From a virus (taxonomy: Duplodnaviria; Caudoviricetes), in IMG/VR virus record IMGVR_UViG_3300046786_000304, positions 160,001-224,000 of that record: a stretch of 64,000 bases of DNA; one strand, given 5' to 3'. Shown piece after piece: positions 1 to 64,000 of this stretch. The position numbers were made by a program, and so were the translations under genes. Positions within the stretch are counted from its first letter, which is position 1. Every line of letters starts with the position of its first letter. Under the pieces are notes generated by a model that was given only the letters and a program-made list of their open reading frames with translations, searched no databases and was not told the origin of the DNA.

Positions 1-135
1 TTGTCGGCAAACTCTGTGTTCATGGGCATAGGTAAAATTGCGCCAGGAACAACTCCGCAAGATGATATACGACAAAATCACGTTATTCGTAGCGTTACCA
101 AAGCACATAAAGATTATATCACAGTAATTGAATAA
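1..135 (+). CDS. 3' end of a hypothetical protein (partial; runs in from the window start)
   Basis: Frame 1 is open from base 1 (LSANSVFMGIGK...DYITVIE) to TAA at 133-135, which overlaps the next promoter cassette as in neighbouring genes. Confidence 0.55.
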   Translation: MSANSVFMGIGKIAPGTTPQDDIRQNHVIRSVTKAHKDYITVIE

Positions 136-190
136 TTGACACAAATTGGACTCTTTGCTATAATAGATACATAGCGTAACAAAACAGGAG
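133..190 (+). promoter_or_regulatory. Reiterated early promoter cassette, copy 1
   Basis: TTGACA 136-141, 17 bp spacer, TATAAT 159-164; shared motif TAATTGACACAAATTGG...GCTATAAT...TAACAAAACAGGAG ending in the RBS. Confidence 0.9.
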
Positions 191-196
191 TCCATA

Positions 197-418
197 ATGG
201 AACTAGCAATCGGAACTAAAATTGTTTATACAAGTGGCGCAGGTACCCGTGAAGCTACCGTGGTTAATATCAAAATTAAACCCACAGCAAAGCCTGGATT
301 TCTTAATACTTTTGTAACACTTTTAGTACCAGCCCAAAATGGGGATAAATTTGATACCCATGCTACAATTTGCGCTGACAATGCCAGCCTCAAAATGTTC
401 AAGGTCGCTGTCATTTAA
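197..418 (+). CDS. Hypothetical early protein, 73 aa
   Basis: ORF with AGGAG RBS directly behind the promoter cassette. Confidence 0.75.
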   Translation: MELAIGTKIVYTSGAGTREATVVNIKIKPTAKPGFLNTFVTLLVPAQNGDKFDTHATICADNASLKMFKVAVI

Positions 419-470
419 TTGACACAAATTGGGCTCGGTGCTATAATATATACATATTAACAAAACAGGA
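415..470 (+). promoter_or_regulatory. Reiterated early promoter cassette, copy 2
   Basis: TTGACA 419-424, 17 bp, TATAAT 442-447; same AATTGACACAAATTGG and TAACAAAACAGGA motifs. Confidence 0.9.
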
Positions 471-477
471 ATTAGAA

Positions 478-678
478 ATGACTGAACGTTACCAAACTAT
501 TTGCTATGCTAAGAACATTCCAATTAGTCAATTGGAATCTGTTCGTCAAGAATTCAAATTTCTTGCTGGTCTTACCGGCCGTAAATTACGAGTCCGATTT
601 CGTGGCCCTCGCTATGATGGTATGCGTCTTTATACTTTAAAGCGTCATGCCCATAGTTTTAGCGTATATTTCGTTTAA
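478..678 (+). CDS. Hypothetical basic early protein, 66 aa
   Basis: ORF behind promoter cassette and AGGA RBS. Confidence 0.75.
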   Translation: MTERYQTICYAKNIPISQLESVRQEFKFLAGLTGRKLRVRFRGPRYDGMRLYTLKRHAHSFSVYFV

Positions 679-731
679 TTGACATAAATTGGCATTCGTG
701 CTATAATACATTTTAAGTTAACAAAACAGGA
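675..731 (+). promoter_or_regulatory. Reiterated early promoter cassette, copy 3
   Basis: TTGACA 679-684, 17 bp, TATAAT 702-707, TAACAAAACAGGAG. Confidence 0.9.
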
Positions 732-738
732 GTTTTAG

Positions 739-1815
739 ATGGCTAATGTAACTATTTTTGCTGGCGAGTATCGTGGCACAGAAGTTAAAAATGAAACTTT
801 CCGTTTGGTATCTGACGTTAAGACAGGCGCCAAAGGTATGTTTGTAACAGTTCTAGATAACGGCACCCTGGGCTATAAAGGCAAGAGTGTTCGTGTTAAA
901 ATTAAAAGCATGGAGGATATCACAGTGAGCGGTCAAAGTATTGCAGATATGTCAGATAGTCAGCGTAAAAAAGCAAACAACGATAACAATGTGTTTTCAT
1001 TGATGGTTACCAAAGAGCCAGAAGTGTACACAGAAAGCGAAGAAGCCGCCATTGAGCGTATTCGTGAACGCTTCGACATCCTAGACCAAATGGCAGAAGG
1101 TACTACCTCGGGTGCTGTTCGTGCTATGATTGTCAGTGGCCCTCCAGGCGTAGGTAAGAGCTTTGGTGTTGAGAAGGTGCTTGAGCAGGCTAGTTTGTTT
1201 GACAAGATGGCCCAGCGTAAGAATCGTTTTGAAGTTGTTAAAGGTGCGATGAGCGCATTGGGTCTGTATGCTAAACTGTATCAATTTGCCGACGCAGGTA
1301 ACGTGCTAGTGTTTGACGACTGTGACAGCATCTTGCTTGACGACTTGTCGTTGAACATTCTTAAAGCCGCGTTGGACAGTTCTAAGAAGCGTACAATTTC
1401 TTGGAATACGGACAGCAGTATGTTGCGTCGTGAAGGTGTGCCAGATCGTTTCGAATTCAAAGGTAGTGTGATTTTTATCACTAACATTAAGTTTGAGCAC
1501 GTTCGCAGTAAGAAATTGAAAGACCACTTGGATGCGTTGGAAAGCCGTTGCCATTATTTGGACTTGACAATGGATACCCAACGTGACAAGTTCTTGCGTA
1601 TTAAGCAGATTGTACGTGACGGTATGCTCGACAGCTATGACTTCGAAGATGGCGCCAGCGATGAGATTGTTAACTATGTCTGGGAACAGCGTAACCGTTT
1701 GCGTGAACTGAGTTTGCGTACAGTTTTGAAAATCGCAGACTTGCGTAAAATGAGCGCACAAAATTGGAAGCGTCTCGCAGAGACAACAATTTTGAAACGT
1801 GCGGAAGTGTGCTAA
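739..1815 (+). CDS. AAA+/P-loop ATPase
   Basis: Walker A GPPGVGKS, Walker B-like VLVFDDCD, sensor-like FITN and SR motifs. Confidence 0.85.
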   Translation: MANVTIFAGEYRGTEVKNETFRLVSDVKTGAKGMFVTVLDNGTLGYKGKSVRVKIKSMEDITVSGQSIADMSDSQRKKANNDNNVFSLMVTKEPEVYTESEEAAIERIRERFDILDQMAEGTTSGAVRAMIVSGPPGVGKSFGVEKVLEQASLFDKMAQRKNRFEVVKGAMSALGLYAKLYQFADAGNVLVFDDCDSILLDDLSLNILKAALDSSKKRTISWNTDSSMLRREGVPDRFEFKGSVIFITNIKFEHVRSKKLKDHLDALESRCHYLDLTMDTQRDKFLRIKQIVRDGMLDSYDFEDGASDEIVNYVWEQRNRLRELSLRTVLKIADLRKMSAQNWKRLAETTILKRAEVC

Positions 1816-1820
1816 ACTAA

Positions 1821-1864
1821 ACAAAGCCCAATTAATTGACACTAATTGGGCTTTGTGTTATAAT
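1821..1864 (+). promoter_or_regulatory. Early promoter, copy 4, with the -35 box in the loop of a 14 bp inverted repeat (may also terminate the ATPase gene)
   Basis: ACAAAGCCCAATTA (1821-1834) / TAATTGGGCTTTGT (1843-1856) flank TTGACA 1836-1841; TATAAT at 1859-1864. Confidence 0.85.
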
Positions 1865-1893
1865 AAGTACTTAAACAGTAAAAAGGAATTTAA

Positions 1894-4011
1894 ATGAAAT
1901 TCAAACCCACTCTTATAGCAGTAGCAGTTCTAGCATTAGCAGGAAGCGTACAAGCTCAAGTAGCCGACAGAGAAGATGTTGCTAAATCAACTAACCTCAC
2001 AACAATCGGTGTAAGTGGTCGCGCATATGGTCAGACAACAGGTGTTGGTGCTTGGAAGAATGGCTACACTGGTAAAGGTTCTATCATTGCGGTTATTGAT
2101 CAAGGCTTTGACATCAATCATGCTGACCTCAAAGGCAATGTATTAGAATCCAAGAATTTTTATCCTGGTCAAATTATTAGTTGGGGTTTACATGGAACTC
2201 AAATGGCTAGTATTGCCGCTGGTATTTCCAATGGCATGGGTACAGTAGGTGTTGCGCCAGATGCCAAGTTACTATTGGCACAGGTAGGCAGTGGCGGTAC
2301 TACAACAGGTGTTAACATGGCCGCAGTATTACAAGCAATGACATGGGCAGACGCAAAAGGTGCCAATGTAATTAATTTAAGTTTGGGTTCTACATACGAC
2401 ACAAATTTTAAAGCAGGCACCGCACTACTCAATCCAAATGTTCCTGGAATTTATAAAGCCAATCCCATATATACAAATACTAAGACTGGCGCACTGGCTA
2501 GCATTTATGGAAATAAGATTTCTGATATCACTGCCTTTGCTACAGCAACAAAGTCGGCTGTGATTGTGGCAAGTGCGGGTAATAGTGGTACAGGTTACGC
2601 ACAATTTCCAGGTGCCTTTGCTACACAGACAGATGCCAATGGTAATTTGTTGTTAGGTGGTCGTGTGCTAATTGTTGGCAATGTTAAAGGTGACGGCAAA
2701 GGTGGATGGATCATGGATCCTAGTAGCAATCAAGCTGGTAGCATCTGTTCTAACATTGTAGGCAATACATGTCAAGACAAATACTATGTCAAAGACTTTT
2801 ATGTTGTGGCACCTGGTAGCGCAATTTGGAGCGCAGTTCCAGATGCGGCTCGTAGTGCATCAGGCATTGCCCAAGGTGTTACCAATGGCGCAGGCGGTGT
2901 AAGTGGCACAAGTCCAGCGGCCGCAGAAGTCAGTGGTGGTATCGCATTGATGCACCAAGCATGGCCACAGCTCAAAGCAAGTCAGTTAGTTCAAGTTGTT
3001 TTGAATACTGCTACATCTTTAGGCGACAGTGCCGTATATGGCAAAGGTATGGTGAACTTTGATAAGGCTACTCAACCTTACGCTAATATTAAATATTCTA
3101 CAGCGGCATTGACTTCTGGTTCACCAGTTAATGGTACAGCATTGACAACAACAGGTGCTACATTGAGTTCAAGTGCGTTGAAAACAAGTAGTGTGCTGTC
3201 TAATGTACAAGTTGTTGATGGTATCAATCGTAACTTTACATCAGACTTTACAAAGGCACTAGGCGTTAGCAATCCCGCTAACAGTTTGTTTACAAGTCCT
3301 TACTTGGCAATGAACGCAGTCGGCTATCGCGAATTCGCAGTACCTTATAACAAAGACACAACATTGACATTTATGCAAAGTCAAAATGGTTTTGCTAGTC
3401 AAGTTGATACAGCATATGGCGAAGGTCGTGTACAAGTACAGTTTGGTACAATGTCAGAACAAAGCGGCTTCCTAAACAACTATGGCTCAGGCTTGTTGGG
3501 TATGGGCAATAGCAGTACTTCATACGCAATGGTCGGTGGTTCTACTCCACTTGTTGGAAGTGTGGATTTGATTGGTAGTTATGGTCTTGGCATTACAAAA
3601 ACAGGTAACGCACAAGGCAGTATGTTGGCACTGAGCCCAACTGTTATCAGTGACACTTGGAAAGTTGGATTGGCTAAGAAAGATATTTTCTTTAGCGGCA
3701 AGACCAAAGACCAAGTTACCTTCGCAGTACAAGGTCCAGTAGGTGTACGTAAAGGTTATGCCGATGTAACAGCAGTTACAGGCTATACTTACAGTGGCAC
3801 AGATGATGACGTAACAGCCAATCCAGTTACTAGCACTGAACGAGTTAACTTGGCATCAGGTAAGCGTCAAACAGATTTGGTATTGGGTTATAATGTTAGC
3901 GTAGGTAACACAACTTACGCAGGCGTTAACATTGCTAAACAGTTTAACGTTGGTGGTGTGTCAGGTCAAACTGGTACAGCAGTTGGCGTTATGGTACGTA
4001 GTGTGTTTTAA
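1894..4011 (+). CDS. Secreted subtilase (S8) serine protease with a putative C-terminal outer-membrane beta-barrel (autotransporter-like)
   Basis: Signal peptide MKFKPTLIAVAVLALAGSVQA; triad motifs AVIDQG, LHGT, GTSPAAA; amphipathic beta-strand C-terminus ending in Phe. Confidence 0.85.
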   Translation: MKFKPTLIAVAVLALAGSVQAQVADREDVAKSTNLTTIGVSGRAYGQTTGVGAWKNGYTGKGSIIAVIDQGFDINHADLKGNVLESKNFYPGQIISWGLHGTQMASIAAGISNGMGTVGVAPDAKLLLAQVGSGGTTTGVNMAAVLQAMTWADAKGANVINLSLGSTYDTNFKAGTALLNPNVPGIYKANPIYTNTKTGALASIYGNKISDITAFATATKSAVIVASAGNSGTGYAQFPGAFATQTDANGNLLLGGRVLIVGNVKGDGKGGWIMDPSSNQAGSICSNIVGNTCQDKYYVKDFYVVAPGSAIWSAVPDAARSASGIAQGVTNGAGGVSGTSPAAAEVSGGIALMHQAWPQLKASQLVQVVLNTATSLGDSAVYGKGMVNFDKATQPYANIKYSTAALTSGSPVNGTALTTTGATLSSSALKTSSVLSNVQVVDGINRNFTSDFTKALGVSNPANSLFTSPYLAMNAVGYREFAVPYNKDTTLTFMQSQNGFASQVDTAYGEGRVQVQFGTMSEQSGFLNNYGSGLLGMGNSSTSYAMVGGSTPLVGSVDLIGSYGLGITKTGNAQGSMLALSPTVISDTWKVGLAKKDIFFSGKTKDQVTFAVQGPVGVRKGYADVTAVTGYTYSGTDDDVTANPVTSTERVNLASGKRQTDLVLGYNVSVGNTTYAGVNIAKQFNVGGVSGQTGTAVGVMVRSVF

Positions 4012-4063
4012 TAGACATACTACAATTTTTAATGTATAATGCTTTATTGCTAACAGGAACTAT

Positions 4064-4708
4064 ATGCCAACTCTTCAACAAGTTGTAGAATACAATCAAA
4101 AAAATGTTAACTGGAATAAATTTTTCTCAGTAGTAGACACACTTGGAAAAACAATGAACAGTCAAAAAGATCGTTTTGATAAAAGTGATATTATTGAAAT
4201 GGCATTAGATGCTTATAGCGACGGCAATATTAAATATACAAATGAAGATGGTGTAGATCACGAACTTGTAAATTTGTCTAATAAAAAAGGAAATCCTACT
4301 ACTCAGGAAATGAAATTTGTAGGAACTTTATTTTACAAAGAGTTCGTTTTATTAAGGGCTAATAAAAAAAGAGGAATCGCCAGCGTCAAAGAACTTCGTC
4401 CTAGTAATCAACCAATCTCGTTACGATTAGTTAATTCGATGGGCTCAAATACTCACAAGACCTTACCAGCGTCCTACGCAGAGTTTCTTCTAGTAGCTGA
4501 TAATCATAGTATTCATATTATCGAAGTTTCAGAACTTGTTCCTTATTTGAAATTCGGAGGCGATGGCATCGAGGCACACAAAGTTCCTTATAATCTTTTT
4601 CATAAAGTTATAGGACCCGACGAGATTAAAAATCGCCAACCACTCGAAGGTTTTAATTACAAAGAAGAAAAAACAAAATTTCAAAGAAATTTTTTAAATA
4701 AGTTCTAA
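4064..4708 (+). CDS. Hypothetical protein, possible PD-(D/E)XK restriction-endonuclease-like
   Basis: GVD...QEMK nuclease-like motif; directly upstream of a DNA methyltransferase. Confidence 0.45.
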   Translation: MPTLQQVVEYNQKNVNWNKFFSVVDTLGKTMNSQKDRFDKSDIIEMALDAYSDGNIKYTNEDGVDHELVNLSNKKGNPTTQEMKFVGTLFYKEFVLLRANKKRGIASVKELRPSNQPISLRLVNSMGSNTHKTLPASYAEFLLVADNHSIHIIEVSELVPYLKFGGDGIEAHKVPYNLFHKVIGPDEIKNRQPLEGFNYKEEKTKFQRNFLNKF

Positions 4709-4719
4709 TAAATAATCAC

Positions 4720-5571
4720 ATGACAACATATAAAGTATACAACCAATCATGTATAGAAGGCATGAAAGAGCATGTGGCAGATAATTCTGTAGATCTAATT
4801 TTTACAGATCCGCCATATGGTATCAAGGGAGATGAACTAGACGTTCATTATCACCGCGACGAATCCAAGGTAGTTCCAGGATATGTTGACGTACCGTTAG
4901 ATGAGTACGCCCAATTTAGTTTAGACTGGATTAAAGAATGCGAACGTGTTCTTCGTCCAGGCGGAAGTATCTATATTGTTAGCGGTTATACCAATTTACA
5001 TCATATTCTCAACGCATTACATTCTACTAAACTAGAAGAAATTAATCATATCATTGCCAAATATAGTTTTGGTGTTAGCACAAAAAATAAATTTGTATCA
5101 AGCCATTATCATGTTTTGTTTTGGCAAAAGCCAGACAAAAATAAACAGAAACGTACTTTCAATTCTAATTGGAAATTTACAGATCAAAAAGATAGCTATC
5201 ATGATCGTCTAACAGTACAAGACATGCCCAGGGATTATAAACCAGGAGAAGTCAAAAACAAAAATCAACTCAGCGAAGATTTCATAATGAAATTTATTAT
5301 GTATTCTAGTAACAGAGGTGATACTGTTTTAGATTGTTTTGGCGGCGGCCTTACTACAGGCAGAACAGCATTACGTTGGGGAAGAAATTTTATTGGGTTT
5401 GAATTGAATAATAATGCTTACAATGCATTTGTTCCAACTTTAGGAAGTGTGGAAGAATTAGAAGATCCAGATCCGATTAGTCCGGACTCAGAAGAACTTG
5501 CTAAACGTGAAAAGATGAGAGCAGGTTGGAAAAAAACAAGAGCAGAAAGAAAAAAAGGTAAAACAGAATAA
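4720..5571 (+). CDS. DNA methyltransferase, N6-adenine/N4-cytosine beta class
   Basis: Catalytic TDPPY precedes the SAM-binding VLDCFGGGLTTG motif. Confidence 0.9.
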   Translation: MTTYKVYNQSCIEGMKEHVADNSVDLIFTDPPYGIKGDELDVHYHRDESKVVPGYVDVPLDEYAQFSLDWIKECERVLRPGGSIYIVSGYTNLHHILNALHSTKLEEINHIIAKYSFGVSTKNKFVSSHYHVLFWQKPDKNKQKRTFNSNWKFTDQKDSYHDRLTVQDMPRDYKPGEVKNKNQLSEDFIMKFIMYSSNRGDTVLDCFGGGLTTGRTALRWGRNFIGFELNNNAYNAFVPTLGSVEELEDPDPISPDSEELAKREKMRAGWKKTRAERKKGKTE

Positions 5572-5709
5572 AAAAGTATCTGTTTTATTAAGAATATTAT
5601 GCTAAATAATATTGTATAAAGTAAATTTACTTAATACACACATTGAATAAAGTTATTCAATGCTCCAGCGATACAGGTTATCGCTTCTAGTTATATTTAA
5701 GGAGAAAAA

Positions 5710-6882
5710 ATGAAAACTAGTACATTATCTTTAGTGGCATCTACACCACAATCTTTAGTCCCAGCAGATTCTAGAGAAGCAGTCAGAAAAATCTTTGATC
5801 TACCAGATCCAATGCCGATTAGTGAAATTCTCAATAAAGAAGAATTTAAAACTTTACAAGAAGAATTCAACGCAGAAGCAGAAGGCGAAATATTAGATCC
5901 AATTGATCTGTCAATTTATAGACAAATTCCGTCTTCGTTTAATTTGAAAGAAGCATGGATAGATTACGTAGAACAACGAGAACGTCTTCCAGATCATAAC
6001 TACAGGAAAGGTATTATCCAGCTGGCATTAAAATTTAATGCAAGACATGCAGGAATTCCTATGCTAAGTATTCCCGTAGACGCAGAAGAATCTGAACAAC
6101 ACAAATATCTATTAGACTGGCAAAAACGATGCCTTGCTCTTGCATTAAGGGGTGTTTATGAATATCCGTGTGTAATTGTAGAAACTACTAAAGCAGAAAT
6201 GGCCAAAGATTTTGGTTCGCAATTTAAATTAAAAGATCGTATGCAAGAATACGATAAGTTTAAAGCAGCTTTAGCAGAACAAAGTCCTAAACATTGGGCA
6301 ATGCAACATTGTTTTGATAGATTAGGAGTTAGTGCATATCCTTTTGGCAACCCTCCTCAGATTACCGGGCTCGGTGACATATCTAAAGCAATGTTTGATC
6401 CTTCACTAAATAACTCTGAAAAAAATTCTTCTTTTGAAGAAAAGAAATTCCAGAATTTTGTCAGAGCAGTGTCTATTCATCGACGAGTATGGCCAGAGTT
6501 GTCAAAAACTTCAATCCAGGGATCGTGGATTAGGGGTATGGTTGCAATCATTGCATCATTTGATACTAATGTCCTTAAAGGAACAGATGATTGGATTATT
6601 ACAATATTAGAAGAAGCAAAAAATCCTGATTATGATCTTTATAAAGAAGGTCCTCCAGGAGAAATGGTTTCTGTCGGGTTAAAAAATCCAATCGACTGGA
6701 CTACTAAAGCAGACTGGCATGGTAATAAACACCATCAAAAAGCCATTACTACTTTTGCAAGAGCATGGAATAAGATTAGGAATAGTGCTAAACTAAGAAG
6801 AACAATTCCTATGCTTAATGAAAATCCAATCATCGGAATAGAGAATGGTGCTAAAATGTTAGATATGAAATCCGAAGAATAA
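5710..6882 (+). CDS. Hypothetical protein, possible ParB/DGQHR-like domain
   Basis: 390 aa ORF with GGAG RBS; LLDWQKR resembles a degenerate DGQHR motif. Confidence 0.45.
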   Translation: MKTSTLSLVASTPQSLVPADSREAVRKIFDLPDPMPISEILNKEEFKTLQEEFNAEAEGEILDPIDLSIYRQIPSSFNLKEAWIDYVEQRERLPDHNYRKGIIQLALKFNARHAGIPMLSIPVDAEESEQHKYLLDWQKRCLALALRGVYEYPCVIVETTKAEMAKDFGSQFKLKDRMQEYDKFKAALAEQSPKHWAMQHCFDRLGVSAYPFGNPPQITGLGDISKAMFDPSLNNSEKNSSFEEKKFQNFVRAVSIHRRVWPELSKTSIQGSWIRGMVAIIASFDTNVLKGTDDWIITILEEAKNPDYDLYKEGPPGEMVSVGLKNPIDWTTKADWHGNKHHQKAITTFARAWNKIRNSAKLRRTIPMLNENPIIGIENGAKMLDMKSEE

Positions 6883-6893
6883 CATTAATAGAT

Positions 6894-7037
6894 GATAACA
6901 TCTCCTAGGAGATGTTATCGAAATAATCTCCAGGCTACCGGAGAAGCCTTCCCACTCTATATAGAGTGCAAATACAGAGGGCCCAGCACCGTGCAATGCG
7001 GTAATGGTAGACAATTATAGAAGTTTTATAAATTGTC
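6894..7037. other. Non-coding cluster of palindromes/hairpins with a possible pseudoknot
   Basis: Perfect 26 bp palindrome GATAACATCTCCTAGGAGATGTTATC (6894-6919); TCTCC/GGAGA crossed with AGGCT/AGCCT (6927-6949); CACTC-TATATA-GAGTG; GACAATTATA...TATAAATTGTC. Confidence 0.6.
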
Positions 7038-7084
7038 AATGGCAGGTAGCACATTCAATTTTAAAACATTAAGGATGTCCAATT

Positions 7085-7351
7085 ATGACAATCAAATTTT
7101 TCAAACCCTCTGACCCTCGCTTGTTTAAAGATAAACACGAAGAATGGATTCGGGATAGTCTCGAAGTAGATAGCATAGAACAAATAGACGGTGATCCTAG
7201 TGCTTATTTTATTCTTAAATTAAAAGAAGCATTTGATGAATCATCACGCAATTTTAGAATAGTTGTAAAGCACAAAAACTTCTTTAGAGAACATTTTACT
7301 AACTATAACGATGCCTTGGAGGTAATCAATCGAGTAAAGGCAAAGCTATGA
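7085..7351 (+). CDS. Hypothetical protein
   Basis: ORF, ATGA-coupled to the next gene. Confidence 0.65.
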   Translation: MTIKFFKPSDPRLFKDKHEEWIRDSLEVDSIEQIDGDPSAYFILKLKEAFDESSRNFRIVVKHKNFFREHFTNYNDALEVINRVKAKL

Positions 7352-7566
7352 CAATACTAAAATATTATTTTGTAGCTTCTAGTCAAGAAGTAGGAGAATG
7401 GCTTGATATTCACATGCCAAATCCTCCTTTACCTGATACACAACGATGGACCATAACAGAAAATAGATCAATTCAATTTGAAGACGAAAACGATGCTATG
7501 TTATTTAGATTAGCCTGGGGAGATGGCAATCCTCCGCAAAAGAGGTATGAACATGACAGCAAATAA
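7348..7566 (+). CDS. Hypothetical protein
   Basis: Coupled ORF; C-terminal FEDENDAMLFRLAW is typical of a small phage protein family (recollection). Confidence 0.65.
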   Translation: MTILKYYFVASSQEVGEWLDIHMPNPPLPDTQRWTITENRSIQFEDENDAMLFRLAWGDGNPPQKRYEHDSK

Positions 7567-8230
7567 GAAATGGCTCCCTCCACTATTAGTGCCAATACCA
7601 AAAGGACATGCATGTCACTACGCAACTAACACTCCTCGCAGTTGGCCGCCATCGGGTTCAACGTCTGCGATATTACACATGTTATTACAGCGACGACATA
7701 GAAAGGCTGAAGGTTTGTTCGTGGACTTGCCTCAACCCGATACGTACTATCGATTATTTGCACGTCGAACAGAAGATAAAAAACAAAAATATAAAAAATC
7801 TAAAATTCAATATATAACAGCTAGCCCAACTGGAGAATTTATTAGAGTAGATCATACGCTAAAGGATGCTAAACATCATTTGTCATTTGATGAAACTAAG
7901 GCTAGAAATAGAGGTAAATTAGTAAGAAAGGAAATCCCAATTGGGTCTTATGTATTAAAATACATTGAAGACTGGGATCAATTTAATTGGGAAACACCGA
8001 CTATACATGATCTGTCTCCAGTGGCAGTTAAACGATGTAAGGAATGTCCAAACAAAACTAGCACACAAGGCCAATGCGCCTGTGGCTTTTGGAGTGCTAT
8101 CAGGGATAACACTGAATCAAAAGTTTGGTGGTCTATCCATGATAGGCGAATGTACGACATTCGACAGAAAAAAGAAGAACACAAAAACCGAAAAATCAAA
8201 CTAAGTTTGAAAGATTTGTTTGAGGATTGA
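7523..8230 (+). CDS. Hypothetical protein with a small Cys cluster (real start probably 7547 or 7553)
   Basis: ORF; CKEC...CACG cluster; GAGG RBS at 7542-7545. Confidence 0.65.
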   Translation: MAILRKRGMNMTANKKWLPPLLVPIPKGHACHYATNTPRSWPPSGSTSAILHMLLQRRHRKAEGLFVDLPQPDTYYRLFARRTEDKKQKYKKSKIQYITASPTGEFIRVDHTLKDAKHHLSFDETKARNRGKLVRKEIPIGSYVLKYIEDWDQFNWETPTIHDLSPVAVKRCKECPNKTSTQGQCACGFWSAIRDNTESKVWWSIHDRRMYDIRQKKEEHKNRKIKLSLKDLFED

Positions 8231-8273
8231 CTCTTAATACTAATTATAGTATAATAAATTTTTAAGGATAGAT

Positions 8274-9194
8274 ATGTTTCCATATATCGGCGGTAAAGCA
8301 CATCATGTTAAATGGCTAGATCCATTGTTCCCTGACACCTTTCCTACTTTTGTAGAAGTGTTTGGGGGTGCCGGATGGGTGTCAGTTAAAAGCACAAAAG
8401 TAGCACAGGCTACTACAAGAGTCTACAATGACTTTAATCCTTTGTTGGCAAATGTCTACGAGTGCTTTAGGCGTGATCCTGTCGCCGTATTAGCTAAGAT
8501 GAATTCTGTTACTAAAAGCGATCCAGTACTGTATTCTCAATACCAACAAGAGCTGTTCGGTACGTTAGACTGGACTAAAGTTACATTAGGTGATCTTGAC
8601 TTGTGTGTTAAGTATCTTTACTTACAGACACAAGTATTTGCGGGTACGCCACTAAGCACTAAGAATGTACCTTACTTTACAGAAACTAAGGCCGGTGGCA
8701 AGTATCCTAGCAAATATGATACACTTAAAAATAAATTAAACAAATCAGAAATCACAGATAGGCTTAAACAGATTACCACTGTTGAACAAATGGACTGTAT
8801 TGATTTGATTAAGAAATACGACAGTCCTGACACATTCTTTTATGTAGATCCTCCATACTACAATATGGAGTTTTACTATTCAAAAGATTTTCCAAAAGAA
8901 AAGCACGAAGAGTTAGCTAATACGTTGGCTAATATCCAAGGTAAGTTTGCTCTTAGCTATTATGACTTCGATGACTTACATAGACTTTATCCGGAAGACA
9001 AGTTTGTTTGGCATAAACAAGAAGTGTATCGCAGTGCAGCTACTAGAAGCGGCAATGATGCTAATTACAAAACAAAAAGTAAAGGCACAGAAATTCTAAT
9101 TATGAATTACAATCCTTCTCCTAATACCAAAGCTGTTACTGTAAAAAAAGAAAAAGCAGTTAAGACTACCTTTGATGAAGTGTTCCAGGCATAA
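8274..9194 (+). CDS. dam: Dam-like (D12 class) N6-adenine DNA methyltransferase
   Basis: FPYIGGK, FVEVFGGAG and YVDPPY motifs. Confidence 0.85.
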   Translation: MFPYIGGKAHHVKWLDPLFPDTFPTFVEVFGGAGWVSVKSTKVAQATTRVYNDFNPLLANVYECFRRDPVAVLAKMNSVTKSDPVLYSQYQQELFGTLDWTKVTLGDLDLCVKYLYLQTQVFAGTPLSTKNVPYFTETKAGGKYPSKYDTLKNKLNKSEITDRLKQITTVEQMDCIDLIKKYDSPDTFFYVDPPYYNMEFYYSKDFPKEKHEELANTLANIQGKFALSYYDFDDLHRLYPEDKFVWHKQEVYRSAATRSGNDANYKTKSKGTEILIMNYNPSPNTKAVTVKKEKAVKTTFDEVFQA

Positions 9195-9218
9195 CATAAA
9201 AGGTTAAATTAATCAAAC

Positions 9219-9245
9219 AAAGCAACCTTTAAAGGTTGCTTTTTT
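9219..9245 (+). terminator. Intrinsic terminator
   Basis: AAAGCAACCTTTAAAGGTTGCTTT palindrome followed by a T run. Confidence 0.75.
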
Positions 9246-9270
9246 GTGACTTATTATGTTATAATATCGT

Positions 9271-10719
9271 ATGAATTGTACAATACAAATACGTGACGAA
9301 GTAAATATTAAAGTAGCAGGATTAGAAGTTAGTACAAGGCGCAAACTAGAAAAGCAATTTAAGTATTTCCAGCCATGGGCTTATCATAGCCCCGCTTATA
9401 AATTAGGCCGCTGGGATGGATGTGTTAGCTTTTTTAGTCTAGGTGGCGCAAGTTATTTTAACTTACTAGATCAAATCCTTCCTGTTATTGTTGATGAAGG
9501 TTATGCCATTGAAATAGATGATCAAAGATCTATACATAGTTTTAACTTTCCACAGGCAACAGAAGATACACATGGCCAAGTTATCTGGCCAGTAGGACAT
9601 CCTAAAGCAGGAGAACCGGTGACACTGAGAGATTATCAAGTCAGTGCTATTAACCAGTTTTTAGAAAACCCACAATGTATCCAAGAGATTGCCACAGGCG
9701 CAGGCAAAACTGTGCTTACTGCTACATTAAGTAAAGCAGTGGAACCTTATGGTAGAACATTGGTTATTGTTCCTAACAAAGACTTGGTTAAACAAACAGC
9801 AGAAGATTATGTCTTGCTAGGACTTGATACAGGTGTATACTTTGGAGATAAAAAAGAAATAGGCAAGACGCATACTATCTGTACTTGGCAAAGCCTTAAC
9901 AGTATGCAAAAGCGTTTCAAGGATGGAGAAAGTCCCGTTAGCTTAGAAGACTTCGCACAAGATGTAGTGGGTATTATCATCGACGAAGTTCACCAAGCCA
10001 AAGCAGATGTACTCAAACAATTACTTACAGGTCCATTTGCTCATGTTCCTATTCGTTGGGGATTAACAGGAACGATACCTAAAGAAGATTCGGACAAAGT
10101 GACCTTATTATCTTGTATAGGTCCAGTCATAAATAAGATTGCAGCCAAAGATCTGCAGGATTTAGGTGTGTTAGCCAACTGCCAAGTAAACATTATGCAG
10201 TTCCAAGATACCGTAGAGTATAAGAATTATCAAGAAGAGCTAACATACTTAACAACTAATAAAAATAGAATGGATACTGTCGCTAAGTTCATCGGGAATC
10301 TCAGCGAAACAGGCAATACACTTGTTCTAGTAGATAGAGTGAAGTGTGGAGAAATGCTAGTAGAGCGACTACCTGATAGTAGTTTTGTCAGTGGCGCGAT
10401 GAAAACTAATGACAGGAAAGAACAGTATGACGAAGTTAAAACAGCAACTAATAAAATCATTGTGGCTACTTATGGTGTGGCTGCTGTTGGTATTAATATA
10501 CCCCGTATTTTTAATCTTGTTCTTATTGAACCCGGTAAGAGCTTTGTTAGAGTTATCCAAAGTATCGGACGAGGTATTAGAAAAGCTGAAGACAAAGATC
10601 ACGTAGAGATCTGGGATATCACAAGTAGCGCAAAGTTTAGTAAACGACATCTTACTACACGAAAGAAATATTATGAGGAAGCGGGTTATCCTTATCAAGT
10701 ACAAAAGGTAAAATATTAA
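9271..10719 (+). CDS. uvsW: SF2 helicase, T4 UvsW-like
   Basis: LRDYQ Q-motif, ATGAGKT, DEVH, GLTGT, QSIGRGIR. Confidence 0.88.
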   Translation: MNCTIQIRDEVNIKVAGLEVSTRRKLEKQFKYFQPWAYHSPAYKLGRWDGCVSFFSLGGASYFNLLDQILPVIVDEGYAIEIDDQRSIHSFNFPQATEDTHGQVIWPVGHPKAGEPVTLRDYQVSAINQFLENPQCIQEIATGAGKTVLTATLSKAVEPYGRTLVIVPNKDLVKQTAEDYVLLGLDTGVYFGDKKEIGKTHTICTWQSLNSMQKRFKDGESPVSLEDFAQDVVGIIIDEVHQAKADVLKQLLTGPFAHVPIRWGLTGTIPKEDSDKVTLLSCIGPVINKIAAKDLQDLGVLANCQVNIMQFQDTVEYKNYQEELTYLTTNKNRMDTVAKFIGNLSETGNTLVLVDRVKCGEMLVERLPDSSFVSGAMKTNDRKEQYDEVKTATNKIIVATYGVAAVGINIPRIFNLVLIEPGKSFVRVIQSIGRGIRKAEDKDHVEIWDITSSAKFSKRHLTTRKKYYEEAGYPYQVQKVKY

Positions 10720-11219
10720 TGAACATACTAACAGTAGACAACAAAGCATTTGAGCTGAATCAATTACCAGAGGAGGTAGATGATCTGCGATATGCAGTAC
10801 TAGATTGGAACGATCCGAAAAATGTTGATTATCATTTTGTCCCGCTAATCTTTATGGAAACATTTCATGCTCCGGCCGCAGTATTGAAAATAGGTGAACA
10901 TGTTATTCAAGTTCCACTTGATTGGTATATTGTTATCGGTGAAAAAGATCACGGAGACCCTGAGATTGTTCCTATTATGAATATCAATGACCGAGGCTTT
11001 AGTGCGTTTACATTTAATCCTATCAGCAGTTTTAGATTAGACTTTAAACCACTGGAGATTATCAACGTGTTCCAAGATATTCGTTGGTATACTCCTAAAC
11101 TCAAACACGGACATATTCTAGCAGTTCCATTGGATAACAGCGAAAAACCACAATGTGCTTATTTTGTCAAAGAAACAAATAAACTTCCGGAAGTATTGTC
11201 CATTGAAAAGATGTATTAA
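10719..11219 (+). CDS. Conserved phage hypothetical protein
   Basis: TAATG-coupled to the helicase. Confidence 0.75.
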   Translation: MNILTVDNKAFELNQLPEEVDDLRYAVLDWNDPKNVDYHFVPLIFMETFHAPAAVLKIGEHVIQVPLDWYIVIGEKDHGDPEIVPIMNINDRGFSAFTFNPISSFRLDFKPLEIINVFQDIRWYTPKLKHGHILAVPLDNSEKPQCAYFVKETNKLPEVLSIEKMY

Positions 11220-11236
11220 AGACTGTATAATATACT

Positions 11237-11725
11237 ATGGCAACTAAAGCACCAATGTTAGATATGTTCAAGAAAGTACTGCCTGCGGCAGATACTAGGA
11301 ACAAAGATTTTTATGAACGACTCAGTGATGAGGAAAAGAAAGGATTTAGTCCTTGGCTTATCCAACGTTATTTGAGTAGTGCAGAAAGTCCTACTGCGGA
11401 AATGATCGAACACTATCTTATTATGACCAATGATTTGGTTAATACAGATTATAGTACAATTAAAGATCATCCTGAGCTAATGTGGAAGTTGATGAGCATT
11501 GTCGGTGTAGGCAAGTCAATGAAGCATCCATATGTTGCTCCGGGCAAGGGCAAAAAGAAAAAAGGTAATGCGTTTAAGTTGTGGCTACATGAACAGTATC
11601 CTCATTTAAATGAACAAGAAGTAGAAGTATGGTTCGGTATGTTTACTAAAGAACAAGCCCGAGACATGTTGGAACAGTATCAAGTTAAAGACAAAGATGT
11701 TATCTCTGGTGCAAATGACTTATAA
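11237..11725 (+). CDS. Putative clamp-loader small subunit (T4 gp62-like)
   Basis: KKGFSPWLIQRYLSS motif and position in the replication block. Confidence 0.55.
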   Translation: MATKAPMLDMFKKVLPAADTRNKDFYERLSDEEKKGFSPWLIQRYLSSAESPTAEMIEHYLIMTNDLVNTDYSTIKDHPELMWKLMSIVGVGKSMKHPYVAPGKGKKKKGNAFKLWLHEQYPHLNEQEVEVWFGMFTKEQARDMLEQYQVKDKDVISGANDL

Positions 11726-12395
11726 GTGTAGGTATTGTAATAAAGACTTTGTCAAAGAATCCACGTTAATCTCGCACATGTGTGAGAAAAAGCGCAGGAT
11801 GAATGCCAAAGATGAAAAACAAAATCGCATAGCTTATCAAAGTTGGTTAATCTATAGAAAAACTATGATTGCCAACGTTAAGAATGACAAGCCCTATGAT
11901 GACTTTATCAATGATAGGTATTATTTAGACTTCATGAAGTTGTCTAAATACATTATTGATTTAAGCTTGGATAAACCAGAAGAGTTTGTTAAATTTATTT
12001 TAAAAAACTCTGTGAGAATTGATAATTGGTGTAAAGATTCTGTCTATGAAACTTATGTCAAAGATAGAACATTCAAAGAAACTGTAGAACGAGCTATTGA
12101 ACGAAGTTTGTTAAATATGAAAGTGTGGTCCGAAAAGACTGGCTTTAATTGGGAAGAATATTTTGTTAAAGTCAATCCAGCAGACGCAGTACAAGACATT
12201 AGAATGGGTCGTATTAGTCCGTGGTGTACTTTTTCCACTGACCAAGGCAGCAGGTTAATTGACAGGCTTGAACCGGGACAGCAACAAGTATTAATAGATT
12301 ACTTAGATCCTAAAAAATGGCGTGTTAAGTTAAAACGAGATCCAAAAGAACCTGAATGGGTACAAGAAATTTTTAATAAGGCGGGAATACTATGA
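11715..12395 (+). CDS. Hypothetical protein with N-terminal C2H/C zinc finger
   Basis: YKCRYCNKDF...LISHMC; ATG at 11715 preferred over the track start. Confidence 0.7.
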   Translation: MTYKCRYCNKDFVKESTLISHMCEKKRRMNAKDEKQNRIAYQSWLIYRKTMIANVKNDKPYDDFINDRYYLDFMKLSKYIIDLSLDKPEEFVKFILKNSVRIDNWCKDSVYETYVKDRTFKETVERAIERSLLNMKVWSEKTGFNWEEYFVKVNPADAVQDIRMGRISPWCTFSTDQGSRLIDRLEPGQQQVLIDYLDPKKWRVKLKRDPKEPEWVQEIFNKAGIL

Positions 12396-12640
12396 ATCAG
12401 TACAGTGAAAAAAGAAGAGTTCCTAGACTCTTACAAAGCCAGCAATCTACTAAGGCTAGTTTTCAAATGCTCAATGGCGTAGCAGAATTTACCATAGACG
12501 GTGAACGTGTAAGTATGCCCACAGCAGAAGCGTTCCAACGTTTATTAAAAAAAGTTGCCGTACTTGAACAGAGACTAGCAGTCACTGATAACAAAGCCGC
12601 TACTGCATCTAGAGTGGCAAGGGCTAAGAATGACAGATAA
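12392..12640 (+). CDS. Hypothetical protein with coiled coil
   Basis: ATGA-coupled ORF. Confidence 0.7.
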   Translation: MNQYSEKRRVPRLLQSQQSTKASFQMLNGVAEFTIDGERVSMPTAEAFQRLLKKVAVLEQRLAVTDNKAATASRVARAKNDR

Positions 12641-12857
12641 AGATACTCAGGTCGTTGAAGTTTATAGAGAAACTTTAAACTTGATTGACAAACTAGTTGC
12701 TGATCATGACCCACTTGTAATAGCAGGAGTAATGATGGCACAGTCTCTTAGTTTATATAGAAGTACTCTAAGTGAAGATGACTATTCAAGTGTAGTAACA
12801 TCTATCTTAGAAAAGAAAGATAAAATTTATACATTTAACTCGGGGAATTTACATTGA
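12630..12857 (+). CDS. Hypothetical protein
   Basis: Overlapping coupled ORF. Confidence 0.65.
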   Translation: MTDKDTQVVEVYRETLNLIDKLVADHDPLVIAGVMMAQSLSLYRSTLSEDDYSSVVTSILEKKDKIYTFNSGNLH

Positions 12858-13417
12858 GCTTTGACGTAGACATTGACTTTGCAGATAGAGAGCAAGTATT
12901 AAAATTACTTGACCATACTCCTGCGATGATTAAAGATGGCACAAAAGAAAAGAAACATAACACAGGTGTTTACTTTCATAATGCGCCAGTAAATCCATTC
13001 ACAGGATTATCTACAGTAGATTATAAAAGTGCTGAAGACTTGGGTTGGTTTAAAATTGACTTGCTGAATGTTGGTATCTACAATGATTTCGACAGTAATG
13101 AACAAATAGATGATTTATTGTCCAAGGAACCAATGTGGGAGTTGCTAGAACATAAAGAAGTTATACAGCAATTATTCCATATACATAATCACAGCGACAC
13201 CGTTATTAGAATGAAGCCAAGAAGCATTGAACAACTTGCCATGGTGTTGGCAGTTATCCGTCCAGGTAAGAAGCATTTAATAGGTAGAAGTTGGAATGAG
13301 ATTGAGCAAGAAGTATGGACTAAAACTGAGGATGTTTACAGTTTCAAAAAGAGTCATGCTATTGGTTATGCGGCAGCTATTGTGTTACAGCTTAATCAAA
13401 TGAGTTATAGTTTTTGA
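12854..13417 (+). CDS. dnaE: Compact DNA polymerase III alpha (DnaE)-like protein, 187 aa
   Basis: FDVDIDF, KHNTGVYF, FKIDLLNV, AVIRPG, YSFKKSHAIGYA match DnaE palm/finger motifs in order; TTG start overlaps upstream TGA. Confidence 0.8.
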   Translation: MSFDVDIDFADREQVLKLLDHTPAMIKDGTKEKKHNTGVYFHNAPVNPFTGLSTVDYKSAEDLGWFKIDLLNVGIYNDFDSNEQIDDLLSKEPMWELLEHKEVIQQLFHIHNHSDTVIRMKPRSIEQLAMVLAVIRPGKKHLIGRSWNEIEQEVWTKTEDVYSFKKSHAIGYAAAIVLQLNQMSYSF

Positions 13418-13773
13418 ACTAATTGTATCTGACGACGTTTAATACGTTTTGTGATGATGTTTTGAAGACTAACAGCTTCGCCGTGTAATATATCAAAGTC
13501 CTTGACATTATAGGTGCGTAAACTATAGCTAAACTTTTTAAATTTAGGCCCTATAACTAAGTTTATGGGCAGACTGCGATTACTTTGCCACCACCATTCT
13601 TCTCCTAATTCTAAGAACTCTGCTTTATCTTCGGTACAAGTAAGCACATTATAAACATAAATGCTGGCCAGAGTACTGGTATAATTTTGAATAATCCCTA
13701 GAATCTCTTCTTCGCCGCAACGGCACAAGCTTAAGAAGGGAAACTTATCTAATATTTCTTTATGATCTGCCAT
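13405..13773 (-). CDS. Conserved phage hypothetical protein
   Basis: 122 aa ORF preceded by CTAAATA late-like motif. Confidence 0.75.
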   Translation of the reverse strand: MADHKEILDKFPFLSLCRCGEEEILGIIQNYTSTLASIYVYNVLTCTEDKAEFLELGEEWWWQSNRSLPINLVIGPKFKKFSYSLRTYNVKDFDILHGEAVSLQNIITKRIKRRQIQLVQKL

Positions 13774-13825
13774 CGGTAATATTTAGCACCGAATTCATTT
13801 CAATTAAAATTAAATAAATATAACT

Positions 13826-14608
13826 ATGAGCGATACATTTACATTATTGAGCTACCCGCAACGCAGTATATTAATATATGCAGAAGGATATAGCAGGACA
13901 CAAAACATGCCATTTAATACCACACGAAAAACCATCTACAAGGGAGTGGATAGCACCCTGGGATTTGATGTTAAAAACCAAGACCGCAAACCAGTTAATT
14001 TGCTAGGCAAAGATATCATGGTCAATATCATGCAAGTTAGAACGGGAGAACTTGTGGTACAGCGCAGAGCAGTGGCAGTAGAACCAGAATCCGGATTTTG
14101 TGAATTTACCGTATTCAGCAGTGACCTTGTTGATTTAGATCCAGGTATATATCAACTAAGTGCTGTGGTTTATGAAGCAGATGGTCGTGCTAAAAGTCTA
14201 TACACAGACCACAATCGCAGAGTTACATTAGAGCTAGAATTAAGTGATGGCGCATATCCAAAGTATCTACCAAGCACAGGTTTGACTTTCACTCAAATGG
14301 GCAGTAGTTGGATCAGCCAACCTATTCCCAGTAACTTACAAAAGAACGATAGTAGTACATTACACACAATTCAAATCGGAGTTACCAATTACACAGGTAC
14401 CATCGAAGCATTGGTTAGTTTAGAATACGACAGCGATGGAAATTATTTCCCAGTTAAGTTTGTCAATGATAAATTTAAAATTGAATTTAATGGAACAACT
14501 GATATACAGGGTTGGAACTTTATAGCAGATGCTCGTTGGGTAAAGATATTATATACTCCTTCGGATACGAATGCAGGAACAGTTGACAAAGTCTTATATA
14601 GAAGTTAA
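13826..14608 (+). CDS. Putative virion structural protein (BppU-like N-terminal domain)
   Basis: IYKGVDSTLGFDVKNQDRKPVNL; beta-rich; ATAAATA upstream. Confidence 0.6.
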   Translation: MSDTFTLLSYPQRSILIYAEGYSRTQNMPFNTTRKTIYKGVDSTLGFDVKNQDRKPVNLLGKDIMVNIMQVRTGELVVQRRAVAVEPESGFCEFTVFSSDLVDLDPGIYQLSAVVYEADGRAKSLYTDHNRRVTLELELSDGAYPKYLPSTGLTFTQMGSSWISQPIPSNLQKNDSSTLHTIQIGVTNYTGTIEALVSLEYDSDGNYFPVKFVNDKFKIEFNGTTDIQGWNFIADARWVKILYTPSDTNAGTVDKVLYRS

Positions 14609-14620
14609 AATACTAAGGTC

Positions 14621-15592
14621 ATGATGGCCTTACAAACATTACTTAGAAGCAAAATACACGGACATGCTAGCCCTAAAGGCTGGACAAGTTTTAATTGTCC
14701 CATGTGTGTTGTCAATGGACAAGGCCGAGCAGATACAAAGCGCAGAGGCGGGATATTGTTTAGTCCCGACGGTAGTGTAGCTTACCAATGTTTTAATTGC
14801 CAATATAAAACAGGCTGGAGTCCTGGTTGGACCTTGGGTTTCAAGATGCGTAAGCTATTACGCCAACTAGGATTCGATGAAGCCGAAGTTCAACGTTTAA
14901 CATTAGAATTACTAAGCCAAGCAGACGCAGAGCTACTAGTTAAAAAAGAAGCAGAACCAGTATGGACTCCGGACTGGCCAGAGTTTAACTTCGAGTTCGA
15001 AGTTAAAGAATTAGAAGACCCTGCAAAGATAGCATACTTACAAGATAGACAAATATATGATTTAGCTACTTGGTTAGAAACAAATGACGGCTATGCCGGA
15101 TTAAACAATAGAGTTATATTGCCTTTCACTTATCAAAATAAGATTGTAGGTTTTCAAAGTAGATATGTAGGCCAAGTACCTCCTAAGCTAGCCAAGTATT
15201 TTAAGAAGAGTCCCGCAAACTATGTATACGGATTAGATAATCAACGAGATAAAAGAGAATACGTCATTGTCACAGAAGGTGAGTTTGATGCGCTACTAAC
15301 CAGTGGAGTTGCTTTGGGTAGTAACAATCTCAGTGAACGTCAAGCACAACTGATAGAAGACTTAAATATAGAACCGATACTACTACCCGACGCTGACAAG
15401 CCGGGTGGAGAACTAGTAGAGCGTGCCGCAGACTATGGATGGAGCGTTAGTTTTCCTGAATGGGAAGATTGTAAAGACGTTGGAGACGCAGTAATGAAAT
15501 ATGGCAGACTATTTGCAGTATACAGCATACTACAAGCCGCAGAACATAGTCCAACAAAAATTAGATTAATGGGAAAGAGATATTGCAGATGA
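14621..15592 (+). CDS. DNA primase (Zn ribbon + TOPRIM)
   Basis: CPMC...CFNC; VTEGEFDA; LPDAD. Confidence 0.88.
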   Translation: MMALQTLLRSKIHGHASPKGWTSFNCPMCVVNGQGRADTKRRGGILFSPDGSVAYQCFNCQYKTGWSPGWTLGFKMRKLLRQLGFDEAEVQRLTLELLSQADAELLVKKEAEPVWTPDWPEFNFEFEVKELEDPAKIAYLQDRQIYDLATWLETNDGYAGLNNRVILPFTYQNKIVGFQSRYVGQVPPKLAKYFKKSPANYVYGLDNQRDKREYVIVTEGEFDALLTSGVALGSNNLSERQAQLIEDLNIEPILLPDADKPGGELVERAADYGWSVSFPEWEDCKDVGDAVMKYGRLFAVYSILQAAEHSPTKIRLMGKRYCR

Positions 15593-17052
15593 AAGATGAA
15601 ATTAAAACATACAGTACAAAAGAACAAAAATTATATTTAGAAATTTTAATTGCTGATCCAGAATTGGCAGCAAGGTCTAGAAATATTTTAGATCCCGAAT
15701 ACTTTGACAGGAACATGCGGCAAGCGGCAGAGTTCATTAAAGATTACTTAGACAAATATGACAATGTTCCTACGACTACGCAAATTGAAGCAACAACTGG
15801 TATAAGTCTAGAAGCATTTAGCACAGACGCAGTACAGCCACAAAAAGAATGGTTCTTGGACGAGTTTGAACAGTTTGCTAGACACAAGGCATTGGATCGT
15901 GCTATTCTAAAAAGTGTTGACTTGCTGGACAAGAAAAGATATGGCGAAGTTGAACGACTTATTAAAGAAGCAAGTACAGTAGGATTGCCCAAGACCTTTG
16001 GTACAGATTATTTTGCAGATCCTAGGGGTCGACTCGAAGCATTGAAAAGTGCTAATGGACAAGTTAGTACAGGATGGAAAAGTATTGATAACAAACTGTA
16101 TGGCGGATTTAACAGAGGCGAACTTAATATTTTTGCGGCACCCAGTGGCGGCGGTAAAAGTTTGTTTTTACAAAACCTTGCTATACATTGGGCGCAACAA
16201 GGACTAAATGGCGTTTATTTTAGTTTGGAACTGGCAGAAGGTCTATGTAGTAAACGAATTGACAGTATGATAACCGGAGTCCCATCCACAGACATTTATA
16301 AAAATCTAGACGACGTCGATTTGAAAGTTAGGATGATAGGAAAGAAATCCGGACGACTACAAATTGTTCAACTAACATCTGGTATAACTGTAAATGATTT
16401 AAAATCTTGGATCAAAGAGTTTCAGATATTCTCTGGAGCAAAAGTAGACTATGTAATTGTTGACTATTTAGACTTGATGCATCCTGTTAGTGTTAAAGTC
16501 AGTGCTGAGAATTTGTTTATTAAAGACAAATATGTGTCAGAAGAACTACGGGCTTTGGCCACACAAGGGCAGTATCTGTTTGCCACAGCCAGTCAGTTGA
16601 ATCGCGGCGCTGTAGAAAGTGTTGAATTTGATCATAGTCATATTAGTGGCGGCTTATCTAAGATTCAAACAGCTGACAATGTTATTGGTATCTTTAACAG
16701 TAATACTATGCGTGAACGTGGTAGAGTTCAAGTTCAATTTATGAAAACTCGTAGTAGTAGTGCTGTAGGTTCAAAAGTTGAATTAGAGTTTAATACAAGT
16801 ACTTTACATATTACAGACTTAGATGAAGACAGCGCAGATGCTCCTACTACAATAGATGTAATACACGACAAACTAAAACGTCAAAGTCAAGTAGAAGGAA
16901 CAAGTAATACAACACCCAGTGTCGGTTGGGAAAGAGCTACACCCAAAGAAGGTTTTAGTTTAGAGACACCTCAAAAACAACAAGAGCCCAAAATCCCAAT
17001 TAGGACCATGGACTCTAGTAATAAGTTAGCTAATATTCTTAAAAAGGTTTAA
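15583..17052 (+). CDS. Replicative helicase, gp41/DnaB family
   Basis: AAPSGGGKS, FSLEL, IVDYLDLM, TASQLNR, KTR. Confidence 0.9.
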   Translation: MQMKDEIKTYSTKEQKLYLEILIADPELAARSRNILDPEYFDRNMRQAAEFIKDYLDKYDNVPTTTQIEATTGISLEAFSTDAVQPQKEWFLDEFEQFARHKALDRAILKSVDLLDKKRYGEVERLIKEASTVGLPKTFGTDYFADPRGRLEALKSANGQVSTGWKSIDNKLYGGFNRGELNIFAAPSGGGKSLFLQNLAIHWAQQGLNGVYFSLELAEGLCSKRIDSMITGVPSTDIYKNLDDVDLKVRMIGKKSGRLQIVQLTSGITVNDLKSWIKEFQIFSGAKVDYVIVDYLDLMHPVSVKVSAENLFIKDKYVSEELRALATQGQYLFATASQLNRGAVESVEFDHSHISGGLSKIQTADNVIGIFNSNTMRERGRVQVQFMKTRSSSAVGSKVELEFNTSTLHITDLDEDSADAPTTIDVIHDKLKRQSQVEGTSNTTPSVGWERATPKEGFSLETPQKQQEPKIPIRTMDSSNKLANILKKV

Positions 17053-17579
17053 GCTGTTTTAATGTCACGCATACCTTGTACAGGTGTTGCGGTATCAGGG
17101 GCTCCTATTTCAGGAGCCTTTGTTGTTTGTTGAGCAGAGCCACTGGCTCCGCCTTCTTTATCTTGACTTGCCCATGGCCATTGATTTTGTCCTTGATCTT
17201 GCATATCTTTGTTTAAATCGGATTTCAATCTTTGGAATAAACTATTATCCTCGGCCACATAACTTAGCACAGTTTCTAACAAGTCCATTAACGCAGACAT
17301 TTGTTTTAGGTTAGGCCGGTGATTCATATACATAGCACGAACGCCAGTTCTTAAATCGTTGTAATGATCTTCGCCTACAGCATCCTTGATAGCGGCCAAA
17401 CGCATCATAGTACGTGAAAAGCTATTTTGGTCGATTTCTTTACCGCTGGTATCCATTTCTGGATCATGTCGTGCGGTTTTAGCCTGCGCTTGTACAGCGT
17501 CTGTTTCAGTGTCTTCGGCAATAGCTCTTAGCTTGTTCAATACTGAACCCATGTCAAAATTAGTGTTTGAAAACGTCAT
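17049..17579 (-). CDS. Hypothetical protein
   Basis: 176 aa ORF with GAGGG RBS and GATAAATA upstream. Confidence 0.7.
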   Translation of the reverse strand: MTFSNTNFDMGSVLNKLRAIAEDTETDAVQAQAKTARHDPEMDTSGKEIDQNSFSRTMMRLAAIKDAVGEDHYNDLRTGVRAMYMNHRPNLKQMSALMDLLETVLSYVAEDNSLFQRLKSDLNKDMQDQGQNQWPWASQDKEGGASGSAQQTTKAPEIGAPDTATPVQGMRDIKTA

Positions 17580-17598
17580 ATTAATTCCCTCTTAAGAT

Positions 17599-17617
17599 TA
17601 TTTATCTTAGATAAATA
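17599..17617. promoter_or_regulatory. Back-to-back divergent late-type promoters
   Basis: TATTTATC-TTA-GATAAATA: GATAAATA on each strand, between divergent genes. Confidence 0.65.
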
Positions 17618-17635
17618 TTTGATAAGGAATTAATT

Positions 17636-17896
17636 GTGCGAAAGCAAACTAAATCAATATTAGAAGAAATCACAAATATCGTGCCACAGCGTGATAAAGA
17701 AAGCTTTGTAGAAAACAAGGCTATTAATGTTATTGCTAGCACCAAGTATCTTGTCGAGTATATACAAGAGAATTTCAATCAAGACCAAAGCGACGACCTT
17801 TTAAAACGGTTATTCAACAGCCTAAAAACAGGCGATGAATCTAAATTTCGCAGAGGCATTAAACAGATAAAAGAATCAAAACATGGAACAATTTGA
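17636..17896 (+). CDS. Hypothetical protein
   Basis: GTG start with AAGGA RBS. Confidence 0.75.
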   Translation: MRKQTKSILEEITNIVPQRDKESFVENKAINVIASTKYLVEYIQENFNQDQSDDLLKRLFNSLKTGDESKFRRGIKQIKESKHGTI

Positions 17897-18671
17897 AGAT
17901 TTACAAGCATGGGATTTAATGGTAGAAAGCCGCCAATACAGAGCTTCAGGTGCCCGTGGCTTGAATCTTAGAAATGTTGCTGATTTCGCATTTTTAGATT
18001 TATTAACATTATTCATATTACACAGCGAATACGAAACAGCTCCAATTGCAGCCAAATACGCAGACTCTACTATGAGTTATAGAAATTTTGCCAAAGCAAG
18101 ATTGAGTGGTACAGACTTATATGTTAGTATGAACATATTAAGCGATCCTACCAGCGTATTCAGTCATAAAATAGCACAGAACGCAGAAGCTGATGCTTTA
18201 TTAAGAGGCAAGTTAAAATTAAATCTTCCTACTGTAAAACGTTATTTAGATATATTGGCAGATGGGTCAATAACAAAAGATGATGCTGCAACATTATTTC
18301 TACGTTTAGAAAAACAGTTAAACATTACAGACAGCAAATTAAGAAGTCTACGCAGACTAGTCCAGGATTGGCCTGTACTTAATACCATGCAACGTGAACT
18401 AGCCGCAACTAAGATGCTACAATATTATAAAAAGTTTGCCAAGCGCAGTGAAATGTCAGTATTTTTAAGTGACTTAGCCAAGGGCAAAGGCTATGAAATG
18501 CGTGGCGGTATTGATGCTGAATTATCTAATTTAGGCTATACTGGACATAGTCATGATCATCGTGACCACCATGGCAAGCAAGATAAACACGATCATTCCT
18601 GGTCAAAAATAGCCAGTGATTTAATGCCAGCCGCGGGATTTTATGCGGGATACAAGCTAGGTAAACGCTAA
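17883..18671 (+). CDS. Hypothetical (putative virion) protein with His-rich C-terminal segment
   Basis: 262 aa ORF; GHSHDHRDHHGKQDKHDHS. Confidence 0.75.
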   Translation: MEQFEDLQAWDLMVESRQYRASGARGLNLRNVADFAFLDLLTLFILHSEYETAPIAAKYADSTMSYRNFAKARLSGTDLYVSMNILSDPTSVFSHKIAQNAEADALLRGKLKLNLPTVKRYLDILADGSITKDDAATLFLRLEKQLNITDSKLRSLRRLVQDWPVLNTMQRELAATKMLQYYKKFAKRSEMSVFLSDLAKGKGYEMRGGIDAELSNLGYTGHSHDHRDHHGKQDKHDHSWSKIASDLMPAAGFYAGYKLGKR

Positions 18672-18727
18672 AAGAAGATAAATAAATACAAGAAACTTAA
18701 TGTTTCGAACGATCAAAGGAGTCTATT

Positions 18728-19105
18728 ATGACAGCAAGAGTAAACGGTTCAGTTGGTACTACAGACGGTGGTATCTATAATCCAGGTCAGAGCTTGGCAT
18801 TTTTCAAGATCACAGTAAAAGATGGTTCTGCCGCCGCTGTTGATCTACGTAGCAGTGACGGTACAGGTCAAGCGTTAGAAGCTATCTTCTTTGCTTTCCC
18901 AACAGGTATCATTGCTTATGACAGCGCAAACGCTAACACAGGTGTTATCCACGTTATCGTTGACGGTCACGCTGCTCACACAGTTGCTAGCCTACAAGCC
19001 GCAATCCGCGCTTTAGGTACAAGCGTTGGTAGCGATGGCAAAGACGTTAGTGGTACAGTTGTTGAAGCTGGTGCTGGTTTCACAGTATCTGCTAGCGCAG
19101 TTTAA
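18728..19105 (+). CDS. Putative abundant virion structural protein
   Basis: Late motif, AAGGAG RBS, Ala/Gly/Thr-rich, strong codon bias (GCT/GGT/GTT), own terminator. Confidence 0.65.
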   Translation: MTARVNGSVGTTDGGIYNPGQSLAFFKITVKDGSAAAVDLRSSDGTGQALEAIFFAFPTGIIAYDSANANTGVIHVIVDGHAAHTVASLQAAIRALGTSVGSDGKDVSGTVVEAGAGFTVSASAV

Positions 19106-19128
19106 TCCTACAAGTTACGGGATGGGAA

Positions 19129-19160
19129 GCCGCAGTATCGCAAGATCTGCGGTTTTTCTT
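19129..19160 (+). terminator. Intrinsic terminator
   Basis: GCCGCAG-TATCGCAAGAT-CTGCGGT followed by a T run. Confidence 0.75.
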
Positions 19161-19209
19161 TGACTCGTACTTTTGTTTGATAAGGTAAATAGTTAAAAGG
19201 AAGTTTAAT

Positions 19210-19653
19210 ATGCAAGCAACAGCAAGAACAGGTGAATACATTGGCGGTAATATCGAGTACTTTACTTGTTATACCCTAGTGGATATTTCTGATACAGGTA
19301 CTTACGATCCAACAGCTGGCAGTCTTTACGAACAAGCACAAAATTTAAATGCTTTATTACAAGCTATCAGCTTAGGTAGTCAACCAATATTAACCAGCGT
19401 GGAAAAATTAACTGCGGCTGATATGGATGACTTTGAATTTGGTAGTGACTTTACGGGCACACATAATATGTGGGTATTGAGATTTGCCAGTGAAAGAGTT
19501 GGCAGTATCACAGTTAATACATTAGTTCGTGATGTGGACGGTTTACCTGTCTATGACGATTTAGATGAAACAGCTACATTTGATTCAAATGTATTTGAAA
19601 CCAACGACCCAACACAAACTAACATATATTTTGTTCGCAACGACAATCTGTGA
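19210..19653 (+). CDS. Putative virion protein
   Basis: Acidic 147 aa ORF, AAGGA RBS, GTAAATA upstream. Confidence 0.7.
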   Translation: MQATARTGEYIGGNIEYFTCYTLVDISDTGTYDPTAGSLYEQAQNLNALLQAISLGSQPILTSVEKLTAADMDDFEFGSDFTGTHNMWVLRFASERVGSITVNTLVRDVDGLPVYDDLDETATFDSNVFETNDPTQTNIYFVRNDNL

Positions 19654-19757
19654 TTTAGATAAATATTACAAACATTTCGGCACCAGACCATTGGCACAAA
19701 CTTAGGCATAAAAATAAGAACACATAGTGAGAGAAACACATTTTTATAAGGAGTATT

Positions 19758-20069
19758 GTGTTAATGGCATCGGCAGCAGAACGACTAGGAATAGTTGAAA
19801 CTAAGGTTGTAAACCTTGATAATAAAATCGACGAACTAAAAGTTGATGTAAAAGAAATGCACGATTGTCTTGATAAGACTCGTGATGGTATTATGGAAAA
19901 GTTAGAAGAAATGTATGGTGCAAGTTGCAAACAGCATGAAGAACTAGCTAAAAAAGTATCAGCCATGGAAAAGTTAAAAGACAAATATACCTATATCACC
20001 ATGGGTGGAATTATTGTAATTAGTTGGGCTAGTGCTCACGCAGATAGGATTATAGCGTTATTAAAATGA
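19758..20069 (+). CDS. Coiled-coil protein with C-terminal hydrophobic segment
   Basis: Heptad-like N-terminus; ITMGGIIVISW TM-like stretch. Confidence 0.65.
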   Translation: MLMASAAERLGIVETKVVNLDNKIDELKVDVKEMHDCLDKTRDGIMEKLEEMYGASCKQHEELAKKVSAMEKLKDKYTYITMGGIIVISWASAHADRIIALLK

Positions 20070-20368
20070 ATGAATTTGAAGTTATAGTCGAAGACACAGA
20101 AGAGCCTTTAACAGAGGCTAAACGTGTTTGGGCTAAACGTGGTAAGAAATTAAAGCGCATGATTCGCTGTACTAGCGGTAAGAAAAAAGGCCGTACAGTT
20201 GCTAATGTTAGTGCTTGTAGTAAAGCAATTAATGTTAAGAAAAGATTCATGATGAAGCGCATTAGAAAACGCTTCAACGCAAAGATAGTTAGAAAAGCTA
20301 AAAGAACTAAAAAGTTTAATCCGTTGAGTAAGAGATTATCAACACTGAATAAATCAGTAAATAAGTAA
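20066..20368 (+). CDS. Highly basic hypothetical protein (putative head internal protein)
   Basis: Acidic leader ending LTE|A, then Lys/Arg-rich body. Confidence 0.65.
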   Translation: MNEFEVIVEDTEEPLTEAKRVWAKRGKKLKRMIRCTSGKKKGRTVANVSACSKAINVKKRFMMKRIRKRFNAKIVRKAKRTKKFNPLSKRLSTLNKSVNK

Positions 20369-20380
20369 AGGCACAACAAT

Positions 20381-20800
20381 ATGGCAGACGATCGCAGTTT
20401 AAAAGATGTAATAAGATTCGTAGATCCCAGCGGGGATATGAGCGATGCTGACATTGCACAAGTTGGCCGTGAATTAAAATTCACCGAAGTGTTAGACCTA
20501 ATTACTAAAGTCGGTAAAGACGATGTCGATGGAGCTAGAAACATATTAGCAAAATATGATGATAGATTTAACGTAGCTCAAGAATACAGCAATGCTCAAC
20601 CTGGACCAGGTAGTAGTTTTAAACCTATTAAACCAGTTGGCTCTGTTCCTACTATGGCTCGTAGAAATACAAACCCAAATGGCCCTCAAGATGATGATAC
20701 AGAAGGTGCGGAATTAGATTCTGCGCTTCAAGATCCTCAGACAAAAAATAGACCAGAAGTTAGACAGATACAAAGTCTTTTACAAAGGATGAAGAGATGA
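20381..20800 (+). CDS. Hypothetical protein
   Basis: ORF in coupled late cluster. Confidence 0.7.
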   Translation: MADDRSLKDVIRFVDPSGDMSDADIAQVGRELKFTEVLDLITKVGKDDVDGARNILAKYDDRFNVAQEYSNAQPGPGSSFKPIKPVGSVPTMARRNTNPNGPQDDDTEGAELDSALQDPQTKNRPEVRQIQSLLQRMKR

Positions 20801-21183
20801 AAGTATTTGACCTTATAGCAGAAGGTTATCATGGCTTTACAGGTCACTTAAAAGACTTTGGTAAAGTTAAAAGGGAAATAGACCAATCAATTCCAAATGC
20901 CAGAATCGAACCGCAATTAAGAAACACTGATACTTATATGCAAGGTAGATATGGCATAGCGTTAGCGGCAGCTGCCTCCAATCAAGGAGAAAGCTTTGAA
21001 CAAGAAAGCGCATGGGCTGAAAACCTAGGTATGTTAGCATATTCTGATGAAGAAATTAAAATTATACAAGCCGCAGACAAGCTAATGGGCGTTAAAAGTG
21101 TTGCGCTCAGTAAAAAGAGTAAAGAGCGAGATGATATTGGATCATCTAGTCCGGTAGCAGATACATCATGGAGACGCAAATGA
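20797..21183 (+). CDS. Hypothetical protein (MKVFDLIAE N-terminus)
   Basis: ATGA-coupled ORF. Confidence 0.7.
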   Translation: MKVFDLIAEGYHGFTGHLKDFGKVKREIDQSIPNARIEPQLRNTDTYMQGRYGIALAAAASNQGESFEQESAWAENLGMLAYSDEEIKIIQAADKLMGVKSVALSKKSKERDDIGSSSPVADTSWRRK

Positions 21184-21395
21184 AAATCGGCGAATTAGTA
21201 TCAGGTTTAAAATATATGGTTACTAATGAGCAAAGAGAAGTATTCAATTTGCTTAAACAAAACAACGAAATACCCAGAACAGAATTAGACGAAAGACAGC
21301 ATAGATTAGCAGAACAAATGTCCAGCCAAGGTCTAATAGATAGAATTTACAATGAAGAAACAGAAACGGTTAGTTACAAGCTATTCAACAAATAA
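21180..21395 (+). CDS. Small putative winged-helix protein
   Basis: ATGA-coupled start at 21180; helix pattern then GLIDR...VSY beta wing. Confidence 0.6.
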   Translation: MKIGELVSGLKYMVTNEQREVFNLLKQNNEIPRTELDERQHRLAEQMSSQGLIDRIYNEETETVSYKLFNK

Positions 21396-21843
21396 AGTAG
21401 ACGTTGATCGTTTACAGCAAAAAGTTGGAAGCATGTTAGATTCTAGCATACCAAAAAATATATTAGGCATGTTAGCAACATTAGAAGATACTGGGGAAAG
21501 TTTGGTATTTTATAAGCGTTGGAAACTTGTTCCACACGAAAAGAATAATTACGAAATCGTAGACTTGTGGACTAATGAATCTGTTTATTCGCATATATCG
21601 TTATTCATTAGCGCAATGTATATGATATATCATATGAACAAACAAGTAGCTTATCCTTGCCCAAAAGAGCAATTAATCTACGGTGTTGACCAAGAATATT
21701 ATAGGTGTATGGAAAATATAAGATTTTATGCTAAGAAATCCAACACTAAAGATATGGACAAATTAGAATTATTTTCGGCTAGAATTCAAGACAGCTATTA
21801 CAAGCTCGACGAAATCAAAACCCGATTATCTAAAATATATTGA
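21352..21843 (+). CDS. Hypothetical protein
   Basis: 163 aa ORF; start uncertain. Confidence 0.65.
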   Translation: MKKQKRLVTSYSTNKVDVDRLQQKVGSMLDSSIPKNILGMLATLEDTGESLVFYKRWKLVPHEKNNYEIVDLWTNESVYSHISLFISAMYMIYHMNKQVAYPCPKEQLIYGVDQEYYRCMENIRFYAKKSNTKDMDKLELFSARIQDSYYKLDEIKTRLSKIY

Positions 21844-21869
21844 TAAATAAACAAAAGGATACCTTAACC

Positions 21870-22568
21870 ATGAATACTTCAGAAATTTTTAATCCAGCAC
21901 AGCGTAAACAGCGTGTCATTGAAAGTTTTTTAAACAGCCATTACGGCCTTAAGTTGCAAGCTCACGGCGATGTTGTACAAGTACAGACTTTAATTAATAA
22001 GTTAGTTACTGAAAATCATCACATGGCCAGCACAACTAGAAACTATCAAAATACAGATCGTTATGTAAAGAACACAATGATCATTGAAGCATTAAAGCAT
22101 ATTCTTAAAGAAATTGCTCCTATGCGTACAGTTCGTAAAATGAACGAGCAAAGCGGTGAAGATCTAGCTCAAGCTGAATTGATCTTAGTTGCTCAAAACA
22201 TGGTAGAAGAACTACAGAAAATGGCTGAAGATGTTGCTCAAATGCAAACTGATGACTTGATGCCATTGGAAGAGAAAATGAAAACTACATTTGGTCAAGA
22301 ACAAGGTCAGGCATTTGGCTCCAGCGCAGACCAAGTATTTGCTACTTTATTAGATGCAGTTAAGGCTGCCAAAGACGAATTAAGCAATGCAGTTGGCGTA
22401 CTTAAAGGCGAAGCTCCTGCTATGCCTGGTGTAGGCGGTGATGAGATGGGCGGCGCAGATTTAGGTCAAACAGGCGGCGCACTAGACGCACTAGCAGGCG
22501 ATGAATTTGGCGCAGCCGATGCAGCATCAGGCGAAGAAGAATTACCAACAGGCCGCGATCTAAAGTAA
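21870..22568 (+). CDS. Helical, acidic putative head scaffold/core-like protein
   Basis: GATAAATA + AAGGA RBS before ATG 21870; Gly/Asp/Glu-rich low-complexity tail. Confidence 0.6.
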   Translation: MNTSEIFNPAQRKQRVIESFLNSHYGLKLQAHGDVVQVQTLINKLVTENHHMASTTRNYQNTDRYVKNTMIIEALKHILKEIAPMRTVRKMNEQSGEDLAQAELILVAQNMVEELQKMAEDVAQMQTDDLMPLEEKMKTTFGQEQGQAFGSSADQVFATLLDAVKAAKDELSNAVGVLKGEAPAMPGVGGDEMGGADLGQTGGALDALAGDEFGAADAASGEEELPTGRDLK

Positions 22569-22897
22569 TGAGACTATTTGAATTTGTTGACAGCGATGCA
22601 GAATTATTGGGCTTAATTAAGCCCATTCTGCTTCGTGCCAAAGCAGAAGGCGCAACTGATATTCCTATGACTCAGTTGTTAAATGATCTAGACAATAGAG
22701 ATGAAATTACTCCTGAGTTAATGATAGATATCTTACGCAGACACAGAAAAGATTTAAAAAATATTGTTACAACGGCAACAGTCGATAGTATTGTATTGAA
22801 CACTGGACCTGCTAAAGTAATGACATCAAAACAAGATCAAGATGTTAACAAAATGAAAAACACAGCATTAAAACAAGCATTGGGTAACCTAAAATGA
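22568..22897 (+). CDS. Hypothetical protein (MRLFEF N-terminus)
   Basis: TAATG-coupled ORF. Confidence 0.7.
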   Translation: MRLFEFVDSDAELLGLIKPILLRAKAEGATDIPMTQLLNDLDNRDEITPELMIDILRRHRKDLKNIVTTATVDSIVLNTGPAKVMTSKQDQDVNKMKNTALKQALGNLK

Positions 22898-23235
22898 AAA
22901 ACATAATGTTAACAGCTACACAAGCACGTGCTAAGTCACAAAATGATTCATTGGTTTTCAATGAGATTAGAGATATCGAAGATGCTATTTTAACTGCTAT
23001 TGACAATGGATTATATGAAGCTATTGTCAGCGGTACAACTATGACAGCAACAACAAGTCCAGAATCTTTAACTGCTATTGTATATTTTAATACATGGCAA
23101 GGCAGTATCGATGATAGAGCCAAGTATCTACAAATGGGACAAATCCTAACATACTTTACCGATTTAGGATACGCAATTGAACGCAGAACAAATGCGTTAA
23201 CTGGCAATACATTCAAATGGGTTGTTAGTTGGTAA
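22894..23235 (+). CDS. Hypothetical protein
   Basis: ATGA-coupled ORF. Confidence 0.7.
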   Translation: MKNIMLTATQARAKSQNDSLVFNEIRDIEDAILTAIDNGLYEAIVSGTTMTATTSPESLTAIVYFNTWQGSIDDRAKYLQMGQILTYFTDLGYAIERRTNALTGNTFKWVVSW

Positions 23236-23280
23236 TGTCGCTATAGACATTACTGTAACAAGAGTGTAAAATAACACTCT

Positions 23281-23943
23281 ATGCTATTCAATCCAATATA
23301 TCAATACCAAACATTAAAGCGAGTTGAGTCCAATGGGTCTCGACTTTATGAAACACCTGCAGGTAAAGTTGCCAGTGTTACTACTATATTAGATTCAACT
23401 AAAGATAAAACATTCTTAATTGAATGGCGTAAGCGTGTAGGAGATGCCGAAGCAACTCGCATTAGTACAGAGTCAGCGGGCCTAGGTACACTAATGCACA
23501 AACACTTAGAAAATTATGCCATGGGCCTTGAACGACCTAAGGGTAATAATGTAGTTCAGGAAATGGCACGTGCCATGGCTGATACTATGATTAATCAAGC
23601 CTTTCCTTTGATTGACGAAGTATGGGGCATTGAAGCTAGTTTATATTTTCCCGGATTGTATGCTGGTACCAGTGACATGATCGGCGTACACGAAGGTAAG
23701 CCATCAATCATTGATCATAAGACAACTAAAAAGCCTAAAAAGAAAGAATGGATCGAAGATTACTTTCTACAATGTTGTGCGTATGCGTTAGCGCATAATG
23801 AAGTACATGGCACTGACATTAAGAAAGCAGTAATTAATATTATTGACAGGGACGCAAAGTTACAAAGCTTTGTAATCGAAGGTAATGAGTTTGATTATTA
23901 TAGTATAGAATGGACCAAGAGAGTTGACCAGTTTTATAAATAA
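23281..23943 (+). CDS. PD-(D/E)XK exonuclease
   Basis: SVTTIL, GTLMH, EASL, YAGTSD, IIDHKT, QCCAYA. Confidence 0.85.
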   Translation: MLFNPIYQYQTLKRVESNGSRLYETPAGKVASVTTILDSTKDKTFLIEWRKRVGDAEATRISTESAGLGTLMHKHLENYAMGLERPKGNNVVQEMARAMADTMINQAFPLIDEVWGIEASLYFPGLYAGTSDMIGVHEGKPSIIDHKTTKKPKKKEWIEDYFLQCCAYALAHNEVHGTDIKKAVINIIDRDAKLQSFVIEGNEFDYYSIEWTKRVDQFYK

Positions 23944-23963
23944 CATTTTAAAGCAGGATTAAT

Positions 23964-24416
23964 GTGCATCACGATTTAACTGTTTGGTACGGAACAACAA
24001 CTGAAAAAATTTTAGCTTGGAGAGAATTACGAACTAAGCTATTAGACAAAACACCCGAAGAATTAATTGAAGATGTTGATCAATGGTGGACATTTACACC
24101 ATGGGTACGCAAAACAATAGATCCTTTTAAACCAGATACATGGCCTACGCCATGGGACATGATTAATCGAGGCGAGTTTTGTAGAAGCGCAATAGCACTA
24201 GGACAGGCATATACATTGTGGATGTGTTGTCCGCAACTTAACACTGAGCTTTGGTTAGTGAATAATTTCAGTGAAAAAGATGTACATCTAGTAGTAGTTA
24301 TTGATGAGAAGACAGTGCTAAATTACACACTAGGTCATGTTTTAAAACTAGAAGACTGTAACTTTGAGGTTCTAAATAAAGTTACCAGAAATGAATTGAA
24401 CCACATTAAAATATAA
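23964..24416 (+). CDS. Hypothetical protein, possibly transglutaminase-like fold
   Basis: GTG start with AGGA RBS; FCRS...HLVVV. Confidence 0.6.
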   Translation: MHHDLTVWYGTTTEKILAWRELRTKLLDKTPEELIEDVDQWWTFTPWVRKTIDPFKPDTWPTPWDMINRGEFCRSAIALGQAYTLWMCCPQLNTELWLVNNFSEKDVHLVVVIDEKTVLNYTLGHVLKLEDCNFEVLNKVTRNELNHIKI

Positions 24417-24491
24417 TAAAATAAACTGTAACAGAAGTTAAATAGACTACTAAGAATTAAAAGCAGTACAAAGAAAAAAGGAATTACATAC

Positions 24492-26837
24492 ATGATAACA
24501 TCTAACAAGCCCATTACAGTTTTAAAGCGCAGTGGCAACTATGAAGAACTACACATAGAAAAATGGCAAGCCCAAGTAGCTAAAATTTGTAAAGGTATAG
24601 CAGATGTTAGTCAATCGATGATCGAGATTAAAGCACAACCGCATTTCTATGACGGCATTACTACTCGAGAAATTGATGAGATTACATTACGGGCTATCGT
24701 CAACCTTATCGACGTTGAATCAAATCCAGACATTGGCAATATTAACTATCAATACGTAGCCGGCAAACAGCGTGTGAGTATGCTACGCAAAGATGTATAC
24801 GGTTCATACAAGCCTCCGCACCTTTATGACATTGTACTAAAGAATGTCAGCGTCGGTTTATACACACCAGAATTGTTAGAATGGTATACTCCTGAAGACT
24901 GGGACAAAATGAATGCCATGCTTGATCATGAAAAAGACGAGCAATATAGTTATGCCGCCATCGAACAATTAATTGAAAAGTATCTTGTACGCAATCGTAG
25001 TACAAAAGACATTTACGAAACTCCACAGATTAGATACATGGTTGCGGCAGCAACGGTGTTTCATAAAGAAGAGCCAAATGCGGCTCGTATGCGTTACATT
25101 AAGGAATATTACAATGCGGCTTCTGACGGCTTATTCACTCTCGCTACTCCTGTTCTTGCTGGGCTTGGGACTCCTACAAAGCAGTTCAGTAGTTGTGTAC
25201 TCATTCGCAGTGATGATGACCTTGACTCCATTTTTGCTAGTGGCGAAATGATGGCCAAGTATGCCAGCAAGCGAGCAGGCATTGGTTTAGAAATTGGACG
25301 CTTACGTCCATTAGGCAGTCCCATCCGTGGCGGAGAAATCATGCACACTGGTATGATTCCTTTCCTTAAGAAATGGTTTGGTGATTTGCGCTCGTGCTCA
25401 CAAGGAGGCATTCGTAATGCTAGTGCTACAGTTTTTTATCCTATTTGGCATCATCAGTTTGATGATCTTATCGTCCTTAAGAACAATCAAGGAACAGAAG
25501 AAACCCGAGTCCGTCATATGGATTATGGGGTTGTGCTTAGTGCTTTCTTCTGGAGACGATTTAAAAACAAAGAAGCAATAACTTTCTTTGACCCTAACGA
25601 AGTACCCGATCTATATGAAGCTTTCTATTCCAATACTAAACTGTTTGAAGAACTTTACGTCAAATATGAAAACACGCCCGGCCTCCGTAAGAAAACGATG
25701 GCTGCGGAAGAAGTTTTCAAGAGTGGTATTCTCAAAGAGAGAACAGACACTGGACGTATATATCTAGTATTCGTCGACAATGTAATGAATCAAGGACCAT
25801 TTGATCCTGAGTATCATACAATTTACCAGAGTAATCTTTGCTGTGAAATTCTTTTACCTACTAAATCCTTTAAACGTTTGGATGACAGCGATGGTCGTAT
25901 CGCACTATGCACATTGGGCTCAATCAATTGGGGTGCGTTCCGTAACCCAGAAGACATGCGCCGTGCTTGCCGCATATTGCATCGTAGCCTCAATAACATT
26001 CTTGACTATCAAGACTTTCTTTCCATCCAGTCTAAATTATCCAACGATGAAATCAGACCACTTGGAATCGGTATCACCAACCTTGCCTACTGGCACGCCA
26101 AGCGAAGTTTCAAATACGGAGAACGAGACGCCTTGGCTGAAGTCAAGGCGTGGATGGAACATCAAGCCTACTACCTAACAGAAGCCAGTGTTGAACTTGC
26201 TAAAGAACGCGGCAAGTGTGAAGGCAGTGATAAGACACGTTATGGACAAGGCACTTTCCCTTGGGAACTACGTGCTAATGGTGTTAACGAACTAGCAGAC
26301 TTCACACCAGAATTAGATTGGGAAACACTACGCACACAAATGAAAGAACACGGTGTTCGAAATGCTACACAAATGGCAGTTGCTCCTGTTGAAAGTTCTA
26401 GTGTTGTTATTAATAGTACAAATGGTATTGAAATGCCAATGAGCTTGATTAGTACTAAAGAAAGTAAAGCTGGATCATTTACACAAGTTGTTCCTGAATA
26501 TCACAAGTTAAAAAACAAGTATCAACTAATGTGGGAACAGAAAGACTGCGATGGTTACTTAAAGACAGCCAGTGTTATTGCCGCTTATGTTGACCAAAGT
26601 ATTTCGACTAACACATTCTATAATCCAGCTCACTTTGCTGATAGAAAAGTTCCAACAACATTGATTGCTAAGAACTTGATGCAAAGTCACTACTGGGGTT
26701 TGAAGACTTTCTACTATAGCTTGATTAACAAAGCAGGTAGTAAAGCAGTAGAAGAACAACAACCTGATAATGTTATCAGCTTGAATTTTAACCAACAAGA
26801 TGAACTAGACGACGATTGCGAAGCATGTAAATTATGA
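24492..26837 (+). CDS. nrdA: Ribonucleotide reductase class Ia alpha subunit
   Basis: ATP cone, FSSC, SNLCCEI, APVESSS, C-terminal CEACKL. Confidence 0.95.
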   Translation: MITSNKPITVLKRSGNYEELHIEKWQAQVAKICKGIADVSQSMIEIKAQPHFYDGITTREIDEITLRAIVNLIDVESNPDIGNINYQYVAGKQRVSMLRKDVYGSYKPPHLYDIVLKNVSVGLYTPELLEWYTPEDWDKMNAMLDHEKDEQYSYAAIEQLIEKYLVRNRSTKDIYETPQIRYMVAAATVFHKEEPNAARMRYIKEYYNAASDGLFTLATPVLAGLGTPTKQFSSCVLIRSDDDLDSIFASGEMMAKYASKRAGIGLEIGRLRPLGSPIRGGEIMHTGMIPFLKKWFGDLRSCSQGGIRNASATVFYPIWHHQFDDLIVLKNNQGTEETRVRHMDYGVVLSAFFWRRFKNKEAITFFDPNEVPDLYEAFYSNTKLFEELYVKYENTPGLRKKTMAAEEVFKSGILKERTDTGRIYLVFVDNVMNQGPFDPEYHTIYQSNLCCEILLPTKSFKRLDDSDGRIALCTLGSINWGAFRNPEDMRRACRILHRSLNNILDYQDFLSIQSKLSNDEIRPLGIGITNLAYWHAKRSFKYGERDALAEVKAWMEHQAYYLTEASVELAKERGKCEGSDKTRYGQGTFPWELRANGVNELADFTPELDWETLRTQMKEHGVRNATQMAVAPVESSSVVINSTNGIEMPMSLISTKESKAGSFTQVVPEYHKLKNKYQLMWEQKDCDGYLKTASVIAAYVDQSISTNTFYNPAHFADRKVPTTLIAKNLMQSHYWGLKTFYYSLINKAGSKAVEEQQPDNVISLNFNQQDELDDDCEACKL

Positions 26838-27943
26838 GTAAACAACAATACAACCTAAACACTAAAACAGACTATTTGAATCGTAAGATGTTTTTGGATC
26901 CACAAGGTCCAGTTACTATTCAACGATTTGAAGAAGTAAAGTATAACAAGATTGCTGACTTTGAAAAAACAGCACGTGGCTTCTTTTGGGTACCAGAAGA
27001 AATTAGTTTAACTAAAGATGCCAACGACTTTAAAGATGCTAGCGATGCTGTCAAGCATATCTTTACCAGTAACTTGTTACGTCAAACAGCATTAGATAGT
27101 TTACAAGGTCGTGGTCCTAGTCAGGTTTTCGCGCCTGTGATATCTTTGCCTGAGCTAGAAGCGTTGGTATACAATTGGACATTCTTTGAAACTAATATTC
27201 ATAGTCGCAGTTACAGTCATATCATTCGTAACATTTATAATGTGCCTAAAGAAGTATTCAATACAATTCATGACACGCAAGAAATTATTGACATGGCTAG
27301 TAGTGTTGGCAACTACTATGAAAATCTACATCAGATTAATTGTTTAAAAGAAACTACACCTCTTTTAAACTATTGGGATGAGAAAAGGCACATCAAAGCA
27401 ATCTATATGGCACTACATGCTAGCTATGCTTTAGAAGCATTCCGCTTTATGGTATCATTTGCGACAAGTTTAGCAATGGTTGAGAATAAAATCTTTATTG
27501 GTAACGGTAATATCATTAGTTTGATTTTACAGGACGAACTATTACACAAAGGATGGACAGCCTTCTTGATCAATCAAGTAGTTAAAGAAGATCCACGCTT
27601 TGCCGCCGTTAAACAAGAATGCGAAGCAGAAGTATATCAGCTATACATGGATGTTATCCGTGAAGAAAAAGCATGGGCAGATTATTTGTTTAACAAAGGT
27701 CCGGTTATTGGATTGAACGCCAATATCTTAAAAGACTTTGTTGATTATACAGCGGTTAACGCTTTAAAGGATATAGGTATTAAATATCAAAGTCCTGCGC
27801 CAAAATCTACTCCTATTCCTTGGTTTAATAAACACAGCGATACTAGTAAGAAACAAACCGCATTACAAGAAAACGAATCAACTAATTATGTTATCGGCGT
27901 CATGAGCGATAGTATTGATTATGATGCGTTGCCTGCACTATAA
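26834..27943 (+). CDS. nrdB: Ribonucleotide reductase class I beta subunit
   Basis: FFWVPEEI, ETNIHSRSY, DELLH, EEKAW, C-terminal QENESTNY. Confidence 0.95.
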   Translation: MSKQQYNLNTKTDYLNRKMFLDPQGPVTIQRFEEVKYNKIADFEKTARGFFWVPEEISLTKDANDFKDASDAVKHIFTSNLLRQTALDSLQGRGPSQVFAPVISLPELEALVYNWTFFETNIHSRSYSHIIRNIYNVPKEVFNTIHDTQEIIDMASSVGNYYENLHQINCLKETTPLLNYWDEKRHIKAIYMALHASYALEAFRFMVSFATSLAMVENKIFIGNGNIISLILQDELLHKGWTAFLINQVVKEDPRFAAVKQECEAEVYQLYMDVIREEKAWADYLFNKGPVIGLNANILKDFVDYTAVNALKDIGIKYQSPAPKSTPIPWFNKHSDTSKKQTALQENESTNYVIGVMSDSIDYDALPAL

Positions 27944-27952
27944 GGAGATCGT

Positions 27953-28114
27953 ATGACATTTGATGAAAAAGTAAAAATGTTTTGCCCAATGGAAGGCACA
28001 AAGTTCGAAGGACATTGTGTCGAAAACTTTGCTACAATTAGAGTTAAAACAGCAAAATGCGATCATGCTGAATATTGCGAAAATCTTAAAAAAGAGTTAG
28101 AAGAAGCGAAATGA
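27953..28114 (+). CDS. Small Cys-containing hypothetical protein, 53 aa (not in ORF track)
   Basis: AAGGAG RBS; MTFDEKVKMFCPMEG...; ATGA-coupled to next gene. Confidence 0.6.
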   Translation: MTFDEKVKMFCPMEGTKFEGHCVENFATIRVKTAKCDHAEYCENLKKELEEAK

Positions 28115-28536
28115 AAATTAATGAATTAGAAAATGCAATAACAGATGCGTGGTTTGATAAAGCTAGTATACAAGTTGCAAAAAAAGCAAATCCTATAAAT
28201 TATAAAAGAGCTATCGAACCAGGCAGCATTGAAACATTAGAAGGCCCGGTAAATTATCAAGCCGGCTATTATATTATCACTGGACCAAAAGGCGAACAAT
28301 ATCCTATTCCGCCTGCTAAGTTTAATGAACTATATGATGATAACAAAGATAACACAGCAATACCTAAGAAGATTATCAAAGTTGCTAAACTAGCCGATCA
28401 CGACGGTGTTGTAAATACTAGTTGGGGCGAACCACTAAATTATACAGCAGGTAATGATTATATTGTACGCCATGGCCAAGGAGATTATGGCGTTGTAAAG
28501 AAAGATATTTTCGCACAAACATACGAAGAGGTTTAA
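28111..28536 (+). CDS. PGDYG-like domain protein
   Basis: TLEGP...YIITGPKGEQYPI and AGNDYIVRHGQGDYGVV duplicated motif. Confidence 0.65.
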   Translation: MKINELENAITDAWFDKASIQVAKKANPINYKRAIEPGSIETLEGPVNYQAGYYIITGPKGEQYPIPPAKFNELYDDNKDNTAIPKKIIKVAKLADHDGVVNTSWGEPLNYTAGNDYIVRHGQGDYGVVKKDIFAQTYEEV

Positions 28537-28537
28537 T

Positions 28538-28696
28538 ATGCAAGTAAGAGTAAAAGAACAACAAGAAGAATTTGGCAGTTGCGGTTGCGGTCGTAGTCCT
28601 ACTGGACAATGTTGCGGTTGGCACGGCCTTACCGAAGAAGAATATCAAGCTGAGTTAGAAAAATACGAAGCTAATTTATTTGAGGACGAAGAATGA
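28538..28696 (+). CDS. Small CDGSH-type Fe-S/Zn-binding protein, 52 aa (not in ORF track)
   Basis: CGCGRSPTGQCCGWH motif; GAGG RBS; coupled to glutaredoxin. Confidence 0.65.
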   Translation: MQVRVKEQQEEFGSCGCGRSPTGQCCGWHGLTEEEYQAELEKYEANLFEDEE

Positions 28697-28944
28697 AAGT
28701 AGAAATTTATACAAAGGACGCATGTACTTATTGCGTACAAGCAAAGAATTTAATGAAAAGTAAAGGCTGGGAATTCACAGAACATTACATCAATGCACAG
28801 TCTAGAGAGATATTGTTAGAACAACTAACAACAAGATTAGGTACACCTCCACGTACGGTACCTCAAATCTTTATCGATGATCAAGCTATCGGCGGTTATA
28901 CTGAACTAGTACAATGGATTAAAAATGTCAACACAAACCAATAA
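28693..28944 (+). CDS. Glutaredoxin
   Basis: CTYC active site, TVPQIFI, IGGY. Confidence 0.92.
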   Translation: MKVEIYTKDACTYCVQAKNLMKSKGWEFTEHYINAQSREILLEQLTTRLGTPPRTVPQIFIDDQAIGGYTELVQWIKNVNTNQ

Positions 28945-29878
28945 TGATCCTTTTTCTAAGTCTACTGGCACTGCCTATGAACCCGGCTTTGGTACAATGA
29001 CTCGTGATTTTAATTATTCAGAAATTAAAACGATACCGTTCAACGAAGTAGCAAATTATGTAAAAAATTCCAAGGACAAATCTTGGTGTGTTGTTAGGAT
29101 TGAACCAGTTTGGGATAAAGAAAAATTCTTAAAGGATGCGAGAGAAAATTCTTTGTTGATTCCTTATATGAAAAAGGATCCTGAAATATACAGTGAGTCC
29201 TATGAAGGTGTGTCTATACAAAAGACCAAGCGTGAACTAACCAATCACGAAGAAAATTATAACAGCATTCAGCGAAATGTCTTACCAGGCGAACCTATCT
29301 TGTTTGGTGACGGAACATTATATTATACTAAAGACGGTTTGTCTAAAACTCCTACACCTAACATTCAATTAATTGAAATGGATGAAAAAAAACGAGCTAT
29401 CTGGGAGATGATATCTAAAAAACCAGCAGTATCGGCACCGCAGTATTTAAATGACTGGGCAGGAGTATTTTCTGACTTTTTAATAAGGCTAGCAGAAAAA
29501 GGATTGATTTGTTTAAGGGGTAGATATCTAAGAACAATACCCGGACAATACGCAGGACGTCATTGGGACGGGGAGTGTAGACTGCATATCCCATTATGGA
29601 CAAATGACAAAGTGTTCACTACATTTTTCGATGCCAAACAAAATTATGCACAACTAGACAAATACCACATGCCAGCAGACGGCTCTGCTTATTTGTTTAA
29701 TGCCCACGTGGCACATAATTTTGGTAATTTTGGTGATGAAGTGCGTACCCACGCAGTATTTGGTATAACAAGTGAATATCATAGCGCATGGAAAGAAGCT
29801 CAGCCGCATTTAACTACATATGAAGATGTATTACATGATTATGTCAAAGATTTGATGAGAGTTCGAAATATTAAATAA
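28925..29878 (+). CDS. 2OG-Fe(II) oxygenase, Asp/Asn beta-hydroxylase-like C-terminal domain
   Basis: RHWD...RLHIPLWTN...FNAHVAH...RTH. Confidence 0.7.
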   Translation: MSTQTNNDPFSKSTGTAYEPGFGTMTRDFNYSEIKTIPFNEVANYVKNSKDKSWCVVRIEPVWDKEKFLKDARENSLLIPYMKKDPEIYSESYEGVSIQKTKRELTNHEENYNSIQRNVLPGEPILFGDGTLYYTKDGLSKTPTPNIQLIEMDEKKRAIWEMISKKPAVSAPQYLNDWAGVFSDFLIRLAEKGLICLRGRYLRTIPGQYAGRHWDGECRLHIPLWTNDKVFTTFFDAKQNYAQLDKYHMPADGSAYLFNAHVAHNFGNFGDEVRTHAVFGITSEYHSAWKEAQPHLTTYEDVLHDYVKDLMRVRNIK

Positions 29879-29887
29879 AGAGGATAT

Positions 29888-30196
29888 ATGTTAAAAGAAA
29901 ATAGAATCGGTCATACCGTAAGTATGAAATTAACCAGCGGCGACGAAGTTGTTGGTAAAGTCTCAGGACAGACAGCAGAAGGTCTTACTATTAGTAAGCC
30001 TGTTATTCTGGCTGCCAGCAGAGAAGGACTACAAATGGTTCCTTTCATGATGACTGCTAGTCCTGACGGAGACTTTATGTTTAAAGCACATAATATTATG
30101 TGCGTCGCAACAACGTCTGATCAAGTAGCAGATGCGTATCTTGAAAGCACGACTGGTATTAAACCAGTTCGAAACTCTAGCAGTATCATAGTTTAA
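29888..30196 (+). CDS. Conserved phage hypothetical protein (Sm/SH3-like)
   Basis: VSMKLTSGDEVVGK beta-barrel-like pattern. Confidence 0.7.
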   Translation: MLKENRIGHTVSMKLTSGDEVVGKVSGQTAEGLTISKPVILAASREGLQMVPFMMTASPDGDFMFKAHNIMCVATTSDQVADAYLESTTGIKPVRNSSSIIV

Positions 30197-30197
30197 T

Positions 30198-30473
30198 ATG
30201 CCACAGGTACACAGATTAACAGATCCAAATACAGCAGGAGCGCCTATAACACGTACGGCGCAAACTACTGTATTTGCTAATAATTTGTTAATCGGTGTAG
30301 ACGGAAGCGATGTCGAAGGCCACGGCCCCGGCAAACATGCTCATCCATTAACTGCCAATGGATCCACTGATGTTTTCATTGAAAATATACCAGTTAATCG
30401 ACGAGAAGATAAAGATACTTGCGGCCATCCCAGAGATACTGGTAGTCCGGATGTTTTTGTTAATGGTGGTTAA
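30198..30473 (+). CDS. PAAR-domain spike tip protein (gp5.4-like)
   Basis: VHRLTD, HGPGKH, VFIENIPVNRREDKDTCGH, GSPDVFVN. Confidence 0.85.
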   Translation: MPQVHRLTDPNTAGAPITRTAQTTVFANNLLIGVDGSDVEGHGPGKHAHPLTANGSTDVFIENIPVNRREDKDTCGHPRDTGSPDVFVNGG

Positions 30474-30492
30474 ATACTAGGTAAATACTAGT

Positions 30493-32739
30493 ATGGCAAC
30501 ATTACCACCAATTAACGCCGGCGCATTGAAAGTAACTTTCCCGGCAAACTTACCTAGAAACGAAAAAGATCTGATATGTATGATCTTGGCAGGGCGGCTC
30601 AAAGACTTGTGGAATGGCAAGTTAATTTGTGCTCAGTTAGCTTTAGATGATTTAATAAAAAGCGTAACCGGAGTATCTGGACTAGGTACACTACGTGATG
30701 CGTTAGTTAAAGTCAACACATCATTGGCCAATATGAAAGCTGCCAGCGGCTATGATAAAATCTTAGGCAAAGTTAATTCAGCACTAGGACAGGTTAGTCA
30801 AGTTTTTAGCCTAGGTGGTTTATGCCCAAGCCCTGTACAGGCGCCTCAGATTCCTGATGTGTTGGCAACACTAAATCAAAACTTGTTTGGCCAAGCCAAT
30901 GGTATTCTAAATGCTTTGGCCCAAGCAAGTAATCCTAAAGTTTGTCTAGGTGGCGGCCCAAAAGGTTTTAGTTTAGACTGGAGTCAAGTAAAAGGTGATT
31001 TGAAATTATTAAAAAGTTCAATTGACCAGTTTAAAAGAGATCCAGCAGGATTCAAGGGCGTGATGGATGCCTTTGAACAAAACTTAAAAAATCAAGCTAA
31101 AAGATTAAATTCTGAAATTACTAGATTAGAAAAAAATCTAACCGATCCTTTAGGAATCAATGATACAAAAAATACAGTTGGTGCTATTAAAAGAGTTAAA
31201 TCAGTAACTGATGATTATATTGTTAAAGATAGAAATGGTGTTGAATATAAGAACCCAACTAGGATGATGATACCCGGAGAAGTGGATTATGTTTTAAAAA
31301 GAACTGATCCAATCTATGTCACACCTATAAAATATGTTACTACACCGATATTAGATTATTGTGGCGTTGTAGTAGGCTATGAAAAGAAAATCGTAACCGG
31401 TGATCCGGAGTATACCGGATGGGACCCTAATAACACAGTAGTGAATACAAATACACCAACTGAAAATCCCGTGGCAACAACTGCGGAATATGATTATACA
31501 TTCATTGAAGAAAATGGCACAGTCAATGTGTACAATGACAAAAGTGATATAGTACAAACTATTGATCTAATTCGAGGAAAACATTATAGAATTGGATTAA
31601 AATTAATTACAGCCAAACTTAAAATTTATCAAGCAGATGCGTCTGTATGGTTTAAAGGAATAACATTAACCAGAGAACCAGATTATGGTAAAGGATTTGA
31701 AATTGTTGCCTGTGACGCTACTACAACTTTATTTGGTGTTGAATTTGACTGGGCGGTGAACATAGAAAATCCAACAACCCCGAATAACCTATGGGCGGCA
31801 TGGGGCGCGACCGCAGATAAACGTATAACTATTAACATATCTGGTATTACAGCAATACCTGAAGAAGATAAAACATATGATGTCTCTATGGCTACTAAAA
31901 AAGCATGGCTGCATTTATACAAAAAGAATGTAGCTATTCCTGGCGGTGGTTCTATAAGCCACGAAGCAACTTACGTGAAACGAAGATATAATGTAACTGC
32001 TAACATTGTATCTGCAGCCGGATCTTGGAACACTACATCGATATTAAAATATAACAGTGGATATACTGTAATTGATGATTTAGAGACAATTGATGGAAAT
32101 GGCGATACAATTGAAGGCAATAAAATTGCTAAATGGATCATCCCGTTAGCGTCAAATAGATATTTTATTATTAAAAAATACTTCAATGAAACTGCAGGAA
32201 TAAAAATTCATCAACTATCTTGTTATATAGCAGATACAGTAGACGTTAATCCAACATATTTTGAATCATTGGTTTCTTTAAAATACGATGAACCTATCGA
32301 AGTATTAAATGACATAAAGTTGCCTTATACTGATTTTAATGAATACAAATTAACGTTGTTCACTGATGGTAAATTAACAAACAATGACGAGTTTAAAATT
32401 GAAACAGCAACACAAAACTCTGACAGATATTTTGTTGTAAACTTAACTACAAACAGAGAAAGTAATGTAAGTAACTTGCCAGTAAATGAATTTGTATACA
32501 CTAGTTATATTAAATTTGATCCTACTGATTATACTAGAACCTTTATCGACTCGGATCCTAGAGAACAACGAACATATATGAATTTCAAAGGCAATAATGG
32601 ATATAAAGTCGAATGTACTATTAGTTACATCGACGACACTAGCGATAGTGCAGAAATAACAACACCAACGGATAATACTATAACCAGTTCTCCTTCGAGG
32701 AGTGCTAGTATAGGATATTCGATGGTATTCGGAGGATAA
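30493..32739 (+). CDS. Putative virion structural protein, 748 aa
   Basis: Follows PAAR; tandem TAAATACTAG late-like motifs; helical N-terminus, beta-rich C-terminus. Confidence 0.65.
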   Translation: MATLPPINAGALKVTFPANLPRNEKDLICMILAGRLKDLWNGKLICAQLALDDLIKSVTGVSGLGTLRDALVKVNTSLANMKAASGYDKILGKVNSALGQVSQVFSLGGLCPSPVQAPQIPDVLATLNQNLFGQANGILNALAQASNPKVCLGGGPKGFSLDWSQVKGDLKLLKSSIDQFKRDPAGFKGVMDAFEQNLKNQAKRLNSEITRLEKNLTDPLGINDTKNTVGAIKRVKSVTDDYIVKDRNGVEYKNPTRMMIPGEVDYVLKRTDPIYVTPIKYVTTPILDYCGVVVGYEKKIVTGDPEYTGWDPNNTVVNTNTPTENPVATTAEYDYTFIEENGTVNVYNDKSDIVQTIDLIRGKHYRIGLKLITAKLKIYQADASVWFKGITLTREPDYGKGFEIVACDATTTLFGVEFDWAVNIENPTTPNNLWAAWGATADKRITINISGITAIPEEDKTYDVSMATKKAWLHLYKKNVAIPGGGSISHEATYVKRRYNVTANIVSAAGSWNTTSILKYNSGYTVIDDLETIDGNGDTIEGNKIAKWIIPLASNRYFIIKKYFNETAGIKIHQLSCYIADTVDVNPTYFESLVSLKYDEPIEVLNDIKLPYTDFNEYKLTLFTDGKLTNNDEFKIETATQNSDRYFVVNLTTNRESNVSNLPVNEFVYTSYIKFDPTDYTRTFIDSDPREQRTYMNFKGNNGYKVECTISYIDDTSDSAEITTPTDNTITSSPSRSASIGYSMVFGG

Positions 32740-32740
32740 C

Positions 32741-33193
32741 ATGGCTCAGCCACCAAATCTAATTAACGCAACAGTAATAAACGGAAAAAGCGATGTACTA
32801 ACATTCAAAGGAGCCGATGAAACTAAACCTTTAATAATTAAAGAAAATTCAGTTAACTCGGGTAAAGTATATAAAATAAATTTATTAAAGCTAACAAAGA
32901 TGCCATTGCCTGCAGGATCATCTGCGCCTGGCGGGTATTTGGAATTTTATTTGGATGTTCCTGGTCTAACAGTTGCAACATTAAAATCTAACGAAAAACT
33001 TATTTGGAAGAAAAAATACGCAGAGATTGATTCCACCAATCTTAGAGCCGGTGTAGATTTTATAATATCACGCGAAAGTGTCGTATATTTACAAGAAGGC
33101 CAAACACTTTACTTACTAAAGAATGGTTTAAATCCATCTGGCACTACTCCAATACATTTTTCAATTACAGTTGCCTACGAAGAAATCAGTTAA
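32741..33193 (+). CDS. Putative virion/fibre-associated protein
   Basis: Beta-rich; C-terminal SITVAYEEIS. Confidence 0.55.
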   Translation: MAQPPNLINATVINGKSDVLTFKGADETKPLIIKENSVNSGKVYKINLLKLTKMPLPAGSSAPGGYLEFYLDVPGLTVATLKSNEKLIWKKKYAEIDSTNLRAGVDFIISRESVVYLQEGQTLYLLKNGLNPSGTTPIHFSITVAYEEIS

Positions 33194-33258
33194 TTGGTAA
33201 ACTGATATTTGACATTAAATGAGTTTTCCTTTATACTAGCAAAGTAAAGGAAAATCTT

Positions 33259-33729
33259 ATGCTAAAATCAATAGCCAAATTCCTTACCAAAATTGGTAGG
33301 CAACGAATCATTTTAGACAGGGAAAGTAACGAACCTTATTTGGAACGCTACTATGTATTTCTCAAAGACCGTACTTGGTTTCCATTTAATATCTTCTTAC
33401 ACAAGTTTTTAAAATCAGATCCAGACGATGTTCATGATCATCCTTGGCCCTATGCTACATTAATTCTCAAAGGTGGTTATTATGAATGGACACCTGTGTT
33501 TGACACAGTGGGTAGAAAAATTGGAGAAGTAAGTTCCTGGAAAGGCCCTGGTAGTTTCAGGATGTGCGGTGCTAACAGTTATCACAGAATTGAACTAGAT
33601 CCAAATGTAGAATGTTGGACAATGTTTATACCCGGTCCCCAACGACGTGAATGGGGTTTCTTAGTTAATAACAAATGGATACACAATGACGAATACATTA
33701 AACAACGAACTGCTGGTAAATCTGCCTAA
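33259..33729 (+). CDS. Cupin-like protein
   Basis: HDHPW...HRIEL...WTMFIPGPQRREWGF. Confidence 0.75.
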   Translation: MLKSIAKFLTKIGRQRIILDRESNEPYLERYYVFLKDRTWFPFNIFLHKFLKSDPDDVHDHPWPYATLILKGGYYEWTPVFDTVGRKIGEVSSWKGPGSFRMCGANSYHRIELDPNVECWTMFIPGPQRREWGFLVNNKWIHNDEYIKQRTAGKSA

Positions 33730-34000
33730 TCTTGATGAAGAACAATTAACCCAATTCCGGAATTGGTTAATCGGAATACTAAAAGTCGGCCCGGCTGTGA
33801 TTACATTTAATAAGAAAGATGGGTCAGAGCGAGTAATGACTTGTAGCTTACAACCAGAACTACTGCCGCCTGCTCCTATTAAAGAATCGACTACTACTAA
33901 GAAAGAAAATACTAGCACCATCAGTGTATATGATTTAAACGCACAAGGATGGCGCAGTTTTATTGTTAAAAATGTAACTAATGTTACACTTGAATTATGA
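33686..34000 (+). CDS. WYL/SH3-like phage protein
   Basis: ITFNKKDGSERVMTCSL...VYDLNAQGWRSF. Confidence 0.7.
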   Translation: MTNTLNNELLVNLPNLDEEQLTQFRNWLIGILKVGPAVITFNKKDGSERVMTCSLQPELLPPAPIKESTTTKKENTSTISVYDLNAQGWRSFIVKNVTNVTLEL

Positions 34001-34449
34001 AAAGATATTATTTTGCCTACGGCATGAACACTAACATTGATGAAATGACACAGCGATGTCCTGGTGCTATTAATCTCGGTCGTTGTATATTAAAAGGCTT
34101 TGAATTAAAGTTTAGACTTCATGCCGACATCGATCAAGTTGAAGGCAGTGAAATGGAAGGTGTTCTTTGGGATATTACCGAAGACTGCGAACGTGCTTTA
34201 GATCGTTTAGAAGGCTATCCTTATTACTATAACAAAATTGAAGTTTTTGTAAAACCAAACAAACTAGTTAATAATAATTCACATATCGTTGCCATGGCTT
34301 ATACTATGACTAGTAAAGGCCAAGAAGAAGCACCTAGCGTTGGTTACGAACAATGTCTAATCGAAGGCTATACTGCAAATGGTTTAGATATTGAAAAGTT
34401 AACAAATAAAATCGATGACCTTATAATGAATCAACCTGGATATGTATAA
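33997..34449 (+). CDS. Gamma-glutamylcyclotransferase (AIG2-like)
   Basis: YFAYGMN, GVLW, LDRLEGYP. Confidence 0.85.
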   Translation: MKRYYFAYGMNTNIDEMTQRCPGAINLGRCILKGFELKFRLHADIDQVEGSEMEGVLWDITEDCERALDRLEGYPYYYNKIEVFVKPNKLVNNNSHIVAMAYTMTSKGQEEAPSVGYEQCLIEGYTANGLDIEKLTNKIDDLIMNQPGYV

Positions 34450-34747
34450 AAAAGATAGCGTCACTAAATTCTTAATGGATTATAAGATTACCATTACTGG
34501 ATCTAAGATACAAAAGCGTTATGATCTCAAAAATTATGTAATTGATTACAGTGACTTTATGGATAATTACATAGACAATAGAGTTCAGGTAAAAGAAGTC
34601 GAATTGCTTACAGCAGAGATTCCCGACGACGCACTTACGGCAATAGCAGATACATTATGCGAGTTCAACGACTTGATGCGTGATCCAGAAACAGCAAAAT
34701 TGTTAATGGAAGCAAGATTCATAAATAGATTAAAAGGCGGTAGATAA
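34442..34747 (+). CDS. Hypothetical protein
   Basis: Coupled ORF. Confidence 0.7.
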   Translation: MYKKDSVTKFLMDYKITITGSKIQKRYDLKNYVIDYSDFMDNYIDNRVQVKEVELLTAEIPDDALTAIADTLCEFNDLMRDPETAKLLMEARFINRLKGGR

Positions 34748-34748
34748 A

Positions 34749-35585
34749 ATGGCACAACATACACATTATTGGAGTTGCAGTCCTTTTGCGGATTGGATTC
34801 GAGGCACACCTAAGGGCGGCGCCAAAACAGCTGATGGATGGGACGATTGGGAAAACGAAGCAAAACGCTATCACCCAGTTCGTTACTGGATAGCCGAAGA
34901 AGGCCTTAGTTATCTACAAGATTTTGTAACATGGCCTATTAGAAAAGTATATGACATCAAATATTATATTAACAATCGTTGGGTCACTCGTACTCATAGC
35001 CTTACTGCACATAGTCGAGACATTAAACCTGGAAGTTGGTGCGACGTTGGTAATCGTTTTTTACCTTGTCTCTTCAATGAGCTTGTTGATTTTGTCGAGA
35101 TAGAAACAGCATGGAGTCATATTGCTTGGAGCGAAGAAGCACGTAAGAAATACAAATCTCCATTCTGGGCCAGTGGTTGGTTCCGCTGGCGTACATGGCG
35201 TTGCCCTGAAGCTGGCTTAGAAAATCTTACTTGGCAAAGTAATTTGACTCACAGTGAAGAGTGGGTTGATAAAGAAGCCAAGTATTACGGTAAACCAACA
35301 CCGCAGGCTATTAAAGCCAAAGAAATTTTAGATCTTTATAAATGGTGGAAGGAAGTTTATCCAAATCGTCCAGATCCATATGATGCCAGTGGTTGGACTG
35401 CGTACTGCGATGCTAAACGTGACTTAAATGATGGTAAGCTATTTGGTGGCAAAGATACTGCCGAATTAAAAAAACAAAGTAATAAAGCATCTAATCTTCT
35501 TCGTAAAATCGAAGCGCAGTATGAAAAAGAAGATGAACAAATGATGATTCGTTTAATTAAAGTTAGACACGGTCTGTGGACTTAA
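34749..35585 (+). CDS. Trp-rich conserved phage hypothetical protein
   Basis: 278 aa ORF in operon. Confidence 0.75.
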   Translation: MAQHTHYWSCSPFADWIRGTPKGGAKTADGWDDWENEAKRYHPVRYWIAEEGLSYLQDFVTWPIRKVYDIKYYINNRWVTRTHSLTAHSRDIKPGSWCDVGNRFLPCLFNELVDFVEIETAWSHIAWSEEARKKYKSPFWASGWFRWRTWRCPEAGLENLTWQSNLTHSEEWVDKEAKYYGKPTPQAIKAKEILDLYKWWKEVYPNRPDPYDASGWTAYCDAKRDLNDGKLFGGKDTAELKKQSNKASNLLRKIEAQYEKEDEQMMIRLIKVRHGLWT

Positions 35586-35609
35586 AGAGTATGTCACTAA
35601 ATATCAGAC

Positions 35610-37142
35610 ATGAAACCACATTGCATAATTTTATACGGTAATAACACACATCCAGGCAGCAAGTATGCCGGCGCATTTAGAATAGCATCCGAACTTAGAA
35701 AAAATGGCTACGATGTCAATTGTATTGACATGACTGCTTTTAATGGATTTGATATAGCACTGAGATTTCTATTAGCAAAACTAATAACAGAAAAAACTTT
35801 ATGGGTGGGATTCAGTACGACATTCCTTCCTGATATTTTTGGCTTTCCAATGTTGAAGCAATATGAATCATATAAGAGACGTTGGGAAGGTAAAGATATA
35901 GACAAAGGTATTGTTTATTTTAAACAATTTGTACACAACATTAATCCGAATACAAAATTAATAGCAGGCGGCGCCCGTTATTTTCCTCTTGAGTCGCATG
36001 GCTTTCACATTTTTAAATCTTACAGTGATGAAAGTATCATTGATTATACCAAGTGGTGTGAGGGAAAAGTAGACAGCGACAAGTTTGATAATCCTGTAGT
36101 TCAAGGCGTTGAATACAAGGATTTTACAAACAGTCAGATCTGTTATAACGAAAGTGACATCATTTTTAGTGATGAAACTTTACCCATTGAAGTTAGTCGA
36201 GGCTGTATTTTTAAATGTAAGTTTTGTACATATAATCTTAAAGGTAAGAAAAAAGGCGACTGGGTCAAGCATAGCGCGGTATTAAAAGATGAATTAACTC
36301 GTAACTACGAAATGTTTGGCGTCACTGATTATGTATTTGCTGATGACACTTATAATGATAGTATAGATAAAATTAAATCATTGCACGATGAGGTGTTTTC
36401 TAAATTGCCATTTAAAATGGAGTTTACAACTTATCTGCGCTTAGACTTAATGATGCGCTATCCGGAAAGTGCGGCCATACTCAGGGATAGTGGCATTAAG
36501 GTAGCAATGTTTGGTATCGAAACATTGAATCCATTAAGTGCTAAAGCAATTGGTAAAGGTGTTAATCCCGCAGAACAATTTGATTATCTGCGCCAGATTA
36601 AACAAAACGAATTTAAAGATGTAATTGCACACAGTGGAATGATTGCCGGTTTGCCCTATGACACCGAAGAGTCATTGCTAGAGATGGAAGAATTTTTATT
36701 GTCAGATAAAAATTACTTGGATTACTTTTTAGTTAATGCTTTAGGTATACACCCAATTAATACAAATCAGCAAGTTGTCGAACACAGTGAATTCGATGCC
36801 GAGTATGAAAAATACGGTTATGAAATGATCATTGACTATAACGCAGATTTTAATAATGAAATGAAGTGGCGCAACAAGAACACTGGTTTAACTAAAGATT
36901 GGTGTGCTACTTTTTCTAGTCGCGTAAACAATCGAGTACATAATAGTGGTAAATTTAAATATGGTGCGTTTTTGTACGCACAATATAAATCGTTGGGTGT
37001 ACCTGGTGAAGAATTAAGAACGTTATCAACAGTTGATATTTCTAAAAAGTATAATCTACATGAATTGGGTAAAAAGCGTATAAAAGAATATAGATCTAGA
37101 CTATTGACATATCATGGAATTCCTGTTATAAATAATAGATAA
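35610..37142 (+). CDS. Radical SAM enzyme with B12-binding-like N-terminal domain
   Basis: EVSRGCIFKCKFC (CxxxCxxC), FADDT, FGIET; CTAAATA at 35597. Confidence 0.85.
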   Translation: MKPHCIILYGNNTHPGSKYAGAFRIASELRKNGYDVNCIDMTAFNGFDIALRFLLAKLITEKTLWVGFSTTFLPDIFGFPMLKQYESYKRRWEGKDIDKGIVYFKQFVHNINPNTKLIAGGARYFPLESHGFHIFKSYSDESIIDYTKWCEGKVDSDKFDNPVVQGVEYKDFTNSQICYNESDIIFSDETLPIEVSRGCIFKCKFCTYNLKGKKKGDWVKHSAVLKDELTRNYEMFGVTDYVFADDTYNDSIDKIKSLHDEVFSKLPFKMEFTTYLRLDLMMRYPESAAILRDSGIKVAMFGIETLNPLSAKAIGKGVNPAEQFDYLRQIKQNEFKDVIAHSGMIAGLPYDTEESLLEMEEFLLSDKNYLDYFLVNALGIHPINTNQQVVEHSEFDAEYEKYGYEMIIDYNADFNNEMKWRNKNTGLTKDWCATFSSRVNNRVHNSGKFKYGAFLYAQYKSLGVPGEELRTLSTVDISKKYNLHELGKKRIKEYRSRLLTYHGIPVINNR

Positions 37143-37157
37143 TGAAAGGCTAATTAT

Positions 37158-37463
37158 ATGAAGAAATTATTCATAAGTTTATTATTAGTTAGTGCAACTA
37201 TACCGGCGTTTGCTCAACATCGACATGGCCACGGACATGGATATTGGCACAGAGCCCATGGCGGCGGTTGGAACTGGGTTGTACCTGCTATTATTGGCGG
37301 AGCAGTAGTATATGGTGCTACACGACCTGATCCAGTTATTGTACAACAACCAGTTATTGTACAACCTCCTGTACAATTACCACAAGTACAGAATTGCAGT
37401 CCATGGACAGAAACACAAAATCCAGATGGCACAATTACAAGAACTCGCACTTGCACTCAGTGA
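37158..37463 (+). CDS. Secreted/membrane His-Gly-rich small protein
   Basis: Signal peptide, HRHGHGHG, hydrophobic GAVVYG, QQP repeats, terminal Cys pair. Confidence 0.7.
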   Translation: MKKLFISLLLVSATIPAFAQHRHGHGHGYWHRAHGGGWNWVVPAIIGGAVVYGATRPDPVIVQQPVIVQPPVQLPQVQNCSPWTETQNPDGTITRTRTCTQ

Positions 37464-37600
37464 TCCTTTATTAGCATTGCTAATAATTGTATTACATCTC
37501 TATTGGATCTACAAACTTGCAACCTATAACTGGGATAACTTTGATGAAGATAGTAAAAACGATGATTTCCTAAAGCCCTACGACAAGTGATAAATATTCG

Positions 37601-38407
37601 ATGCGAGCCAGCGAATTTATACAAGGACATATTAGTAAAGTAGTTAAAGAAGAACGTAAATTTTCTGACTACGAACTTGCCGTCATGGAAGGTGGCAACA
37701 GTTTAGAAGAAATCAATTACGTATCTGCGCTACGCGAAGCCATTCAAGATGTAGATATAGAAGAAGGTTGGAAAGATTGGGTAGCTGGTGCAACAATGGG
37801 CGCGGCAGCATTAGGTGCTCAAGCATTACCACAAAAAGCTCAACAGCAAAAACCAGCAATAACACAACAGGCACCTGCTAGTGCCGAGTATGCTACTAAA
37901 CTTATATTAAAGCCAGAAGCAAAGATACTAATACAAACAGCTCGTGCCGCTGGTATGCGTGGCAAAGAACTAGCACAGTTTGTAGCACAATGCGCTCACG
38001 AAACTGCTAATTTCTCTAGCTTAAAAGAACTAGGTGGTAAATTAGATTTTAAAAAATATGATCCTAAACATAATCCACGCAAAGCAAAAATGTTAGGCAA
38101 CAAACAAGTAGGCGACGGTGCTAAGTATCATGGCAGAGGTTACATACAACTTACTGGCAGGGATAATTACAAACGTGCTGGTCAGGCACTGGGTTTACCA
38201 CTAGAAGCACAACCAGAACTAGTTGAACGTCCAGAAGTTGCTGCCAAGGTAGCAGTATGGTTTTGGCAAAATCAAGTAGCACCAAAAGTTAGTAATTTTA
38301 ATGACACAGCACAAGTAACTAAGCCAATTAATTCTGGATTAAAAGGTTTAGATGACAGACATAACAAGTATGCTAGTATCATGGCATTAATGGGATCAAA
38401 TTCATAA
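37601..38407 (+). CDS. Glycoside hydrolase family 19 lysin with N-terminal extension
   Basis: AQCAHET, YHGRGYIQLTGRDNY, INSGLKGLDDR. Confidence 0.88.
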   Translation: MRASEFIQGHISKVVKEERKFSDYELAVMEGGNSLEEINYVSALREAIQDVDIEEGWKDWVAGATMGAAALGAQALPQKAQQQKPAITQQAPASAEYATKLILKPEAKILIQTARAAGMRGKELAQFVAQCAHETANFSSLKELGGKLDFKKYDPKHNPRKAKMLGNKQVGDGAKYHGRGYIQLTGRDNYKRAGQALGLPLEAQPELVERPEVAAKVAVWFWQNQVAPKVSNFNDTAQVTKPINSGLKGLDDRHNKYASIMALMGSNS

Positions 38408-38410
38408 GTC

Positions 38411-38439
38411 TTGACAAATAATCACGATAAGTATATAAT
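38411..38439 (+). promoter_or_regulatory. Sigma70-type promoter for the tmRNA
   Basis: TTGACA 38411-38416, 17 bp, TATAAT 38434-38439. Confidence 0.9.
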
Positions 38440-38445
38440 ATAGTT

Positions 38446-38757
38446 TAAGACTGTATGAAGTAGATTGAAAAGGATTCAAGACGCGGGGGCAGTGCCCGCC
38501 AGGTCCACCAAAAGCACATACTCCTCAATCTGGACCGCGATGCCGAAAGGTGCGATGGACAATGTGTGCTTTTGATGGGCCTGACACAGGATCGATTGGG
38601 TCAAGAGTAATGAAATGGACAGTCCGGCAATGTAGAAGCCGTTAGGGTTGGGGGTTCCTGGCCGAAGAAGCAAAAAAGTAAACGCAAACGACTCACAGTT
38701 CGCATTGGCAGCCTAAACGCAGCCTAGGGTAAGACATACCTCGTAACAGAAACTCAG
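38446..38757 (+). ncRNA. ssrA: tmRNA, circularly permuted two-piece form; tag ANDSQFALAA
   Basis: T-arm and CAGGTCC-A-CCA (ends 38510) precede the 5' acceptor strand GGGCCTG (38577); G3-U70 wobble present; hairpin intervening segment 38511-38576; helix-2 pairings GATTCAA/TTGGGTC and GACTGT/ACAGTC; tag frame 38684-38716. Confidence 0.9.
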
Positions 38758-38784
38758 AACCCGCTTCGGCGGGTTTTCTTTTGG
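38758..38784 (+). terminator. Intrinsic terminator
   Basis: AACCCGC-TTCG-GCGGGTT plus T run. Confidence 0.9.
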
Positions 38785-38796
38785 ATAAATTAATTG

Positions 38797-38825
38797 TTGA
38801 CCTTATACCAACAATCTTGTATAAT
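38797..38825 (+). promoter_or_regulatory. Sigma70-type promoter for the tRNA
   Basis: TTGACC 38797-38802, 17 bp, TATAAT 38820-38825. Confidence 0.8.
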
Positions 38826-38834
38826 AACTACATT

Positions 38835-38909
38835 GCGCTAGAAGCTGAATGGCATAGCAAGAGCCTCTAAAACTCATGAGTGCGGGTTCGAGTCCCGTCT
38901 AGCGCACCA
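38835..38909 (+). tRNA. Amber suppressor tRNA, anticodon CUA (amino acid undetermined)
   Basis: 75 nt cloverleaf: GCGCTAG/CTAGCGC acceptor, A73, encoded CCA, D stem GCTG/TAGC, T arm GCGGG-TTCGAGT-CCCGT; standard numbering gives loop C32-U33-CUA-A37-A38; anticodon stem has only 3 WC pairs. Confidence 0.8.
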
Positions 38910-39043
38910 GAGCAGCGGTGTATTTTCTAAGTTAACTCCAGTATGAGTTGCCAGGTAAGCTAGATAAATCCTGGGGCGGGCAATAGTATCAAAATTAAAC
39001 TCAGATGACAGCCGGGAATAGACCGGCACTTACTAAATATAAT

Positions 39044-39208
39044 ATGAAAAGTATATATCATGGCAAAGCAGGGGCGAATAGCAAACTGCGAGGTAAGAAA
39101 ACACAGATCTTATCCTGCCGTTGTTGTATGCTGTTCAACCCTAAATGGGAAGAACGAATGAAAGAAGCCAAAATTGAAATAAGGAGAAAACAAAATGGCA
39201 TAGATTGA
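39044..39208 (+). CDS. Small basic protein with CRCC motif
   Basis: ATG 39044 just after CTAAATA late-like motif; overlaps next start. Confidence 0.55.
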   Translation: MKSIYHGKAGANSKLRGKKTQILSCRCCMLFNPKWEERMKEAKIEIRRKQNGID

Positions 39209-39749
39209 ATACAGTTGTAAGGACATAGTGTTTCACTTCAACAAGAAACATTTAGAAGATCAGACCATTCCAATGTGGGTCTTAAAAACACATGGAGAAA
39301 CATTTTACGTTAACCACGTAGACTGTACAATTCCTTGGAGCACTAAAGAGACTAGTGATAATCCTCATACCAAGGGTAGCATCAAAGTTAAAGATTGTTT
39401 GCTAACAATCAACGACGACAACGAAGCTACAATTTCAAAAATAACTATCTACGATAAGATCCGCCTGAGAAATCAAAAGCTGGGTATCACTCGAATCATT
39501 TGGAACACATTCGCTTTCACTAAGACCTTCAAAGAAGAAAAAGTCAAGCATGGACCTTTCAAAACCATGTACGGTGGTTGTGGAACAAATTTTACTGTCT
39601 GCGATATTTTGGACAAGCATGATATGATGATGTTAAGTTTAAAGTACCCCGGACAATTTAGAGTGCTTGCGCCAAATGAGGAATACTACAAGGCATTTGA
39701 TGACAAGGATCTTTGGAAAAAATTACAACAGGAGGCGGATGACTATTAA
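39195..39749 (+). CDS. Hypothetical protein with in-frame TAG at codon 3 (184 aa if read through)
   Basis: AGGAG 39182-39186, ATG 39195, GCA, TAG 39201-39203, then open in frame into the track ORF 39228-39749. Confidence 0.75.
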
Positions 39750-39869
39750 TTTTTCCTATTGCGTCAATAAAAATATATTTGTGAAAACCTTCTTGATTTC
39801 GCAGATAATAAGGATATATACTATACACTTAGTGAAAACACTAATGAAGATTTTAATTAAGGAGAAAAT

Positions 39870-40439
39870 ATGAAAACAGTTGGAGATAAATTAGAAGCGT
39901 TTGCTATCACAGGAGTGAAGCCAGGACAACCAGAAGATGCGTTTTATACCATCACAGAAAAATCTTTCGAAGGTAAGTGGAAAGTAATTGTTTACTATCC
40001 AAAAGACTTTACATTCGTTTGTCCTACAGAGATTGTAGCCTATGACAAACTAGCAGGTGACTTTGCTGACCGTGACGCAGTATTGCTAACAGGTAGCACA
40101 GACAATGAGTTTTGTAAAGTAGCATGGCAAAAGAGCCACGATGACTTGCGTAAGATTACACATCACCAATTTGCTGATACACAGCGCAGTCATTACGACG
40201 AAACAACAGGCAGTTATCAAAATCTAAGCCTAGTTGAACAACTTGGTGTATTCTATGCGCCAGCAGGTGCCGCACTTCGCGCAACATTTATTGTTGATCC
40301 AGACAACGTTATCCAACACGTTACAGTCAACAACTTGAACGTTGGTCGTAGCCCAGAAGAAACTCTTCGCATCTTAGATGCTTTACAAACTGGCGAGTTG
40401 TGCGCTTGTAACCGTACTGTAGGCGGAGAAACACTATAA
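39870..40439 (+). CDS. ahpC: Peroxiredoxin AhpC
   Basis: YPKDFTFVCPTE, GRSPEE, GELC. Confidence 0.92.
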   Translation: MKTVGDKLEAFAITGVKPGQPEDAFYTITEKSFEGKWKVIVYYPKDFTFVCPTEIVAYDKLAGDFADRDAVLLTGSTDNEFCKVAWQKSHDDLRKITHHQFADTQRSHYDETTGSYQNLSLVEQLGVFYAPAGAALRATFIVDPDNVIQHVTVNNLNVGRSPEETLRILDALQTGELCACNRTVGGETL

Positions 40440-40945
40440 TGGCATTCATTGACGCAGTTAAAGGTGCGTTGCCAGACTATGCAAAGGACACTAAGTTAAA
40501 TCTCGATGCTGTTCTTTTGCGTAGTACATTAGATGCTGATGTTGCTATGGGTTGTGCTGTAGCGGCATTGGCCGCAACGGGCAATGGTAAAGTACTAGCA
40601 GTGATGTTAGCAGACAATCCTGTATTTGCTGAGAGCGCAATGACGGCCGCAAGCATCATGGCACAAAACAATGTTTGGTATCCTTATGTCGAGATGGCAG
40701 ATGACGCTAGTCTAAAAGGCTTGCCGGCACAATTACGTATGAACGCTATTGCTAGTCACGGCGGAACTACAAAGACAAACTTTGAAGCATTTAGTTTGGC
40801 CGCAAGTATTGTAGGCAAGTGTCATTTTTGTGTAAAAGCACATTATGAAACACTTAAACAAGAAGGCTATACTGTGGAACAACTTCGTGATATTGGACGC
40901 ATTGCCAGTGTTATGAATTCCGTAGCCAAGGTGTTAAACTCATAA
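40439..40945 (+). CDS. ahpD: Alkyl hydroperoxide reductase AhpD
   Basis: LPDYAKDTKLNL, LAASIVGKCHFC. Confidence 0.9.
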   Translation: MAFIDAVKGALPDYAKDTKLNLDAVLLRSTLDADVAMGCAVAALAATGNGKVLAVMLADNPVFAESAMTAASIMAQNNVWYPYVEMADDASLKGLPAQLRMNAIASHGGTTKTNFEAFSLAASIVGKCHFCVKAHYETLKQEGYTVEQLRDIGRIASVMNSVAKVLNS

Positions 40946-40963
40946 TTTACCATTTTTCTTGTC

Positions 40964-40993
40964 AAACATGTGCGTGCACGCACATGTTTTGTT
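40964..40993 (+). terminator. Perfect 26 bp palindrome with T tail, likely terminator
   Basis: AAACATGTGCGTGCACGCACATGTTT-TGTT. Confidence 0.65.
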
Positions 40994-41060
40994 TGGTTTA
41001 TGTTGTATAATTGTAGATTATTAAACTAATTAGTTTATGAATCATTAATAAAGGAAAATT

Positions 41061-41960
41061 ATGACAACAAAAATCACAATCAAAGATAAAGCGGTAAACA
41101 CCACGTACCAAAACGTTACAGGTATTACAGGTGGATCAGGCGATGGCGCCGCATTTGACGTTACAAAAACAAATGGAGTTTACTCTGTTGTTCTTGACAG
41201 TCTAGCCGCAAGTGCTGGACATGGTTACGTAGCCGGCGACACAATCACGCTAGCTGGTACAGCATTAGGCGGTACAGTTGCTAATAACTTAATTGTTACA
41301 GTTGCTACAGTTGGCACTGCTGGTAAGATTGCTACATTTGGTGTAGTAGGTACAGGTCGAGTCGGTGATGGCACAGTCGACATCGTTGTAGATGTAACAG
41401 GCACAGCAGGTGTTGACACATACACCATGGGTGGTGCCAGCACAGAATACACCGTTACTAAAACTACTGATAACGTAAAGTTAGTAAGCACATTAGTTAG
41501 TAACATGGAATTCAATCTTGCTGACCATGAGCGTGTCGTATTCACAGACAAAGCCATTGCTTATGATGCCGCAGGCCGTGCTGGTGATGTTTACGCATTG
41601 TTAGCTGCCGCACTTGGTGTTAGTGATGTTACAACTGCATACGAAGGTATCGGTATCAGTCTTGCTGATGCAGGTTGGACTAATAAACAACTAGCACAGG
41701 CATTGTTGGCCACTGACACTTACAAAGCAGATGCGGGTGGTGTCAGTGACGAAACATTTATCAAGCACGTTTACAAAAACGTAATGGGCACAGACGCTAC
41801 ACTAGCAGATGTTACAGCATTGACAAATTGGATGAATGCTAATCACTACTCACAAGCTGATGTATTGGTTACTGCCAGCGAACTAGCAAGTTTTGAAACT
41901 GCTATTGGTTTAGTTGGTTTGGCTACAACTGGTATTGAATACACACCAGTAACAGCTTAA
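41061..41960 (+). CDS. Thr/Gly/Ala-rich surface protein with C-terminal DUF4214 (S-layer/RTX-associated)-like domain
   Basis: FIKHVYKNVMG...SQADVL...SE; beta-rich N-terminus; no Sec signal. Confidence 0.65.
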   Translation: MTTKITIKDKAVNTTYQNVTGITGGSGDGAAFDVTKTNGVYSVVLDSLAASAGHGYVAGDTITLAGTALGGTVANNLIVTVATVGTAGKIATFGVVGTGRVGDGTVDIVVDVTGTAGVDTYTMGGASTEYTVTKTTDNVKLVSTLVSNMEFNLADHERVVFTDKAIAYDAAGRAGDVYALLAAALGVSDVTTAYEGIGISLADAGWTNKQLAQALLATDTYKADAGGVSDETFIKHVYKNVMGTDATLADVTALTNWMNANHYSQADVLVTASELASFETAIGLVGLATTGIEYTPVTA

Positions 41961-41980
41961 TAGCTACAATTAGTATTACA

Positions 41981-42007
41981 AACCCGCTTCGGCGGGTTTT
42001 CTTTTGG
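41981..42007 (+). terminator. Intrinsic terminator, identical to 38758-38784
   Basis: AACCCGCTTCGGCGGGTTTTCTTTTGG. Confidence 0.9.
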
Positions 42008-42100
42008 CTACATTGTATTAGGTAAAGATTAACAAAAGTGTTAAACTCAGGTTAACAATTATAAAGGTATAGTTGTTTTTAGTTATAAAGAAAGTTATAC

Positions 42101-43189
42101 ATGAAAAAAATTATCATGCTATTGTTATGTGCAATGATATCATTACAAGGAAAGGCAACAACAATGGAAAATATTAAAATAGTAGTACCATATCCTCCTG
42201 GCAGCAGTGCTGACAGCGTATTTAGAATATTACAAGCATATGGATTAAAGCGTAACATTAATTTTGTACCAGAATTCAAACCAGGCGCTAATGGATTGAT
42301 TGGGGCGGAATATGCTGCCATTCAACCAAAAGATGGTAAAACATTATTACTAACTGGAATTTCCGATCTCACTGCCAACGCACCAATTAAGAAAGTAGAT
42401 TACACTGATTTCACTCCGGTGGCAGCCTTGGTTTCTACTCATTTTTATCTAGTAGCAAATAAAAAATTCCCCAAAAATAACTTAACAGAAGTAGTTGGCA
42501 TGCTAAAACAAGACAGCCAGTCAGTGACTTTTGCAACCCAAAGTTTGAAACAACAAGTAACATTTAAAGAAACATTTTCTGAAAGAGGTATCAATAAAGA
42601 AGAAATTCGATTAGTGCCTTTTCCTCCAACGCAAGGTCTTACAGCAGTAATAGGCGGGCATGTGGACATAGGACTATTTCCTGGCTCAGTTGTTAAAAGC
42701 GCCATCGAATCCAATCAAGTTAAAGTACTAGCCACACTAGCACAAAATGATGATATCGACGGTGGTAAAAATTTAGAATCAATTCAAGGACCAGTAACTG
42801 GTGTGGACGGCATCGCTGTGTTTCTTCCTCGAGGAACGAATACACAAATGGTCGCATTCTGGTCCACGTTTATAGATGACTTTAAGAAAGACAGTGATGC
42901 TCAAGCTGCCTTTGTGAATAGATATTTTCAACTGTTCAAAGGTAAAGGATCAACTGAACTCGATGCTGTAATTAAAAAACAATTAATGTCAAATGACAAA
43001 TACAGTCTAACATTTAGGCAACAGCAAATAGCCAGCTTAATAATTAACCGCGGCCTAAACAATGAACAGATTGCTGATACTTTAAATTTAAGTCAAGCCA
43101 CAGTTAAACTACATGCTGGATTAGTCTTTAAGAAAGCAGGAGTTAAAAATAGACTTCAACTGATTGCTATCAACAATAATTTTGGTTAA
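42101..43189 (+). CDS. Bug/TctC-family solute-binding domain fused to a C-terminal LuxR HTH
   Basis: VVPYPPGSSAD, KPGANGLIG, DGKTLL, GGHVD; C-terminal LTFRQQQIASLIINRGLNNEQIADTLNLSQATVKLH. Confidence 0.8.
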   Translation: MKKIIMLLLCAMISLQGKATTMENIKIVVPYPPGSSADSVFRILQAYGLKRNINFVPEFKPGANGLIGAEYAAIQPKDGKTLLLTGISDLTANAPIKKVDYTDFTPVAALVSTHFYLVANKKFPKNNLTEVVGMLKQDSQSVTFATQSLKQQVTFKETFSERGINKEEIRLVPFPPTQGLTAVIGGHVDIGLFPGSVVKSAIESNQVKVLATLAQNDDIDGGKNLESIQGPVTGVDGIAVFLPRGTNTQMVAFWSTFIDDFKKDSDAQAAFVNRYFQLFKGKGSTELDAVIKKQLMSNDKYSLTFRQQQIASLIINRGLNNEQIADTLNLSQATVKLHAGLVFKKAGVKNRLQLIAINNNFG

Positions 43190-43191
43190 CC

Positions 43192-43255
43192 ACCTATACG
43201 CTGGTATAGGTTTGTGAATACTGCCCTATTTTAAATATTTGTATAGGGCAGTTTT
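43192..43255. terminator. Two adjacent hairpins after the Bug-LuxR gene
   Basis: ACCTATAC-GCTG-GTATAGGT; ACTGCCCTAT...ATAGGGCAGT-TTT. Confidence 0.6.
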
Positions 43256-43260
43256 ACACT

Positions 43261-43348
43261 GAAGTACTATTAGTACAGAGTACTAGTAATAGTAAGTACA
43301 GTTCACAGTAAGTATTAATATAGAAAGACTACGATGAGACGACTAGTA
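43261..43348. repeat. Cluster of AGTA/TACT short repeats, putative operator array
   Basis: At least 8 AGTA units in about 55 bp, including palindromes TACTATTAGTA and TACTAGTA. Confidence 0.5.
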
Positions 43349-43373
43349 AAAATTACCCTGGAGAACTATAACC

Positions 43374-44042
43374 ATGGATTTAACCCAACAACATAAAACA
43401 CCATTACACATTTACTTTGGTGACTTACTCGACGGCAAAAATCAAGCAGACTGTAAAGCCAATGATATAATAAACTCACTGAACTGTAGAGTTAAATGGT
43501 GTACAAGTTTTATTGAATTAAGTAATTCAGTTTATGAACAACCTAAGAACATTGTTGTTCATATAAACACAGTTAGGCGCAATGGCGGTACTATATCAGA
43601 ATTTATGCTTATGTTAGAAACTCTGATAAAATATGCTAACATTGATAGACCTAATATTGGCATTGTCATCGAAAAAGATACTGATTTGTCGACAATAAAA
43701 GAATTACAAAAACATAAAATATTAGGAATAGTTCCTGGTGTAGAATCTTTTAGCAATGATGATTGTATAACAGCTATTAATGCGTTATTAAATGATCAAT
43801 CGCACTGGCCCAGGGATATTATCAGTAAACTTCCTGGTAACAAAAAGTCAAAAACAAAATCAAATATTCATCTCACTGATAGACAAACACAGGTATATGA
43901 CCTCATAGCGTCGAGAGGTTTATCAAACAAACAAATAGCAAGAACGCTAAACATTTCCGAAAGCACAGTTAAGATTCATGTCAGCGCAATCATGAAGGCA
44001 TTGTGTGTTCGTAATAGAACACAGCTGGCTTTGACAAAATAA
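43374..44042 (+). CDS. LuxR/NarL-family regulator with degenerate receiver-like N-terminus
   Basis: [52 protein letters not shown]. Confidence 0.85.
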
Positions 44043-44145
44043 TACTGGCGTACATATACTACTAAGAACTACCATAATTAATAAGATTTCACTGTAAGTA
44101 GATATGAGGACTTATAAGTCCCATATTTAAATAGGGAAAATTATT

Positions 44146-44910
44146 ATGGCAGATTTATCTACAGTAACAGGCGGTGGCGACATCCTAGGTGGTGGCGGCA
44201 TGGGCGTAGGCGGCGGCCTAATCGGTGGTTTGATTTTAGGATCATTACTACGCAACAACGGTAACCTTTTTGGTGCCGATGGAAATGGAGCGGCAGGCGC
44301 AATGTTACGCAGTCCTCCAGAACAAGTTCAAGCTAACATGTCTATCATGCAATCTATTGGCGCAGTCGACAAGGCAGTTGCAGTTGGTACGGCAGCAATG
44401 GAAGGCAGTCAAGCTAATCAATCAGCGGCTATTACATCGCAACTAAATGCGGCTACAGGCAGTTTGGCTACTCGTATCGACAGCACACGCGAAGCAGTTA
44501 ACGCAAACGCAATGGTACTTGCACAACAATTGAATACTATCAACACTAACTTGATGTCTACAGCAAATGAGACACAACGTGCAGTATATGATGATGGTGA
44601 CAAAACTCGCGCATTGATCACAGCACAATACGAAGCGGCTCTAAACCGTCAATTGTCTGATGCTAACGCAGCCGTAATCGCGTTACAGACTCGTTTTGAA
44701 AATGCTGAACGCAGTCGCGGTATTGAAGTTACTACAACTAATAACATCAACCAGATGCAATCACAACAACAGCAACAACAACAGTATGGCAGTTTATACA
44801 ATGCCATTTGGGGTTTAGCTCAATCAATCCGTTCTAACAACGAAGCAATCAATGTTGGATCCGGTACATTGACAGCTAGCCCAACAAATACTAATACTAA
44901 CATTAGATAA
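44146..44910 (+). CDS. Gly-rich hydrophobic N-terminus + long coiled coil + Gln/Asn-rich tail protein
   Basis: GGGLIGGLILGSLL; Ala/Gln-rich heptads; QSQQQQQQQ; TNTNTNIR end. Confidence 0.8.
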   Translation: MADLSTVTGGGDILGGGGMGVGGGLIGGLILGSLLRNNGNLFGADGNGAAGAMLRSPPEQVQANMSIMQSIGAVDKAVAVGTAAMEGSQANQSAAITSQLNAATGSLATRIDSTREAVNANAMVLAQQLNTINTNLMSTANETQRAVYDDGDKTRALITAQYEAALNRQLSDANAAVIALQTRFENAERSRGIEVTTTNNINQMQSQQQQQQQYGSLYNAIWGLAQSIRSNNEAINVGSGTLTASPTNTNTNIR

Positions 44911-44918
44911 TTGTTAAT

Positions 44919-44949
44919 AACACTCACCTCACGAGGGTGAGTGTTTTTT
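44919..44949 (+). terminator. Intrinsic terminator inside the cassette
   Basis: AACACTCACC-TCACGAG-GGTGAGTGTT-TTTT. Confidence 0.8.
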
Positions 44950-44960
44950 ATGGAGAATTT

Positions 44961-45395
44961 ATGTCACAAGATCAGAATCAATATCAAGGAATCGCTCCAT
45001 TGAACTTTTATCCACCCTTCCCACCTTTTCCAATAGTACCGTTATATATTCCAGGTAGTAACAATGATACTATTAACGTCGGAGGCGGTACTATAATTAA
45101 TGGCGGCAATCCCAGTCCCGTCACTGTTACGGAAGTAACAACACCAGAATACACAGCAACAGCAGAGGATTATTTCCTTTGCGTTGATCACGCAGGACAG
45201 GTAGTAATTACCCTGCCTACTGGCATATTAGGCACAGTTTATATTGTCAAAGACTGTAGTGGTAATGCATCGGTGGCTAATCCAATTATAGTTCAAGGCA
45301 CAGCACAAAACGTAGACGGCGCAACTTCCACTATCAATACACCTTATGGTAGTTTATCGTTTATATTCAACGGCTCAGAATGGAGCATCGTGTAA
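44961..45395 (+). CDS. Fibre-like beta-sandwich protein, paralog 1 (Pro-rich N-terminus)
   Basis: DYFLCVD..ITLP..G.VYIVKD..IDG..YGSL.F.FNG.EW.IV domain; GGAG RBS before 44961. Confidence 0.75.
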   Translation: MSQDQNQYQGIAPLNFYPPFPPFPIVPLYIPGSNNDTINVGGGTIINGGNPSPVTVTEVTTPEYTATAEDYFLCVDHAGQVVITLPTGILGTVYIVKDCSGNASVANPIIVQGTAQNVDGATSTINTPYGSLSFIFNGSEWSIV

Positions 45396-45421
45396 GAGCA
45401 CGATTAAAATAAAGGACTAAC

Positions 45422-45826
45422 ATGTCATATACAAATAATCCAACATCAATACTTGCCGGAGCAGGTATTACAGTTACACCGACAACAGGTACAGGTGCTA
45501 ACATAGTTACAATCAGTTCGAATGGTGTAATAGTAAACGCAGTTAGAGTTGCTGTGGCAACACCAGTAACAGTTAGCGCAACTACAGATGATGTAATTAG
45601 CATACAGGTACCAGGGCCTGTACCTGTAACAGTTAACCTGCCAGCTGGTACTACAGGAAAAACATTTACAATCAAAGATGGTTTAGGTTTGGCTAGCAAT
45701 CCAAATCCAATTACTATTACGCCGGCAGGCGCCGATATTATTGACGGCGCCGCAAATGCTACTATTACTGCTTCATACGGTTCATTGACATTAGTATTTG
45801 ATGGCACTCAATGGATTTTAATCTAA
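45422..45826 (+). CDS. Fibre-like beta-sandwich protein, paralog 2
   Basis: Same C-terminal domain (VNLP...TIKDG...IDG...YGSLTLVFDGTQW). Confidence 0.75.
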   Translation: MSYTNNPTSILAGAGITVTPTTGTGANIVTISSNGVIVNAVRVAVATPVTVSATTDDVISIQVPGPVPVTVNLPAGTTGKTFTIKDGLGLASNPNPITITPAGADIIDGAANATITASYGSLTLVFDGTQWILI

Positions 45827-45835
45827 TAGTACAGT

Positions 45836-46306
45836 ATGGCATATAATAGACCACCACAAGTAACGTTAGCTGGTATTGGACTTAAACAAAGTCCTGTGCC
45901 TTCGATTACACAACCTCCAGGCATCGTACCAGTTACATTAGATGCTGACATTGCTACTACAACTAATCTTGGAGTAATTCAAGTTGGCAGCGGTTTGTCT
46001 ATTACACCGGCAGGAATTTTATCAGCAACAGGTAGTGGTAGCAGTTTGATTAATGTAAAACTTACATCAAATGATTATACCGCTACTGCCACTGACTATT
46101 ATATCGGCGCCACTAAGAAAGACATAGAAATAACTTTACCATTGGGGATAACTGGAAAAGTTTATATTGTTAAAAATCAAATTAGCGGAAATATTAAAGT
46201 TAAAGCATCTGGAAGTCAAAAGATAGACACAGCGTCGGATAAAACATTAGGAACAGATGTCAGTATCATAGTTTTATTCGACGGCACACGATGGAACATC
46301 GTATAA
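45836..46306 (+). CDS. Fibre-like beta-sandwich protein, paralog 3
   Basis: ATTTNLGVIQVGSGLSITPAG fibre repeat + same C-terminal domain. Confidence 0.75.
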   Translation: MAYNRPPQVTLAGIGLKQSPVPSITQPPGIVPVTLDADIATTTNLGVIQVGSGLSITPAGILSATGSGSSLINVKLTSNDYTATATDYYIGATKKDIEITLPLGITGKVYIVKNQISGNIKVKASGSQKIDTASDKTLGTDVSIIVLFDGTRWNIV

Positions 46307-46317
46307 GGATTTAAAAG

Positions 46318-46869
46318 ATGGCATACGCAAGTAAAACAGTTTTATCAGAGTCTGACGTTGCCACACGAACAACACTAGGTGTTGTAAAAATTGGTCGAGG
46401 ACTTGATATTACACCAGATGGTGTTATAAGCGCAGTCACAAAAATTATTGTCAGTGCCGGCTTAACACGAGATGGTGATTTGATTCTAGTTTACAATGAT
46501 GGCACTGAAATAAATGCCGGACATGTAGTAGGGCCAGCAGGCCCGGTAGGACCGCAGGGAGATTCAGGCGATGCGCCCGAAGTGTCTTTCGGTACCATTT
46601 TAGTATCGGAAGATTATGGATGCACGAACGATGATTGCTATATTGGTGTTAATAGTGATAGATCGATTACTATTACACTTCCCCTTTATCCTGGAGATGG
46701 TTTCCAAATCGCACTAAAGATTGAACAGCCTTCTATGGAAAAAGGACAAGAAATAACCATAACAACAAATGATGATAGTACCATAGATGGTGCTTTAAGT
46801 TATACCATGACAGAGCCTTGGCAATCAGTACACCTGTTTAGCCGAGGCGGTCATTGGTTTATAGTATAA
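46318..46869 (+). CDS. Fibre-like beta-sandwich protein, paralog 4, with short collagen-like stretch
   Basis: TTLGVVKIGRGLDITPDG repeat, GPAGPVGPQGDSG, same C-terminal domain. Confidence 0.75.
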   Translation: MAYASKTVLSESDVATRTTLGVVKIGRGLDITPDGVISAVTKIIVSAGLTRDGDLILVYNDGTEINAGHVVGPAGPVGPQGDSGDAPEVSFGTILVSEDYGCTNDDCYIGVNSDRSITITLPLYPGDGFQIALKIEQPSMEKGQEITITTNDDSTIDGALSYTMTEPWQSVHLFSRGGHWFIV

Positions 46870-46880
46870 GGAAAAATATT

Positions 46881-47588
46881 ATGTATAAAAAAATTACACA
46901 TAGCATAGTTGAAGAACACTATGACCATCCAATGGCTGCAAAAATTAAAGCAAGTTTAAGACCTAATTCAACTAAAAAAGCAAAACTTGAATTTGAAGAA
47001 GACGAAAGTCTTCTAGGAAACGATCATTTACTTGATCGTATTACCAATGAAATATTTAACAAGACTGTGTTCAAAACAGATTTAGAAAATTATCTAAACA
47101 CATATTCACAAAAATTAATTCAAATTACTGATACTATAACAGGTACTGAAGAGCAGTTAGTTATAGCTTTTGAAGAATTATTCGATTTTATCGACGACAT
47201 AAAAAACTTTTTCAATCCATTCTATAATAGAGAATTAGGAGAAAGAGTAACAACATCTTTTAGGTTGTTGGCATCAAATACCGCTATGTTATCACATGCT
47301 GTAAAAGCCGACTTTGACGTAACGCCCTGGGAAACTTCTTTAGTTGGTTCAACGTTGACGCTAGGAGGTCCGATGATTAATTATAATAATGCATGGACAA
47401 GTCCTGTGATTCAGATTCCGATGATGGGATTTGCAGATGCTGTTATAAGAAGAGCACACGCGGTAAAAATAAACAACACAGACGCCATAACGCAGGCCAC
47501 CGATCAAATGCATTCGTCTATGACTACTTTTAAAAATATAATAGCAGATGGCATCATACAGCAGTTTCCCTCTAGATTTACCATCTAA
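46881..47588 (+). CDS. Helical hypothetical protein
   Basis: AAGGA RBS before ATG 46881; MYKKITHSIVEEHYDHP; ends ADGIIQQFP. Confidence 0.7.
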   Translation: MYKKITHSIVEEHYDHPMAAKIKASLRPNSTKKAKLEFEEDESLLGNDHLLDRITNEIFNKTVFKTDLENYLNTYSQKLIQITDTITGTEEQLVIAFEELFDFIDDIKNFFNPFYNRELGERVTTSFRLLASNTAMLSHAVKADFDVTPWETSLVGSTLTLGGPMINYNNAWTSPVIQIPMMGFADAVIRRAHAVKINNTDAITQATDQMHSSMTTFKNIIADGIIQQFPSRFTI

Positions 47589-48321
47589 TTTCATTCTTAA
47601 AAAAGATCCTGGAGATGATCGGGATCTTTTTTATGATGAACCCACTGAAGATATAATTCCACGAAAAGCGGATCTACGAATATGGTGTAGTCCTGTAGAG
47701 TGTCAAATGAATCTTGGTAGCTGTGTTAGTCAAGCAATAGTGGGCGCTTTTGAATTAATGATTAATAAATTTTATCCAGAACGATTTCAGGACCTGAGCC
47801 GACTATTTGTTTATTATAATGCAAGATTATTAGAAAACAGTATAGATTTAGATTCGGGTGTATATCTTAAAGATGGAATCAAAGCCGTACATAAATTTGG
47901 CGTATGTAATGAAACTATTTGGCCATATTTAATTAATAAATTTGATATTATGCCATCGCATGATAGTTATCTCGATGCTACATCTAAAGTTATTGACAGG
48001 TATCATCGAGTAGAAACAATCAACGATATTAAAAAAATTGTTAGCGCAGGCTATCCGGTTGTAGCAGGAATAGAAGTATTTGGCGATTTTGACAACATAG
48101 GCTCCGCAAGTTCGGTATTACCTATGCCCATGAGCGCAGAAGAATCATTGGGCGGACATGCTATAGTCATTGTGGGCTACGATGATGACTTTCAATATTT
48201 TATATGTAGGAACAGCTATGGAGAAGAATGGGGAGACAACGGATACTTTTATATGCCATACGAGTATGCAGAGTTATACATATGGGACGCATGGATGTTT
48301 GATATAGAATTAGATATATAA
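47548..48321 (+). CDS. Papain-like cysteine peptidase (C1A)
   Basis: QMNLGSC, GGHAIVIVGY, RNSYG..WGDNGY. Confidence 0.9.
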   Translation: MASYSSFPLDLPSNFILKKDPGDDRDLFYDEPTEDIIPRKADLRIWCSPVECQMNLGSCVSQAIVGAFELMINKFYPERFQDLSRLFVYYNARLLENSIDLDSGVYLKDGIKAVHKFGVCNETIWPYLINKFDIMPSHDSYLDATSKVIDRYHRVETINDIKKIVSAGYPVVAGIEVFGDFDNIGSASSVLPMPMSAEESLGGHAIVIVGYDDDFQYFICRNSYGEEWGDNGYFYMPYEYAELYIWDAWMFDIELDI

Positions 48322-49707
48322 TTTTTTAAATTTATCAATGTATTTGTTGATAAAATTATCTTTTTTATCTTTTAAGATATAACCCAAGTCGTGTAATGTT
48401 GTATTTCCAATTTCTTCTAAACTCATACCAACATTATATAAATGATTAGATGACCAACCTGCCACTGTTGGTTTTGATGCTCGTACTATTCCATTTAGTT
48501 TATCTGATAATTGACTCGACGAATGTCTAGTAAAGCCAGTTTCGGTATTGTGCCATTGATCGTTTTCAGTAATTACATAATTGTATTTGGGATACTCTTT
48601 AGTAAACACGCTTTCTAAAGCACTATTTTTTGTATTGTGCTTTAAATCTAATGCGTAAAAAAACATATTACCTGCATTTAAATCAGTGATCCATTTAGCA
48701 GTTTCGTAAAATGACTCTTCTGGTTCTTTGGGCAAGCCTACAATAAAACTAGCTTCGATTTTAACTTGTTTATTCCACAAGTCATTATACAAATAAGGAA
48801 TCCATTCTTTGCCATGGGCTCCGTTCCATCCTTTGCCTATTATTTTGCTGGCTTCGGGATGAAAACTTTCCAGACCAAAGTAAGCATTACGTAGTCCAGA
48901 ATCAAATAGCACATTGTGATTCTTGTGGCTCCATATCAAGTCTACGCGAATATATCCGCCCCATGTAATTTGAACACCTAGACGTTTTGGTATACTAGCA
49001 AGAAACTCGACTTTTTCTGGATCTTCATTTATAGTGTCATCTAAGAACATATAATGTGTAGTTCCGAAATTTTCATAATTATACTTTATCTCGTCGAACA
49101 CATATTCGTAATTTCGTTGATAAGTGCCTTTAGGTTTTCCTAAGTTCGCGCTACTACAAAATTTACATTTAAAAATACAACCGCGGCCTAGTTCCATTGG
49201 CACCGCTTCATGTTCTAGTATAAGATCTTTTTTACTGTATCTATGTTGACAATTAACAATGTTAAATTTTTCATTTGGCAATACAAGATTAAATTTCTTT
49301 TGTTGACAATAATCTAATATATTATCTTCGCTGTCACCGGTCATCTTAACGTCAAAGAATGAACCAGTATCGTCAAAACGATATGTGTTATTACCTCCAC
49401 CTAATATAGTTAAATGAGGATATTTTTGCTTAATGTATTGAACAGTTGATTTGATTGGCTCGGGTATTACACAGGGATTCATAGGCCAAAATACAGTACT
49501 AACTGCAATGGTATGAGTAGTTTCATCCATACAAGTTTCTATTAGTTGAATTAATTGCTGTTGGCTCATTAATTGCGTGAACTCTATAACTTGAGATTCG
49601 ATGTTGTGTTTTCTTAACCACCAAGCTAATTGGTAACAAGAAATTGGTCGCATAGTAGAATAAATGGCATTGCTATATAGACCCGATAAAAAGATAACAT
49701 TGTTCAT
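48310..49707 (-). CDS. Radical SAM enzyme with B12-binding-like N-terminus (paralog of 35610-37142)
   Basis: ELGRGCIFKCKFC, FLDDT, FGLES; ATG 49707 preferred. Confidence 0.85.
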   Translation of the reverse strand: MNNVIFLSGLYSNAIYSTMRPISCYQLAWWLRKHNIESQVIEFTQLMSQQQLIQLIETCMDETTHTIAVSTVFWPMNPCVIPEPIKSTVQYIKQKYPHLTILGGGNNTYRFDDTGSFFDVKMTGDSEDNILDYCQQKKFNLVLPNEKFNIVNCQHRYSKKDLILEHEAVPMELGRGCIFKCKFCSSANLGKPKGTYQRNYEYVFDEIKYNYENFGTTHYMFLDDTINEDPEKVEFLASIPKRLGVQITWGGYIRVDLIWSHKNHNVLFDSGLRNAYFGLESFHPEASKIIGKGWNGAHGKEWIPYLYNDLWNKQVKIEASFIVGLPKEPEESFYETAKWITDLNAGNMFFYALDLKHNTKNSALESVFTKEYPKYNYVITENDQWHNTETGFTRHSSSQLSDKLNGIVRASKPTVAGWSSNHLYNVGMSLEEIGNTTLHDLGYILKDKKDNFINKYIDKFKKLYI

Positions 49708-49714
49708 ATAGTTT

Positions 49715-50611
49715 TTATTTAGCAGTCTGTTGATAGTAAGTTTTTTCGGGACCATTTTGTAATCTATCTACTAATTCATCGTATGGAATAATTACAAGGT
49801 TCTTTCTATAGTCGTTCCATCTTCCATTCATAACCCAATCGATATTTTCTGGTCCTTGGTATTTGGCAAAATATTCTAAACTGTTACCCCAATATTTTGC
49901 ATATATGAATGGTTTCATATATAAGTCCCAATGATCTATAAGTCTAATAGTTTCGTCGTTGGAATAACTTAACCCATTATTAACAATATAATTGTGAGTA
50001 CATATATAAGCCTTTACGATTTCGTCGGTCAAAATACTTAAAAATATTTCCGGTATCTTTTCCCATGCTATTATTTTTCCAGTTCTGTTTAACATCTGCA
50101 TGGCCCTGACTCTGGAATTTACAAATGAGTTAGCAGTTTGCATGACATAACATTTATTATCTTTAAAAGGAAAATCCGGACCATCTAATCCTAATATAAA
50201 ATCATGATCTCCGGGAAGATGTCTAAGAAACTCTCGATGTAATAATTGAAAGGGTGCTATGCCTGTTAGATTATATTCTTCTATTAGATCATCTTTGTAC
50301 TTGCTGGGGTCTAACTCTACAACAATTAAATCTAAATTGTATTTTTGTTTAAGCACTTTTACATTGTCATATTCAAAATCATTATAGCCGGGCATATAAA
50401 AAAATGAACAACTCAATGGTATACCCTGCGAATAAAAACTATGTAATACAACTTGGCAGTCAAGCCCTCCACTTAAACCTAATATTATTTTTTTGTTTTG
50501 CTTGTACAAATTTTCAGCGGCTATTTCAGATTCTACTCTAATATTATTAACTGGTCTACTGCAGGCAGACACAGTAACGCTAAATCTGTCATTGTCGAAA
50601 TTTATTTGCAT
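49715..50611 (-). CDS. PP-loop (asparagine-synthase-like) ATP pyrophosphatase
   Basis: ILGLSGGLDC PP-loop variant. Confidence 0.6.
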   Translation of the reverse strand: MQINFDNDRFSVTVSACSRPVNNIRVESEIAAENLYKQNKKIILGLSGGLDCQVVLHSFYSQGIPLSCSFFYMPGYNDFEYDNVKVLKQKYNLDLIVVELDPSKYKDDLIEEYNLTGIAPFQLLHREFLRHLPGDHDFILGLDGPDFPFKDNKCYVMQTANSFVNSRVRAMQMLNRTGKIIAWEKIPEIFLSILTDEIVKAYICTHNYIVNNGLSYSNDETIRLIDHWDLYMKPFIYAKYWGNSLEYFAKYQGPENIDWVMNGRWNDYRKNLVIIPYDELVDRLQNGPEKTYYQQTAK

Positions 50612-50656
50612 GTTGTTTCAATAAATATGTATTTAACACTACGACTGGGATATTAA

Positions 50657-50902
50657 ATGGGAAATCAAACTGATTACTTTGAACGTATAGGATACAAACC
50701 GATATATTGGATAGGTGACAGGGTGTTTGGTAAATGGAACAAAATTCCATTCATTGGCACAGTGGGCAACGACACAATGATCAATGAAATCGAAGGCCCT
50801 AGAATCTCTATTCACTTGGATCTTCCTATCAAGCTAAAAGATTCTATTCATACTGTGATTATTGTCAAGCACAAAGATGTCAAAAAATTAGTAGAATTTT
50901 AA
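50657..50902 (+). CDS. Small SH3-like hypothetical protein
   Basis: IGDRVFGKWNKIPFIGTV. Confidence 0.7.
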   Translation: MGNQTDYFERIGYKPIYWIGDRVFGKWNKIPFIGTVGNDTMINEIEGPRISIHLDLPIKLKDSIHTVIIVKHKDVKKLVEF

Positions 50903-50953
50903 TGCTACTAAGACAAATAATTGATAAATACTTTTATTAGCTAGGAGAAACAC

Positions 50954-51175
50954 ATGGCAATGATAGACAAAAACGGGAATCCGTTAGAGCCAGGATTAAT
51001 GGCAGTATGGATTCAGTCTTTACCTGAACCAAAGAAATCAGAATATGAAGCTTTAAGACAAGCTGGCGTGGCCGCAGGTCATAATACAGAAGGTTTTGCA
51101 AGAATATTCCGAGAATTTTGTGATACAAATGGCATCACTGACACTGACGCCCCTCCACCACCTGACGCTGAATAA
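50954..51175 (+). CDS. Small acidic hypothetical protein
   Basis: GATAAATA + AGGAG RBS. Confidence 0.7.
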   Translation: MAMIDKNGNPLEPGLMAVWIQSLPEPKKSEYEALRQAGVAAGHNTEGFARIFREFCDTNGITDTDAPPPPDAE

Positions 51176-51273
51176 TTTATTACGAACAACTTAGTCATTG
51201 ATTTGTGACTCGCAATACTATATAATAGTGTACAGACAATAGTTTGTACATTACACACATAGAGAGAAATATT

Positions 51274-51534
51274 ATGAGCACAAATGGCTACGAAATTCGT
51301 CTTGAACTACTCAAGATGGCAAAAGAAATGCTAGAGCAAGACTGGCATGCACAGCGTGAACTCACGCAAACTGCTTGGGAACAAGAAGTTAACTTGGCAC
51401 AAATCAAGGCACAATCAATGGACAGTTTGATTGATAAAATCCCAACTGCACCAACCTTCAAACCTTTCCCTACAGAGGAAGAGATTATTAAGAAGGCCAA
51501 AGTACTAAACGAGTTTATTGCCCAAAGAGCATAA
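51274..51534 (+). CDS. Conserved phage hypothetical protein
   Basis: GYEIRLELLKMAKEML...FPTEEEIIKKA; ATG 51274 with GAGAG RBS. Confidence 0.75.
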   Translation: MSTNGYEIRLELLKMAKEMLEQDWHAQRELTQTAWEQEVNLAQIKAQSMDSLIDKIPTAPTFKPFPTEEEIIKKAKVLNEFIAQRA

Positions 51535-51552
51535 ACGGTTAAATTAGTCAAT

Positions 51553-51590
51553 AAAACGGTAAGATGCACTATTGCTCTTACCGTTTTTTT
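51553..51590 (+). terminator. Intrinsic terminator
   Basis: AAAACGGTAAGA...TCTTACCGTTTT + T run. Confidence 0.8.
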
Positions 51591-51655
51591 ATTGTATAAT
51601 AGTCACACGTTGTTACAAATAACAGCGACGATTTAAAATTTAAAGGAAATTTAAA

Positions 51656-51916
51656 ATGCAAGTTACTACTAAATCAGGTAAACTACTAGAAGCTTTTCGC
51701 AAGGGTGAAGAGTTGACAGCTGGCCAAATTACACATCGTTTTGGCATTAAAAACCCACGTGCTACTGTTAGCGATCTTCGCTTCCAGGGTTATGCTATCT
51801 ACGCAAATCCTCGCACAAACACTCGTGGCGAAACTTATACTAAGTATCGCTTGGGTACTCCAACTCGTGCTGTTGTTGCCGCAGGTTACAAAGCATTGGC
51901 AATGGGCGCAGTCTAA
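51656..51916 (+). CDS. Winged-helix DNA-binding protein
   Basis: LTAGQITHRFGIKNPRATVSDLR...YRLGTPTR. Confidence 0.75.
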   Translation: MQVTTKSGKLLEAFRKGEELTAGQITHRFGIKNPRATVSDLRFQGYAIYANPRTNTRGETYTKYRLGTPTRAVVAAGYKALAMGAV

Positions 51917-51975
51917 TAGACTTTCCCAAGTAAATAAAAGGACACAGTGATGTGTCCTTTTTTTGTGAGTGTAGC

Positions 51976-52500
51976 ATGGACTTAAAACAAGTAATTAGAA
52001 CTGTAGATGATTTTCCTAAGCCGGGCGTTAAATTTTTAGATGTAACAAGTATATTAGAAGATCCTGCGGCATTTAGGAAAACAATTAATTGGCTAGTTAA
52101 ACAAAGTGCTATACATAATATAGATTGTATTGTTGCAGTAGATGCTCGTGGATTCATCTGGGGTTCAGCATTGGCATCGGAAATACAAGTGCCATTATTC
52201 CTGGCTCGTAAACCAGGTAAACTTCCTGGCAATGTTGTTACCAAAGAATACGATACAGAATACAGCACAGCCAGTTTGAGTATGTTAAAGGACAGTAGCA
52301 TATTTGGAAACGTAATGGTAGTGGATGATATATTGGCCACCGGCGGCACATTAAATGCTGTGGGAGAATTGTTAACTGAACATTGGAATATCAAACCCAG
52401 CAAACAACTTCATGCTACATTAGCTTGTTTAGATTTCTTACCAGGTAAGAAAATGTTAGAAAGTAAAAAATATAAACTAGCATACATGGAATTATATTAA
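51976..52500 (+). CDS. apt: Adenine phosphoribosyltransferase
   Basis: DFPKPGVKFLD, DARGF, RKPGKLP, VVDDILATGGT. Confidence 0.88.
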   Translation: MDLKQVIRTVDDFPKPGVKFLDVTSILEDPAAFRKTINWLVKQSAIHNIDCIVAVDARGFIWGSALASEIQVPLFLARKPGKLPGNVVTKEYDTEYSTASLSMLKDSSIFGNVMVVDDILATGGTLNAVGELLTEHWNIKPSKQLHATLACLDFLPGKKMLESKKYKLAYMELY

Positions 52501-53036
52501 TGGATATATCTAAATTTTTTAGTAGAGTAGATGATTTTCCTTTTAAAGGTAAAACGGCAATTGATATATCAGGGTTGATGTCGACGCCAGAAGTTTTTGA
52601 TTATTCAGTTTCATGGTTAGTGGACTTGGTAAAGAAATACAATATAGATTGTATTGTTGCTATTGAAACTAGAGGATTTATTTGGGGAGCCCCAACCGCA
52701 TTCGCTGCCAAATTGCCTTTACATCTTGCACGAAAGCCTATGAGGATTCCAAGGCCGGCCTTTGAAAAAAAGTTTTTGACTCGCGGAAGACCTTATTCAT
52801 TGAGCATACAAGAAGATGCGAATATTTTTGGAAATGTAATGGTAATAGATGATATAATTGTATCCAGTGCCACACACATTGCTGTTGGAGAATTACTGAC
52901 AGAACATTTTGGGATATTACCAGTTAACCAATTACACGCTTCTGTTATTCAGATTCAGGATAATTTTCAAGGCACACAGATTCTTAGAGATAAAGGATAC
53001 CTTGCAGAATGTTTAATAACAGATAGTTTTATTTAA
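52500..53036 (+). CDS. Divergent APRT paralog with degenerate PRPP loop
   Basis: DFPFKG, ETRGFIWG, RKP; VIDDIIVSSAT replaces DDxLATGGT. Confidence 0.75.
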   Translation: MDISKFFSRVDDFPFKGKTAIDISGLMSTPEVFDYSVSWLVDLVKKYNIDCIVAIETRGFIWGAPTAFAAKLPLHLARKPMRIPRPAFEKKFLTRGRPYSLSIQEDANIFGNVMVIDDIIVSSATHIAVGELLTEHFGILPVNQLHASVIQIQDNFQGTQILRDKGYLAECLITDSFI

Positions 53037-53898
53037 TTCCAACACGTAATCGAGTTCTATCTTTATTAGATCGGCAGTAATTCATATTACATGGAAATGG
53101 ATCACTGGGCACGATCCAATTAGCGTCAAATACATTACCAATATCGCGACCGCCACATTCGCTACCTGATGCATAGCCTTTATGACTGATGTATATATGA
53201 TCAATTCCTGCATAACATCCTAAGCCAGTATAGCTAGGAGTGTTATCCACTGGAGGTATTCTGGGATCCTCGTAGACTGGCGGAGGTTGTGGTACAGGCG
53301 GTGGAGGTACCCAATCATCTGGTCTACCAAATATTCTGTTAATGTCTACATTAGAATATCCACTCCATATTTCACCTTGTCTAGCATCATTGAACAATAT
53401 TTGTTCTATTGCACTTATTCCTGTAGAATTTAATTCTTTGATAAGTTCTTTCTGTTCAAGTATTTTGCCAGGGCTAAGAGGCACTATTACCTGTAACTTT
53501 TTATCATTCTCTTTACAAAAATCAGCAATGAAATGTACCACGCTAACATTTTGCCAATAATGATGAGTTAACTTATATTGATCAACATAGTCTCTAGTTT
53601 CTAACAAATCAAACCAAGTTTCGCCACCGCTAGTGTCTAGTCTAACAATGCTGGGCATTGATTTAATTTTTCTTAATAGTATGTTTAGGTTGGTAAAATG
53701 AAGAGGTTCGCCGCCGCCAATTTTCCATCTAATACTTTTGGCATGTTTATATCTGCTTGTTTGTAATTTTTCAATAACCGCCAAGTATTCGTCTGTGGTT
53801 CGTTTATTTGAACCTCCTCGATATCTACTAGGACAGTATTCACAGCCTGTGTTGCATTTATCGGTTAAGTGCCAATGTATTTCTGCTTGTTCGATCAT
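53029..53898 (-). CDS. Radical SAM enzyme
   Basis: CNTGCEYC, GGGEP, C-terminal CYAG...C Cys cluster; GATAAATA just upstream of ATG 53898. Confidence 0.85.
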   Translation of the reverse strand: MIEQAEIHWHLTDKCNTGCEYCPSRYRGGSNKRTTDEYLAVIEKLQTSRYKHAKSIRWKIGGGEPLHFTNLNILLRKIKSMPSIVRLDTSGGETWFDLLETRDYVDQYKLTHHYWQNVSVVHFIADFCKENDKKLQVIVPLSPGKILEQKELIKELNSTGISAIEQILFNDARQGEIWSGYSNVDINRIFGRPDDWVPPPPVPQPPPVYEDPRIPPVDNTPSYTGLGCYAGIDHIYISHKGYASGSECGGRDIGNVFDANWIVPSDPFPCNMNYCRSNKDRTRLRVGIK

Positions 53899-54000
53899 GT
53901 AAATATTTATCGAAACACTTGACAAACTGACAATTAAAGTATATTATAACTCATTATAAAGCAGTATAAAAGATTCGCAGTTGCTCTATAAATAAAGTAC

Positions 54001-55416
54001 ATGGCATTTTTATTATTTTTTACAGCCTTTGTCCTAAGCGGCATTGCGGCATATTACAGCGTTATTGGCTTAATAGCAATTTTCTCAGCTTCGGTAATAC
54101 CTGTTGCTATTATGGGCGGCAGTTTAGAAGCGGCTAAATTAGTCGTTGCTAGTTGGCTATACAGATATTGGAAAAGTATTCCTTTCTTAATGAAAGCATA
54201 CTTTACATCAGCATTAGTTATTCTAATGTTAATTACTAGCATGGGTATCTTTGGTTTTTTGAGTAAAGCACACAGCGACCAAAGTTTAGTCAGCGGCGAC
54301 GTAGCGGCTAAGATATCAGTCTACGATGAAAAAATTAAAACAGCAAAAGAGAACATAGATGCAAACCGTAAGGCTCTTAAACAAATGGACGAGGCAGTGG
54401 ACCAAGTCATGGGTCGAAGTACAGATGAAAAAGGTGCCGATAAAGCCGTGGCTCTCCGTAGGAGTCAACAAAAGGAACGTGGGCGTCTCATTGCTGAAAT
54501 CGAAACCTACCAGAAAACAGTTAGCGTACTTAATGAAGAGCGAGCGCCGATTGCCGCTGAAGTCAGAAAAGTCGAAGCTGAAGTAGGTCCACTAAAATAT
54601 ATTGCCGCTATGATATATGGCGACAATCCCGACGAGAATATGTTAGAGCGTAGTGTTCGTTGGTTAATCATATTATTAATTTGTGTATTTGATCCATTAG
54701 CAGTTCTAATGCTTATTGCCGCTAACTTAACACAGATTAAATCCAGTGAATGGAAAAAACAAGCCGAGGAGGTTAAACCGGATGTTGAACAAACTAAAAC
54801 TATACCTGACGAAACTGAGTTGCCGATGGTTACTGAAACAGCAGAATCACAAGAAGCACAGCCAATTGATGCACCATTATTTGAGCCCAGTTTTCAACCA
54901 GACGCCCCAATGGAAACAGTGGGAGAGCCAGTAAGTGTTGATCCTCATCCAATTGGATGGATGTACACAACAGTGACTACAACTACACCAGAAGTAAAAG
55001 TTAAAAAGAAAAGAACTCCTGCTAAAAAAGTTGTAGCCAAAAAAATTACACCTAAAAAAGTAGTTGCTAAAAAAGTTCCACCTAAAAAAATAGTAGCAAA
55101 GAAAACACCTTCTAAAAAAAAGGTAGCGGCCCCGGAACCAGAAGTAATAAGCCCAAACGCACCTAACTTAGATGCTAGCATAGAACGTCCAGGTGATTAC
55201 TTAACAGAGTCTGTAGATCAGGTCGTTGAAGATAAATCTATAGTGCAAGGCTTTATTCCACAACCCATTACAGTAGAAACTCAAATACAAACGATGATCG
55301 ATAATAATGATACAACTGGTTTAGAGGAAGCATATAAACGCATAGTTAAGGAACTAGGTAAGAAAAATAGATCCAAGTCAACACACTGGGGTCCAATTAA
55401 AAACAACAAGAAGTAA
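54001..55416 (+). CDS. Membrane protein with coiled coil and Lys-rich histone-H1-like repeats
   Basis: 3-4 N-terminal TM helices, coiled coil, further TM, KKVVAKK-type repeats; TATAAATA at 53987. Confidence 0.8.
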   Translation: MAFLLFFTAFVLSGIAAYYSVIGLIAIFSASVIPVAIMGGSLEAAKLVVASWLYRYWKSIPFLMKAYFTSALVILMLITSMGIFGFLSKAHSDQSLVSGDVAAKISVYDEKIKTAKENIDANRKALKQMDEAVDQVMGRSTDEKGADKAVALRRSQQKERGRLIAEIETYQKTVSVLNEERAPIAAEVRKVEAEVGPLKYIAAMIYGDNPDENMLERSVRWLIILLICVFDPLAVLMLIAANLTQIKSSEWKKQAEEVKPDVEQTKTIPDETELPMVTETAESQEAQPIDAPLFEPSFQPDAPMETVGEPVSVDPHPIGWMYTTVTTTTPEVKVKKKRTPAKKVVAKKITPKKVVAKKVPPKKIVAKKTPSKKKVAAPEPEVISPNAPNLDASIERPGDYLTESVDQVVEDKSIVQGFIPQPITVETQIQTMIDNNDTTGLEEAYKRIVKELGKKNRSKSTHWGPIKNNKK

Positions 55417-55417
55417 C

Positions 55418-55837
55418 ATGGAAGATACACAAAATTATTATATAACACCACCTACGATATTTTTACCCGAGACGGGATTAAGAATAACAGTATTTGGTAC
55501 AGATGAAGATTGGGCAGAACAATTATCAGATGAACTTGAAGATACATTCCCTTCCATTCCAATGACATTTTACTTGCTTGATGAAGCTACATCTACTAAC
55601 TGGCAATGGTTATATATGATGTCTGAAACCAGTGATTTGGTAATGGTTAATGTTGGTAAAGCCAGTCAAGTTGAACTAATTTTATCATGTATGGATATGG
55701 GAAATAAATTTTGGTTCTATGTGGACAACGAAGTAGTTGACAAAGACCTTAAAATATTGTTTAATACTATTAATGCAAATGTATTCAACAACAGCGAACA
55801 ACTACACGCAATGCTTAGAAATTTCGTCGGCGAATGA
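55418..55837 (+). CDS. Hypothetical protein
   Basis: Acidic ORF coupled to clpX. Confidence 0.7.
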   Translation: MEDTQNYYITPPTIFLPETGLRITVFGTDEDWAEQLSDELEDTFPSIPMTFYLLDEATSTNWQWLYMMSETSDLVMVNVGKASQVELILSCMDMGNKFWFYVDNEVVDKDLKILFNTINANVFNNSEQLHAMLRNFVGE

Positions 55838-57072
55838 ACGATAAAACCAAACCATTAATGAAATGCTCTTTCTGTGAAAAGAGCCAAAACGAAGTCAAAA
55901 AACTTGTAGCAGGTAACAGTGGTTATATCTGCGATGAGTGTATTGTACTATGTAACGAAGTTATCAAAGACGACGTACAAAAAACAGCTACCAAAGATAA
56001 ACTACCCACACCACGTGAAATATTCCAACATCTAGATCAATATGTTATTGGTCAAGATTATCCCAAGTTGGCACTTAGTGTAGCAGTTTACAATCATTAT
56101 AAACGATTGTATAATAAAAGCGATGTAGAAATTGAAAAGAGCAATGTATTGTTTATTGGTCCTACGGGATCAGGCAAAACATTACTGGCAAAGACTATTG
56201 CTAAATTCCTCGACGTTCCATTTGCTATCACAGATGCTACAAGTTTAACTGAAGCAGGTTATGTAGGTGAAGACGTTGAAAACGTTATTCATAAACTATA
56301 TCAAGCCGCTGACCAAAACATCGAACGATGCGAACAAGGTATTATCTATATCGACGAGATTGATAAAAAAGGACGTAAGAGTGAAGGCACAAGCATTACT
56401 CGCGACGTATCAGGAGAAGGCGTTCAGCAAGCATTATTAAAGATCATTGAAGGCACTGAATGCCGTGTTCCGCAACAAGGTGGACGTAAACATCCTGGCA
56501 ATGAAATGCTAACTATCAACACTAAGAACATTTTGTTTATCCTAGGTGGAGCATTTGTTGGATTAGAAGATATTATTAATAAAAGACTTAACAACAAGTC
56601 TACTATGGGTTTTGCTGGTAATCCAGATAAAGTTAAAACAGACCTTACTAAGGTTATACACGAAGATGTTATCAAATGGGGCATTATACCTGAACTAGCA
56701 GGACGCATGCCTAAGATAGCAGTACTTGAAGAATTAAATGACGAACAAATGGTAAGGGCAATGACTGAACCAAAAAACAGTATTATTAGCCAGTATCAAA
56801 GTTTGTTCAAAATGGACGGAATAGATTTAGAAATAGAATCATCTGCTTGCATTGCAATAGCAAATAAATGTATTACAATGAAACTCGGAGCACGAGGTTT
56901 ACGAGCAGAACTTGAAAACGTGCTACTTAAAACACAGTTCGTACTACCCGACTTGGCCGCAGAGAATGTAGTCAAGGTCACAATTACAGAGGATACAGTG
57001 ACTCAAGGTAAAGAACCACTACTAGTATATGGCAACAAACGAAAAAAGACAAGAGAACAGAATTCTCAGTAA
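55834..57072 (+). CDS. clpX: ATP-dependent Clp protease ATP-binding subunit ClpX
   Basis: CSFC...ICDEC Zn finger, GPTGSGKT, GYVGEDVE, DEIDK, RDVSGEGVQ, RKH loop, MGF loop. Confidence 0.95.
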   Translation: MNDKTKPLMKCSFCEKSQNEVKKLVAGNSGYICDECIVLCNEVIKDDVQKTATKDKLPTPREIFQHLDQYVIGQDYPKLALSVAVYNHYKRLYNKSDVEIEKSNVLFIGPTGSGKTLLAKTIAKFLDVPFAITDATSLTEAGYVGEDVENVIHKLYQAADQNIERCEQGIIYIDEIDKKGRKSEGTSITRDVSGEGVQQALLKIIEGTECRVPQQGGRKHPGNEMLTINTKNILFILGGAFVGLEDIINKRLNNKSTMGFAGNPDKVKTDLTKVIHEDVIKWGIIPELAGRMPKIAVLEELNDEQMVRAMTEPKNSIISQYQSLFKMDGIDLEIESSACIAIANKCITMKLGARGLRAELENVLLKTQFVLPDLAAENVVKVTITEDTVTQGKEPLLVYGNKRKKTREQNSQ

Positions 57073-57568
57073 TAGAGAAATCAGAGCCCGCGAGGTTCGA
57101 TTAATTGATTCAGATGGTTCTAATCTAGGAATATTCCAATATTTCAAAGCATTAAATTTAGCACAGGATCAAGGACTTGACCTTATACTAATTAACCCAA
57201 CATCAAATCCTCCAATTTGTAAAGTTGGAGATGTAGGTAAGTACAAATACGACATGCAAAAGCGAGCTAAAGAGCAAAGCAAAAAGAGCAGAGAAACTCG
57301 CGTTGAGATCAAAGAAGTACAACTAAGACCTGGAATTGATAAGCACGATTTAGACACTAAGATCAAGCATATTAAAGAATGGTTAGTTGAAGGTGACAGA
57401 GTTAAAATTGTTGTCAAGTTTAGAGGCCGTGAAATGGCCAATACTGCTCAAGGTGGCGTATTAATTGATAACATTTTAAGTGAAGTACCAGATGCTAAGG
57501 TTGAAGGCAATCGTGAAATGCAGGGCAATAGACTAACTGCAACATTATTTCAAGGTAAGCAAAAATGA
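57029..57568 (+). CDS. infC: Translation initiation factor IF-3
   Basis: NREIRAREVRLID, PPICK, KEVQLRP.IDKHD, FRGRE. Confidence 0.93.
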   Translation: MATNEKRQENRILSNREIRAREVRLIDSDGSNLGIFQYFKALNLAQDQGLDLILINPTSNPPICKVGDVGKYKYDMQKRAKEQSKKSRETRVEIKEVQLRPGIDKHDLDTKIKHIKEWLVEGDRVKIVVKFRGREMANTAQGGVLIDNILSEVPDAKVEGNREMQGNRLTATLFQGKQK

Positions 57569-57801
57569 GTAAAAAAGCAGGCCCGTTGATGGGCAGTAAA
57601 GTTATAGTACAGAATGATAACTGGGACAAAGCACTACGACTATTCAAGAAAAAGATTCTAGAAAGTGGTAAACTAATTGAACTCAAAGAAAAAGAGTTCT
57701 ACGAAAAGCCCAGCGTAACTAAACGTAAGACTAAGAATCAACAAGCTCGCAGAGCACAGAAAAAACGCGAAGCAGATTCACTACCAAAAAAACTATATTG
57801 A
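57565..57801 (+). CDS. rpsU: 30S ribosomal protein bS21
   Basis: ALRLFKKK...EFYEKPS. Confidence 0.88.
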   Translation: MSKKAGPLMGSKVIVQNDNWDKALRLFKKKILESGKLIELKEKEFYEKPSVTKRKTKNQQARRAQKKREADSLPKKLY

Positions 57802-57802
57802 T

Positions 57803-58192
57803 ATGAACGACAGCAACGATACTATTACTATTGATTTAAGTGGCGTTGAATCAACTGAGTTCGTATGGAACGAAAGTGACATGAGCACTGGTTTCATAGC
57901 ACAGGAAGTTGGTACAGCGTATACTACTATAGCGGCCGGCCATAATACAGTGACACTAGGTAGTGGAATATCTATTACAAGCACAGGTCTTGCAGCCAGC
58001 ACCGCAGGCAGTAGCTATACCATTTCATCACCCTATGATGATTTAGCAGATCGTTTGTCTAGATTGGAACAGTTAATAGCCGAAGAGGAAGAAGTTCGTA
58101 GAACTCATCCCGCAGTTAAAATGGCCTATGACGAATATCGTTTGTTGTATATTTTGGCAAAGAAAAATCCCGGCGATGACTTGACAGAGTGA
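57803..58192 (+). CDS. Hypothetical Ser/Thr-rich protein with C-terminal coiled coil
   Basis: Low-complexity N-terminus; LSRLEQLI...HPAVKMAYDEY. Confidence 0.65.
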   Translation: MNDSNDTITIDLSGVESTEFVWNESDMSTGFIAQEVGTAYTTIAAGHNTVTLGSGISITSTGLAASTAGSSYTISSPYDDLADRLSRLEQLIAEEEEVRRTHPAVKMAYDEYRLLYILAKKNPGDDLTE

Positions 58193-58286
58193 TGAAATCA
58201 GCGTATAAATATAAGTGTAAGACGCCATTAGGGTTTTACATTGGACACGTTGTCCTAAACGTTCTTGCTTATTAAAGGAGAAAATT

Positions 58287-58721
58287 ATGAACGCATTAAC
58301 ACGATTTGACACAACAGCTCTAAATCAATTGAACAGAGCACTTGTTGGTTTTGATAGAATGTTTGCTGAAAAGCTAGCACTCAACCAACCTTACCCTCCC
58401 TACAACATTATCAAAAAAGGTGAAAACGACTACGAGATTGAAATCGCAGTTGCTGGCTTTAACCTTGAAGAAATTGAAGTAGAAGTTACCCAAAATGTCT
58501 TGGTAATTAAGGGAGAACGCAAACGTGAAGAAGAGGCAGAAGTAGAATATATTCATCGCGGCCTTGCTTATCGCAATTTCGAAAAGAGCCTTACACTAGC
58601 AGAAAATATGGAAGTAGGCACTGCTACAATTAATGAAGGTATTTTGCGTATCGCAGTTACACGTATTGTACCAGAAGCACTGAAGCCACGCAAAGTGCAA
58701 GTTATTGGTTTAGACAAGTAA
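58287..58721 (+). CDS. Small heat shock protein (Hsp20/IbpA family)
   Basis: YPPYNI, IAVAGF, HRGLAYRNF, GIL. Confidence 0.92.
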   Translation: MNALTRFDTTALNQLNRALVGFDRMFAEKLALNQPYPPYNIIKKGENDYEIEIAVAGFNLEEIEVEVTQNVLVIKGERKREEEAEVEYIHRGLAYRNFEKSLTLAENMEVGTATINEGILRIAVTRIVPEALKPRKVQVIGLDK

Positions 58722-58777
58722 TGCGAAATATGGGGAGTATCCACTCCCCATTTGATAAATATTATTGAAGGAATAAA

Positions 58778-59086
58778 ATGAGCTTAATGGCAACAGAAAC
58801 AAGTCAATCTCAAAAACAAGACGTGGTAATTAAAAAACCTAATATGTATAAAGTTGTTTTTAATAACGACGACGCTACACCAATGAATTTTGTCATTGAA
58901 TTACTCAAAGCAGTATTCCATCACAACGACGATAGAGCCGCACAAACTACCATGGAAATTCACGAACATGGCAAAGGTGTTGCGGGTGTTTATACATTTG
59001 AAGTTGCAGAACAAAAGCACAACGAAGCAACATACATCGCCCGCAGTAATGGGCACCCTTTAAATATCAATTTAGAGTCAGAATAA
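58778..59086 (+). CDS. clpS: Clp protease adaptor ClpS
   Basis: YKVVFNNDDATPMNFV, IHEHGKGVAGVY. Confidence 0.9.
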   Translation: MSLMATETSQSQKQDVVIKKPNMYKVVFNNDDATPMNFVIELLKAVFHHNDDRAAQTTMEIHEHGKGVAGVYTFEVAEQKHNEATYIARSNGHPLNINLESE

Positions 59087-59368
59087 ATGAATAACAAAGA
59101 AAAAGAAATCCTGGACATTACCCAAGAGGAATGTGCAGAAGTAATTGTCGCGATCAGTAAAATTAGCAGGTTTGGCCTGGACAATATCAAGCCCGGAAAA
59201 CCTAAAACAAACAGAGAACACTTAGCCGAAGAATTAGGAGATTTACAAGCTATGATTGATTTATGTATTAAGTTTGGATTAGTGGGCAGTGAGCAAGTAA
59301 GCATTGCCGCTGATAATAAGATTGCTAAACTAAAAAACTGGAGTAATATCTTTAGTACTGACGCATAA
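59087..59368 (+). CDS. MazG-like nucleotide pyrophosphohydrolase
   Basis: QEECAEV...EELGDL. Confidence 0.75.
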   Translation: MNNKEKEILDITQEECAEVIVAISKISRFGLDNIKPGKPKTNREHLAEELGDLQAMIDLCIKFGLVGSEQVSIAADNKIAKLKNWSNIFSTDA

Positions 59369-59456
59369 TATCAGTGTTAATACTGAGTAAATGTTGCGTT
59401 GCCGCATAAATAGTATTAGTAGAAACACTGAGTTTCACATACTAAAGGAAAGCGCA

Positions 59457-59621
59457 ATGACAGCAACAATAGCAAAACTAGTTGAGCGTCTAGCAGAAAT
59501 GTTCCCAAAACAGAACTATCAAAGTAAATTAGACGCTTATCTTAAAAGTAAAAACATACAAGACATCGGTGAAGTAGAACATTGGATTAGAGAGTTCGAC
59601 CGTAAAGGGAGTTATCTATGA
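59457..59621 (+). CDS. Small protein, DUF3563-like
   Basis: LDAYL...DIGEVEHWIREFDR; AAGGA RBS before 59457. Confidence 0.65.
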   Translation: MTATIAKLVERLAEMFPKQNYQSKLDAYLKSKNIQDIGEVEHWIREFDRKGSYL

Positions 59622-59716
59622 AAAAAATCCTTAATGCTATCTACGAAGGCCTAATTGATTGGGCACAGATGATTCATGAATATCGTCAAAGTCAAGCCAA
59701 CAAGCATTACTATTGA
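59618..59716 (+). CDS. Small hypothetical protein, 32 aa
   Basis: GGGAG RBS, ATGA-coupled. Confidence 0.5.
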   Translation: MKKILNAIYEGLIDWAQMIHEYRQSQANKHYY

Positions 59717-59723
59717 GGTCTTC

Positions 59724-59798
59724 ATGGAATTACTATCAATACAAATAATAGCAGTTGGCTTGCTAATATTAAGCCATATGGCACAGGAGTTTCTATGA
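59724..59798 (+). CDS. Small hydrophobic peptide, 24 aa
   Basis: GAGG RBS; MELLSIQIIAVGLLILSHMAQEFL. Confidence 0.4.
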   Translation: MELLSIQIIAVGLLILSHMAQEFL

Positions 59799-59896
59799 AC
59801 TATCTGGATATTTTATGGACATTACTTCGTTGGAAAAATGACGGTTGGGAAGTTCATCCTATTAATTTGGATGATGAATTTCCTGGTTGGGTTTAA
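59795..59896 (+). CDS. Small Trp-rich peptide, 33 aa
   Basis: AGGAG RBS, ATGA-coupled. Confidence 0.45.
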   Translation: MNYLDILWTLLRWKNDGWEVHPINLDDEFPGWV

Positions 59897-59958
59897 TATA
59901 CTAAAGTTTAATTCTTAGGAGAATTAGATATATACATTATTCCACCCAAGGAGAATGT

Positions 59959-60387
59959 ATGCCTAAGAAAAAGGACATTACTAGAACCAAACTTTTTAAG
60001 ATGGTTCAAAAGTTCGATGAATTTGACTGTAAATTCAGACCCACAATTCATGATTGTAGGGAAGTCTTTACTAACATTAATCGCAATGTTTTTAATAACG
60101 AACTTAAAATGCCTAATTTTAGATTAGTGTATTCGGGTAAATTTTGGGGCGAGTGCCAAGGCAACATAGACGACAACGAACGATGTATCATTAGAATGAA
60201 CAAAAGTTTTTTAAGCAAAAGACTTTTTGTTTATACAATGGCACATGAAATGGTACACCAATGGGAATGGTTAGTACACGAGCACATGACTCATGGTCCT
60301 ACATTTTTTGTATGGCGAGATGAGTTGGCAAAATACGGTATAGTATTAAGTAGAAAATACCGTATTAAATATTATAAGCTAAATTAA
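59959..60387 (+). CDS. SprT-like zinc metalloprotease
   Basis: TMAHEMVHQW...HGPTF. Confidence 0.8.
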   Translation: MPKKKDITRTKLFKMVQKFDEFDCKFRPTIHDCREVFTNINRNVFNNELKMPNFRLVYSGKFWGECQGNIDDNERCIIRMNKSFLSKRLFVYTMAHEMVHQWEWLVHEHMTHGPTFFVWRDELAKYGIVLSRKYRIKYYKLN

Positions 60388-60749
60388 TGATTATTGGAAT
60401 AGGCACAGATATTATATATATTTCTAGATTTAGGGATATGGATAATATTAAATTGAATATGCTGGCAAATAAAATTTGTACAGATAATGAGTTAATCGAA
60501 TATCAAAATATATCAGATAAACCATTATATATTGCAAAAAAATGGGCTAGTAAAGAAGCAATATCAAAAGCATTGGGTACTGGAATAGGTAATGGTACTA
60601 AATGGAAAGATTTTGAAATAAGTCATAATATATTAGGTAAACCGATAATCATATTCATTAATGAATCATTTAATAATTATTATGGACATATTAGTATATC
60701 CGATGAACGGGATATTATAATAGTTTATACATTAATCGAAACAAAATAG
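60387..60749 (+). CDS. acpS: Holo-ACP synthase (4'-phosphopantetheinyl transferase)
   Basis: IIGIGTDII.ISRF, WASKEAISKALGTG, GKP, ISISDE; visibly very AT-rich; ends in TAG. Confidence 0.85.
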   Translation: MIIGIGTDIIYISRFRDMDNIKLNMLANKICTDNELIEYQNISDKPLYIAKKWASKEAISKALGTGIGNGTKWKDFEISHNILGKPIIIFINESFNNYYGHISISDERDIIIVYTLIETK

Positions 60750-60794
60750 TACCGATATCCTATAATACTTTAGTATTACTTTTAGCGCAGAAAT

Positions 60795-60826
60795 AAATTG
60801 GCACAAATTGGTCTTCATGCTATAAT
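60795..60826 (+). promoter_or_regulatory. Early promoter cassette, copy 5
   Basis: AATTGGCACAAATTGG, 17 bp, TATAAT 60821-60826. Confidence 0.85.
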
Positions 60827-60832
60827 ACATAC

Positions 60833-61147
60833 ATGATGAAACGCAAAACACGCACAGACCGCAATCACGCAATTTATGTTATCACTAATACAGTGACAGC
60901 AGAGCAGTACATTGGTGTTACAGTTTGTAGCGGTAACGTCAAAAAAGCACTTAAAGTTCGTATCCAAAAGCACGTTCGTCGTGCTTTAACTGAGAACAAA
61001 GATTGGGCATTGTGCCAAAGCATCCGTGAATTTGGCGTTAATGCTTTTACATATGGTTTAGTTGAAACACTTCGTGGCAAGGCTCCAGCCCACGCACGTG
61101 AACGTGAACTCACTAAAATCTACAACCCAGTATTGAACACACTTTAA
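60833..61147 (+). CDS. Stand-alone GIY-YIG domain protein
   Basis: AIYVITN...QYIGVT...RIQKH...RERE...LN. Confidence 0.75.
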   Translation: MMKRKTRTDRNHAIYVITNTVTAEQYIGVTVCSGNVKKALKVRIQKHVRRALTENKDWALCQSIREFGVNAFTYGLVETLRGKAPAHARERELTKIYNPVLNTL

Positions 61148-61176
61148 TTGACACAAGTTGATTAGAGTGTTACAAT
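61144..61176 (+). promoter_or_regulatory. Early promoter cassette, copy 6
   Basis: TTAATTGACACAAGTTG; TTGACA 61148-61153, 17 bp, TACAAT 61171-61176. Confidence 0.8.
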
Positions 61177-61201
61177 ATACTATCACAATAACAGGAAACC
61201 T

Positions 61202-61507
61202 ATGACTAAATCCTATACAGTTATAAGTCATGTAGACCATAAAGACCGACGACTGGTTAGTATGAAAATATATAATTTTTCTACTAAAGAAGCAGTAGAA
61301 AAATCTATACGTGGATATCATCGTTGTTTTGGTTGGACATTTGAAATTGTCGAGACTACTCCTGAGATCCAGGAACAGGTAAAACAATTTAAAATAAGTG
61401 AAGAAAAACGTTTTAAAGAAAATAGTAAAAATTCTAAACGTTTTGGTGTTCTTGCAAAACCAATTCCTTGGACATTGGCGGCGGCAAAACATTATATTAA
61501 ATCTTAA
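61202..61507 (+). CDS. Hypothetical early protein
   Basis: AGGA RBS behind promoter cassette. Confidence 0.65.
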   Translation: MTKSYTVISHVDHKDRRLVSMKIYNFSTKEAVEKSIRGYHRCFGWTFEIVETTPEIQEQVKQFKISEEKRFKENSKNSKRFGVLAKPIPWTLAAAKHYIKS

Positions 61508-61516
61508 GGAGATAAC

Positions 61517-61753
61517 ATGTCAAAATTAAAAGACCTAATTGAGTTTTGTAATGGTGGTTACACTATGGAATCTAGCATAGATGGCAGACGCCATTATGAG
61601 GCTGTCCATACTGCTACAGGTAAACGCACAGGTGGCAAAACACGAGAAGCCGCAGAACGGGCACTAGTTAAATTAAATGACAATGAGCTTAAGGTACAAG
61701 GTGCTATCATCTTTTTAAAAGAACAAGGCTACATTGTTTCTAAACCAATGTAA
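61517..61753 (+). CDS. Hypothetical early protein
   Basis: AAGGAG RBS. Confidence 0.7.
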   Translation: MSKLKDLIEFCNGGYTMESSIDGRRHYEAVHTATGKRTGGKTREAAERALVKLNDNELKVQGAIIFLKEQGYIVSKPM

Positions 61754-61765
61754 TAAGGACACAAA

Positions 61766-62143
61766 ATGGAAACCACAATCATTCTCAACACAGACGGCCG
61801 AGGTCTTTGGAGTCGACAATCCAAGCCTGTAACAGTTACTGGAATCGATTGTATTATTACAAAAATGGAAGACGAGGATCGTTTGTTTGGTGAACTAATG
61901 GTTCGTTTTGACACAGCGTCGTGGGACACAGACAAAGATGGTTTGATTTACACAGATGACCAATTTTTAAAAGAATTACACACTTTTCTAAAATCACTGG
62001 GCTTCTCGAATGAAGCATCCAATGATGTTAGTTATAGCGAACAAGGTATGCAGGGCGACAATTATGTTAGCCTGGACGTAGGTATGGAATTCTGCGAAGA
62101 ATGGATTAATGAATTCCCTGACACTGAAATTTTTGAATATTAA
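61766..62143 (+). CDS. Acidic hypothetical early protein
   Basis: AAGGA RBS; YSEQGMQGDNYVSLDV. Confidence 0.7.
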   Translation: METTIILNTDGRGLWSRQSKPVTVTGIDCIITKMEDEDRLFGELMVRFDTASWDTDKDGLIYTDDQFLKELHTFLKSLGFSNEASNDVSYSEQGMQGDNYVSLDVGMEFCEEWINEFPDTEIFEY

Positions 62144-63492
62144 GCACCGATATCGGGACAATGTCTGGCTAGTATATCTTGTATTTCTGGCAGGACTTGT
62201 CTCCAATTAGTGCCTCTGATTTTATCTAGTTTGTCCATGACAATGACAAACTCTCGGTATTTCCATTCTTTATCTTCGTCTATATATTTTTCTAAGAATT
62301 TAATAATCGCTTTATACCAAGTAGTTCTTTTTTCACTGTGGTGCATTAAACTTTGATAGTGATTAATAATTTCTTCTTTGGCTGATTTTGGCAAAGATCT
62401 AAGATCCAACCAATTTGGTCCTTCTAAAAATCTAAACTCTACAGGAATATTTAATTCCTCAGCCACTGCTGATAATCTCTCTATAGCATATATTGATCCA
62501 ATACCGATACAGCAGGACAAGTAATGAATATCCATGCCGTTATCTTTTAGAGTTTTTATATTGTCAATGATTGTATTGTACTTGCCCGGGAAACGAATTA
62601 GTTCATATCGTTCTTCGATATCATCAACACTAACACAAAAATTGATTTTCTTAAAATGTTTAAATTTTTCGATAATTTTATTGTTGATAACAGTTAAGTT
62701 GGTATCATAACGTAATATAATATTTTTTGCAAAGTCATTCTCTATAAGTTTATCTAATATTTTTGTCATGGCGGGTGCTACTAATGGCTCGCCACCCGAG
62801 AAATAAATGTGTCTTAAATCCGGTGCTATTTTGTCAAATCGTTCCCACCAAATTTCGCTGTCCCACCATTTAGAATAGTCTAAGATTTCTCTGCCTTTGC
62901 TGTCCGTAGTTAGTCTATATTCCTTGTCGCCCCATACTGTACCAGGCGGCATTACTTGAACATTGCCCCAAAGTTTGTTCCAATCTTCATACCAAAGACT
63001 ACTGTACTCCGGGCTACACATAATACATTTTTGATTGCACAAATTACTCAATCGTAAACCTAGATTTACAACCTTTGCTGTGGATGTACCATCGGGTAGT
63101 GTATATTGATCAGCCTGATCCCATCTAACATATTCTGGAATTTCTGCTGTTGTTAAACGATTAACACGTTGCCTCTTACTCTTACCCCATTGTTTAATTC
63201 CATCACTGCCCCACTCGCTTAAATTTTTTGTACTGTGTTCAGCGACATAACAATTACGGCATCTTTTTACTTGGATATTTTCTTTGAGTTGTAGTCGATG
63301 ATCCTTGTGAGTTTCGCTATTAATTGCTTCTTCAATGGTATGCGTCATTACGTTCATGACATTGCCATTTTTATCACGTGCCATTCCATAGTCTTTGCCA
63401 TAGTTTGCTAGGCAACAAATTTTATAGTCACCGAGTGTATTGATTTCTAATTGGCTCCATAGCTCGCCACAAAAGCTTTCTAAATTAAACAT
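62140..63492 (-). CDS. Radical SAM enzyme with N-terminal SPASM/Twitch-like Cys cluster
   Basis: ICC...CRNCY; CNQKCIMC; FSGGEP; YDTN. Confidence 0.87.
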   Translation of the reverse strand: MFNLESFCGELWSQLEINTLGDYKICCLANYGKDYGMARDKNGNVMNVMTHTIEEAINSETHKDHRLQLKENIQVKRCRNCYVAEHSTKNLSEWGSDGIKQWGKSKRQRVNRLTTAEIPEYVRWDQADQYTLPDGTSTAKVVNLGLRLSNLCNQKCIMCSPEYSSLWYEDWNKLWGNVQVMPPGTVWGDKEYRLTTDSKGREILDYSKWWDSEIWWERFDKIAPDLRHIYFSGGEPLVAPAMTKILDKLIENDFAKNIILRYDTNLTVINNKIIEKFKHFKKINFCVSVDDIEERYELIRFPGKYNTIIDNIKTLKDNGMDIHYLSCCIGIGSIYAIERLSAVAEELNIPVEFRFLEGPNWLDLRSLPKSAKEEIINHYQSLMHHSEKRTTWYKAIIKFLEKYIDEDKEWKYREFVIVMDKLDKIRGTNWRQVLPEIQDILARHCPDIGA

Positions 63493-63497
63493 ATCAT

Positions 63498-63505
63498 TAT
63501 TTATA
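63498..63505 (-). promoter_or_regulatory. T4-type late promoter consensus TATAAATA
   Basis: Exact TATAAATA on the minus strand 5 nt before the radical SAM ATG. Confidence 0.7.
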
Positions 63506-63519
63506 TACCCGTATTAAAT

Positions 63520-63578
63520 TTAATTGACACAAATTAGATTTGACGTTATAATACATACATAGCTTAACAAAACAGGAG
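63520..63578 (+). promoter_or_regulatory. Early promoter cassette, copy 7
   Basis: TTGACA 63524-63529, TATAAT 63547-63552; downstream 32 nt differ from copy 1 at two positions. Confidence 0.9.
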
Positions 63579-63584
63579 TTTGAA

Positions 63585-64000
63585 ATGGGTACACGTAGTC
63601 GAATTGGCGTTATGCACGGTGAGAATTGTAAGTCAGTTTATTGCCATTGGGATGGCTATTTGGAATACAATGGTATGATGCTAGAAAAGCATTATGACAG
63701 TGCTAAAGCTAACAACCTAGTAGCATTAGGTGATTTGTCTAGCCTGCAACCTGAGATTGGTGAAGCCCACCCATTTGGTTATCACGGCACTGACATGACT
63801 AGTGCCGAATATGAAGCCAAGTTTGGTAATATGTGTACTTTTTATGGTCGTGACCGCGGCGAGAATGGTGTAGGCTTTAAAACAGATGCTACCTTTGAAT
63901 CGTTCTTTGAACGTGCTGAAGGTTGCGGAGCAGAATGGTATTACATTATGCGTGATGGTGTTTGGTATGTAGGTAATACATACGAACGTGATACAAAGTT
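63585..64000 (+). CDS. Conserved phage early protein (partial; runs off the window end)
   Basis: MGTRSRIG...SVYCHWDGY; AGGAG RBS; no stop before 64000. Confidence 0.75.
   Translation, partial: MGTRSRIGVMHGENCKSVYCHWDGYLEYNGMMLEKHYDSAKANNLVALGDLSSLQPEIGEAHPFGYHGTDMTSAEYEAKFGNMCTFYGRDRGENGVGFKTDATFESFFERAEGCGAEWYYIMRDGVWYVGNTYERDTK

Follow-up and report, generated by a model that had tools for sequence, protein, structure and literature searches.

A Bug/TctC-type binding domain fused to a LuxR-type HTH behind a conserved signal peptide in freshwater jumbo phages

Phages that read small molecules in order to make decisions are known from few cases: the arbitrium peptides, VqmA of VP882 and the phage LuxR-type acyl-homoserine-lactone receptors. 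In the cytoplasmic regulators of the LysR and LacI/GalR types, whose PBP and HTH domains are of other families, small molecules are sensed by a PBP-like clamshell that governs the attached HTH; the HTH is N-terminal and there is no signal peptide. Bug proteins are very numerous and their role is mostly obscure.

Most Bug proteins are orphans (PMC5812351), and one member of the family, BctC, acts in signalling (PMC8050422, PMC5812351). The loop between β1 and α1, with the signature P-F-x-A-G-G-x-x-D, holds the two water molecules by which the carboxylate of the ligand is bound, and hydroxyl residues are tolerated as substitutes within the signature (PMC5812351). A small-molecule sensor is joined to an HTH in the LuxR-type quorum-sensing receptors that some phages encode (Silpe & Bassler 2019, PMC6456758), as also in VqmA of phage VP882 (PMC8284805). 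Tli, an immunity protein of Enterobacter cloacae, has a cytosolic pool that arises from a start downstream of its signal sequence (bioRxiv 10.1101/2023.03.28.534661).

The window, a stretch of 64,000 nucleotides within a 233 kb viral record, contains a gene (gene 1) for which a sequence-only reading had proposed an N-terminal signal-like peptide, a TctC-type domain and a C-terminal LuxR HTH akin to that of the next gene. All three elements proved to be real features of the sequence, and real too is the topological contradiction, already pointed out there, between a periplasmic-type binder and a DNA-binding HTH. The features of gene 1 are as follows.

42101 to 43189, plus strand: gene 1, 362 aa, signal peptide, Bug/TctC domain and LuxR/GerE HTH
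42101 to 42157, plus strand: predicted Sec-type signal peptide, residues 1-19 (MKK, hydrophobic core, G-K-A)
42164 to 42166, plus strand: Met22 codon, candidate internal start for a leaderless (cytoplasmic) form, preceded by AAGGAAAGG
42164 to 42988, plus strand: complete Bug/TctC two-lobe fold, residues 22-296 (Pfam, model, profile and structure matches)
43004 to 43174, plus strand: LuxR/GerE four-helix HTH, residues 302-358 (Pfam and model)

Residues 56-217 matched the Pfam family TctC (PF03401) with 49.6 bits against a cut-off of 27. The AlphaFold2 model of the protein (mean pLDDT 81) was compared by Foldseek with solved Bug structures, those of TphC (7ndr), BugE (2dvz), BugD (2f5x), MatC and AdpC; the entries 7ndr, 2dvz, 2f5x, 6hke and 5oei gave target-normalised TM scores of 0.72-0.78 with about 295-300 residues aligned. 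By the model, gene 1 thus holds the entire two-lobe type II binding-protein fold, and the family profile matched TphC, BugD and BugE with E values of 3e-17 to 6e-13. The loop reads P30-Y-P-P-G-S-S-A-D38 (family consensus P-Y-x-x-G-[SG]-G-x-[DE]), and the Bug signature P-[FY]-x-x-G-[GS]-x-x-[DE] was kept throughout the family, the exceptions being a few distant members (P0116, P0118). Gene 1 has the Pfam family, the two-lobe fold, a predicted N-terminal signal peptide and the β1-α1 'pincer' loop in common with BugD, BugE, TphC, MatC, AdpC and BctC. As with the majority of Bug proteins it is an apparent orphan, in that no TctA (PF01970) was found in the record, which is ~65% complete; a transporter of the host is possible. 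It differs from these proteins in its C-terminal DNA-binding domain, its phage origin, a short TctC domain of about 275 residues and the replacement of the second loop Gly by Ser in most family members. Membership of the family is what suggests that the ligand is probably a carboxylate-type small molecule.

The C-terminal domain matched GerE (PF00196) with 45.1 bits against a cut-off of 23.5 (residues 302-355). In the model it has helices at residues 305-317, 321-328, 332-346 and 351-359 and is joined to the TctC domain by a linker, residues 296-301, with pLDDT below 50. Profile matches were to the C-terminal domains of VpsT, ChrA, NarL and GerE, and the domain is 47% identical to the HTH encoded by the next gene (43374-44042). 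Pfam found no autoinducer-binding domain, the N-terminal domain being TctC. By Pfam and the model, input and output domains lie in one polypeptide, as is required of a one-component system. The phage LuxR-type receptors share the LuxR/GerE output domain and the plan of a phage sensor-HTH gene that reads a chemical cue; their N-terminal domain, however, binds acyl-homoserine lactones or, in VqmA, is a PAS domain, and they have no signal peptide, whereas the sensor of gene 1 is a periplasmic-type binding protein carried by a jumbo virus. In contrast to the LysR and LacI/GalR types, gene 1 has a C-terminal HTH of the LuxR type, a sensor that truly belongs to the TctC family and a retained leader.

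The sequence-only reading had also considered that the fusion might be a recent chimera or frameshift, unique to one assembly. About 27 sequence clusters, 43-91% identical, have the same TctC+GerE architecture and length, and there are about 8 more distant ones. The fusion is old and of single origin, the fused proteins forming one clade; synteny is conserved among their loci, and the architecture is kept down to about 30-45% identity. Moreover, an identical contig of 1,170 nt, obtained from an independent run, spans 42119-43288 and crosses the domain junction. Chance or artefact was excluded because the full-length homologues are conserved, pN/pS is below 1 for every segment of gene 1 and the independent contig is identical. 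An assembly chimera, a frameshift artefact or a very recent fusion without function, each of which is contradicted by the same clade, synteny, purifying selection and contig, is rejected, nothing being left in its favour.

The nearest outgroups (P0119/L003 and P0122/L092) have an unfused TctC gene that overlaps a receiver-LuxR gene, followed by a solo LuxR gene of 75 aa. Since TctC, receiver-LuxR and solo LuxR are neighbours in these split relatives, the fusion joined a gene partnership that already existed, and the presence of one TctC domain and two HTHs at every locus implies a functional link in the Rosetta-stone sense. A tree of 67 columns was compatible with both sources of the fused HTH, a copy of the neighbour's domain or a captured solo HTH. 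Of the 150 top-ranking matches from a set of 1.84 billion representative proteins, no others combined TctC with GerE. There was no relative in 185,579 species genomes scanned with two peptide patterns, which limit that search, and no match by tblastn in GenBank phages; a scan of viral contigs returned the split relative L003 as its sole match. The literature searched offered no relevant account of TctC fused to LuxR or of a LuxR HTH in the periplasm, and no description of the architecture was found there or in deposited phage genomes. The carriers are a family of large, uncultured freshwater jumbo phages. By DnaB, the nearest relatives in culture are PA5oct and Atu_ph07 (45-49% identical). A nucleus-forming, phiKZ-like phage with a membrane-enclosed DNA compartment was also considered and was dropped, as these DnaB relatives are not phiKZ-like. 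In the one metatranscriptome belonging to the same study no contig fell on the locus, a result that is silent on expression.

The possibility, raised by the sequence-only reading, that the HTH is degenerate did not hold. The pN/pS ratio was 0.20 for the HTH, 0.45 for the TctC domain and 0.66 for the signal peptide, so that the HTH is the most constrained segment of the protein. Its invariant residues in the 27 fused proteins are L303, T304, R306, L313, I314, G318, L328, V335, K336, H338, K344, K345 and Q353. The recognition helix, T/S-V-K-x-H...K-K, is kept, with V335, K336, H338, K344 and K345 unchanged in 27/27, and its residues presumably map onto the residues of NarL that contact DNA. This constraint, together with the invariant recognition helix, is hard to explain unless the domain binds DNA.

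The signal peptide, called by eye and from hydropathy, consists of the basic n-region MKK, a core of 12 hydrophobic residues and a G-K-A site of the cleavage type. The mean Kyte-Doolittle hydropathy of the core is 2.4-3.3 over 11 residues. The core is kept across all fused and unfused relatives, and Ala19, at -1, does not vary among the 19 close homologues and occurs in 89% of the full set of 27 fused proteins. Inspection by eye revealed no twin arginine of a Tat signal and no lipobox (the protein has LLLC); L-I-S-C-like strings occur in a few distant members and are not conserved. The conservation pattern indicates that the signal peptide is itself under selection and, given the conserved leader with its -1 Ala, some at least of the gene 1 product is probably exported together with its HTH. 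Of the earlier proposal of a cytoplasmic one-component metabolite sensor, the sensor is the best supported reading, whereas a cytoplasmic location is only a possibility, given the selection on the signal peptide.

Two alternatives turn on the leader. In the first, the whole protein is periplasmic and feeds a TTT transporter or a sensor kinase of the host, and the HTH is non-transcriptional, serving as a dimerisation or docking module or as a binder of nucleic acids in the envelope. The conservation of the signal peptide, its core and the -1 Ala across fused and unfused relatives agrees with this, as do the very hydrophobic core, which favours efficient targeting, and the ability of Bug proteins to signal via kinases, as in BctC/BctE (PMC8050422, PMC5812351). 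We nevertheless consider it unlikely, both in the periplasmic role of the protein and in that assigned to the HTH, since 1) the HTH is the segment under most constraint and keeps its canonical recognition-helix residues, 2) the unfused relatives have, instead of a fused HTH, a free cytoplasmic one and 3) a periplasmic LuxR HTH is without precedent in the literature searched.

The second alternative is that the start was mis-annotated, Met22 alone being used, so that the upstream segment is an untranslated relic and the product a plain cytoplasmic one-component regulator. In the clade of the window ATG1 in fact has next to no Shine-Dalgarno sequence (duplex of -0.4 to -1.5 kcal/mol). Met22, by comparison, is preceded in the window by AAGGAAAGG, with an anti-SD duplex of -6.0 kcal/mol. 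This explanation is nonetheless very unlikely. In 9/9 loci examined the frame from ATG1 is open and free of frame-breaking indels; ATG1 is preceded by an in-frame stop at a distance of 1-11 codons in eight of them and of 34 codons in L089. Both the hydrophobic core and the -1 Ala are retained across a long tree, over which a useless leader would have been lost, and three loci (L088, L089 and L090) have strong SD sequences at ATG1.

Between the cleavage site and strand β1, Met22 ranks highest in conservation. A methionine occupies this column in 25/27 fused proteins and in 0/47 anchored unfused relatives, and the entropy of the column is 0.70 bits in the fused and 3.15 bits in the unfused proteins. 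Of the two fused clusters that lack it, P0113 and P0118, the former has a GTG preceded by GGAAAGG near the same position. This conservation shows that selection acts on Met22, and it points to use of the codon as a start. With no conserved ribosome-binding site ahead of the codon, such use is putative. Across 9 loci there was no conserved Shine-Dalgarno tract, the AAGGAAAGG of the window not being kept; the anti-SD duplex before Met22 was strong in the window, L006, L088 and L090 and near zero in L004, L007, L084 and L089. The accessibility of the RNA around Met22, relative to other in-frame positions, ranged from percentile 17 to 91 by locus, with no consistent signal. The lack of a conserved SD fits an exported-only protein; however, an SD-like 4-mer precedes just 43% of the ORFs of this phage (background 11%), so a missing SD is weak evidence either way. 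Met22 arose once on the tree, and its association with the fusion is consequently a single event followed by retention, which is not statistically testable. In Tli, periplasmic and cytosolic pools come from one gene (bioRxiv 10.1101/2023.03.28.534661), and a second start in gene 1 is suggested by conservation; Tli is otherwise unrelated to gene 1, being a lipoprotein and not a regulator.

The conservation of both the signal peptide and the HTH could be accounted for without an internal start if the sole product, that of ATG1, acted on DNA in its precursor form, either ahead of export or in place of it. The cytoplasm would then be depleted of the regulator by secretion, and ligand-induced folding in the cytoplasm, saturation of Sec or a late loss of membrane potential would turn the switch on. 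The flexible interdomain linker (residues 296-301) is in keeping with such a scheme. It leaves the conservation of Met22, which is specific to the fused proteins, unexplained, and it is a purely mechanistic speculation; we judge it distinctly unlikely, the gating of the switch by secretion included.

The DNA around gene 1 contains the following elements.

41980 to 41999, plus strand: intrinsic-terminator-like hairpin and T-run that ends the upstream gene (8-pair stem, 5 GC pairs, TCTTTT tail)
43192 to 43256, plus strand: two terminator-like hairpins directly after the gene 1 stop (43192-43211; 43220-43252, then TTTT)
43258 to 43266, plus strand: conserved ACTGAAG[CT]A element, kept in L084, L089, L090, L003 and L092
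43292 to 43298, plus strand: GTAAGTA heptamer, the distal one of two sites upstream of gene 2
43308 to 43314, plus strand: GTAAGTA heptamer, the proximal one, 66 nt ahead of gene 2 and adjoining a TA-rich -10-like core
43374 to 44042, plus strand: gene 2, NarL/FixJ-type fold and LuxR HTH, an atypical receiver without conserved phospho-acceptor
44094 to 44100, plus strand: GTAAGTA heptamer, 52 nt before gene 3
44146 to 44910, plus strand: gene 3, which opens the downstream fibre-like cassette; 254 aa with a Gly-rich N-terminus and a coiled coil, no family

The hairpins after the stop codon have a minimum free energy of -30.6 kcal/mol (z = -4.7; 0/200 shuffles were as stable), and the first of them recurs after the stop codon in homologous loci; the upstream element recurs in L004, L006 and L086. 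Because terminator-like hairpins lie on both sides, gene 1 is a predicted transcription unit of its own. The ACTGAAG at 43258-43266 is the sole intergenic copy in the 233 kb record.

The record has 4 intergenic copies of GTAAGTA, three of them at 43292, 43308 and 44094. The arrangement of two sites plus one on the plus strand is kept in L084, L086, L089 and L090, and the three sites of L084 are the only plus-strand copies within 15 kb. GTAAGTA looks like a candidate operator since it is nearly absent from other intergenic DNA and its positions are held in divergent relatives. In L084, L089 and L090 the proximal site is the left arm of a 22-bp inverted repeat, GTAAGT-N10-ACTTAC, a size that matches the expectation for the site of a LuxR-type dimer. 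Conserved, locus-specific repeats of this operator-like kind, flanking the neighbouring genes, also argue against a protein that is exported only. The position of the site at 44094 makes gene 3 a candidate regulatory target.

Gene 2 invariably lies downstream of gene 1 in the fused loci. Its model (mean pLDDT 80) has a (βα)5 domain and an HTH, and the protein matched VraR, VpsT, ChrA, LiaR and RcsB over its full length with E values of 2e-8 to 1e-6; partial NCBIfam matches were to ErdR and CsgD. There was no Pfam Response_reg match. The window has N after strand 3, where homologues carry D, S, P, I or F, and several lack the N-terminal strand and the acidic pair. Gene 2 shares with the atypical NarL/FixJ proteins VpsT and CsgD the receiver-like fold, the LuxR HTH and a phospho-acceptor that is not conserved; it differs from VpsT in having no W[FLM][TS]R motif (by eye), in being phage-encoded and in its constant pairing with a TctC gene. 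Four points go beyond the sequence-only reading: the conserved Met22, the second LuxR gene as an obligatory partner, the relatives with split genes and the locus-specific GTAAGTA sites.

The reading that we prefer, at a probability slightly short of even, is that gene 1 encodes a ligand-responsive LuxR-type regulator that acts with gene 2 on the GTAAGTA sites and exists in two forms, the one begun at Met22 binding DNA. The Bug/TctC domain would sense a small molecule, probably of carboxylate type, and the proteins of genes 1 and 2 would act on the GTAAGTA-containing sites before gene 2 and gene 3, thereby controlling gene 2 and the downstream cassette of coiled-coil and fibre-like genes. Translation from ATG1 would yield a protein that is exported by Sec and cleaved by signal peptidase, and translation from Met22 a leaderless cytoplasmic protein, the DNA-binding form. 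The more specific proposal of two proteoforms in two compartments, an exported periplasmic Bug-type binder and a leaderless Met22 form serving as a ligand-controlled LuxR-type factor in the cytoplasm, is possible and somewhat doubtful. Against the preferred reading, the export of an HTH looks wasteful and is without known precedent.

If the preferred reading is true, these uncultured freshwater jumbo phages have a new type of phage sensor, in which a Bug/TctC domain of carboxylate type is wired to a LuxR HTH. The locus also poses a puzzle in cell biology: the export signal ahead of a DNA-binding domain is conserved, and so is a methionine at the exact would-be start of a leaderless form. Were the two-form model to hold, gene 1 would be a compact natural case of one gene serving two compartments, would give one-component sensors a new domain architecture and would put dual translation starts to a new use, and the phage would couple conditions outside and inside the inner membrane and the secretion state of its host to expression of a second regulator and a fibre-like cassette. 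With its ligand identified, the module may become useful as a scaffold for biosensors. A Bug domain joined to a transcription output supports, moreover, the long-standing suspicion that many Bug proteins signal and do not transport (PMC5812351).

The ORF at 42101-43189 (+), gene 1, encodes a protein of 362 residues in which Pfam detected a TctC domain (PF03401, 49.6 bits against a cut-off of 27) and a GerE domain (PF00196, 45.1 bits against a cut-off of 23.5). An AlphaFold2 model built from 19 homologues, with a mean pLDDT of 81, contained the following elements.

Residues 2-16: N-terminal helix
Residues ~22-296: two-lobe alpha/beta domain
Residues 296-301: low-confidence linker
Residues 305-359: four C-terminal helices

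Approximately 295-300 residues aligned to TphC, BugE, BugD, MatC and AdpC in Foldseek (target-normalised TM 0.72-0.78); the modelled Bug fold is therefore complete. The family profile also matched the C-terminal domains of VpsT, ChrA, NarL and GerE. The three-part architecture proposed in the sequence-only reading, a signal-like peptide followed by a TctC domain and a LuxR HTH, was borne out entirely.

A word-indexed search found 19 clusters of the same length, with 43-91% identity and both Pfam domains. A further eight full-length fused clusters, more distant in sequence (P0110-P0116 and P0118), emerged when 1.84 billion representatives were searched exhaustively with a profile, and no other TctC+GerE proteins were present among the best 150 matches of that search. 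All of the fused clusters originated from metagenomes, and gene 1 had no match in GenBank phages or, in a scan limited by its patterns, in species-representative bacterial genomes. The pN/pS ratios, calculated pairwise over eight loci, were 0.66 for residues 1-19, 0.34 for residues 20-60, 0.45 for the TctC domain and 0.20 for the HTH. Moreover, a 1,170-nt contig from a run of a different sample and study was identical to 42119-43288, a region that crosses the domain boundary and includes the stop codon. The fusion is neither recent nor an artefact, the latter having a negligible probability, and the "recent chimera" previously entertained was contradicted by the 19 and eight fused clusters, the pN/pS ratios below 1 and the identical independent contig.

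In a 73-row maximum-likelihood tree built on TctC domains (a quick rather than careful search), all fused proteins fell in a single clade (SH-aLRT 85), with P0119 and P0122 as successive outgroups. In both clusters TctC is unfused and its gene overlaps one for a receiver-LuxR, after which comes a free 75-aa LuxR HTH. These free-standing LuxR/GerE HTHs, in L003 (P0119) and L092 (P0122), are 85% identical to each other.

L003 4627-4851: free-standing HTH, GerE-sized (75-76 aa)
L092 2605-2835: free-standing HTH, GerE-sized (75-76 aa)

The unfused TctC protein of L003 stops exactly where the linker of the fused protein starts. Since the unfused outgroup loci keep the receiver-LuxR and a free HTH, each locus has one TctC and two HTHs, and the tree and gene order indicate that the fusion arose once, within an already existing gene partnership. 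The HTH tree was too short to tell which HTH was captured.

An in-frame stop was located 1-11 codons 5' of the annotated start in eight of the nine loci examined and 34 codons 5' in L089. The leader frame was never broken and always included an 11-residue window with a mean hydropathy of 2.4-3.3, a pattern indicating that the N-terminal segment is translated. A mis-called start, which would remove the leader from the protein, is quite improbable. Ala19, at position -1 of the putative signal-peptidase site, did not vary among the 19 close homologues and was 89% conserved in the full set of 27, the neighboring residues were 30-60% conserved, and comparable leaders were found in all unfused relatives. 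Together, the open, conserved frame, the hydropathy, Ala19 and the leaders of the unfused relatives argue that export is under selection. A protein that is only exported, with another role for its HTH, would be in keeping with these leader features and is unlikely; by pN/pS, constraint was strongest in the HTH, and 13 of its positions were invariant in 27 of 27 fused proteins (L303, T304, R306, L313, I314, G318, L328, V335, K336, H338, K344, K345 and Q353), both of which speak for DNA binding.

Met22 (42164-42166), three residues past Ala19, was equally conserved. When the alignment was anchored on the proline of the P-[YF]-x-x-G loop, which places Met22 at -8, Met occupied this position in 23 of the 26 fused proteins that were anchored (entropy 0.70 bits); P0114 has Met at -8 by eye and P0019 three residues earlier, giving 25/27 overall. 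Of the two exceptions, P0113 has a nearby GTG preceded by GGAAAGG. The 47 unfused relatives have A, S, N, T, D, G and others at -8 and none has Met (entropy 3.15 bits). A Met that opens the mature domain and is fixed solely in the lineage that acquired the HTH is what would be expected if there were a second, leaderless product. The Met arose once, so its correlation with the fusion represents one event and long retention. No conserved Shine-Dalgarno tract or open RNA structure was found before Met22 in the loci compared, and a Shine-Dalgarno sequence is detectable in just 43% of the genes of this phage. A precursor acting before export would accommodate both the leader and the constrained HTH, but would leave the fixed Met22 unexplained, and we consider it a rather doubtful explanation. 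Dual localisation of this kind has a published case, the Tli immunity protein, which exists in a periplasmic pool and in a cytosolic pool with a distinct function, the latter presumably from starts downstream of the signal sequence (bioRxiv 10.1101/2023.03.28.534661).

The intergenic regions around gene 1 and around gene 2 (43374-44042 (+), a receiver-like LuxR) contained several elements.

41980-41999: terminator-like hairpin 5' of gene 1
43192-43256: terminator-like hairpins 3' of gene 1 (MFE -30.6 kcal/mol, z = -4.7)
43258-43266: conserved ACTGAAG[CT]A element, the sole intergenic ACTGAAG in the 233 kb record
43292, 43308 and 44094 (+): GTAAGTA, in both intergenic regions flanking gene 2

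Bracketed by terminator-like hairpins, gene 1 constitutes a transcription unit of its own. The three GTAAGTA copies compare with ~0.06 expected from base composition in the 287 flanking intergenic bases, and only one further intergenic copy occurs in the entire record. The pattern of two copies ahead of gene 2 and one ahead of gene 3 (44146-44910 (+)) was also present in L084, L086, L089 and L090, with G or T as first base, and was partly kept in L088 and L091; in the 15 kb L084 locus these three are the sole + strand copies. The proximal site adjoins a TA-rich -10-like core and, in L084, L089 and L090, forms the left arm of an inverted repeat, GTAAGT-N10-ACTTAC, whose end lies immediately 5' of the gene 2 ribosome-binding site. 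Divergent relatives, unfused loci included, have ACTGAAG[CT]A at the equivalent intergenic location. The only GerE domains in the record are those of the two LuxR proteins, for which both motifs are good operator candidates. TACTTAC, the reverse complement of GTAAGTA, resembles what we take to be the NarL half-site, TACYYMT.

A second GerE gene (~194-225 residues) follows gene 1 in all seven distinct fused loci with enough downstream sequence (L084/L085, L086, L088, L089, L090, L091 and the window's own 43374-44042). The gene 2 protein was modelled as a full-length NarL/FixJ-type response regulator (mean pLDDT 80), with VraR, VpsT, ChrA, LiaR and RcsB as best matches. Because its family has N, D, S, P, I or F at the phospho-acceptor position and several homologues lack the first strand and its acidic pair, it is atypical as a regulator and probably phosphorylation-independent.

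Upstream, L084-L087, the closer relatives of the window, share AhpC, AhpD and then, except in L084, a DUF4214 protein. The window's peroxiredoxin pair (39870-40945; AhpC/TSA, 189 aa, and AhpD/CMD-family, 168 aa), just upstream of the regulators and syntenic in L084-L087, looks like an auxiliary oxidative-stress module. In L084 a 301-aa Gram-negative porin (3816-4721; Porin_4/Porin_1) replaces the 299-aa DUF4214 protein at 41061-41960, which suggests that the host is Gram-negative. The regulators and gene 3 are directly followed by four consecutive small ORFs (44937-46869; 134-183 aa) that have a C-terminal beta-rich module in common and match tail-fibre and baseplate PHROGs weakly; a similar module ends a 926-aa collagen-like protein of L003 (100-2880) with long G-x-x triplet repeats (GATGPQGDV type).

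The source record (233 kb, bases 160001-224000 of which form the window) is ~65% complete by CheckV. The window codes for a DnaB-type helicase, further helicases, ribonucleotide reductase, and ClpX-like and tail-fibre-like proteins, and the closest cultured relatives by DnaB are the jumbo phages PA5oct (Pseudomonas, 48.6%) and Atu_ph07 (Agrobacterium, 45%). The ClpX-like ATPase (55834-57072) shares ~54% identity with the ClpX homologues found in Atu_ph07, Bacillus phage G and others, and a 450-aa ORF at 62140-63492 (-) has a PHROG match to a radical-SAM domain. ARAGORN reported a tRNA with anticodon CUA ("tRNA-Pyl") at 38835-38909 that could be an amber suppressor; otherwise the standard code reads the ORFs of this phage well.

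In BugD, BugE and AdpC, the ligand carboxylate is bound by two waters held in the loop P-F-x-A-G-G-x-x-D, and hydroxyl residues may stand in for the glycines of this loop (PMC5812351). The window's loop is P30-Y-P-P-G-S-S-A-D38 and the fused-family consensus is P-Y-x-x-G-[SG]-G-x-[DE]. As the family-defining loop is kept and hydroxyl substitution is tolerated, a carboxylate-type ligand is a reasonable inference. No TctA is encoded in the ~65% complete record.

No description of a TctC-LuxR architecture was found in the literature searched. Cytoplasmic regulators whose effector domains resemble binding proteins are among the nearest known systems. So are the LuxR-type quorum-sensing receptors that phages encode (PMC6456758). 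Our best-supported reading, which we hold to be plausible but short of probable, is that gene 1 encodes a phage one-component LuxR-type regulator in which a ligand sensed by the Bug/TctC domain would control the LuxR-type output. This regulator would work with the atypical receiver-LuxR partner on locus-specific sites, and its leaderless Met22 form would be the DNA-binding species, alongside an exported form.
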